Source: Deinococcus radiodurans R1 = ATCC 13939 = DSM 20539
GTDB taxonomy: Bacteria; Deinococcota; Deinococci; Deinococcales; Deinococcaceae
Assembly: GCF_000008565.1 (NCBI RefSeq)
Contig: NC_001263.1
Location: forward strand, 675,776-707,775
Direction: 5' to 3'
Length of the DNA: 32,000 nucleotides
Part shown: positions 1 to 32,000 of the stretch, one piece after another
How the letters are laid out: every line of letters begins with the position of its first letter
Numbering within the stretch: position 1 is the stretch's first letter
Program-made: the position numbers and the translations under genes
Notes under the pieces: generated by a model
What the model was told of the DNA's origin: nothing
The model's input: only the letters and a program-made list of their open reading frames with translations
The model's database searches: none

Positions 1-384
1 TTGGATGTTGTTGTTGGTGAATTGAGTCCGGTAGGACTCTCCCGTGCGCTTCTTTCTGAAACGTGGGAATCCTACCTTTTTACCGGACTGCTTCACAGTC
101 CGAAAGAAGTTCTTGTACGCGGTCTCAAGGTTTTTCAGCGAGTTCTGCAAAGCAAACTTATCTACTTCCGAGAGCCAGGAGGTTTCTTCAGCCTGCTTCA
201 GAAGGGTCAGTTCGCTACTCGTTTGCCCGTAGGTCAGTCCCTTCCCGCTTTCCTTGTAGGCCGCAATGCGACGGGCAAGGAAGTGGTTGTAGACGAACCT
301 TGCGCTACCCAGCGTGCGGTTAATCAGTTCAGTCTGAGCCGCATTTGGGTACAGCCTGACCACGAAAGCCTTATTCCTTATCAT
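1..384 (-). CDS. tnpB: TnpB (IS605 OrfB family, RNA-guided endonuclease), N-terminal 128 codons, truncated by the window edge
   Basis: I reverse-complemented 384..1 by hand. It reads ATG ATA AGG AAT AAG GCT TTC GTG..., giving [128 protein letters not shown]. The frame is open to position 1 with no stop. The start overlaps the tnpA 3-prime end by 14 nt. The ORF is not in the supplied track, presumably because it has no in-window stop. Confidence 0.9.
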
Positions 385-793
385 GCTGGCTCTCTATGTA
401 TTTCTGAATCTGAGCGCGGGTGTTTTCAGAAACAGTCAGGATGCAATACGACGGGTTCCAGAGATTGCCGCCCCACAGCTTTTCTTTCAACTGCGGGTAG
501 GCCACGAACATCCGACGTGCGGAAGCGCCTTTCAGCGCCTTCACGAAGTCGGGGATGGCTTGCTGTGGGGTTGCGCTTAGCAGGAGGTGAACGTGGTCAG
601 GCATGACTTCCATCGTGATGACTTCCAGCCCGTTCTGAGCGGCAATGTCACGCAGGATGTCTTTCAGTCCATCAGCAACCTCACCCACCAACACCTGATG
701 ACGGTATTTCACGCACCAGATGAGGTGGTATTCAAGCTGATAGACGTAACCCCGGCCTTTCTTCATCTCAAGGGGAAGAATAACATATGTCAT
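371..793 (-). CDS. tnpA: IS200/IS605 Y1 (HUH) single-strand DNA transposase TnpA
   Basis: This is a 140-aa ORF with an HUH motif in MPDHVHLLL and the catalytic Tyr at residue 132 (QKYIES). The size and sequence match ISDra2 TnpA. Confidence 0.95.
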
Positions 794-822
794 CTGGAAA
801 AGCTAGAGGCTTCCGCTTTTCA

Positions 823-840
823 TCGCCCTTTTCAGGGCGA
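823..840 (-). repeat. Subterminal LE hairpin of the IS (TnpA recognition structure)
   Basis: There is a perfect 7-bp stem, TCGCCCT (823-829) with AGGGCGA (834-840), and a 4-nt loop. It lies about 45 nt inside the inferred left end, between the end and the tnpA start, as expected for IS200/IS605 ends. Confidence 0.7.
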
Positions 841-886
841 GAGGGGCTAACTCATGACTGAAGTCACGAGTGTGCGCCCCTCAAGC

Positions 887-891
887 ATCAA
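887..891 (-). other. TTGAT target/cleavage pentanucleotide flanking the IS left end (same sequence as the ISDra2 TnpB TAM)
   Basis: The plus strand reads ATCAA at 887-891, which is TTGAT on the element strand immediately 5-prime of the LE. ISDra2 is known to insert 3-prime of TTGAT. Confidence 0.7.
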
Positions 892-978
892 GCACGAACA
901 GCTTACCATCCGAATCACAGAACTCTCTCAAATAATATTGAGGAACCCAGTGGTGTCTGATTGGTTCATTATTTGCCA

Positions 979-4053
<3,075 letters not shown>

Positions 4054-4137
4054 TCCAGAAGAGGAGTATGACAGGTCTGGGAATGGTCCGAAGTTTAAAC
4101 ACTAGGAAACTGCCCGGAACGGTGAGATGTTGGGTCC

Positions 4138-4998
4138 GTGTCCATTCTTGTCCCTGAGCAGGTCCGGGAAGCTTTAGATGTCCATGTTGTTTCTTTCCTG
4201 GGCGGGCGCCTGAACAAGCATTGGCTGGTGGACGTCTGTGGGCACAAGCTGGTGCTGCGGCGGTGGGCCGCTGACCGTGAGGACGCCGGGTACGAGCGGG
4301 ACTTGCGGCAGGCGATACGCGCATCGGGTTGGCCCGTGGCGCGGGATGTCACCGCCTTGACTGAAATTGCGGGGGAGCTGTGGAGTCTTGCGGAATTTCT
4401 CCCCGGCGAGCCTCACCCGGAGAAAAACTCGGCAGCAGAGTTGAGCTTGCGCGGGCGGCTGATGGCTGAGTTTCATCAAGTCACAGCGTCCCTGAACCCT
4501 GGGAGGCGCAAGCACTGGCGTCTTCCAGATGAGATTCTGTCGGACGACCACCTGGAACAAGTGTTCGAACACTGTCCTGACGTCCGTCTCCGGCGGCTGT
4601 TGTTCTGGCATTTGCAGCGGGGGCGGCAACTGGCGGCAGGGTTGCCCTGGTCGGAACAGTCCTTGCAGCTTATCCACGGAGATTTCACGCCCTGGAACCT
4701 GCTTTACAGGGAGGGTCAGCTTTCGGGCCTGCTGGACTGCGAGATGAGTCGCCCAGAATACCGAATCTCCGAATTCGCGCTGTCGTGGCGGGGCCGGTAC
4801 GATGCCCTGATTCACGCTTATCACGCCGTTTCCCCACTCTCAGCTCCCGAGTGGAACATGCTGACCCCAGCTTGGTGGGCACTCCTGCTGGAAGGGGCTT
4901 ACCGGAACCTGGTCAGCGGAACTGAAGATCAGGGGTGGACCGCAGGAATGCTCCTTCGCCGTTCTCCGCTGATGGGCATAGAAAGCTGTCCCTGTTAG
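4138..4998 (+). CDS. Phosphotransferase of the APH / choline kinase / homoserine kinase II fold; substrate unknown
   Basis: The 286-aa ORF carries the catalytic loop LIHGDFTPWNLL (HGDxxxxN) followed by LLDCEMS (metal-binding Asp). I assume a GTG start. G+C looks lower than in neighbouring genes. Confidence 0.7.
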   Translation: MSILVPEQVREALDVHVVSFLGGRLNKHWLVDVCGHKLVLRRWAADREDAGYERDLRQAIRASGWPVARDVTALTEIAGELWSLAEFLPGEPHPEKNSAAELSLRGRLMAEFHQVTASLNPGRRKHWRLPDEILSDDHLEQVFEHCPDVRLRRLLFWHLQRGRQLAAGLPWSEQSLQLIHGDFTPWNLLYREGQLSGLLDCEMSRPEYRISEFALSWRGRYDALIHAYHAVSPLSAPEWNMLTPAWWALLLEGAYRNLVSGTEDQGWTAGMLLRRSPLMGIESCPC

Positions 4999-5052
4999 TC
5001 TTTCGCCCCAGCCAGAGCGCGGCGTCGGGCTTCCCAAGAGGTGAGCCTCCCA

Positions 5053-5469
5053 TCACTCCGCTCCCAGATTCGCTTTCACCCACCCTGCGTCCGGCGCAAT
5101 TCGTTGCACCACTTCGATGACCGCCCCGTTCGGCCCGCCCACCTGAAAGCGGCGCTGGCCCCAGAGTTCATCCGTGACCGGCTTGAGCAAGGTCAAACCG
5201 GCCTGCCCAAGCCGCTGCGCTTCGGCCTGAGCGTCATCCACGATGAACGCGACAAACGGCTTACTCGTCTGCCCCTGCAAAGATGCGGGCGCGGCGGGAT
5301 GATGGCCGTCCATGAAATCCAGAAAAAAGCCGTTCAGGTCAGCGTGTTGCAGACTGACATACCAGTCCAGTTGAGCGGCGTATCTAAATCCGAAGTGTCG
5401 AACGTAGAACTCGGCGTCGGCCAGGGGCTGAGGCGTGAGCACAACGTTGCCCAGAGCTTGAATCTGCAT
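5053..5469 (-). CDS. VOC (glyoxalase / bleomycin resistance / dioxygenase fold) family protein
   Basis: Only the last 138 codons of the 450-aa track ORF look real: MQIQALGNVVLTPQPLADAEFYVRHFGF...ELWGQRRFQVGGPNGAVIEVVQ. The ATG at 5469 is preceded by AGGAGG on the minus strand. The upstream part of the track ORF is antisense to the aminotransferase gene. Confidence 0.75.
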   Translation of the reverse strand: MQIQALGNVVLTPQPLADAEFYVRHFGFRYAAQLDWYVSLQHADLNGFFLDFMDGHHPAAPASLQGQTSKPFVAFIVDDAQAEAQRLGQAGLTLLKPVTDELWGQRRFQVGGPNGAVIEVVQRIAPDAGWVKANLGAE

Positions 5470-5614
5470 CCTGTCCTCCTGATGACTCCACTTGTACCGG
5501 TTTGGATGTCGGAGGGGCAACCCGCCAGGGCAGCGACAGACAGGCGGGAGCCTCCGACAGGACTTGTCTGGGCCGCCGCTCTCCTTTGCCCGGCGCGGCG
5601 CCCAGACTGCTCCC

Positions 5615-6769
5615 ATGCCCGAGTTGCACCCCCGCGCCCGCCACGCCCAGACCAGCATCTTTACCCACATGAGCCTGCTGGCGGCGCGGCACGGCGCCGT
5701 GAATCTGGGCCAGGGCTTTCCGTCGAACCCGCCGCCCGCCTTCCTGCTGGACGCCGCCCGCCGCGCTGTGGGCACAGTGGACCAGTACACGCCGCCGCTC
5801 GGCCTGCCCGCCCTACGTGAGGCGCTGGGCGCTGACCTGAACGTGGACCCCGCCGACGTCATCGTGACCAGCGGGGCCACCGAGGGGCTACTCACGCTCG
5901 CGCTGTCGCTGCTGGTGCCGACTAGGGACGGGCAGCCCGCCGAACTCGTGGTGTTTGAGCCGGTGTACGACGTGTACGTGCCGCAAGCGGAACTGGCGGG
6001 AGCGCGGGCGGTGCCGGTGCCGCTGCATCTTGACCCAGAGGAGGGCTGGTCGCTCGACCTCGCGGCGGTGCGCGCGGCCATCACGCCCCGGACGCAGGCC
6101 CTGCTGGTCAATACGCCGCACAACCCCACCGGGCTGGTCTTTTCGTGGGCGGAACTGACCGAACTCGTCGCCCTGGCCCGCGAGCACGACCTGTGGCTCA
6201 TCAGCGACGAGGTGTACGACGAGCTGTATGCCAGTGAGCGGCCCACCTCTCTGCGCGAGCTGGCGCCCGAGCGCACCTTCACGGTGGGCAGCGCAGGCAA
6301 GCGGCTGGAAGTGACCGGCTGGCGGGTGGGCTGGATTCTGTGTCCGCCCGGATTGGGCGGGGGTCTGAGCTTGGCGGGGGGGCTGGCCAATGTGCGGCAG
6401 GTCACGTCGTTCTGCTCGCCCGCGCCGCTGCAAGCCGCTGTGGCCGAGGCATTGCCGCTCGCCCGTTCCCAGGGGTACTACGCGGCGCTGCGGGCTGACT
6501 ACGCCGCGCGGCGGGCGCTGCTCTCCAGTGGCCTGCGGAGCCTGGGGGCGCAGGTCCACGAGCCGCAGGGCACCTACTTCCTGACGGCACAGCATCCGAC
6601 CTGGACCGCCGAGGGCCTCGTCGAAAGCGGCGCCGTCGCGGTGATTCCGGGGGAGGCGTTTTACGTGACCTCACCGCCGCCCGCTGGCCTCCTGCGCTTC
6701 GCCTTTTGCAAGTCGCGGGCTGAACTGGAGCAGGCTCTCGAACGGTTGGCCCGGCTGTCCAATTTTTGA
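5615..6769 (+). CDS. Class I/II pyridoxal-phosphate aminotransferase (MalY / methionine or kynurenine aminotransferase-like)
   Basis: The sequence contains NLGQGFP, NTPHNPTG and the PLP-lysine context SAGKRLEVTGWRVGW. I chose the start at the ATG of MPELHPRARHAQTSIFT, and the 41 upstream codons of the track ORF are unlikely to be coding. Confidence 0.85.
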   Translation: MPELHPRARHAQTSIFTHMSLLAARHGAVNLGQGFPSNPPPAFLLDAARRAVGTVDQYTPPLGLPALREALGADLNVDPADVIVTSGATEGLLTLALSLLVPTRDGQPAELVVFEPVYDVYVPQAELAGARAVPVPLHLDPEEGWSLDLAAVRAAITPRTQALLVNTPHNPTGLVFSWAELTELVALAREHDLWLISDEVYDELYASERPTSLRELAPERTFTVGSAGKRLEVTGWRVGWILCPPGLGGGLSLAGGLANVRQVTSFCSPAPLQAAVAEALPLARSQGYYAALRADYAARRALLSSGLRSLGAQVHEPQGTYFLTAQHPTWTAEGLVESGAVAVIPGEAFYVTSPPPAGLLRFAFCKSRAELEQALERLARLSNF

Positions 6770-6802
6770 GGACTGTATGAAGATCCTCTGGCGTTTTTCA
6801 TT

Positions 6803-6808
6803 TACACT
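6803..6808 (+). promoter_or_regulatory. Candidate -10 box (TACACT) positioned for a leaderless mRNA of the downstream OMP gene
   Basis: A TANNNT hexamer ends 6 nt before the ATG at 6815, and no Shine-Dalgarno sequence is present. Leaderless transcripts with this geometry are common in Deinococcus. Confidence 0.35.
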
Positions 6809-6814
6809 CTTCTC

Positions 6815-7324
6815 ATGAAGAAGCTTGCTCTTTCTCTGTTGGCCCTCACGGCCCTTTCGTCTGCCAGCGCTGCCGAGCGCTTTGGCTTTTACCTGCTCGG
6901 CGCGCAGTACGAGCGTGACACCAACGCCACCGACGCCTTCCGCGTGGGGCTGGGCCTGCCGGTTGCCGGGATTGTGCAGGGCACCGGCGTGCTGGGCGTC
7001 ACCGGCAACGTGGGCTGGCTGCGCCACACCCGCGCCCTGAATGGCGACGGCACCGGCACGCAGCCCTACTACGGCGTGGGCCTGGGCTTGAGCAGCGCGC
7101 TGGTCAGCAACAGCCAGGCCAGCGTCAGTGGCCTCGTGGTTTACCCCCATGTTCTCGGCGGCGCCAACTTCGGCCTCAACGACCGCTGGGCGCTGTTCGC
7201 CGAAGCCTCGGCGGGCGCCAACATCTACGCGCTGGGGGCGAGCAGCGCTTACGGCTCGGACTCGACGAGTGGCGTTGCTCCCGGCTTCGGGCTGCGTCTG
7301 GGCGCGAGCTACCGCTTCCGCTGA
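6815..7324 (+). CDS. Small outer-membrane beta-barrel protein (about 150 aa mature), signal peptide
   Basis: The signal peptide is MKKLALSLLALTALSSASA|AE. The mature part is Gly/Ala/Tyr-rich with alternating amphipathic strands, and the C-terminus is GASYRFR with an aromatic residue near the end. It is a paralogue of the next gene. Confidence 0.65.
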   Translation: MKKLALSLLALTALSSASAAERFGFYLLGAQYERDTNATDAFRVGLGLPVAGIVQGTGVLGVTGNVGWLRHTRALNGDGTGTQPYYGVGLGLSSALVSNSQASVSGLVVYPHVLGGANFGLNDRWALFAEASAGANIYALGASSAYGSDSTSGVAPGFGLRLGASYRFR

Positions 7325-7335
7325 GCTGACCCCGG

Positions 7336-7371
7336 AAACCGCGTCGTGGCCCCGCGCCCGGTGCGGTTTTT
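7336..7371 (+). terminator. Rho-independent terminator-like hairpin
   Basis: AAACCGC (7336-7342) pairs with GCGGTTT (7363-7369) around a GC-rich interior, followed by a T run. It lies 12 nt after the stop codon. Confidence 0.5.
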
Positions 7372-7446
7372 CATGTGTGGAGAAAGTCCTATCCGCAGCA
7401 TGACCTCTTCCTCAAATCCTCCACATTTGCCCGCCAGGAACGCGCC

Positions 7447-7452
7447 TATAGT
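7447..7452 (+). promoter_or_regulatory. Candidate -10 box (TATAGT) positioned for a leaderless mRNA
   Basis: TATAGT ends 7 nt before the ATG at 7460, and there is no Shine-Dalgarno sequence. Confidence 0.35.
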
Positions 7453-7459
7453 CCGGGGT

Positions 7460-7933
7460 ATGAAGAGTTCCCTTTTCCGGATGACGGGCGCGGCCCTGCT
7501 GCTAGGCCTGCCTGCGGCGCACGCGGCCTCGGTCGGCGGCTTTGTCGGCAGTGACGCGGGCGTGTACTACCAGAGCAACCAGCCGGGTTCTTCCACCCGC
7601 TACGGCCTGACCGGGCTCGGCCTGTTCTCGCAGCAGGTGACGGTGGCGGGCGAAGTGGCTTCGCTGCGCGACTTCCCGAACAACGCGCCCAGCACCTTCG
7701 GCAGCCTGAAGCCCTACTACGGCTTTGGCCTCGGCGCCGGGGTCAGCCTGGGCAACAGCAGCTCGTTCAGCCTCTACCCCCACGCCCTGCTCGGCCTGCG
7801 CTACAACACCCGCGCTCCGCTGAGCGTCTACGGCGAAGTCAACACCGGCCTGCGCGCCACCATCGGCGGCGGGACGAACATCGGTCTTGGTGGCGGCGCC
7901 CGCATCGGCGTGAACTTGAACATCGCCAACTGA
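7460..7933 (+). CDS. Small outer-membrane beta-barrel protein, paralogue of 6815-7324
   Basis: I chose the internal ATG that gives the signal peptide MKSSLFRMTGAALLLGLPAAHA|AS. Motifs shared with the upstream gene are PYYGFGLGAG versus PYYGVGLGLS and LYPHALLGLRY versus VYPHVLGGANF. Confidence 0.65.
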   Translation: MKSSLFRMTGAALLLGLPAAHAASVGGFVGSDAGVYYQSNQPGSSTRYGLTGLGLFSQQVTVAGEVASLRDFPNNAPSTFGSLKPYYGFGLGAGVSLGNSSSFSLYPHALLGLRYNTRAPLSVYGEVNTGLRATIGGGTNIGLGGGARIGVNLNIAN

Positions 7934-7950
7934 ACTGTCATTGTTCATTG

Positions 7951-7984
7951 CCCCGGTGGTCGGCTGACCGCTGGGGATTTTTTA
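7951..7984 (+). terminator. Rho-independent terminator
   Basis: CCCCGGTGGTC, loop GGCT, GACCGCTGGGG form an 11-bp stem with one mismatch and one G-T pair, followed by ATTTTTT. Confidence 0.6.
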
Positions 7985-7994
7985 TGCCTCATGG

Positions 7995-8023
7995 TTGACC
8001 CTTCCGCGTTCCACTGCTACCCT
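7995..8023 (+). promoter_or_regulatory. Candidate sigma-70-type promoter for argG (TTGACC, 17 nt spacer, TACCCT)
   Basis: There is a good -35 hexamer at 7995-8000, a 17-nt spacer, and a TANNNT -10 at 8018-8023. It sits directly upstream of the ARG-box-like repeats. Confidence 0.4.
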
Positions 8024-8024
8024 G

Positions 8025-8062
8025 TGTGCATAGCTATGCGTAATTTTGCATAGTCATTCATC
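8025..8062 (+). promoter_or_regulatory. Two tandem ARG-box-like operators (putative ArgR binding site)
   Basis: TGCATAGCTATGCG (8027-8040, a 13/14 palindrome) and TGCATAGTCATTCA (8047-8060) both resemble the TGAAT-N4-ATTCA ARG-box core. They are 20 bp centre to centre and lie just downstream of the candidate -10 of an arginine biosynthesis gene. Confidence 0.45.
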
Positions 8063-8181
8063 CGATGCAGACCCTGACCGCCCGACGCTGACGCTTCCGC
8101 CTGACCCTTCCGGGACACGGGCGGACGCTTCACGTCTGGGCGTCTTGCGCTGCCTTTACAGAAAAAGGGGAGAATCACACC

Positions 8182-9390
<1,209 letters not shown>

Positions 9391-9391
9391 G

Positions 9392-9829
9392 GTGCTGCTT
9401 CGCCCCGCCACCCCCGCCGACGCCCACGCCATCGCCTTTCACCGCTACCCAGCCGGGGCCGACGCGCCAGAGCGCTCGGTGTATGCCGACTGGGCGCGCG
9501 CGAAGCTGCAGGCGGGCGAGTATCTGGACCTGCTGGCGCTCTGCGGCGAGGACGTGGTGGCGGGTGCGGGGTTGGTGCTGCTGGACTGGGGGCAGGGGCG
9601 CGGTTCGCCCAACCCGCTGCGGGCGTGGCTGGTCAACGTCTGGACGCACCAAGACTACAGGCGGCAAGGGCTGGCGCGGAGGTTGGTTTCAGACCTGCTG
9701 GCTCAGGCCAAGGCATGGGGCATCGGTACGGTGTCGCTGGGCAGCACCGATATGGCCCGCCCCCTGTACGAAAGCCTGGGTTTTAAGCCCTACCCACACG
9801 AAATGCTGCTGAACTTGGAGAAGCTATGA
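9392..9829 (+). CDS. GNAT family N-acetyltransferase (1 of 3 in tandem)
   Basis: The GTG at 9392 is 1 nt after the argG stop. The acetyl-CoA motif is RRQGLARRLV, and the C-terminus ARPLYESLGFKP parallels the next gene. The track ORF start at 9296 lies inside argG and is unlikely. Confidence 0.75.
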   Translation: MLLRPATPADAHAIAFHRYPAGADAPERSVYADWARAKLQAGEYLDLLALCGEDVVAGAGLVLLDWGQGRGSPNPLRAWLVNVWTHQDYRRQGLARRLVSDLLAQAKAWGIGTVSLGSTDMARPLYESLGFKPYPHEMLLNLEKL

Positions 9830-10284
9830 ACATCCGTCTTGCCACCTCCGCCGACGCCGAAACCATCGCCCAGCAACGGGACGCCATGTTCGTGGACATG
9901 GGCGAAGCCGCTGAAAAGCTGGCGCGGGTGCATGACTCTTCGCTGGCGTGGCACCGTCGGGCGCTGGAAAGTGGGCTGTATACGGGCTTTCTGGCTGAGA
10001 CTGACGGCGAAATCGTGGGCGGCGCGGGCCTGCTCTGGCAGGATTTGCCGCCCAATCCCGACACTGACCTCGACGTGCGCGGCTACGTCATGAATGTCTA
10101 CGTGCGGCCCGACCAGCGCGGGCAAGGGCTGGCGCGGCGTCTGCTGGAGCGCGTGCTGGACGAGTGCGCGGCGCATGGCGTGACGCAGGTGAGCCTGCAC
10201 GCTTCGGAAGCGGGGCGGCCCCTCTACGAAAAACTGGGCTTCAAGCCGACCAACGAGATGAAGTTGAAGGTGGAACGGCCATGA
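9826..10284 (+). CDS. GNAT family N-acetyltransferase (2 of 3), paralogue of 9392-9829
   Basis: The start overlaps the upstream stop as ATGA. The sequence contains the motif RGQGLARRLL and GRPLYEKLGFKP. Confidence 0.85.
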   Translation: MNIRLATSADAETIAQQRDAMFVDMGEAAEKLARVHDSSLAWHRRALESGLYTGFLAETDGEIVGGAGLLWQDLPPNPDTDLDVRGYVMNVYVRPDQRGQGLARRLLERVLDECAAHGVTQVSLHASEAGRPLYEKLGFKPTNEMKLKVERP

Positions 10285-10790
10285 ACATTCGCCGCGTCAC
10301 CCCTGCCGACCTGCCCGCCTTCCTCGCCGTGATGCTGGCGGCGGGCATGGATCCTCGCTCGGCCTGGAACAGCACCACGGTGGCCGACCTGGAAAAAAGC
10401 ATGTCCGGCCCACATTCCGGCGGCTTTCTGGCGCTGGACAGTGGGGGAGAGGCCGTCGGCTGCGTCGGCTTTCGCCCCGACCCCCACGACCCACACACGT
10501 TGACCCTGAACAAGCTGGCAACACTGCCGCAAGTGCGCGGGCAAGGCGTGGCGCGGCAGTTGGTGGATGAGGTGGAAGGTCTGGCCGCGCGGGAAGGTTT
10601 TCAGCGCGTGCTGCTGGCGGTCAGTCAGGTGAATCTGGGCGTGCGGCCCTTTTACGAGGGGCTGGGTTACAGGCAGGTAGATGAAGATTATGCGTACAGC
10701 AGCGGCAAAAACGGGCGGCCCGTGGTGCTGGCGAAGGAAGTCGCAGAAGGCCGATGGCAGAAGGCAGAAGGCTCTCGTGCTGGTCAATAG
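10281..10790 (+). CDS. GNAT family N-acetyltransferase (3 of 3), more divergent
   Basis: The ATG at 10281 overlaps the upstream stop as ATGA. The sequence contains the motif RGQGVARQLV and FYEGLGY. Confidence 0.8.
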   Translation: MNIRRVTPADLPAFLAVMLAAGMDPRSAWNSTTVADLEKSMSGPHSGGFLALDSGGEAVGCVGFRPDPHDPHTLTLNKLATLPQVRGQGVARQLVDEVEGLAAREGFQRVLLAVSQVNLGVRPFYEGLGYRQVDEDYAYSSGKNGRPVVLAKEVAEGRWQKAEGSRAGQ

Positions 10791-10990
10791 TTCCCTCACG
10801 GCTGGGCTTCTACTCACTACGACCATCCTCTGCTGGTTTGGACTGCAAAAGAGTTGGCCTCAGCCACACCTCTGGAAGCGTCTTTTCTGGCTCTTCCTCC
10901 TGCTGACCGTGCTTTATATCTTGTTGACTGCTTTGCAATTTGTTTTACGCATTCCCTGAACCTAGCCCCGAACTTCGGCGAGGACTTTTT

Positions 10991-12406
<1,416 letters not shown>

Positions 12407-12427
12407 GGGAAGGAGGACAATAAGGCT

Positions 12428-12727
12428 ATGAACGCTGTCCAGAGCCGTGCCGAGGTGCTGACCGTGATTGCTGCTCATGCTGACGAGCTCCGGCAGTTGG
12501 GCGTGGCGGAAGTCTGGCTGTTCGGCTCGGCGGCCCGTGACGAGTTGCGGCCCGAGTCGGATATTGACGTGCTGGTACGGCTCTCGCGTCCGCTGGGGCT
12601 GGCCTTCTTTGAGATCGCGCCGCAGCTCGAAAGCTGGCTGGGCCGCCCGGTGGATGTCGGCACCTTCGACGGCCTGCATGGGCGGGCACTGGGCCAGGTT
12701 CAGCGCGAGGCCGTGCGTGCCGCGTAG
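12428..12727 (+). CDS. Minimal nucleotidyltransferase (MNT / MntA-type antitoxin)
   Basis: The 99-aa ORF has the Pol-beta-superfamily motif LFGSAARDELRPESDIDVLV (GS...DxD). AGGAGG lies upstream of the ATG. Confidence 0.85.
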   Translation: MNAVQSRAEVLTVIAAHADELRQLGVAEVWLFGSAARDELRPESDIDVLVRLSRPLGLAFFEIAPQLESWLGRPVDVGTFDGLHGRALGQVQREAVRAA

Positions 12728-13067
12728 TGACTCCGAGCGGCTGGAAGATGCTCTGGCTGCGGCCCAGGCCGCCGTCTCGTTTGCCGGTGCCCTGACCCTG
12801 GACGAGTTGCGGGCTGACCACCTCACGCTGGCTGCCCTGAAATACGAACTGCTGGTGCTTGGCGAAGCGGTAGGCGGTCTGAGTGACAGCGTGCGCCAGA
12901 GTGCGCCTGACCTTCCCTGGTCACAGCTTCGGGGCCTACGCAATGTCGTGACCCATGAGTATTTTCGCGTCTCGCCCAGCATTCTTCATCAGGTGGTCAC
13001 TGTAGATTTGCCTGCCCTGATTCCTCGATTGGACGTTCTCCTGGACGAGCGACAACGCTACGCCTAA
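12717..13067 (+). CDS. HEPN-domain (DUF86 / HepT-type) toxin
   Basis: The R-x4-H motif appears in LRGLRNVVTHEYF. The GTG at 12717 overlaps the MNT stop by 11 nt, and an alternative in-frame ATG lies at 12678. The size and genetic linkage are typical of HEPN/MNT pairs. Confidence 0.8.
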   Translation: MPRSDSERLEDALAAAQAAVSFAGALTLDELRADHLTLAALKYELLVLGEAVGGLSDSVRQSAPDLPWSQLRGLRNVVTHEYFRVSPSILHQVVTVDLPALIPRLDVLLDERQRYA

Positions 13068-13104
13068 GGCCACGTTCGCGCCTTTTCTCTATAAGGAGCT
13101 CCCT

Positions 13105-13587
13105 TTGACCCTTTCCGACAAACACATCCGCCTGATTCAGGCGACCCCCAACGACTTCGGCACCGTCACTGGCCTACTTGAACAGGCTGGGCTGCACACC
13201 TCCAGCGTGACCCCGGACGGCTCGACCTACTGGATTGCTTACCTCGACGGTCAGCCCGGCGGCTGCATCGGCCTGGAGCATGGGCAGGGCGTCTCGCTCA
13301 TCCGCTCGACGGCGGTGCTGCCCGACTTCCGCTCGCACGGGCTGGGGCGGGCGTTGGTGCTCTCGGCGCTGACGCACGCCTCGCTGCGCGGCGACCACAC
13401 CGTCTACCTCTTTTCCTCCGAGGCGGGCGACTACTGGAAGCGCTTCGGCTTCGGGCCGAGTACGGCGGCAGAAATCGAGGCGGCGCTGCCCGAGGCACCG
13501 CAGGTTCAAAGTGGCGTGATGCGTGGCTGGATCAAGGAGGAGCAGGTCTGGAAACGCGAACTGCTGCAAGTGGGGGCGCAGGGGTGA
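13105..13587 (+). CDS. GNAT family N-acetyltransferase (ArgA/ArsN2-like branch, judged by eye)
   Basis: A TTG start lies 6 nt after AAGGAG. The sequence contains the motif RSHGLGRALV. It is a paralogue of the next gene (TYWIAYLDGQPGGCIGLEHGQGVSLIRS versus TYWIMERNGEAVGAVGLEHGDGVSLLRG). Confidence 0.75.
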   Translation: MTLSDKHIRLIQATPNDFGTVTGLLEQAGLHTSSVTPDGSTYWIAYLDGQPGGCIGLEHGQGVSLIRSTAVLPDFRSHGLGRALVLSALTHASLRGDHTVYLFSSEAGDYWKRFGFGPSTAAEIEAALPEAPQVQSGVMRGWIKEEQVWKRELLQVGAQG

Positions 13588-13725
13588 AGCGCGGTGGGGG
13601 AGAGCAGACAGGTCCGCTTGTGGCGGGGCGGCTGCGCTATGCTGCGGGCACAGCACAATTCTCAGCGCTCGAGCCCGCACGGCGCGGCTTATCTGCTGCC
13701 GTTCTTGCCCCAGGAGGGAAGCACC

Positions 13726-14181
13726 ATGTCCGATACCACCCTGACCACCCGCCTCGCCACCGCCGAGGACAAACCCCAGGTGACCCGCATGTTCTCGGAA
13801 GCGGGGCTGGACACCGACGCCGCGCTCGAGAGCGGCACGACTTACTGGATCATGGAGCGCAACGGCGAAGCGGTGGGCGCCGTGGGCCTGGAGCATGGCG
13901 ACGGGGTCAGCCTGCTGCGCGGCGCGGCGGTGTCTCCCTCGTCGCGGGGCATGGGCCTGGGGCGGCAGCTCGTCATCAGCGCGGTGGAATATGCGCGTGG
14001 GCGTGGCGACCGGGCCGTGTACCTGTTTTCCAAGGGGGGCAAATGGGAAACCTTCGGCTTTACCCAGATTCCGCTGGCTGTGGTCATGGGGGACATCCCC
14101 GACGCGCCGCAGATTCAGGCCTACCGATCGCGCGGCGAGCGCCCCGGCGGCACCACCTGGATGCGCGACCTGACCAAATAA
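13726..14181 (+). CDS. GNAT family N-acetyltransferase, paralogue of 13105-13587
   Basis: The ATG at 13726 is preceded by AGGAGGG. The sequence contains the motif RGMGLGRQLV and the shared C-terminal IPDAPQIQ / LPEAPQVQ. Confidence 0.75.
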   Translation: MSDTTLTTRLATAEDKPQVTRMFSEAGLDTDAALESGTTYWIMERNGEAVGAVGLEHGDGVSLLRGAAVSPSSRGMGLGRQLVISAVEYARGRGDRAVYLFSKGGKWETFGFTQIPLAVVMGDIPDAPQIQAYRSRGERPGGTTWMRDLTK

Positions 14182-14215
14182 ACAGCCAGCCTGCTCGGGC
14201 GTGGGGAGGGTCGGT

Positions 14216-14746
14216 ATGACCTTTCTCGCGCTCGATTCCATTGCCATTCCCGACATTCACTCTGACGCACCGCTCACCGAGCGCAAGGCGAAGTTGTCGG
14301 ACATAGATGCCATTCACGAGCTCATTGGCTACTGGGCGGCGCGGGGCCTGATGCTGGTGCGCTCCAAGACCCTGCTCGCCGAAACCATCCGCGACTTTCA
14401 CCTCGTGCTGGCCGAGCCGCATGGGGGGCACCCCAGCGGGCTGGCGGGCGTGTGTGGCCTGCACCTGCTCGCGCCTGACCTTGCCGAGGTGCGCGGGCTC
14501 GCCATTCACCCCGCCATGCAGGGGCGCGGCCTGGGCAAACAGCTCGTGCTCGCCTGCGAGGCCGAGGCGCGGGCGATTGACCTTCCCGCCCTGTTCGCCT
14601 GGACCTACCAGCAGGGCTTTTTCGAGAAGTGTGGCTTTCACCGCATCGAGAAGACGAGTCTGCATCCCCGGGTGTGGTCCGAGTGCCAGCGCTGCGCCTT
14701 TTTCGAAAACTGCAACGAAATTGCCATGTTGCGGGAGCTGACGTGA
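14216..14746 (+). CDS. argA: Short single-domain N-acetylglutamate synthase-like GNAT (amino-acid N-acetyltransferase)
   Basis: The ATG at 14216 lies 5 nt after GGGGAGGG. CGLHLLAPDLAEVRGLAIHPAMQGRGLGKQLV closely parallels the mycobacterial short NAGS (Rv2747: GALHVLWSDLGEIRTVAVDPAMTGHGIGHAIV, as I recall it). The gene sits directly upstream of carA in an arginine cluster. Confidence 0.65.
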   Translation: MTFLALDSIAIPDIHSDAPLTERKAKLSDIDAIHELIGYWAARGLMLVRSKTLLAETIRDFHLVLAEPHGGHPSGLAGVCGLHLLAPDLAEVRGLAIHPAMQGRGLGKQLVLACEAEARAIDLPALFAWTYQQGFFEKCGFHRIEKTSLHPRVWSECQRCAFFENCNEIAMLRELT

Positions 14747-14909
14747 GGGTGCCCCGGCCCACAACAGGCCAGAGCGTAGGCCGGGAGGGGCGTCGGCAAC
14801 CAAAAACGAGTAACATAGCCGATTGGCAAGCGTGCCCCGCTCCGGGCCAGGCCGCCGCTGCCCCCACCCTATTAACCGCGTCCGGTGAGGCGCGAATGGA
14901 GGTCCAAGC

Positions 14910-16094
<1,185 letters not shown>

Positions 16095-16103
16095 CAGGGC
16101 CGC

Positions 16104-16126
16104 GTGACCCGGGAATGATGGGTCAC
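16104..16126 (+). terminator. Hairpin 10 nt after the carA stop (possible terminator; no clear T tract)
   Basis: There is a perfect 7-bp stem, GTGACCC with GGGTCAC, and a 9-nt loop. No immediate U run follows, so function is uncertain. Confidence 0.3.
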
Positions 16127-16435
16127 AGGCTCGTTGAGGTTTTGCACAGTGTCAGGTTGAACTTGGTTCAGACGTTGTGAGAAATCTCATATTTGGAAGT
16201 GCTTCCTGAGCCATTATAAAGAAGTCCCCGCGCACCCCATGCCTGGCCGTATGAGGAGTGTGAACGACGAAGTGGTTTTGAAGCAGGGAAGCATCTGACG
16301 CATTCGGGCGCCTTGTCAGATGTGGAGCGAGTGGCGCGACCGGCAAAGCTGTGGCAACACACTTGCCGGTTGTTTGTTGTCTCTCGGCTGGCCCCGCCCT
16401 CTTATGTTCTGAACGCTTTTCTCAAGGAGTTGCAC

Positions 16436-18454
16436 ATGCGTACATTCTCTTCTCTCTCCGCTGTGGTCGCAGCACTCGCACTGGGTACTGCTGGGGCACA
16501 GACCCTCGCTACTCCCCCCACTACTCCCGCGGGCACGGAGATCATCAACAAGGCGGAAATCACCTTCACGCCCGAATCCACCCCGACCAACCCCAACCCC
16601 CCCAGCGAAACCATTGAGACGCCGCCCGTCATCACGGTGGTCAACCCGGTGCCGAGCTTTACCATCACCCCCAACGACGGCAGCAAGGACACCACCCAGC
16701 CCGACTACACCAACCCCGGTCAGACCAGGGAAGTCAAGCCGTGCGACAAGAACGTGACCTTTGCTTACACGTTGACCAACACCGGCAACGTGAACGGCGA
16801 GTCGTACACGCTGACCAACACGCCTGACCCCACCGGCGCGGTCAAGACCCCCGAGAACATCCGGTTCTACCTCGACAGCAACAACAACGGTCAGCTCGAC
16901 CAGAGCGAGATTGCTGCGGGAGCCACCACCACCATCACGGACGTGGCGATCAACCAGACCGTCAAGTTCTTCCAGGTCTACGACGTGCCCTGCACCGCGA
17001 CGAGCACCGACAAGTTCGGTGGCGATCCCACCGGCACCCGCAACGACAACCCCAACTTCAGCAACGATCCCACCCTGCCGCGTGACGCCAACAACTCCAA
17101 CACCGTCACCATCAACCGCAAGGATGGCGTCGTGATCGGGCCTAAGGCTGACCCGGACGGCAACGGCAACCCCGTGACCCCCGCTTACAACAGCCCCGAA
17201 GGCATCAACATCGTCCCCACGGCCAGCGACACCCAGGTGGCGACCGTGACCACGCTGCCGACGAGCGGCGTGACTGTCACCTTCACCAATACCATCCAGA
17301 ACACCGGCAACCGCACCGACACCTTCGAACTGACCCAGACCAACACCTTCCCTGCCGGAACCACGGTCGTGTTCAAGGACGCCAACGGCAACGCCCTGCC
17401 CACCGTCAACGGCAAGCCCGTCGTGCAGAATGTGCCTGAAAACGGCACTGTCGACATCCAGGTCATCGTGACGCTGCCTGCCGGCGTGACCCCCACCCAG
17501 CTCTCCGGTCAGCCTGCGGTGACGGTCACCACCACCAGCCAGAACGACCCGACCAAGAGCGACACCACCAAGGACATCATCGAAGTCAAGGTGCCCGGTA
17601 TCGCCTTCGGTGACCCCACTCCTGGCCTCGGCGGTGACCCGACCCCCGTCGGCACGCCTCCCACGGGCGTTCCCGGCAACCCCGGCACCCCTCTCACCCC
17701 TGGCAACCCCCAGACCTGCACGGCGCCTATCCGCACCTACCTGCCGATGGAAATTGCCAACCTGGGCAGCCAGGACGACGCCTTCGTGGTCAGCGGCACC
17801 GCGCCTGTGACCGTCCTCAACCCCGACGGCACCGTCAACCCCACCCCCGTGATCGTGCCCGTGGTGTACTACCGCGACGTGAACGGCGACGGCAAGCTCG
17901 ACGCTGGCGACACCGAGCTCCAGGGCGGCAACACCGGCACCATCAAGCCCGGTGAAGAAATCAAGCTGATTGCTGTGGTCGACGTGCCCTGCGCCGCCGC
18001 CCAGCAGACCATCACGCTGAACCAGGAAGCCAAGTCGCCCACCACCGGCGTGTCTCAGAAGGATCCCAACGACACCATCACCGTCGGCGGCAACGGCGGC
18101 AAGCCCATCGTCACCAAGACGGTCGACAAGGCCACCGCCAACCCCGGCGATACGCTGACCTACACCATCATCGGCAAGAACACCTCGAACGCCAACGTGA
18201 AGCAGGCCCTGGTGTGCGACACCGTGCCGACCAACACCACGTTCGTGAGCTTCACGGCCACCACCAACGCCAGCGGTACCGTCGTGTACTCAAACAACGG
18301 CGGCTCCAGCTGGAGCGCGAGCGCCACGGCCCCCGCTGCGGGCGCCAAAGTGTGCGCGGGTGTGGACACCAACAACGATGGCAAAGTCGACGCGGCTGAC
18401 ATCCTCAAGCCCGGCGAAACCATCACCGTGACCTACCAGGTCAAGGTGAACTGA
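16436..18454 (+). CDS. Secreted Thr/Asn/Pro-rich Ig-like repeat protein with a C-terminal DUF11 module (cluster gene 1; candidate major surface/fibre subunit)
   Basis: I chose the ATG at 16436, 6 nt after AAGGAG. It gives the signal peptide MRTFSSLSAVVAALALGTAGA|QT. The DUF11 signature is KTVDKATANPGDTLTYTIIGKNTSNANVKQALVCDTVPTNTTFVS. There are three DxNxDGxxD loops (LDSNNNGQLDQSE, RDVNGDGKLDAGD, VDTNNDGKVDAAD). The upstream 41 codons of the track ORF are unlikely to be coding. Confidence 0.85.
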   Translation: MRTFSSLSAVVAALALGTAGAQTLATPPTTPAGTEIINKAEITFTPESTPTNPNPPSETIETPPVITVVNPVPSFTITPNDGSKDTTQPDYTNPGQTREVKPCDKNVTFAYTLTNTGNVNGESYTLTNTPDPTGAVKTPENIRFYLDSNNNGQLDQSEIAAGATTTITDVAINQTVKFFQVYDVPCTATSTDKFGGDPTGTRNDNPNFSNDPTLPRDANNSNTVTINRKDGVVIGPKADPDGNGNPVTPAYNSPEGINIVPTASDTQVATVTTLPTSGVTVTFTNTIQNTGNRTDTFELTQTNTFPAGTTVVFKDANGNALPTVNGKPVVQNVPENGTVDIQVIVTLPAGVTPTQLSGQPAVTVTTTSQNDPTKSDTTKDIIEVKVPGIAFGDPTPGLGGDPTPVGTPPTGVPGNPGTPLTPGNPQTCTAPIRTYLPMEIANLGSQDDAFVVSGTAPVTVLNPDGTVNPTPVIVPVVYYRDVNGDGKLDAGDTELQGGNTGTIKPGEEIKLIAVVDVPCAAAQQTITLNQEAKSPTTGVSQKDPNDTITVGGNGGKPIVTKTVDKATANPGDTLTYTIIGKNTSNANVKQALVCDTVPTNTTFVSFTATTNASGTVVYSNNGGSSWSASATAPAAGAKVCAGVDTNNDGKVDAADILKPGETITVTYQVKVN

Positions 18455-18464
18455 GGCCTCTCGT

Positions 18465-18512
18465 GAGGCGGCGCCCTCCTGCCTGCGGGCGGGGCGTGCG
18501 CCGCCTCTTTTG
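18465..18512 (+). terminator. Strong rho-independent terminator/attenuator after cluster gene 1
   Basis: There is a perfect 10-bp GC-rich stem, GAGGCGGCGC (18465-18474) with GCGCCGCCTC (18498-18507), followed by TTTT. Confidence 0.75.
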
Positions 18513-18589
18513 CACTTCCTTTTGTTCTGCCCCAACACGAGAAGCCTATTTTTCAAGCAAGCAGAGTCGTTCCTGATCTGGGAGGCACC

Positions 18590-21586
18590 GTGCAACAATC
18601 CCTTGGACTGAAAGAGTCTCGCCCGAAGGTCGTGGGGCCGTTGCTGGCCCTGTCGCTGGCCCTGGGTACCCCCGCCCTGGCCGCCGGTACCCCCGCCGGG
18701 ACCATCATTCGCAACCAGGCCACCCTGGAATATCTGCTGCTCAGCGGCACCCCCGAAACGATCACCACCCCGCCGGTAGAAACGGTGGTCAGCCCTGTTT
18801 GTAGTGTGAGTGTGCTGCCCAACGGCACCGTCAGCGCACCCGGTCAGAGTCTGTCTCTCGATCCGGGGCAGAGCGGGCTGCTGCGGTACACGCTCTTCAA
18901 CGCGGGCAACACCACCAATACCTACGCACTCGAAGCGGTCAACGAGGCGGGGTCGCAGTTTGCGCCGCAACTCGCCATCTATCAGGATCTCAACGGCAAC
19001 GGCGTCGTGGACAACGGAGAAGGGCCGCTGAGCAACGTGGCGGTCAATGCCGACCAGACGGTCAATCTGCTGGTGCAGGTGGTGACGGGCAGCGCGGCGC
19101 GCGGGACCGCATTCCCCAACCTGATTGCCAGTTGCGGTGGCGGAGCGTCCACCAATGGGCGTGATGCCGACAACGTTTCGCAGGTCACCCTGACCAACCC
19201 ACCGGTGCTGGCGCTGCAAAAGACCTTCACCCCCGCCGAGGTGCGGGCGGGCGGCGAAACCACCGTCAACCTGACCTTGACCAACAACGGCGGCGACTCG
19301 CGTGAAGCGGTGCTGACCGACCTGCTGAACACGCCTGAGCTGCGTGACTTCGTGTTTGTCAGTGGGAGCGCTCGCCTGGGCGGCAACGCGAGAGACGCTG
19401 TCATTGAATACACCGCCGACGGGAGCAGTTGGAACACGGTGCAGCCCCCGAACGTGGCGGGCATCCGGGTGCGGACCTCGTCGGTGCCGGCGGGCGGCAG
19501 CCTGCAACTTTCCTTCACGCTGCGTGCCCCCCGTGTGACGGCTACTACCCGGCGCAACGTCGCCACAGTCGTCAGCGGCGGTCAGACCATCGAAGCGACG
19601 GCGCCTATCGGAATTCGTCCAGTCGTTGAAATCGCCTTGGGGCCGCAGGGCAACCCTCGTGCGCTGCCCGGCGGCGAGATGAGCGCCGACGACCGTCAGG
19701 TGCGCGACAGCGTCGTGGGCGGCCAAGAAGTGTGCTTTACCCACACCGTGCAGAACCTCGGCGACCTGACCGACACCATCAGCACTGGGGTCAGCCGCAT
19801 CAATGAAGGCGCCAATTACACTCTGCGCGACATGGCCGGGAAACCGATCAACGGGGACTTCGTGGTCACGCTCGAGCCGCAGCAGACCGCCGATTTCCAG
19901 GCGTGTTACTCCTACCCGACCGCCGAGCGCACCTCGCTCGAAGCGGTGCTGACCAGCCGCAGCTCGCAGGGCGCGGCGGACAACCGCACGGTGGACCAGA
20001 TCACCACCGTCTACCCCAACACCATCGGCCTGACCAAGACGAGCGACCGGGGGCAGAACGCGCTGGTGGCCCCCGGCGAAGAACTGACCTACACTCTGAC
20101 TTTCACCAACACGCTGCCGGTGCCGCTCAATGGTGTAGTGGTGCGCGACCCACTCGGCGTGATCTACCCGCCCGGCACCCCCAGCCCCATCAGGCCGACC
20201 AGCGTGACCCGGCCCGCGACGGCGGCGGTGCCGAGCAAGGCGCCCGCAGCGGCAGCCAGCGTGACCACGGCGAGCCGGCCTCTGGCGGCCCAGGCCACCA
20301 ATGTCGGCGCTCTGGAGTTCGTGCGGGCCGACCGGGGCGGCGTGCTGGAAAACGGCGAGGTCGTCTGGCGACTCGGCACCGTGCAGCCGGGCGAAACCGT
20401 GACCCTGCACGTGACGGTGCGGGTGCCGGCCACGATGACCGACGGCGCCGTCATCCACAACATCTACACCCTGACGAGCACCGAGCTGCCCACGCCGCTG
20501 GAATCGCCGCCTGCCACCAACACGGTGTTCAACCCCGGCAACTTCGAACTGACCAAGACGAGCAACCCCACCACCGTGGTCTTTGGGGAAACGATCACCT
20601 ACATCTTTACCGTAACCAACCGCAGCACCGTGGTTCCGCTGAAAAACGTCCAAGTGCAGGACACCCTGCCGGCTGGGCTGGTCTATCAGGAGAACAGCAG
20701 CGGCTACCGCGCGGGCCTGTCGGGTGAGTTCACCCCGATTCAGCCGACCATCCGTGACCGGACCTACGTCTGGACCATCCCCGAGGTGGCTCCCGGCGCG
20801 AGCGCGCAGGTCAGCTTTCGCGCCATCGTGACGCCGGAAGCGGGCACGCAGCTTCGCAACAACGCTGTGGGCCGCGCCGTCGCCAGCGAGCGCGAAACCA
20901 ACTCGCGTCCGACAGGCGTGCTCAACCGGGTCGAGCCGCTGAGCTTCGGGGTCAACAACGCCGACCTGGTCGGTTACGTCTTCCTCGACCGCAACCGCAA
21001 CGGCGTGTACGACTACCTCGTCGACCTGCCCTGCCCCAAGGCGCGGGTGATTCTCGCCAATGGCCGCATCGAGTTGACCGACAACGAGGGCCGTTACCAC
21101 TTCCGCAACGTGCGCGAGCAGACCTGGGGCCTGCGCCTCGACCCCAACTCGGTGGCGCTGCCCGCGCTGCAAATGCCGCAGGATAGTGGCCGCCCTGGCA
21201 GCCGCCAGGTGTACGTGCGCGGCCTGACCAGCGTGGACTTCGCGCTCGCGCCTGACGGCGGCGACATCGCCGTGATCCGCGACACCACGCTGCGGATCAG
21301 CGGCGGCCCCGAGGGCGCCCAGAAGACCATGCAGGTGCAAAAGCAGGTGTTCACCACGCCGGACGCCGGCGTCTACCGCGTGCAGCTTATTCTGGGCAAC
21401 CAGCAGCCGCTGCCCGGCTTTACCCTGACCGATCCGCTGCCGACGGGCGCACAGCTCGTGGACGGCGAGAACGTCCTCAATTTCGATCCCCTGCCCAGCG
21501 GCGAACGCGCGGTGACCTACCGCTTCCGCTGGCAGGGTGATTCCAAGGCCGCCGTCACCGACCCGACGGCAAGCTGGAGGTACTGA
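18590..21586 (+). CDS. Secreted multi-DUF11 / SdrD-B-like repeat protein (cluster gene 2)
   Basis: The GTG start follows GGGAGG. The signal peptide is ...VVGPLLALSLALGTPALA|AG. DUF11 modules include GEELTYTLTFTNTLPVPLNGVVVRDPL and FELTKTSNPTTVVFGETITYIFTVTNRSTVVPLKNVQVQDTLPAGLVY. An SdrD-B/Cna-B-like module reads LVGYVFLDRNRNGVYD...TDNEGRYHFRNV. Confidence 0.85.
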   Translation: MQQSLGLKESRPKVVGPLLALSLALGTPALAAGTPAGTIIRNQATLEYLLLSGTPETITTPPVETVVSPVCSVSVLPNGTVSAPGQSLSLDPGQSGLLRYTLFNAGNTTNTYALEAVNEAGSQFAPQLAIYQDLNGNGVVDNGEGPLSNVAVNADQTVNLLVQVVTGSAARGTAFPNLIASCGGGASTNGRDADNVSQVTLTNPPVLALQKTFTPAEVRAGGETTVNLTLTNNGGDSREAVLTDLLNTPELRDFVFVSGSARLGGNARDAVIEYTADGSSWNTVQPPNVAGIRVRTSSVPAGGSLQLSFTLRAPRVTATTRRNVATVVSGGQTIEATAPIGIRPVVEIALGPQGNPRALPGGEMSADDRQVRDSVVGGQEVCFTHTVQNLGDLTDTISTGVSRINEGANYTLRDMAGKPINGDFVVTLEPQQTADFQACYSYPTAERTSLEAVLTSRSSQGAADNRTVDQITTVYPNTIGLTKTSDRGQNALVAPGEELTYTLTFTNTLPVPLNGVVVRDPLGVIYPPGTPSPIRPTSVTRPATAAVPSKAPAAAASVTTASRPLAAQATNVGALEFVRADRGGVLENGEVVWRLGTVQPGETVTLHVTVRVPATMTDGAVIHNIYTLTSTELPTPLESPPATNTVFNPGNFELTKTSNPTTVVFGETITYIFTVTNRSTVVPLKNVQVQDTLPAGLVYQENSSGYRAGLSGEFTPIQPTIRDRTYVWTIPEVAPGASAQVSFRAIVTPEAGTQLRNNAVGRAVASERETNSRPTGVLNRVEPLSFGVNNADLVGYVFLDRNRNGVYDYLVDLPCPKARVILANGRIELTDNEGRYHFRNVREQTWGLRLDPNSVALPALQMPQDSGRPGSRQVYVRGLTSVDFALAPDGGDIAVIRDTTLRISGGPEGAQKTMQVQKQVFTTPDAGVYRVQLILGNQQPLPGFTLTDPLPTGAQLVDGENVLNFDPLPSGERAVTYRFRWQGDSKAAVTDPTASWRY

Positions 21587-21588
21587 GA

Positions 21589-24500
21589 GTGAAACGCGCC
21601 ATCACCACCCTGACGGCGGCGCTGCTGGGCGCGGCGGCCGCGCAGGAAATCGCCACCTCCCTGCCCCTGACCTCCGTCGGCAACAAGCTGATGTGGACGG
21701 TGGGCGACCAGGACCTGAAGCTGGTCGTGGGCGTCTCGTCGCGCGTGCAGCTCGATGTCTACGGAGCGCAGTTCGACCCGCAGGACTACCGCAGCCCCGA
21801 CTACTTCGGCGATGAGAACTACTCGACCGCTCGGCCCAAAGAGCCGGTTGCCAGCTCCTTCGTCTTGACCAATGCCGCCGGCGAGGTCGTCAAGGAATTT
21901 AACTACGGCGCCGGGGTGCAGGACTGGCAGACCTTCCTCAACCAGGACCTGCCCGCCGGTACCTACACCCTCAAGGTCCGCACCGAGGGCAACGGCAAAA
22001 ACACCTTCGCCTTCCGCCTGAACTCGATCAGCGCGGCGGTGCAGGCCGATCACCTCAACGTGACGGTCCGCAGCAACGACTGGGTGCCGGCGCTCAACGT
22101 CTACAACCCCGGCGGCCCTTTGACCGTCAAGATGTACGACGGCGACGGCCCGCAGGAACTCGAAGCCGAGCTGCGCGACGCGGCGGGCAACAGCTACCCG
22201 ATCAAGGTGAGCGGCCAGCTCGAGTGGGACGATATCCAGGTGCCTGAGGCGAAGGGCAACTACACGGTGTTCCTGCGCCAGCCGCAGGGCACCTTCCAGT
22301 ACTCCAACACCGTGGGCTTTCAGCTCACCGGCGCGCCGATCACGGTGGTCAATGCCGACACCACCGGCAAGCTGCAACTGGTGGCCGAACTGGTACTGCC
22401 GGACGAAACGCTGCCCACCCAGGCCACCGTGCAGGTCGGCGAACAGACCTACGAGGTGCAGGGCTCGGCGGGCCCGGTCACCCTGCCCGCGCAGGAGTAC
22501 CCGGTTAGCGCCGCGCCGATCAAGGGTGCCGAAGTCACGGTAGACCAGCCGGCGGTCACCGTCGAGAAGGAGCAGACCAAGACCGTCAAGGTGCAGGTCA
22601 AGCCCGACGTGGCCCTGAACTTCAGCGCCGACAAACCCGAAGTGTGTGTGGGCGACGTGGTGAAATTCACCGCCCGCGCCACCACCGAGTTCGAGCGTCA
22701 GGCGCTGCCCGCCACCGTGCAGGTCAAGCTGCCGGCAGGCTTTACCGCTGCTGGCGAAACCACCGTCACCGCCAGAGTGGACGCGAACAACCCCGGCGTG
22801 CTGGTCTTCGAGGCCAAGGCCGGCGCCGCCGCTGCCGGGGAGCAGCAGGTCACCGCGACCCTGCTGCCCTGGAACAAGACCCAGGACCTCGGCGTGCGGG
22901 TGCAGCCCACCGCCACCCAGATCGAGCTGCGCCGCAGTGACCTCGCCACCGCCCAGCCCGGCGACACGGTGACGGTCACGCTGACGCTGAAAAACACCAG
23001 CGGCGCCCCCGCGCCCTACCAGCTCACCGACCGCCCCGGCGAGCGCCTCGAAGCGCTGGACCCTGCCACCTTCAGCGGTGAACTTGCGCCCGGCGAGGAA
23101 AAGACCCTGAGCTACCGCGCCCGCGTGAAGGGCGAAGCGGCGGGCCAGAGTGACCTGCAAGCCACCCTGAGCAGCGCCTGCGACAGCCAGCAGACGGTGG
23201 CCGGCACCCTCAGCGTGACCCCGCCCCCGCCGCCCCCCGTCAAAACGGTGGTGGCGGTGCAGCGCGAGAGCACGGTCCGCATTCCCTTCGACTCGCCCAA
23301 GTCGGCGACCCAGATCGTCATTGCCCACCAGCCGCCCAAGGACTCGGTGTACGTGACGGGCAGCAGCGCCCTGAACGGCAAGAGTGTGGACGACCCCGAG
23401 ACCGGGCCCAGCGGGAAGCTGTACTGGACCACCCCCGGTGCGCCGCGCGGCGTGCTGACCTACAAGGTGACCCACGAAGGCGCGCTGGGCGCCCTGGAAA
23501 GCCCCACCCTGGTCGGCAAATACGCCAAGAACAACCTCGAAATTCTGGTTGGCGACGGGAATCTCGACGACCTCGGCAACCTGCGTAAGCTCAGTACCCA
23601 GGCCGAGGGCGAGGAAAACCCCGGCACTGTCCGGCTGCCGCTCGACGGCACCGTCTACCGTGACCGCGACCGCGTGACCGTGGCCGTGCAGGGCGCGGTG
23701 GACGACGAGGCGCTGCCGACCGTGAACGGTGTGGCCGTCGACGCCGCGACCCTCGGGAAAAAGGTCACCGACCCCGGCAAGGGCACACTGCGCCGCGAGT
23801 TCTTCGGGCAACTGCTCAAACCCGGCGAGAACGTCGTGTCCTACGGGGGCCAGCAGATCAAGGTGTACCTGGCGGGCACGCCGGTCAGCGCCGAACTGAC
23901 CCCGCTGCAACTCGTGGCCGACGGCGTGACCCCCATCAAGGTGGGCGTCAAGCTGCTCGACGCGGCGGGCATCGCCAACGGCACCTCGGTGACGGTGCAG
24001 ACCTCGCTCGAACCCGAGCGCCGGGACGCGCAGCCCACCGTGGGCAGCTACCAGATCCGGCTCAAAGACGGCGAAGGCGTGCTGGAAATGCAGCCGCTGG
24101 GCACCCCCACCCGCTTCGACGTGAAGGTGCTGGTGGGCGAAACCCCCATCAGCCGCAGCTTCGAGGCCGTGCCGAGCAAGACCCGCGTGGGCATCGGCAC
24201 CGTGAGCGTCGGGGCGCTGCTGGGTGCAGGAGGCGCGGCGGCTGGCGAAGCGCGGGCCGCCGGCTACCTCGAAACCCCCATCGGCGAGGGCAAACTGTAC
24301 GTGGCGGGCGCGGGCGCCGTGACCGCCGAGCCCGACCAGAACGGCCAGATCAAGTTCCAGCAAGACCGTCAGGCCGGGCTGCCCACCACCGCCAACCCGC
24401 TGGAGCGCTACCCCACCTACGGCGACTCCAGCACCCACGACATTCCCCTCCAGGGCATCGACCCGGTGGCCTTTCGCTACGAGCACCCGAGCTTCAATGT

Positions 24501-26565
24501 GCAGTACCGCCAGTCGGCGCTGCCGGTGGACGTGTTTAACCTCGGCATCAACCCCACGGCGCTCAGCGGCTTTACCCGCACCAACCCGCAGGTGTCGGGC
24601 TTCGTGGCGGCGCTGCCCAAGGACGAGGTGCGCGCCGAGTTTCCCGCCAACGGCACCCGCGTCCTGAGCCTGGGCCGCGCGGGGCTGCTGCCCGATAGCG
24701 AAGTCGTCGAACTGGTGTCGGTGGACGCCCGCACGGGCGCCGAGCGCATCACCACCTTGCAGCGCCTGCGCGAGTACACCGTGGACTACGCCAGCGGCGT
24801 CATCTACTTCCAGAAAGCCGTCGGGCTGACCGACGTGGACGGCAATCCGCAGGTGGTACGTGTGCGCTACCGCCTCGACGACGCGATGGCCCAGCGGCAG
24901 GTCGCCTGGGGCGTGCAGGCCAGCTCGCGGCTGCTCGATGATCGTCTGGTGCTCGGCGCCGCCGCCGTGCAACTCGACGGCGCGACCAGCATCGGCGTGC
25001 GCGCCCGGTACGCCGACGGTATCAGCCGCGCCGACCTGCTCGCGGCCTACAGCGGCGGCGTACTGGTCAACGGCACCGCCGACATGAAGACCGAGCGCCT
25101 GGAGGCCCGCGCCAGCGTGCGCTATCAGGACCCCGGCTACCACGGCCTGAACCGGGTCGAGGACGGCATCGCCGCCGACGCCCGCGCCAACTACAAGCTG
25201 ACCGACCGCCTGGGTGTGGGCGTCACGGGCTATTACCGCAAAGACATCGACACCGACGGCAAAACCGAAGGCGACCGCAACGGGGGCTACGCCGACGTGC
25301 GGGCAACCTACGACTTCAAGCCCTTCAGTGTGGGTCTGGGCGTCCGCGCCGGCTTCGGTGACCAGCGCGGCTTCGGCGTGGTCGGCAGTGCGGGCTACAG
25401 TCAGAACGGCTACGTGGTCAAGGTCGAGCACGCCCAGCCCCTCGGCGGCGAGCTGACCCCGACCACCACCGTGAGTGCCACCGCGCCCGTCACCGAAAAC
25501 GTGACCCTGACTGCCCGCGACGAAGTGCGCTGGGGTCAGGACAGCCGCGCGTCCATCGGCCTGAACTCGCGCTTCGGCATGACGAACATCGCCGTCAACT
25601 ACGACCTGCCCGGCGCCGACGGCTGGGGCAACCGCGCCCGCTTCGGGGTGGACACGGCGCTGCCGCTGAGCGACAAGCTGTCGCTGGGCCTGAACGCCGG
25701 CTACCTGCTCGACCTGGCCGGCGACGGCGACGGCTGGAACGCCGGAGCGAGCCTGCGCTACAAGGACGAGCGCCTGGTCGCCACCCTCGGCAGCGACGTG
25801 GCCCACAAGAACGACGGCTTCCGGGTGGCCTTTAAAGGCGGGGCGAGCTACTCGCTCAACGACCGCCTGACCGTGAGCGCCGACGCGACCCACGTGACGG
25901 GGCCGCAGCCCACCGACGCGGGCACCAACGTCGCCCTGAGCGCGGCGCTGCGGGCCAGCCAGTGGCAGGGCCTCGCCTACCTGCGCTACAAGGACGGCGC
26001 TCTGGCCGCCCAACGACCCGAAGTCATCGGCGAAGCGAACATCGAATACCACGTGCCGCGCTACGCCCTGCGTGGCGGCATCGCGGGCCGGATGCTGCTC
26101 CAGCAGCCCGAAAGTGCGACCTATCAGGTCTCGGCGAGCGGCACCTACTACTTCACCGACCGCCTGGGCCTGGGCCTTGCCGGACGCGCCCTGCTCCAGC
26201 CGGCCACCGGCTACCAGGGCTACAGCTTCGGGGTCGAGGGCAGCGTGCGCGCCCTGCCCGGCACCTGGGTCACGCTGGGCTACAACCCGGTGGGCTTCAG
26301 CGGCATCAACTCCAACCTCTACACCCGCCAGGGGGCCTATGTGCGCCTCGACCTGATGTTCGATGATGGGCAGTACGGCGGCGACACGCAGCCGGCCCAA
26401 TCGCAGGTTCAGCCGCAAGGCTCCCAGGTCCAGCCCGCCGCGCCGCAGGGTCGGCAGCCTGCCCCGGTGAATCTGAACTTGCAAGGGCAGCGCGGTGACT
26501 TGCCGCCCACCGATGCCACTGTGGCCGCGCCTGTGCCGGCCCCCGCCCCGACGGAGGGAAAATAA
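21589..26565 (+). CDS. Giant secreted protein (1658 aa): N-terminal Ig-like/DUF11/Big_1-like domain array plus a large C-terminal outer-membrane beta-barrel-like region and a Pro/Gln-rich tail (cluster gene 3; candidate usher/anchor)
   Basis: The GTG at 21589 lies 2 nt after the gene 2 stop, with GGAGG 9 nt upstream. The signal peptide is MKRAITTLTAALLGAAAA|QE. A DUF11-like module reads AQPGDTVTVTLTLKNTSGAPAPYQLTDRPGERL. A Big_1-like module reads LQLVADGVTPIKVGVKLLDAAGIANGTSVTVQTS. From about nt 24170 there are long runs of short alternating amphipathic strands rich in G/Y/R/D, ending in the beta-signal-like GAYVRLDLMF. Confidence 0.85.
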   Translation: MKRAITTLTAALLGAAAAQEIATSLPLTSVGNKLMWTVGDQDLKLVVGVSSRVQLDVYGAQFDPQDYRSPDYFGDENYSTARPKEPVASSFVLTNAAGEVVKEFNYGAGVQDWQTFLNQDLPAGTYTLKVRTEGNGKNTFAFRLNSISAAVQADHLNVTVRSNDWVPALNVYNPGGPLTVKMYDGDGPQELEAELRDAAGNSYPIKVSGQLEWDDIQVPEAKGNYTVFLRQPQGTFQYSNTVGFQLTGAPITVVNADTTGKLQLVAELVLPDETLPTQATVQVGEQTYEVQGSAGPVTLPAQEYPVSAAPIKGAEVTVDQPAVTVEKEQTKTVKVQVKPDVALNFSADKPEVCVGDVVKFTARATTEFERQALPATVQVKLPAGFTAAGETTVTARVDANNPGVLVFEAKAGAAAAGEQQVTATLLPWNKTQDLGVRVQPTATQIELRRSDLATAQPGDTVTVTLTLKNTSGAPAPYQLTDRPGERLEALDPATFSGELAPGEEKTLSYRARVKGEAAGQSDLQATLSSACDSQQTVAGTLSVTPPPPPPVKTVVAVQRESTVRIPFDSPKSATQIVIAHQPPKDSVYVTGSSALNGKSVDDPETGPSGKLYWTTPGAPRGVLTYKVTHEGALGALESPTLVGKYAKNNLEILVGDGNLDDLGNLRKLSTQAEGEENPGTVRLPLDGTVYRDRDRVTVAVQGAVDDEALPTVNGVAVDAATLGKKVTDPGKGTLRREFFGQLLKPGENVVSYGGQQIKVYLAGTPVSAELTPLQLVADGVTPIKVGVKLLDAAGIANGTSVTVQTSLEPERRDAQPTVGSYQIRLKDGEGVLEMQPLGTPTRFDVKVLVGETPISRSFEAVPSKTRVGIGTVSVGALLGAGGAAAGEARAAGYLETPIGEGKLYVAGAGAVTAEPDQNGQIKFQQDRQAGLPTTANPLERYPTYGDSSTHDIPLQGIDPVAFRYEHPSFNVQYRQSALPVDVFNLGINPTALSGFTRTNPQVSGFVAALPKDEVRAEFPANGTRVLSLGRAGLLPDSEVVELVSVDARTGAERITTLQRLREYTVDYASGVIYFQKAVGLTDVDGNPQVVRVRYRLDDAMAQRQVAWGVQASSRLLDDRLVLGAAAVQLDGATSIGVRARYADGISRADLLAAYSGGVLVNGTADMKTERLEARASVRYQDPGYHGLNRVEDGIAADARANYKLTDRLGVGVTGYYRKDIDTDGKTEGDRNGGYADVRATYDFKPFSVGLGVRAGFGDQRGFGVVGSAGYSQNGYVVKVEHAQPLGGELTPTTTVSATAPVTENVTLTARDEVRWGQDSRASIGLNSRFGMTNIAVNYDLPGADGWGNRARFGVDTALPLSDKLSLGLNAGYLLDLAGDGDGWNAGASLRYKDERLVATLGSDVAHKNDGFRVAFKGGASYSLNDRLTVSADATHVTGPQPTDAGTNVALSAALRASQWQGLAYLRYKDGALAAQRPEVIGEANIEYHVPRYALRGGIAGRMLLQQPESATYQVSASGTYYFTDRLGLGLAGRALLQPATGYQGYSFGVEGSVRALPGTWVTLGYNPVGFSGINSNLYTRQGAYVRLDLMFDDGQYGGDTQPAQSQVQPQGSQVQPAAPQGRQPAPVNLNLQGQRGDLPPTDATVAAPVPAPAPTEGK

Positions 26566-29220
26566 ATGAAGGGTCAGTCTCTCTCTCAAGCGGCGCTCAG
26601 TGGGCCAACCCTTGCCAGGCCAGGGCGATACAGGCGTTCTCTGATGAGCCGTCTACTGGTCCTGACGACGGCCCTGGGCGGCGCCCTGACGGTGGCCGGA
26701 GCAGGCGCGGCCCCTGCCACCAGAACCGACCTCGCTGTCTACAAGTATGTAGACCTCACCAACAGCCGTGATCCCAATATCAGCAAGTTCTATGTGGGCG
26801 ACACCGTGCGCTACTCGTTGCAGGTCGTCAACAACGGCTCGCTGGCGGTCAGTGGCGCCGCGCTGACCGACGTGGCCGAGCCCGGTCTGGAGGGTCTGAC
26901 CTGGACCTGTAGCGTGGTCCGGGGCGACGCGCAGTGTCCGGCGGCGTCCGGCACCGGGCTCCCCAACTTCAGCATTCCCCGACTGGGCGCAGACAGCGAG
27001 CTGAAGATCACCTACACGGCCAAAGTCACGGCGGTGGACCCGCAGCTGACGAACACGGCCCAGATCATCCCGCCGGCAGGAATCACCGACATCAACCCGG
27101 CCAACAACAAAGACACGGTCTATATCTGCACCTTCGACGTCAATCGCCCGCGCGAAACCACCCTGACACTCGCCAAGAGCAGCAACGGTCCGTGGACGGT
27201 GGGTCAGAGTGGGGCGCTCTACACCCTGACGATAGGCAACGAAGCCAACTTCGACAGCCAGGGCACGGTCACGGTGCGCGACCTGTTGCCCAACGGGATC
27301 ACGCCGCTGAGCAGCAGCTTTGCGCCTGCGCCGAACTGGGGCTGCACCGTGAGCGGCCAGCTCGTGACCTGCACGACCTCGCAGCCGATTGTCGCCACCA
27401 AGACCGTGACCATCACCATCCCGGTCAATGTGGGCGCCGCCGCTGTGGGCACTGTGACCAACCGGGCAGCAGTGGGCGGCGGCGGCGACCCGGACCCCAT
27501 TCCAAATCCCGCCACCTGCACGCCGGGCACGGGCAATCCGGCCAACCAGTGCGCCCAGACGACCACCGTGGTCACGGGGTCGACTCCGCCCGACGCGCCC
27601 GACGTGCCGGTGCCCACCCAATGTTCCAACCTCTACGGTCTGATGTTCACCAGCCCTAACTCGCTGAGTGGCCGCAGCATCAACCTGCTTGACCCCAGCA
27701 CCAACGCGGTAGGCACGCGTGTGGCGACCTTGCCCACGTTGGGCCGCCATGCCCTGACGTCAGCCGCCCTGGCAGTCTCACCCGACAGCCAGACGTTCTA
27801 TGTGGCGACGGACGCCTATCTCGGCGATTCGGACGCTCTGTGGAGTTATAACTCGTCGACGGCTCGCTGGTCCCGGGTCGGCGGTTTCGGCGGCGTGACT
27901 GGCCGCATCGTGCGGATGGCCATGACCAGCAGCGGGGTCGGTTATGCCATGGATTCGGACGGGAACTTCTGGAGCTTTGCGGGGGCAGGGAACATCAGGC
28001 TGCTGGGCAAGCTGACGCCTTCGGGGACCAATGTTCCCGGCTTCTATGAAAACGGCGACTTTTTCGCGGCGGCGGACGGCAAGCTCTACCTGCTCAGCGC
28101 ACAGACCGGGGGCAACGTCGGCCTGTGGTTCGTGGACCCCCGCACCCTCAAGGCCGAGTACCTGGGCAACCTGACCAGCACGTCGGGAAGTGTGCAGTAC
28201 AACGGCCTCGCCGCGCTGCCGAGCGGCATCTACGCGGCCAACTCGGCGGGGAATCTGGCGACCATCGACCTGGCGACCGTCACCCTGAAGACGGTGGGCA
28301 CTGCCAACATCGGCTCGGCTGACCTCGCCAGCTGCACTTACCCCGATTTCTCGCCACGTATCGAAGTCACCAAGAGTGCTCAGAAGGTCGGCGGGGACCT
28401 GTCGACCCCCGTGGTGCAGCCCGGCGACGTGCTCGAATACACCATCGTCGTGCGTAACTCTGGGCAGTTGCCCGCAGGCGGAGTGGTCGCCACCGACCCG
28501 CTGCCCGAGGGCGTGACCTACGTGCCGGACAGCGCCCGTGTCAACAACGCGACCTTCACGGTCTACAACGGCAGGCAGGTCAACCTCGGCGGGGCCGCCT
28601 ATCCCTTCGCGCAGCCGGTGGGCGTGTGCAGCCTGAGCAGCGGCGCCTGCGTCAACCAGGTGCTGCGGGTGGACACGACGCCCGGCGTCCTTGATCAGGA
28701 AGCGGTGGTCACCTTCCGTGTGAAGGTGGACGACCCCTTTACCAAGGCCGACAGCAAGGTGCTCAACCAGGCCGTCGTGACCTACACCGATGGCAACACC
28801 CCGCCCAAGCCGATTCCCAGCAACCCGGTGGACGTGCCGGTCAACCGCCCGGTCAAGATCAACGCCATCAAGACCGTGCAGAACATGACGGCGGGCACCC
28901 CGGCGGCCACCACCGGCAGCGGCAAGCCCGGCGACGTGCTGGAATACTGCATCACGACCAGCAACGTGGGCAGCGGCGTGGCGGCCAACATGCGCTTTGC
29001 CGACAGCGTGCCGGTCAACACCACCTTCCAGCTCGGCGGTTACGGCCTGGCAGGCCAGGACATTCGTTACACCGGCCCGTCGGGCACGCAGTTCCTCAGC
29101 GCGGCTGACGACGGCGATGCGGGCAGCCTCAACACTGGCCGCGTGCTGGTCAATGGCCTCCCCGCGCGTCTGGAGCCGGGGCAGCAGTATCAGGTCTGCT
29201 TCCGCGCGACCATCAAATAA
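26566..29220 (+). CDS. Secreted DUF11 repeat protein with a central beta-propeller-like insertion (cluster gene 4; candidate adhesin)
   Basis: The ATG abuts the gene 3 stop (TAAATG) with GGAGGG 8 nt upstream. The hydrophobic signal is SRLLVLTTALGGALTVAGAGA after an RR-containing n-region. DUF11 modules include GDVLEYTIVVRNSGQLPAGGVVATDPLPEGVTYV and GDVLEYCITTSNVGSGVAANMRFADSVPVNTTF. A central block of about 240 aa lies between two Cys residues and has repeated short strand motifs (FYVATD, GYAMDSDGNFWSF, GKLYLLSAQ, GIYAANSAGNLATIDL). Confidence 0.85.
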   Translation: MKGQSLSQAALSGPTLARPGRYRRSLMSRLLVLTTALGGALTVAGAGAAPATRTDLAVYKYVDLTNSRDPNISKFYVGDTVRYSLQVVNNGSLAVSGAALTDVAEPGLEGLTWTCSVVRGDAQCPAASGTGLPNFSIPRLGADSELKITYTAKVTAVDPQLTNTAQIIPPAGITDINPANNKDTVYICTFDVNRPRETTLTLAKSSNGPWTVGQSGALYTLTIGNEANFDSQGTVTVRDLLPNGITPLSSSFAPAPNWGCTVSGQLVTCTTSQPIVATKTVTITIPVNVGAAAVGTVTNRAAVGGGGDPDPIPNPATCTPGTGNPANQCAQTTTVVTGSTPPDAPDVPVPTQCSNLYGLMFTSPNSLSGRSINLLDPSTNAVGTRVATLPTLGRHALTSAALAVSPDSQTFYVATDAYLGDSDALWSYNSSTARWSRVGGFGGVTGRIVRMAMTSSGVGYAMDSDGNFWSFAGAGNIRLLGKLTPSGTNVPGFYENGDFFAAADGKLYLLSAQTGGNVGLWFVDPRTLKAEYLGNLTSTSGSVQYNGLAALPSGIYAANSAGNLATIDLATVTLKTVGTANIGSADLASCTYPDFSPRIEVTKSAQKVGGDLSTPVVQPGDVLEYTIVVRNSGQLPAGGVVATDPLPEGVTYVPDSARVNNATFTVYNGRQVNLGGAAYPFAQPVGVCSLSSGACVNQVLRVDTTPGVLDQEAVVTFRVKVDDPFTKADSKVLNQAVVTYTDGNTPPKPIPSNPVDVPVNRPVKINAIKTVQNMTAGTPAATTGSGKPGDVLEYCITTSNVGSGVAANMRFADSVPVNTTFQLGGYGLAGQDIRYTGPSGTQFLSAADDGDAGSLNTGRVLVNGLPARLEPGQQYQVCFRATIK

Positions 29221-29238
29221 CCCCTTAGTTTCCTGAGC

Positions 29239-29268
29239 AGGCCGTCTCCCCGTGAGGCGGTCTGTTTT
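29239..29268 (+). terminator. Terminator-like hairpin after cluster gene 4
   Basis: AGGCCGTC with GGCGGTCT forms an 8-bp stem including two G-T pairs, with a 9-nt loop, followed by GTTTTGCGTTTG. Confidence 0.5.
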
Positions 29269-29379
29269 GCGTTTGCCTTCGCCGCGCGGCAAGCTCCGGG
29301 AAAAGAACGAAAAGCCAAAGGCCCGCTGAACCCGCCGCGCCCGGTCAGGCGGCAGACTACCCGGCAAAGGAGTCCACCC

Positions 29380-30123
29380 ATGACCGACCAACCCGACCTG
29401 TTCGGCCTTGCGCCGGATGCGCCCAGGCCCATCATTCCGGCCAACTTGCCTGAAGACTGGCAAGAGGCGCTGCTGCCCGAGTTCTCCGCGCCCTATTTCC
29501 ATGAATTGACCGACTTTCTGCGCCAGGAACGCAAGGAGTACACCATCTACCCGCCCGCCCCCGACGTGTTCAATGCCCTGCGCTACACGCCGCTCGGAGA
29601 GGTCAAGGTGCTGATTCTCGGCCAGGACCCCTACCACGGCCCCAATCAGGCGCATGGCCTGAGCTTTTCCGTCCGGCCCGGCGTGCGCGTGCCGCCGAGC
29701 CTGCGCAACATCTACAAGGAACTCACCGAGGACATCCCCGGCTTCGTGGCGCCCAAGCACGGGTATCTGCGTTCATGGGCCGAGCAGGGCGTCTTGCTGC
29801 TCAATGCCGTGCTCACGGTGCGGGCGGGGCAGGCCAACAGCCACCAGGGCAAAGGCTGGGAACACTTCACCGACGCGGTGATCAAGGCCGTCAACGCCAA
29901 AGAGGAGCGCGTCGTCTTTATCCTCTGGGGCAGCTACGCCCGCAAGAAAAAGAAGCTGATTACCGGCAAAAACCACGTCGTCATCGAGTCGGGGCATCCC
30001 TCGCCGCTCAGCGAACAGTATTTCTTCGGCACCCGGCCCTTTTCCAAGACCAATGAGGCGCTGGAAAAAGCCGGGCGCGGGCCGGTGGAGTGGCAGTTGC
30101 CGGCCACGGTGACGGAGGAATGA
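29380..30123 (+). CDS. ung: Uracil-DNA glycosylase, family 1
   Basis: The motifs [18 protein letters not shown] and GHPSPLS are present. AAGGAG lies upstream of the ATG. Confidence 0.95.
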
Positions 30124-30139
30124 AGGTGAGGCACAACTG

Positions 30140-31180
30140 ATGCCGAGCCGCACCGAACTCCTCGCCGAGGAATACCTGCGCCGCGAGGGCCACGACCCGC
30201 AGAAGTTCCGCTATGTCCACCCCGACGGCACGCCCTACACCGACGCGGACGGCCTCGCCCGCATTGCCCGGCTGGCGGTGCCCCCGGCGTATCAGGACGT
30301 GTACGTCTCGCCCGACGCCGAGAACGAGTTGCAGGCCTTCGGGCGCGACGCGGCGGGGCGCTTGCAGTACCGCTATCACCCCGATTTCGTGCAGGCGGGG
30401 GCGCTGAAAAAATGGCAACGGCTGACCCGCTTTGCCGGGGCGTTGCCCACGCTCAAAGTCGCCACCACCGCCGACCTGCGGGCGAGTGGCCTGCCGCCGC
30501 GCAAAGTGATGGCGCTGATGACGCGGCTGCTGCACGTGGCCCGCTTCCGGGTGGGGAGCGACATCTACGCCCGGCAGCACAAAACCTACGGCCTGAGCAC
30601 CCTGCGCCAGCGGCATGTGGTGGTGGACGGCAACACCGTGACCTTCCGCTTCAAGGGCAAGCACGGCGTGTCGCAGCATAAGGCGACGAGTGACCGCACG
30701 CTCGCCGCCAACATGCAAAAGCTGCTCGACCTGCCCGGCCCCTGGCTGTTTCAGACGGTGGACGCGGGTGGGGGAGAGCGCCGCCGCATCCACTCGACTG
30801 AACTCAACGCCTACCTGCGCGAAGTCATTGGCCCCTTTACCGCCAAGGATTTCCGCACCTGGGGCGGCACGCTGCTCGCCGCCGAGTATCTGGCGCAGCA
30901 GGGCACAGAGAGCAGCGAGCGGCAGGCGAAAAAAGTGCTGGTGGACTGCGTGAAGTTCGTGGCCGACGACCTCGGCAACACGCCCGCCGTGACGCGGGGC
31001 AGTTATATCTGCCCGGTCATCTTCGACCGTTACCTCGACGGCAAGGTGCTCGACGACTACGAGCCGCGCACCGAGCGGCAGGAGGCCGAGCTCGAGGGCC
31101 TGACCCGTTCCGAGGGGGCCCTGAAACGCATGTTGGAAAGCGAGCGCACCCTGCGGCAGCGGGGCCGGGCGCTAAAATGA
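30140..31180 (+). CDS. topIB: Type IB DNA topoisomerase (poxvirus-like bacterial TopIB)
   Basis: The 346-aa ORF matches the D. radiodurans TopIB as I remember it. The C-terminal active-site context is [13 protein letters not shown] (catalytic Tyr). It lies 16 nt after ung. Confidence 0.9.
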
Positions 31181-31184
31181 CAGC

Positions 31185-31949
31185 ATGAAAAAAGCTTTCC
31201 TGACCCTACCCCTTCTCGCCTGCGGGCTGGCGCTGACTGCCTGCGCGCCCACGACCCAGGCGTCCACTCGCACCGAAGCGGCTCCAGCGACGGCCCAGGC
31301 CAATAAGCCGCTGATATCCGCCACCGGACAGCCGATTCACATGGCGCTGACCCCCACCTTTGCCGACCAGCCCGGCGACGTGTTCAAGGGGCTGGAGCAG
31401 GTGGGCGACCCCGGCGTGTGGGTGCTGCGTGACCGCACCCGCGCCGACGTGGACGGCCTCAAGGTGGAAGGCCGGGCGCTGCGTGAACCGATCAACGTGG
31501 TGCTCATCGACCTGTTCGCCAAGACGCCGCAGGACGCGCTGCTGCGAGCGACTGCCGCGCTCGACGCTGCGGGCCTCAAGCCGAGCGACCGTTACCCCCA
31601 CGGCTATCAGGCGTACCTGAACGGCACCTTCCAGCCCCAGGTGCCCGCCGGGCAGGCCTTCGCCAAGGGCGTCGGCAGCGCCCGCGAGGAGCGGCTGCGG
31701 CTCTTCGGCCCCTGGAAAACGGGTGACGGCTACGTGTTTCTCGCCGGTATCGCCGCACAGAACGTGACCGGGCAGGGCCGCACCTTCAGCGACTTCATGG
31801 TGACCCGCGAAGCGACTGCCGATGCTCTGAACAACCGCACGCCCTTCCGGAAAAAAGGCTACGTGGACCTGCTGAGCAAGGTGGACACCGCCCGCGAAAC
31901 CACTGCCGACCACGACGGCTGCGCGGTGGTGCTCGTCGCCCGCGAATAA
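31185..31949 (+). CDS. Putative lipoprotein, function unknown
   Basis: The signal with lipobox is MKKAFLTLPLLACGLALTA|C. The gene starts 4 nt after the topIB stop. I recognised no family. Confidence 0.7.
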   Translation: MKKAFLTLPLLACGLALTACAPTTQASTRTEAAPATAQANKPLISATGQPIHMALTPTFADQPGDVFKGLEQVGDPGVWVLRDRTRADVDGLKVEGRALREPINVVLIDLFAKTPQDALLRATAALDAAGLKPSDRYPHGYQAYLNGTFQPQVPAGQAFAKGVGSAREERLRLFGPWKTGDGYVFLAGIAAQNVTGQGRTFSDFMVTREATADALNNRTPFRKKGYVDLLSKVDTARETTADHDGCAVVLVARE

Positions 31950-31970
31950 AAACCGGTTTTGACTCTTATT

Positions 31971-32000
31971 CCCACTACCTGCAGGTGGTGGGATTTTTGT
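31971..32000 (+). terminator. Rho-independent terminator
   Basis: CCCACTACC, loop TGCA, GGTGGTGGG form a 9-bp stem with one G-T pair, followed by ATTTTTGT. It lies 22 nt after the lipoprotein stop. Confidence 0.7.

Follow-up and report, generated by a model that had tools for sequence, protein, structure and literature searches.

Chaperone-usher pili (type 1, P and archaic Csu) consist of an acceptor-only tip adhesin, a shaft whose subunits pair an N-terminal donor strand with a C-terminal Ig fold left incomplete, and a donor-bearing subunit at the end. Their outer-membrane barrel is large and has a beta-sandwich inserted in it, and in the operon the gene for the major subunit stands first, with a hairpin behind it. 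Type V pili of Bacteroidota (FimA/Mfa1) are chaperone-free strand-exchange polymers of diderms with tip and anchor subunits; their pilins are lipoproteins that undergo proteolytic activation and offer a C-terminal donor strand, and the operon holds no dedicated barrel gene. Archaeal threads (Saci_0406) are joined head to tail by donor-strand complementation with apparent intermolecular isopeptide bonds, as read from cryo-EM density (PMC9715654); the proposed bond joins an N-terminal amine to an Asn two subunits away, no sortase is known, and a neighbouring putative cap protein has only one of the two elements. The DUF11 modules named in the earlier note on the DNA studied here belong to a family that has meanwhile been characterised: under the name CLIPPER, it is known as an isopeptide domain whose triad is Lys-Asp-Asn (PMC12617251). 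The solved CLIPPER domain (PDB 9IFR; triad K715, D748, N806) has nine strands, with the Lys on strand 1, an Asp catalyst and the Asn near the end (PMC12617251). In the natural cases described, among CLIPPER and other CnaA/CnaB domains of fibrillar adhesins and Gram-positive pilins, the bond forms within one molecule and sortases do the joining of subunits; engineered splits bond spontaneously in trans.

The cluster analysed here lies in a window of 32,000 nucleotides from Deinococcus radiodurans R1 (contig NC_001263.1, positions 675,776 to 707,775); all coordinates below are window positions, and all features are on the forward strand. Its proposed arrangement would be like that of chaperone-usher pili in the division of labour, the barrel with an insert and the operon layout, and its donor/acceptor pattern, read from sequence and models, is analogous to their incomplete Ig fold, although the fold differs. 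The chaperone-usher donor is a single strand, whereas here a two-strand hairpin would complete a CnaA-like nine-strand domain, and a conserved Lys-Asp-Asn triad would span the junction. With type V pili the cluster would share a chaperone-free strand-exchange polymer in a diderm, with tip and anchor subunits, but it has no lipobox, an N-terminal donor and different folds. With the archaeal threads it would share head-to-tail donor-strand joining (here predicted), the lack of a known sortase and a neighbour that lacks one element; the threads, however, have no outer membrane or barrel and an unrelated subunit fold, and the bond here would be of the CnaA type, Lys to Asn with a catalytic Asp. 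CLIPPER and CnaA/CnaB domains share the domain family and the triad with it, the difference being that here a native CLIPPER domain appears to be shared out between two proteins, its first part C-terminal in one and its last strands N-terminal in the other, in a diderm with no sortase signal.

Gene layout, leader and recurrence of the cluster

Four ORFs lie between carA and an ung gene of the UDG family, the flanking genes named in the earlier note. They are g1 (DR_0685; 16436..18454, 672 aa), g2 (18590..21586, 998 aa, GTG start), g3 (21589..26565, 1658 aa, GTG start) and g4 (26566..29220, 884 aa), and the proteins are exact matches to D. radiodurans AAF10267.1, AAF10262.1, AAF10268.1 and AAF10263.1, respectively. 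An alternative start of g4, Met27, is at 26644, and NCBI records hold both 884-aa and 858-aa forms. We consider g1 a candidate shaft subunit with both a donor hairpin and an acceptor domain, g2 a putative donor-only protein, g3 an outer-membrane barrel protein and candidate pore or anchor, and g4 an acceptor-only, variable candidate tip adhesin.

Most structural claims of the earlier note hold. The ORFs and junctions are as described there, with ...TGA GA GTG and an upstream GGAGG between g2 and g3 and TAAATG between g3 and g4; a hydrophobic core at each N-terminus agrees with four signal peptides; and no chaperone, sortase, ATPase or secretin gene is present in the cluster, because the carA-ung interval holds just these four ORFs. 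A lipobox Cys is absent from the four N-termini, and none of g1-g4 has a later TM-like segment. The attribution of DUF11 modules stands for three proteins, as Pfam DUF11 (PF01345; gathering cut-off 24.6 bits) scores 28.1 bits in g1, 89.1 in g2 and 103.9 in g4, all of which also match TIGR01451 (NCBIfam), but the g3 modules are only sub-threshold (17.6 bits).

The g1 leader contains a predicted c-di-GMP-II riboswitch aptamer (16270..16354), which is assigned to Rfam RF01786 by a covariance-model score over the full-length aptamer (59.8 bits against a gathering score of 53.5, E 4.5e-11, model positions 1-84 of 84). Each of the 11 other carA...ung-type loci scanned has a c-di-GMP-II or c-di-GMP-II-GAG aptamer at the corresponding position, and scores exceed gathering in 12/12 orthologous loci scanned, D. 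radiodurans included. The riboswitch had gone unnoticed at the first reading of the sequence. It is followed by a terminator-like hairpin with a U-rich tail (16336..16383; hairpin 16336-16373), a candidate expression platform; the segment 16322-16385 folds at -27.8 kcal/mol (z -3.0), and none of 200 shuffles was equally stable. The 5' arm of this hairpin, GACCGGCAAAGCUGUG, is the 3' part of the aptamer, and because it belongs to both, the two folds would be mutually exclusive. We infer an ON switch, by which c-di-GMP probably raises expression of the cluster.

Between the riboswitch and the g1 ribosome-binding site (AAGGAG, 16424-16429) lies a DdrO/RDRM-like site, TCTTATGTTCTGAACGCTTT (16400..16419), identical to the site at -37 of DR0685 in the published DdrO map; in that study the DR0685 protein level was unchanged under mitomycin C (PMC8533742). 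After g1, the perfect 10-bp GC stem plus TTTT of the earlier note is indeed found at 18465..18511, where a hairpin (18465-18507) with this outer stem and an inner 7-bp stem (-39.7 kcal/mol, z -2.65) precedes UUUU and may act as a partial terminator or attenuator. A further hairpin (29235..29268; -28 kcal/mol, z -2.4) follows g4 at the operon end.

The cluster recurs in 80 fetched loci and is therefore not a chance feature. A test of synteny, on which the earlier note had staked its idea of a single system, found the gene order shared across Deinococcota and beyond. The order g1-g2-g3 is present in Deinococcus, Trueperaceae, Meiothermus, Calidithermus and Thermus, and equivalent parts occur in three loci outside Deinococcota, one of them from Krumholzibacteria and one from Balneolaceae. 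A g2-like gene stands immediately upstream of the g3-like gene, with a gap of at most 7 nt or an overlap in 59/61 loci with enough flank, and the spacing of the g3-g4 junction is mostly -4, -1 or +1. In two of the non-Deinococcota loci (one Balneolaceae), the g2-like and g3-like regions form a single polypeptide, and these fused homologues also bear an OmpA peptidoglycan-binding domain. A fifth gene (g0), small and acceptor-only, is present in many relatives but absent from D. radiodurans.

Candidate donor hairpins and acceptor domains

The three residues of the CLIPPER triad do not lie within one nine-strand domain in the terminal domains of g1 and g4. Instead, sequence comparison and models suggest that this domain is split, with strands 8-9 supplied by separate proteins. 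The g1 acceptor domain (18092..18451, residues 553-672), with Lys561, Asp595 and an EF-hand-like loop DTNNDGKVDAADI, covers only positions 4-88 of the 114 of the DUF11 profile (Pfam), and it is modelled with 7 strands by AF2, compared with 9 in 9IFR, the Asn strand being absent. Among 73 g1 homologues, D595 never varies and K561 shows at least 90% conservation. The g4 acceptor domain (28831..29217, residues 756-884), with Lys769 and Asp813, likewise ends (...QVCFRATIK) after strand 7 with no Asn strand. The context of the acceptor Lys is xTKTVD in g1 and xKTVQN in g4. By contrast with these terminal domains, inspection by eye finds all three triad residues together in at least one domain inside g2 (residues about 650-770).

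An orphan two-strand hairpin that matches CLIPPER strands 8-9 and carries an Asn is found right after the signal peptide in g1 (16523..16645, residues 30-70, TPAGTEIINKAEITF...ETPPVITVV, Asn38) and g2 (18683..18799, residues 32-70, GTPAGTIIRNQATLEY..., Asn42). All homologues of g1 and g2, whatever their phylum, have it in this position, and T34, I36, N38 and A40 of g1 are each at least 90% conserved in the 73 homologues. In the AF2 model of g1, a tandem Ig-like array with an overall pLDDT of 84.6, the hairpin (strands 35-38, 40-46, 58-61 and 65-69) has a pLDDT of 82-88, and the spacer to domain 1 has four residues (NPVP), as between neighbours in the tandem array. The donor motif is absent from g4 and g0, and g2 has no truncated acceptor end.

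Chimeric sequences are consistent with such complementation. When the native hairpin was appended to the acceptor, the DUF11 score rose from 35.6 to 41.5 bits for g1 and from 16.4 to 24.7 bits for g4, and the native-chimera match reached profile position 107; control chimeras with shuffled and reversed hairpins scored 36.2 and 36.9 bits, respectively. In a cross-family test, for which a local HMM was built from complete domains, native donors added a modest 4-10 bits and moved the end of the match from about 67-97 to 114-125, while reversed or shuffled donors added about 0. The native chimera exceeded all controls by more than 3 bits for 42/68 g1, 22/23 g4 and 26/28 g0 acceptors, and the donor Asn fell on the isopeptide-Asn column in 63/68, 22/23 and 27/28 chimeras, respectively. 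The catalytic Asp is present in 57/68 g1 and 27/29 g4 acceptors. Deinococcus g0 proteins have L or V in this column, and therefore at least the g0 junction would be non-covalent.

These results bear on an alternative that we think unlikely, namely that the four proteins are independent, non-polymerising fibrillar adhesins or envelope proteins and that g3 is a porin-like anchor with Ig-like decorations. The g1 hairpin may lie against domain 1, or it may close the molecule in cis by folding onto the C-terminal domain of the same chain; the AF2 monomer is confident throughout, hairpin and C-terminal domain included, so that a self-contained fold is possible, the chimera gains are modest, and CLIPPER domains typically serve as stalk modules in monomeric fibrillar adhesins, some of them OmpA-anchored. 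Closure in cis, however, cannot explain g4 and g0, which have the truncated end with no hairpin, or g2, which has the hairpin with no such end, so that complementation in trans is required if these elements are used at all. In addition, the conserved hairpin bears precisely the Asn that the C-terminal domains lack, and the closely coupled operon and the fusion of g2 to g3 speak for a single machine.

Under the preferred reading, in which the domain is completed between proteins, the roles suggested earlier for g1, g2 and g4 need partial revision. Both g1 and g2 had been taken as polymerising or stalk subunits; a shaft role suits g1, with its donor and acceptor, whereas g2, which contains three complete DUF11 domains (Pfam), looks, by its sequence pattern and its translational coupling or, in other phyla, fusion to the barrel protein, like a donor-only base or adaptor protein and not a second shaft subunit. 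The C-terminal motif of g2, ...AVTDPTASWRY (21536..21583), is conserved from Deinococcus to Thermus and Truepera and is a candidate contact with g3. For g4, proposed as a distal adhesin, the acceptor-only pattern now gives the tip position a basis in sequence; adhesion itself we infer. D. radiodurans g4 has three DUF11 domains (Pfam) and a sub-threshold central beta-propeller match. The acceptor domain is the only part of the fourth gene that is conserved between loci; it was detected in 26/63 loci with enough downstream sequence by an HMM that misses Thermaceae-type ends that look right by eye.

The predicted g3 barrel

The most conserved part of g3 is its N-terminal region (21646..22368, residues about 20-260), with many invariant columns among 25 homologues down to 32% identity; its Ig-like Pfam matches are all sub-threshold. 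Further along, Ig-like domains (23596..24168, residues 670-860; AF2 model residues 1-190) with pLDDT >90 and a sub-threshold Invasin_D3 match lead into a predicted beta-barrel (24187..26364, residues about 867-1592). The model of this region of about 725 residues supports the view of the g3 C-terminus as a membrane barrel put forward in the earlier note, with an AF2 pLDDT of 90, a pTM of 0.81 and best fold matches that are all outer-membrane barrels; the count of 35-36 strands and the reading as a single barrel rest on the DSSP string only. After the first 3-4 strands, a beta-sandwich is inserted (24364..24846, g3 residues 926-1086, model residues 257-417). It is rich in invariant residues in the alignment of g3 homologues, it lies within the segment that still aligns with a distant fused homologue (g3 residues 678-1094), and it is a candidate plug or gating domain in the model.

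No Pfam, NCBIfam or PDB family was found for the g3 barrel, whose own family comprises 395 representative clusters. Foldseek places LptD, the FimD/PapC ushers, MtrB, TonB-dependent receptors and SlpA at the top, with TM-scores of only 0.15-0.25 (FimD/PapC 0.13-0.21, E about 5e-8); at a TM-score of about 0.2, the usher matches are generic barrel similarity. Single-chain barrels have 26 strands in LptD and MtrB, 30 in SlpA and 36 in the T9SS protein SprA. The g3 barrel is thus of the same order of size as SprA, with a lumen so wide that it could pass folded Ig-like domains, yet LptD, MtrB, SlpA and SprA have no detectable sequence relationship to g3, and SprA is not among the 50 Foldseek matches listed. 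We know of no T9SS in Deinococcus. As for T9SS cargo, which is marked by a C-terminal Por_Secre_tail sorting domain, the sole match is TIGR04183 in g3, below threshold (18.7 vs 23 bits) and at residues 83-137 rather than at the C-terminus.

Several other described systems were considered and set aside. An usher-family barrel does not fit, since no Pfam or NCBIfam usher match was found and g3 has about 36 predicted strands vs 24 in ushers, whose barrel comes with plug, N-terminal and C-terminal domains; ushers have no sequence relation to g3, which is without the usher C-terminal domains. A chaperone-usher system recognised by its chaperone gene finds no PapD-like match among the four ORFs between carA and ung. 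For sortase-dependent pili, the sole LPxTG-like string is internal (g1 residue 274) with no hydrophobic tail, and there is no sortase ORF; for Bacteroidota type V pili, g1-g4 have neither a FimA-type match (Pfam) nor a lipobox Cys. A Wza-type exporter was proposed for DR_0687, at 26% identity over 27% coverage (PMC10778927), but there is no Poly_export/Wza match (Pfam, NCBIfam), and the model is a beta-barrel rather than a Wza fold.

It is improbable, in our judgement, that the cluster is an envelope tether or lattice connecting the outer membrane with the cell wall or S-layer, similar to SlpA/OmpM, with no extended fibre or adhesin. The D. radiodurans SlpA barrels among the g3 fold matches and the OmpA peptidoglycan-binding domain in relatives agree with such a role, as does the detection of DR_0685 in the culture supernatant of a tamB mutant, which sheds it together with S-layer proteins (PMC5382914); this presence in shed envelope material counts for the fibre reading as well. 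The fourth gene, however, is hypervariable and carries modules of adhesin type (beta-propeller-like, lamin-tail, Laminin_G, GEVED), which would suit a ligand-binding tip, and no SLH domain was found in the cluster proteins (Pfam). Control by a c-di-GMP riboswitch is also seen more typically in adhesins and pili than in envelope scaffolds made constitutively.

Equally hard to credit is g3 as a type V self-exporter (autotransporter or inverse autotransporter) with its Ig-like N-terminus as passenger and g1, g2 and g4 as accessories: some homologues are named 'autotransporter outer membrane beta-barrel domain-containing protein' by NCBI and invasin-like Ig domains directly precede the barrel, but g3 has no autotransporter, intimin or invasin barrel match (Pfam, NCBIfam) and about 36 strands with an inserted domain instead of 12, and in the fused homologues the OmpA domain is N-terminal to the Ig-barrel part, which places that side in the periplasm. 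Overall, none of the tested hallmark genes and families of chaperone-usher, classical type V or Gram-positive pilus systems was found, in keeping with the misfit to these models noted earlier. Neither homology nor literature ties the cluster to a characterised system, and no paper describing this four-gene system was found in the literature.

Proposed assembly and its implications

We regard it as about evenly balanced whether the cluster builds a surface fibre, assembled head to tail from a split isopeptide domain by a logic like that of chaperone-usher pili but with unrelated parts. In such a fibre, g4, which is acceptor-only, variable and adhesin-like, would start the assembly as the tip, and in the periplasm the hairpin of each incoming subunit would complete the acceptor domain of the previous one. 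The shaft would be formed by g1, with its donor and acceptor, probably the most abundant product because its own attenuating hairpin follows it. The donor-only g2 would cap the base and tie the fibre to g3, through whose wide lumen the folded domains would exit the cell. A further point against this scheme is that unfinished acceptor domains would have to stay soluble with no chaperone.

More speculatively, the completed triad might form an intermolecular isopeptide bond between Lys561 (Lys769 in g4) and the donor Asn, which would make the fibre covalent with no sortase. Engineered split isopeptide domains (SpyTag/SpyCatcher, DogTag) react in trans. The full form of this proposal, a sortase-independent covalent diderm pilus with autocatalytic Lys-Asn bonds, extrusion through a barrel of about 36 strands, g2/g3 anchorage and a c-di-GMP switch, is one that we offer tentatively and consider somewhat doubtful.

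The fibre system is probably undescribed so far, its roles being suggested by sequence and models. If the proposal is correct, it would represent a further diderm route to surface fibres, which uses donor complementation with unrelated parts and no chaperone, and possibly covalent self-ligation, so far seen mainly in engineered tags, phage capsids and a few archaeal and Gram-positive fibres. If the covalent reading is also true, the cluster would stand for a new class of pilus assembly, spread over Deinococcota and several other phyla, and for a natural counterpart of SpyTag/SpyCatcher, and such a natural, thermostable ligating protein pair could yield new protein-coupling tools. For the organism, a model extremophile, the proposal would say what four of its large 'hypothetical' proteins do; it would do as much for a barrel family of hundreds of representative clusters, and it would tie c-di-GMP signalling in Deinococcus to a definite structure on the cell surface.

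Gene order, starts and control of the cluster

The four co-directional genes that the earlier note had read from the + strand of the window, namely g1 (16436-18454; DR_0685), g2 (18590-21586), g3 (21589-26565) and g4 (26566-29220), are present at these places as open reading frames. They are flanked by carA and ung, the latter followed by a topoisomerase IB gene, and are joined as described: g2 to g3 by TGA-GA-GTG with GGAGG upstream, and g3 to g4 by TAAATG. The hairpin and UUUU tract reported after g1 were recovered by folding (18465-18507, -39.7 kcal/mol, z -2.65); a simple terminator scan passed over this hairpin because of the scan's loop limit. A second hairpin lies 3' of g4. All four proteins begin with a hydrophobic, signal-peptide-like core, in line with the signal peptides proposed earlier, and there is no lipobox Cys at the N-termini and no later membrane segment in any of the four. 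Exact look-up gave D. radiodurans R1 as the source of the window and returned AAF10267.1 (g1), AAF10262.1 (g2), AAF10268.1/WP_010887332.1 (g3) and AAF10263.1 (g4), and public annotation of these proteins is DUF11-domain or hypothetical only.

Conservation of the gene order, a check proposed in the earlier note, was borne out by a synteny scan using one genome per species, which yielded 128 confirmed stretches, 80 of which were taken for comparison. These 80 loci come from Deinococcus, Trueperaceae, Meiothermus, Calidithermus and Thermus, and Deinococcus genomes often hold two or three paralogous loci each. Wherever enough upstream sequence is available, a g2-like gene stands next upstream of the g3-like gene, usually with a g1-like gene before it. 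In 59 of 61 loci, g2 and g3 overlap or are separated by at most 7 nt, and the g3/g4 junctions are mostly -4, -1 or +1. The fourth gene is large and hypervariable, apart from about 120 C-terminal residues. Some paralogous Deinococcus loci (L027, L038 and L049) carry two g1-type genes in tandem, each with both terminal elements discussed below, and one Meiothermus locus (L069) has two fourth-type genes sharing one C-terminal end; such arrangements suggest shafts of mixed composition or interchangeable tips.

An Rfam scan placed a full-length c-di-GMP-II riboswitch aptamer (RF01786; 59.8 bits, gathering score 53.5) at 16270-16354, which is 82 nt ahead of the g1 start codon. Together with a terminator-like hairpin (16336-16373, z -3.0) and a U-rich tract behind it, it forms a leader element at 16270-16383 that the earlier note did not mention. 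The 3' part of the aptamer doubles as the 5' arm of the hairpin, which suggests a switch in which bound ligand blocks termination. All 12 orthologous Deinococcus loci scanned have an aptamer of this clan in the interval from carA to the first gene of the cluster; in the 7 paralogous or Thermales/Truepera loci scanned, none reaches the gathering score. The original GenBank form of DR_0685 (713 aa) starts at TTG 16313 and overlaps the aptamer, so that part of the latter would be coding; ATG 16436, with AAGGAG 6 nt upstream, is the better and likely the true start, giving a 672-aa protein. For g4, two starts are plausible. ATG 26566 directly follows the g3 stop and is preceded at 8 nt by GGAGGG; it adds a 26-residue basic extension ahead of the signal peptide. 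With Met27 (26644), the signal peptide is of standard form. Both products, of 884 and 858 aa, are found in public records.

Between the riboswitch platform and the ribosome-binding site lies TCTTATGTTCTGAACGCTTT (16400-16419), identical to a published DdrO site; DdrO ChIP-seq placed an RDRM-like site at -37 of DR0685 (PMC8533742). Given this position, control by the radiation/desiccation regulon may extend to the operon as well. The DR0685 protein was unchanged after mitomycin C (PMC8533742); it has been detected in envelope material shed by a tamB mutant (PMC5382914) and in a microgravity proteome. The DR_0687 transcript is down early in biofilm development, with a log2 fold change of -2.96 (PMC10778927).

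The barrel protein g3

The proposal that g3 ends in a membrane barrel holds, on the strength of a confident model, top structural matches that are all barrels, and a C-terminal barrel in homologues. AlphaFold2 modeling of residues 670-1600 with 97 homologues (mean pLDDT 90, pTM 0.81) gave 35-36 beta-strands preceded by two to three Ig-like domains, with a conserved beta-sandwich inserted after barrel strand three or four. In a Foldseek search of the PDB, the top matches of this model were all outer-membrane barrels, including LptD, the FimD/PapC ushers, MtrB, TonB-dependent receptors and Deinococcus SlpA. The TM-scores were only 0.15-0.25, indicating that the g3 barrel differs in size and belongs to none of the matched families, and no Pfam or NCBIfam barrel family matches g3. 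In a HMMER search of 1.84 billion representative proteins, the g3 family comprised 395 clusters with an E-value of 1e-3 or lower, 169 of them reaching 1e-10 or lower; in the full-size relatives (about 1000-3500 aa) within the 150 matches listed, the barrel is at or near the C-terminus. The N-terminal region of g3 is also highly conserved. The barrel would act as a pore.

Behind the last barrel strand (...VRLDLMF), residues 1593-1658 (26365-26562) form a Pro/Gln-rich low-complexity tail that is variable or missing in homologues and would be periplasmic. The labels "Wza-like", used in one paper, and "autotransporter", used in NCBI names, were rejected, as no family matches and the barrel size does not fit. 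A T9SS sorting domain at residues 83-137 was rejected as a sub-threshold match in the wrong position.

Putative split CLIPPER domains at the protein termini

The DUF11 modules that had been ascribed to all four proteins score above the Pfam gathering threshold in g1 (one), g2 (three) and g4 (three), and NCBIfam concurs with this distribution; in g3 the matches are sub-threshold only. DUF11 (PF01345) was renamed CLIPPER in 2025; this CnaA-like domain has 9 strands and is cross-linked internally by an isopeptide bond from a strand-1 Lys to an Asn near the end, catalyzed by an Asp; the triad in PDB 9IFR is K715, N806 and D748 (PMC12617251). PDB sequence searches with each protein gave no meaningful match or detectable solved relative, nor did searches with the g1 and g3 family profiles, and a chimera of the two terminal elements described below did not reach 9IFR.

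Comparison of the termini, across 15 loci and then across all loci, revealed two complementary elements. Directly behind the signal peptide, all g1 and g2 homologues carry TPAGTxIxNxAxxxY...SNxVxTxV, which reads like the last two CLIPPER strands with nothing ahead of them (the putative donor hairpin). All g1 and fourth-gene products, in turn, stop directly after the strand that would precede these donor strands (e.g., ...LKPGETITVTYQVKVN, ...GQQYQVCFRATIK), leaving a C-terminal domain that ends after strand 7 of 9 (the putative acceptor). In g1, the model has 7 strands in this domain, and the Pfam match breaks off at position 88 of the 114 in the profile. The triad is divided accordingly. The C-terminal domain of g1 contains Lys561 and Asp595, and the N-terminal hairpin contains Asn38; Asp595 is invariant, and conservation of the Lys and the Asn reaches 90% or more. 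The g4 acceptor equivalents are Lys769 and Asp813.

Two further features of the acceptors were observed. Just ahead of the last acceptor strand, g1 has an EF-hand/dockerin-like loop, DTNNDGKVDAADI (residues 642-655; 18359-18400), in which D644, N646, I651 and D655 are family-conserved. Pfam EF-hand matches in g1 are sub-threshold, and we retain the loop only as a conserved Ca-loop-like motif that may bind Ca2+ close to the edge where the donor would dock. Fourth-gene acceptors share a Cys pair, Cys795 (28948-28950, ...LEYCI...) and Cys878 (29197-29199, ...VCFRATIK) in g4, that is at least 90% conserved among them, is not conserved in g1 acceptors, and may form a disulfide stabilizing the unfinished domain of the tip.

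Joining acceptor and hairpin in silico restored a full-length domain match. Against Pfam DUF11, the g1 acceptor alone scored 35.6 bits (positions 4-88), rising to 41.5 bits (4-107) with the native g1 hairpin, compared with 36.2 bits (4-104) for a shuffled and 36.9 bits (4-104) for a reversed hairpin; the g4 acceptor rose from 16.4 bits (10-51) to 24.7 bits (11-107) with the native g1 hairpin. A family-wide test used a local HMM of complete domains and acceptors of g1 (68), g4 type (23-24) and g0 type (25-28), g0 being a small acceptor-only gene of many relatives. Here, native donors added 4-10 bits and moved the match end from about 67-97 to 114-125, and reversed or shuffled donors gained about 0. 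The donor Asn fell on the isopeptide-Asn column in 63 of 68 g1, 22 of 23 g4-type and 27 of 28 g0-type chimeras.

The distribution of the two elements bears on how they might pair. Both g4 and g0 have an acceptor end and no hairpin, and g2 has a hairpin and no acceptor end; if the elements are used at all, pairing must therefore be between proteins. Only four residues separate the g1 hairpin from domain 1, as between neighbors in a tandem array, so that a head-to-tail chain would restore a continuous array. The C-terminus of g2 (21536-21583, ...AVTDPTASWRY; ...TDPxxRWRYP in Thermales and Truepera) is kept across the phylum; its invariant ...TDPxxxWRY motif is unlike both donor and acceptor, and the g2 C-terminal domain gave no useful alignment to the complete-domain HMM.

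The g0 product is a small secreted protein (about 165 aa, range about 161-200 aa) with a single acceptor-type CLIPPER-like domain and no donor hairpin. Its gene precedes g1 in 26 of 60 loci and also occurs in other phyla (examples from the whole set are L002 4329-4940, L007 4199-4762, L011 4118-4630, L081 9503-9988 and L084 9505-9990). In Deinococcus, the g0 proteins have no catalytic Asp. The gene is absent from D. radiodurans and its nearest relatives, and a remnant sought in the window was not found, the one weak match (16292-16411) being translated riboswitch region.

Outside Deinococcota, loci in Krumholzibacteria, Balneolaceae and another metagenome-assembled genome were reached by way of distant g1 homologues. 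In these, a 161-aa acceptor-only protein is followed by one of about 880-900 aa that has both a hairpin and an acceptor. The third gene of the Balneolaceae locus and the other metagenome-assembled genome encodes a 1904-2391-aa protein in which g2-like and g3-like parts are fused (L084 12851-18565; L083 12704-19879), and the fourth an adhesin-like protein that is large and variable. In the Krumholzibacteria locus, the third gene opens with a donor hairpin and is cut off by the contig end. The 1904-aa protein consists, in order, of a donor hairpin, g2-like domains, an OmpA peptidoglycan-binding domain (residues 633-731), g3-like Ig domains, the insert and the barrel; the OmpA domain is present in both fused proteins, at different positions. 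This fusion outside the phylum supports g2-g3 as a physical unit, and the OmpA domain would place the g2-g3 junction in the periplasm, which fits a base subunit reaching outward through the barrel lumen and holding the fibre.

A candidate fibre and its relation to known systems

The cluster resembles chaperone-usher pili in its proposed tip/shaft/base/barrel logic, but has no chaperone and no usher family match, and differs in barrel size and subunit fold. Nor does it show the defining features of sortase pili, of type V pili, of autotransporters or of T9SS cargo. Halves of engineered split isopeptide domains can react in trans. The nearest natural precedent is an archaeal thread that combines donor complementation with apparent intermolecular isopeptide bonds (PMC9715654). 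Our literature search found no description of the cluster or of a split CLIPPER domain.

In the fibre we propose, a tip formed by g4 (g0 in other species) would be followed by a g1 shaft, a g2 base and the g3 barrel, with assembly, export and bonding inferred from sequence and models. That the junctions are covalent is a tentative suggestion, and we lean somewhat against it; the full head-to-tail model of split domains appears evenly balanced between right and wrong. Overall, the cluster probably encodes a multi-component surface fibre or adhesin system of which g3 is the outer-membrane barrel.

Follow-up and report, generated by a model that had tools for sequence, protein, structure and literature searches.

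How do folded, isopeptide-stabilised Ig chains that were exported by Sec cross the outer membrane, or become attached to it? Proteins with CLIPPER/DUF11 domains belong to the most widespread surface stalk proteins, and no described pathway explains the cases found here. A concrete candidate is the product of DR_0687 of Deinococcus radiodurans R1, a member of a giant barrel family which is genetically locked to CLIPPER/DUF11 proteins across phyla. The gene is located in a window, i.e. the whole stretch of DNA analysed, of 32,000 nucleotides, and all positions below refer to this window.

The gene DR_0687

DR_0687 occupies 21589..26565 (+) and encodes 1658 amino acids (aa) plus the stop codon. 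The GTG start is confirmed because the full-length orthologs P0177 and P0179 (90% and 83% identity) agree with it. The open reading frame as well as the motifs quoted in an earlier note on this DNA were found where that note had placed them. The locus tag was set by the DR0685 motif at 16400-16419 together with the published gene order carA, DR_0685, DR_0686, DR_0687, DR_0688 (PMC8779699 supplement), and the UniProt label of the protein is 'DUF11 domain-containing' (PMC8779699 supplement). A Sec-type signal peptide, recognised from the sequence, comprises residues 1-19 (21589..21645 (+); MKRAITTLTAALLGAAAA/QE) and is kept in the long-form orthologs. On the opposite strand an open reading frame of 1690 aa (21517..26589) runs antisense to DR_0687; it is most likely a high-GC artefact.

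The predicted C-terminal barrel

Two AlphaFold2 predictions were made, and the beta-rich C-terminal region with an inserted domain, as described in the earlier note, is present in both. Model 2, which is restricted to the barrel (residues 850-1600, 751 residues), has a pLDDT of 88.3 and a pTM of 0.79 and shows 3-4 long strands, an insertion of ~160 aa and then 32 consecutive amphipathic strands. The first 3-4 strands comprise residues 867-925 (24187..24363 (+); strands 18-30, 35-49, 52-66 and 72-76 of model 2), the first three of them with a pLDDT of about 86-93. The main barrel, consisting of 32 strands with short turns, comprises residues 1087-1592 (24847..26364 (+); strands 238-743 of model 2, pLDDT mostly >90) and ends in ...GAYVRLDLMFD, where GAYVRLDLMF represents residues 1582-1591 (nt 26332-26361). 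A low-complexity Pro/Gln-rich tail (26365..26562 (+)) follows, which is limited to D. radiodurans and close relatives, is missing in most homologs and has a pLDDT <30 in model 1.

The strands of 9-16 residues, whose faces are hydrophobic and polar in alternation, form an antiparallel hairpin meander with turns of 2-4 residues. In a Foldseek search of the barrel model against the PDB, 49 of the best 50 matches were large outer-membrane barrels (probability 1.0), with LptD (4q35, E 3e-9) in the lead, followed by FimD/PapC, MtrB, TonB-dependent receptors and SlpA. Meander and matches are the opposite of the soluble solenoid or sandwich which the earlier note had set against a barrel. Strand count, closure and the place of the insertion were judged from the DSSP strings, pLDDT/pTM and the Foldseek matches, and they point to one beta-barrel of about 35-36 strands formed by the C-terminal ~730 residues, presumably localised in the outer membrane. 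Its proposed closeness in size to ushers, LptD and SlpA rather than to autotransporters still holds, but the predicted barrel is larger than had been suggested, with about 35-36 strands versus 24-30.

With about 0.2, the TM-scores to all known barrels are low, which reflects the differing barrel sizes, and a function can therefore not be transferred to DR_0687 by homology. Sequence matches in Pfam, NCBIfam or the PDB are absent over the barrel, for which DUF481 and OMP_b-brl appeared below the threshold only, and the sole match of the full protein in a PDB sequence search is a spurious Fab (E 0.08). A search of the PDB with the family profile gave nothing for the barrel and matched only the CLIPPER domain of the crystal structure 9IFR (E 2.6e-10). 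Scattered and weak Pfam barrel matches (OMP_b-brl, DUF481, PF13557) exist in homologs.

Low TM-scores, and a closure judged from DSSP strings and Foldseek rather than from coordinates, would also fit a soluble or secreted all-beta protein which AlphaFold2 has mis-modelled. This is extremely improbable in view of the pTM of 0.79 across 751 residues, the regular hydrophobic/polar alternation across >30 strands, the Foldseek matches, nearly all of which are outer-membrane barrels, the independent barrel matches in homologs, weak as they are, and the diderm nature of the hosts with identifiable names (bar one metagenome bin, see below). Judging from the models, DR_0687 is very probably an outer-membrane barrel of giant size from a family not yet characterised. 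If true, few known barrels formed by a single chain would be as large as this one with its about 35-36 strands, which would bear on folding by BAM.

The insertion in the barrel

The ~160-aa insertion after the first 3-4 strands comprises residues 926-1086 (24364..24846 (+); model 2 residues 77-237). Within it lie a disordered loop, the family signature YGDSS..PLQGxDPVAFRYEHPxF and, at residues 1025-1074, a small beta domain; G945, D946, S948, Q955, G956, D958, P959 and Y973 are invariant columns. The soluble domain that the earlier note had seen inserted here, RVLSLGRAG...VIYFQ (residues 1024-1075, nt 24658-24813), is indeed a small beta domain, but it is only part of the larger insertion. With a placement like that of the usher plug, the insertion is a candidate plug or gate.

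A plug would also suit a gated uptake channel or receptor similar to TonB-dependent transporters. TonB-dependent receptors are among the Foldseek matches, distant homologs possess CarboxypepD_reg N-terminal domains as in SusC-type receptors, and one ortholog is named 'TonB-dependent receptor' by NCBI. However, Plug and TonB_dep_Rec matches are missing in Pfam, the insertion lies within the barrel sequence and not at the N-terminus, the predicted strands greatly exceed 22, and the partners encoded next to the barrel are adhesin-like and neither binding proteins nor transport components. An uptake function is thus very unlikely.

N-terminal modules and core domains

Behind the signal peptide two N-terminal modules of the beta-sandwich type are located (residues 20-248; 21646..22332 (+)), each of which closes with G-x-Y-T...F-x-L. 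This region is strongly conserved among long-form Deinococcus orthologs, and its matches to FlgD_ig, Por_Secre_tail and FDP_fam in the Pfam and NCBIfam scans are all weak. The motifs AGTYTLKVRTEGNGKNTFAFRL (residues 123-144) and KGNYTVFLRQPQGTFQYSNTVGFQL (residues 222-246) had been taken as the ends of two internal repeats of ~110 aa. A significant sequence repeat was not recovered: self-BLAST was blank and a Smith-Waterman alignment gave z = 2.2, with 23/500 shuffles equally high; the two are probably beta-sandwich modules of like type. The following Ig-like / CLIPPER (DUF11)-like modules (residues 249-543; 22333..23217 (+)) show weak matches to DUF11 (E 0.005, residues 340-419) and DUF7927 (residues 494-531), with a best CLIPPER/DUF11 score of 17.6 bits versus a Pfam cutoff of 24.6. 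The poly-proline linker TPPPPPPV (residues 544-551; 23218..23241 (+)) forms the border between the species-variable N-terminal extension and a conserved core of ~1050 aa, and short-form homologs (~1050 aa) align with DR_0687 from just past it.

The core starts with a CLIPPER-like domain (residues ~555-660; 23251..23568 (+)) with the motif LPxGAxYVPGSSxLNGxPxxDP. It corresponds to strands 19-114 of model 1 (pLDDT about 77-88) and to conserved alignment columns, and additional copies are present in distant homologs. Two Ig-like domains follow (residues 680-761 and 767-859; 23626..24165 (+); strands 140-221 and 227-319 of model 1), the second of which is Big_1 / Invasin_D3-like. Model 1 is practically helix-free. 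A Pfam scan found DUF11 in 11/16 orthologs (best 1e-7), Big_1 in 5/16 (best 6.6e-5) and Invasin_D3 in 3/16, and another scan gave Big_1 in 6/16 family members. The Ig/DUF11-like and Big_1-like modules of the earlier note, only weakly matched in the protein itself, are therefore solid across orthologs.

The barrel family beyond D. radiodurans

The family core consists of the CLIPPER-like domain, the two Ig domains and the barrel. A profile search yielded 2252 representatives (E <= 1e-3), of which 564 reach E <= 1e-30, and among 150 matches listed most cover most or all of the core. The family is found in Deinococcus and Thermus, in Proteobacteria and in Verrucomicrobia; besides the first two, Polaromonas, Curvibacter, Termitidicoccus and Halocynthiibacter are named hosts. 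All hosts identifiable by name belong to diderm lineages, except for one metagenome bin labelled Firmicutes/Bacillota. The family is large, unnamed and uncharacterised, and no account of it or of the gene cassette described below was found in the literature on DUF11 proteins, the locus tags and isopeptide adhesin secretion.

The NCBI names of orthologs ('TonB-dependent receptor', 'autotransporter...', 'T9SS type A sorting domain') were rejected, as they are mutually inconsistent and the respective families are absent from the profile scans of DR_0687 and of further members of the family. Likewise rejected was a classification of DR_0687 itself as Wza homolog (PMC10778927), with 26% identity over 27% coverage and no Poly_export / SLBB match in Pfam.

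Three homologs (P0245, P0262 and P0265) carry a peptidoglycan-binding OmpA domain directly N-terminal to the core, an arrangement that puts this side in the periplasm in these proteins. The Ig-domain chain N-terminal to the barrel of DR_0687 is most likely periplasmic, too.

The gene cassette around the barrel

The conserved gene cassette, which the earlier note did not notice, is most of the functional signal. In 11/11 loci examined, namely the window, eight further barrel-anchored loci (L001-L008) and two from a reciprocal search, the barrel gene lies within a co-directional cassette of signal-peptide-bearing CLIPPER/DUF11 proteins. In the window and L001-L008 the barrel gene is flanked co-directionally by CLIPPER/SpaA-type genes whose stop and start codons often overlap or abut, and in the reciprocal search, which started from the cargo N-terminal domain, barrel-family genes adjoin in 2/2 loci. 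The gene order is (S)-A-B-barrel-D.

Protein A of D. radiodurans is DR_0685 (16433..18454 (+)), a secreted protein with the mature N-terminus TTPAGTEIINKA. It is separated from the next gene by a hairpin with UUUU (18465..18511 (+); fold energy -37.8 kcal/mol, z = -3.07), which is terminator or attenuator-like. Protein B is DR_0686 (18590..21586 (+)) with three CLIPPER domains, the mature N-terminus GTPAGTIIRNQA and the conserved C-terminal motif TDPxxxWRY; 2 nt separate its stop codon from the DR_0687 start. Protein D is DR_0688 (26566..29220 (+)), also with three CLIPPER domains and of different length among species, the ATG of which abuts the DR_0687 stop codon. An S gene was not found in the window by tblastn; a small S protein is encoded in 6/8 of the other barrel-anchored loci.

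The mature N-terminus GTPAGTxIxNxA occurs only at the start of cassette proteins, with 11 strict matches in six loci. Including relaxed variants, judged by eye, 8/9 barrel-anchored loci possess the motif, and the Halocynthiibacter cassette is without it. Furthermore, an N-terminal domain of ~130 aa is homologous between the A and B proteins across phyla. No chaperone-like, sortase-like or energy-coupling gene was found in any cassette locus examined, and no PapD-like family appeared in the Pfam lists of 10 loci or when the cassette genes of the window were scanned with Pfam.

Linkage of this kind bears on the idea that DR_0687 is a self-displaying, autotransporter-like adhesin whose N-terminal array is threaded through its own barrel, with the neighbours as independent surface proteins. 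The polarity, array first and C-terminal barrel second, is that of classical autotransporters, the array comprises adhesin-type domains (CLIPPER, SdrD_B and PPC-like, the last from sequence motifs only), and some orthologs are named 'autotransporter outer membrane beta-barrel domain-containing protein' by NCBI. Yet many family members of ~1050 aa keep the cassette and have no N-terminal array, the predicted strands number about 35-36 instead of 12, and an alpha-helical linker ahead of the barrel as well as an autotransporter Pfam match are missing. In addition, some homologs have an OmpA peptidoglycan-binding domain between array and barrel, and the cassette linkage in 11/11 loci would be left unexplained. 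Self-display is accordingly considered unlikely.

Expression of the cassette proteins

All four cassette proteins of D. radiodurans were detected in whole-cell proteomes (PMC8779699 supplement), with log2 LFQ values of about 29.9 for DR_0685, 28.8 for DR_0686, 23.8 for DR_0687 and 24.3 for DR_0688 (PMC8779699 supplement). DR_0685 is thus the most abundant cassette protein, and DR_0685 and DR_0686 are about 30-65x above the barrel, a ratio which is perhaps exaggerated because LFQ under-reports membrane barrels. This is the pattern of abundant subunits versus a rare platform and tip protein, although it is correlative.

The low level of the barrel (log2 LFQ about 24, roughly 30-65-fold under its cassette neighbours) is unlike that of a bulk structural protein. 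It speaks against a role of the SlpA/OmpM type, either as a large porin or as a structural connection from the outer membrane to the cell wall, in which the Ig chain would span the thick periplasm of Deinococcus. Such a role agrees with the Foldseek matches to SlpA and the SDBC complex, with OmpA domains in some homologs and with an N-terminal array of variable length, as expected for a spacer. On the other hand, no SLH domain or coiled coil was found, the D. radiodurans protein is without a recognisable wall-binding domain, and the conserved cassette and the common cargo N-terminus would not be explained. We regard this role as quite improbable.

Comparison with known systems

As is predicted for DR_0687, the ushers FimD and PapC, which are among its best structural matches, have a large monomeric barrel with an internal inserted domain and periplasmic soluble Ig-like domains. 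Usher operons resemble the cassette in that the barrel gene stands mid-operon between genes for abundant secreted Ig-fold subunits and a variable distal protein, and the hairpin after the first gene, DR_0685, resembles the hairpin after major-pilin genes. However, the usher barrel has 24 strands with the plug between strands 6 and 7, versus about 35-36 strands with an insertion after strand 3 or 4. Usher, PapC_N and PapC_C were missing in the Pfam/NCBIfam scans of DR_0687 even at E <= 1, and a TcfC E-set domain match in one ortholog (E 0.022) is at noise level. The soluble domains of DR_0687 are all N-terminal, with none at the C-terminus, and its loci have no PapD-like chaperone gene, both unlike ushers and their operons. 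Finally, usher pilins are incomplete folds of ~150 aa, whereas the CLIPPER proteins that accompany DR_0687 are large, consist of several domains and have complete folds.

LptD, the best Foldseek match, has a large barrel behind an N-terminal periplasmic beta domain with a plug inside the lumen, as may also hold for DR_0687. The TM-score is 0.20, no LptD/OstA match was found in Pfam/NCBIfam, and LptD has 26 strands and a separate lipoprotein (LptE) as plug, in contrast to the in-chain insertion of DR_0687. The genomic context of DR_0687 is adhesin-like proteins and not envelope biogenesis. SlpA/OmpM proteins, SlpA being from the same organism, share with the predicted architecture of DR_0687 a very large barrel (30 strands in SlpA) with an N-terminal periplasm-spanning region, and the SlpA-type structures 8ae1, 8agd and 7zgx appear in the Foldseek lists. 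DR_0687 differs in the missing SLH domain and coiled coil, its low abundance, the lack of sequence similarity and the gene context.

SprA, the translocon of type 9 secretion, is a single-chain barrel of about 36 strands which acts in a multi-protein machine driven by the proton-motive force and recognises C-terminal cargo domains. The barrel of DR_0687, like SprA, would be wide enough for folded Ig-type cargo, and in both systems the cargo has a conserved terminal domain, in the cassette putatively for recognition. Nevertheless, no sequence or Foldseek match between SprA and DR_0687 was recovered, type 9 components are missing in the cassette, and its conserved cargo domain is N-terminal instead of C-terminal. 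The two-partner system TpsB/TpsA likewise combines a barrel with periplasmic beta-rich domains and a coupled, Sec-exported, adhesin-like cargo with a common N-terminal domain. The barrel of DR_0687, however, is neither a 16-strand Omp85 nor a 12-strand autotransporter barrel, and POTRA, TPS and autotransporter profiles gave no matches. The cassette is similar to chaperone-usher or two-partner systems in its logic, with unrelated parts. As the earlier note had pointed out, the polarity is opposite to that of inverse autotransporters: the weakly matched Big_1-like domain precedes the barrel, whereas Big_1 of intimin/invasin follows an N-terminal 12-strand barrel, and no inverse-autotransporter barrel family was matched.

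Ig domains of the isopeptide type, CLIPPER or CLIPPER_2, as they typically occur in surface stalks, are present in all cassette partners of DR_0687, and its own N-terminal extension has CLIPPER-like modules. The characterised CLIPPER adhesin is a single chain with an OmpA-like anchor (PMC12617251; PDB 9IFR), and a literature search found no dedicated giant barrel or cassette described for CLIPPER proteins.

Proposed function

DR_0687 may well export or anchor fibre proteins, because its family adjoins genes of secreted adhesin-like fibre proteins in the loci examined. Gene linkage and stoichiometry as support for export are only correlative, and for this reading, an usher-like pore that exports or anchors the fibre proteins of the cassette, we see about an even chance. 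Results are the predicted fold, the family, the linkage within the cassette, the N-terminal motif shared by its proteins and their expression with its stoichiometry; what we infer is the localisation in the outer membrane, the topology, the gating and that A, B and D are transported. The barrel would be a dedicated outer-membrane conduit and anchoring platform for A, B and D. DR_0685 and DR_0686 would enter the periplasm via Sec and be bound by the periplasmic Ig/CLIPPER-like domains of DR_0687, plausibly via the N-terminal domain conserved in their mature forms. Already-folded Ig-type domains could then pass through the wide lumen with the insertion as gate, and A and B might form an abundant surface fibre or layer with the variable D as low-copy distal or adhesive component.

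More tentatively, and with somewhat less confidence than doubt, the (S)-A-B-barrel-D cassette may represent a pathway of outer-membrane secretion and fibre assembly that has not been described before. In it a single barrel of ~36 strands, equipped with a periplasmic Ig arm and a gate within the chain, would bring folded CLIPPER (isopeptide-type) proteins to the surface and hold them there as a fibre, with no chaperone, sortase or obvious energy source. Deinococcota, Proteobacteria and Verrucomicrobia as well as many metagenomic lineages would possess it. If true, this would be a new 'type' beside chaperone-usher, type 5, curli and type 9 systems and would explain Gram-positive-style isopeptide stalk proteins on diderm surfaces.

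The family occurs in the genetically tractable D. radiodurans, where the four cassette proteins are expressed. DR_0685 and DR_0686 add an unstudied abundant component to the Deinococcus cell envelope, and DR_0685 has been detected in the supernatant when a tamB mutant, i.e. one with a damaged envelope, was cultured (PMC5382914).

Gene assignment and annotation of DR_0687

The open reading frame at 21589..26565 (+), located in a window with a GC content of about 67 % and a match of 100 % identity to Deinococcus radiodurans, starts with GTG and encodes a protein of 1658 aa whose N-terminus reads as a typical signal peptide. This start is backed by full-length orthologs with 90 % and 83 % identity. 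The gene was assigned to DR_0687 (UniProt entry Q9RWI1), since the published motif site upstream of DR0685 (PMC8533742) and the gene order carA, DR_0685, DR_0686, DR_0687, DR_0688 of a proteome table (PMC8779699 supplement) both fit. It is annotated inconsistently across strains and assemblies, and two D. radiodurans database entries for the locus are truncated: P0001 (900 aa) begins at residue 759, and P0176 (1618 aa), whose C-terminus is frameshifted, at residue 110. The published label "Wza homolog" finds no support in domain scans. Long open frames also run antisense to all of DR_0687 (1690 aa, 21517-26589, −) and to DR_0686 (1016 aa, 18290-21340, −); most likely both are high-GC artefacts, and homology support is clear for the plus strand.

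Domain architecture

Pfam and NCBIfam scans of DR_0687 gave sub-threshold matches only, to DUF11 (residues 340-419), DUF7927 (residues 494-531) and, in the C-terminal part, DUF481. Among 16 long-form orthologs, DUF11 was present in 11, Big_1 in five and Invasin_D3 in three. DUF11 is now named CLIPPER and described as a CnaA-like domain of the isopeptide type that occurs in surface stalks (PMC12617251), and the family profile of DR_0687 matches the CLIPPER crystal structure 9IFR in the PDB (E 2.6e-10). All motifs quoted from the protein in the earlier note were located at their positions. The two N-terminal repeats of 110 aa proposed there did not hold up, as self-BLAST was empty and the score of a Smith-Waterman comparison (z = 2.2) was reached by 23 of 500 shuffles.

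Homologs occur in a short form of about 1050 aa and a long form of 1500-2700 aa. The short forms align to DR_0687 from residue ~552, just past the poly-Pro linker, through ~1600, so that the protein can be divided into a species-variable extension (residues 20-543) and a conserved core. In an AlphaFold2 model of this core (pLDDT 73.6, pTM 0.39), a long beta meander is preceded by three beta-sandwich domains. The first of these, at residues ~559-654, is CLIPPER-like and has the motif LPxGAxYVPGSSxLNG; it is followed by a second beta-sandwich (residues 680-761) and a Big_1-like one (residues 767-859). After the last barrel strand comes a low-complexity, Pro/Gln-rich tail of 66 aa (26365-26562, +), which is missing in most homologs and disordered in the model; the 3′ end of its coding stretch contains a GGAGGG ribosome-binding site for DR_0688.

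The predicted barrel and its inserted domain

A second AlphaFold2 model, restricted to residues 850-1600 and built on a deeper multi-phylum alignment of 47 sequences, is confident (pLDDT 88.3, pTM 0.79). According to DSSP it comprises three long strands and one short strand (residues 867-925), an insertion of ~160 aa (residues 926-1086) and 32 consecutive strands of 9-16 residues each, connected by turns of 2-13 residues (residues 1087-1592). The insertion is composed of a disordered loop, the motif YGDSS..PLQGxDPVAFRYEHPxF, which is the most conserved of the family, and a small beta domain (residues 1025-1074); the latter corresponds to the segment previously flagged as a soluble domain within the barrel region. 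The large C-terminal barrel predicted in the earlier note is likewise supported by this model, by the strands, whose hydrophobic and polar faces alternate in the sequence as in a transmembrane barrel, and by Foldseek. Searched against the PDB, the barrel model retrieved almost only large outer-membrane barrels (probability 1.0), with LptD first (E 3e-9), followed by FimD/PapC ushers, MtrB, TonB-dependent receptors and SlpA/SDBC. The TM-scores are only ~0.2, as would follow from a strand number unlike that of any matched barrel. Neither sequence nor family-profile searches found a sequence-level relative of the barrel in the PDB. Very probably, DR_0687 resides in the outer membrane, combines N-terminal Ig domains with a giant barrel interrupted by an insertion, and represents an uncharacterised widespread family.

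Distribution of the family

Searching 1.84 billion cluster representatives with a profile yielded 2252 matches at a cutoff of E <= 1e-3, of which 1449 reach E <= 1e-10 and 564 reach E <= 1e-30. Among the 150 matches listed, the majority cover most or all of the core, the others being fragments or multi-piece matches; weaker matches outside these 150 may be confined to the Ig-type part. The family has named members in Deinococcus (often with several paralogs in one genome), Thermus, Deinococcales, Polaromonas, Curvibacter, Termitidicoccus (Verrucomicrobia), Halocynthiibacter and a Bacillota-labelled metagenome bin. Their source annotations conflict (hypothetical protein, DUF11 domain-containing protein, autotransporter barrel, TonB-dependent receptor, T9SS sorting domain, SdrD B-like), and the barrel appears to be covered by no curated model. 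Full-text literature searches found no account of the family or its gene cassette. At a metagenomic locus (L009:11446-15597) the core appears to be encoded by three adjacent genes, for a CLIPPER-like N-terminal domain of 165 aa, an Ig region of 319 aa and a barrel of 913 aa. Unless an assembly frameshift is responsible, this suggests that periplasmic arm and barrel can work as separate polypeptides.

The barrel gene as part of a conserved cassette

In the window, DR_0687 belongs to four co-directional genes, all encoding proteins with a signal peptide: DR_0685 (A, 16433-18454, +), DR_0686 (B, 18590-21586, +), the barrel gene and DR_0688 (D, 26566-29220, +). B and D contain three CLIPPER domains each. 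The gap between DR_0686 and DR_0687 is 2 nt and that between DR_0687 and DR_0688 0 nt, the ATG of DR_0688 abutting the DR_0687 stop. Housekeeping genes surround the cassette: carA lies upstream (14910-16094), and genes for uracil-DNA glycosylase (29380-30123, +) and a bacterial type IB topoisomerase (30140-31180, +) follow directly downstream. Deinococcus sp. Marseille-Q6407 (L003) has the same carA-cassette arrangement.

Three other Deinococcus species and Thermus have the order of an optional single-domain S (~160 aa), A (~680-900 aa), B (~900-950 aa), barrel and a size-variable D. In Curvibacter, Polaromonas, Halocynthiibacter (plasmid-like contig) and one metagenomic contig, the barrel gene is likewise bordered by CLIPPER/SpaA-type genes. 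The S protein (signal peptide and single CLIPPER-like domain, ~160-210 aa), conserved in sequence across phyla, is encoded at the start of the cassette in six of the eight further loci anchored on a barrel gene (L001:4586-5074, L002:1785-2282, L004:5971-6603, L005:6637-7122, L006:6609-7115 and L008:4104-4595) and has no counterpart in the D. radiodurans window; it might act as a minor subunit, an adaptor or a chaperone-like factor. The Halocynthiibacter namhaensis contig (L007, 1-13486) has a cassette whose barrel homolog is more distant and which lies beside Rep3 replication and ParA/ParB partition genes; this cassette may be plasmid-borne and mobile.

Across phyla, the N-terminal ~130 aa of A and B proteins form a homologous domain with a strikingly conserved mature N-terminus (GTPAGTxIxNxA). 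In six-frame scans of all loci this motif is confined to that position; it is absent from the Halocynthiibacter namhaensis cassette. The B proteins of Deinococcus and Thermus have a common C-terminus, TDPxxxWRY(P), which reads TDPTASWRY in DR_0686 (18590-21586, +) and includes ...TDPQVQWRQP and ...TDPQVRWRYP at L003:7167-10004 and L008:7317-10004. This aromatic end looks like a C-terminal beta-signal or docking strand and might be the element that ties the fibre to the barrel. A reverse search from the cargo N-terminal domain recovered small pilin-sized proteins, and both loci examined from it contain barrel-family genes, one with an apparently split core. Counting the window, the other barrel-anchored loci and these two, barrel and cassette are linked at 11 of 11 loci.

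Topology and possible function

In three distant homologs, an OmpA-family domain directly precedes the core. This domain binds peptidoglycan and is therefore periplasmic, which places the conserved Ig domains, and probably also the extension, in the periplasm; outward threading of the far N-terminal array is, strictly, still compatible with this placement.

All four cassette proteins were detected in a published proteome, with log2 LFQ values of ~29.9 (DR_0685), 28.8 (DR_0686), 23.8 (DR_0687) and 24.3 (DR_0688) (PMC8779699 supplement). A is thus ~65-fold and B ~30-fold above barrel and D, although the ratios to the barrel may be inflated as barrels tend to be under-detected. DR_0685 was also present, with S-layer and periplasmic proteins, in the supernatant of an envelope-defective tamB mutant (PMC5382914).

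That DR_0687 is a dedicated export and anchoring pore for the CLIPPER proteins of the cassette is an evenly balanced proposal. It draws on the operon layout, with genes for abundant subunits followed by the barrel and a variable distal protein, the stoichiometry, the common cargo domain, the periplasmic Ig arm and a lumen that should admit folded Ig domains. Autotransporter-like self-display, a SlpA-like tether, an uptake channel or a mis-modelled soluble protein agree less well with the existence of short-form homologs, the scarcity of the barrel protein and the cassette linkage. DR_0687 would belong with the outer-membrane barrel platforms for surface fibres. The features behind the export and anchoring proposal parallel the logic of chaperone-usher and two-partner systems, but the cassette departs from both in every testable defining feature, namely profile match, strand count, chaperone, and POTRA and TPS domains. 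There is a fair chance, though below even, that it represents a distinct secretion or assembly pathway.

Expression and putative regulatory elements

Between DR_0685 and DR_0686, a strong hairpin (18465-18511, +; −37.8 kcal/mol, z = −3.07) precedes a UUUU run and may attenuate read-through, thereby favouring the first and most abundant cassette protein. The study behind the "Wza homolog" label (PMC10778927) shows a drop of DR_0687 transcripts early in biofilm development. The DdrO/RDRM-like motif of 20 nt published for DR0685, TCTTATGTTCTGAACGCTTT, is present in exact form at 16400-16419 (+), with roughly 14 nt separating it from the ATG at 16433. The study that published it saw no protein induction after mitomycin C (PMC8533742). 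The motif falls inside a longer TTG-started frame (16313..), and the true start of DR_0685 is therefore almost certainly at 16433 (MRTFSS...).
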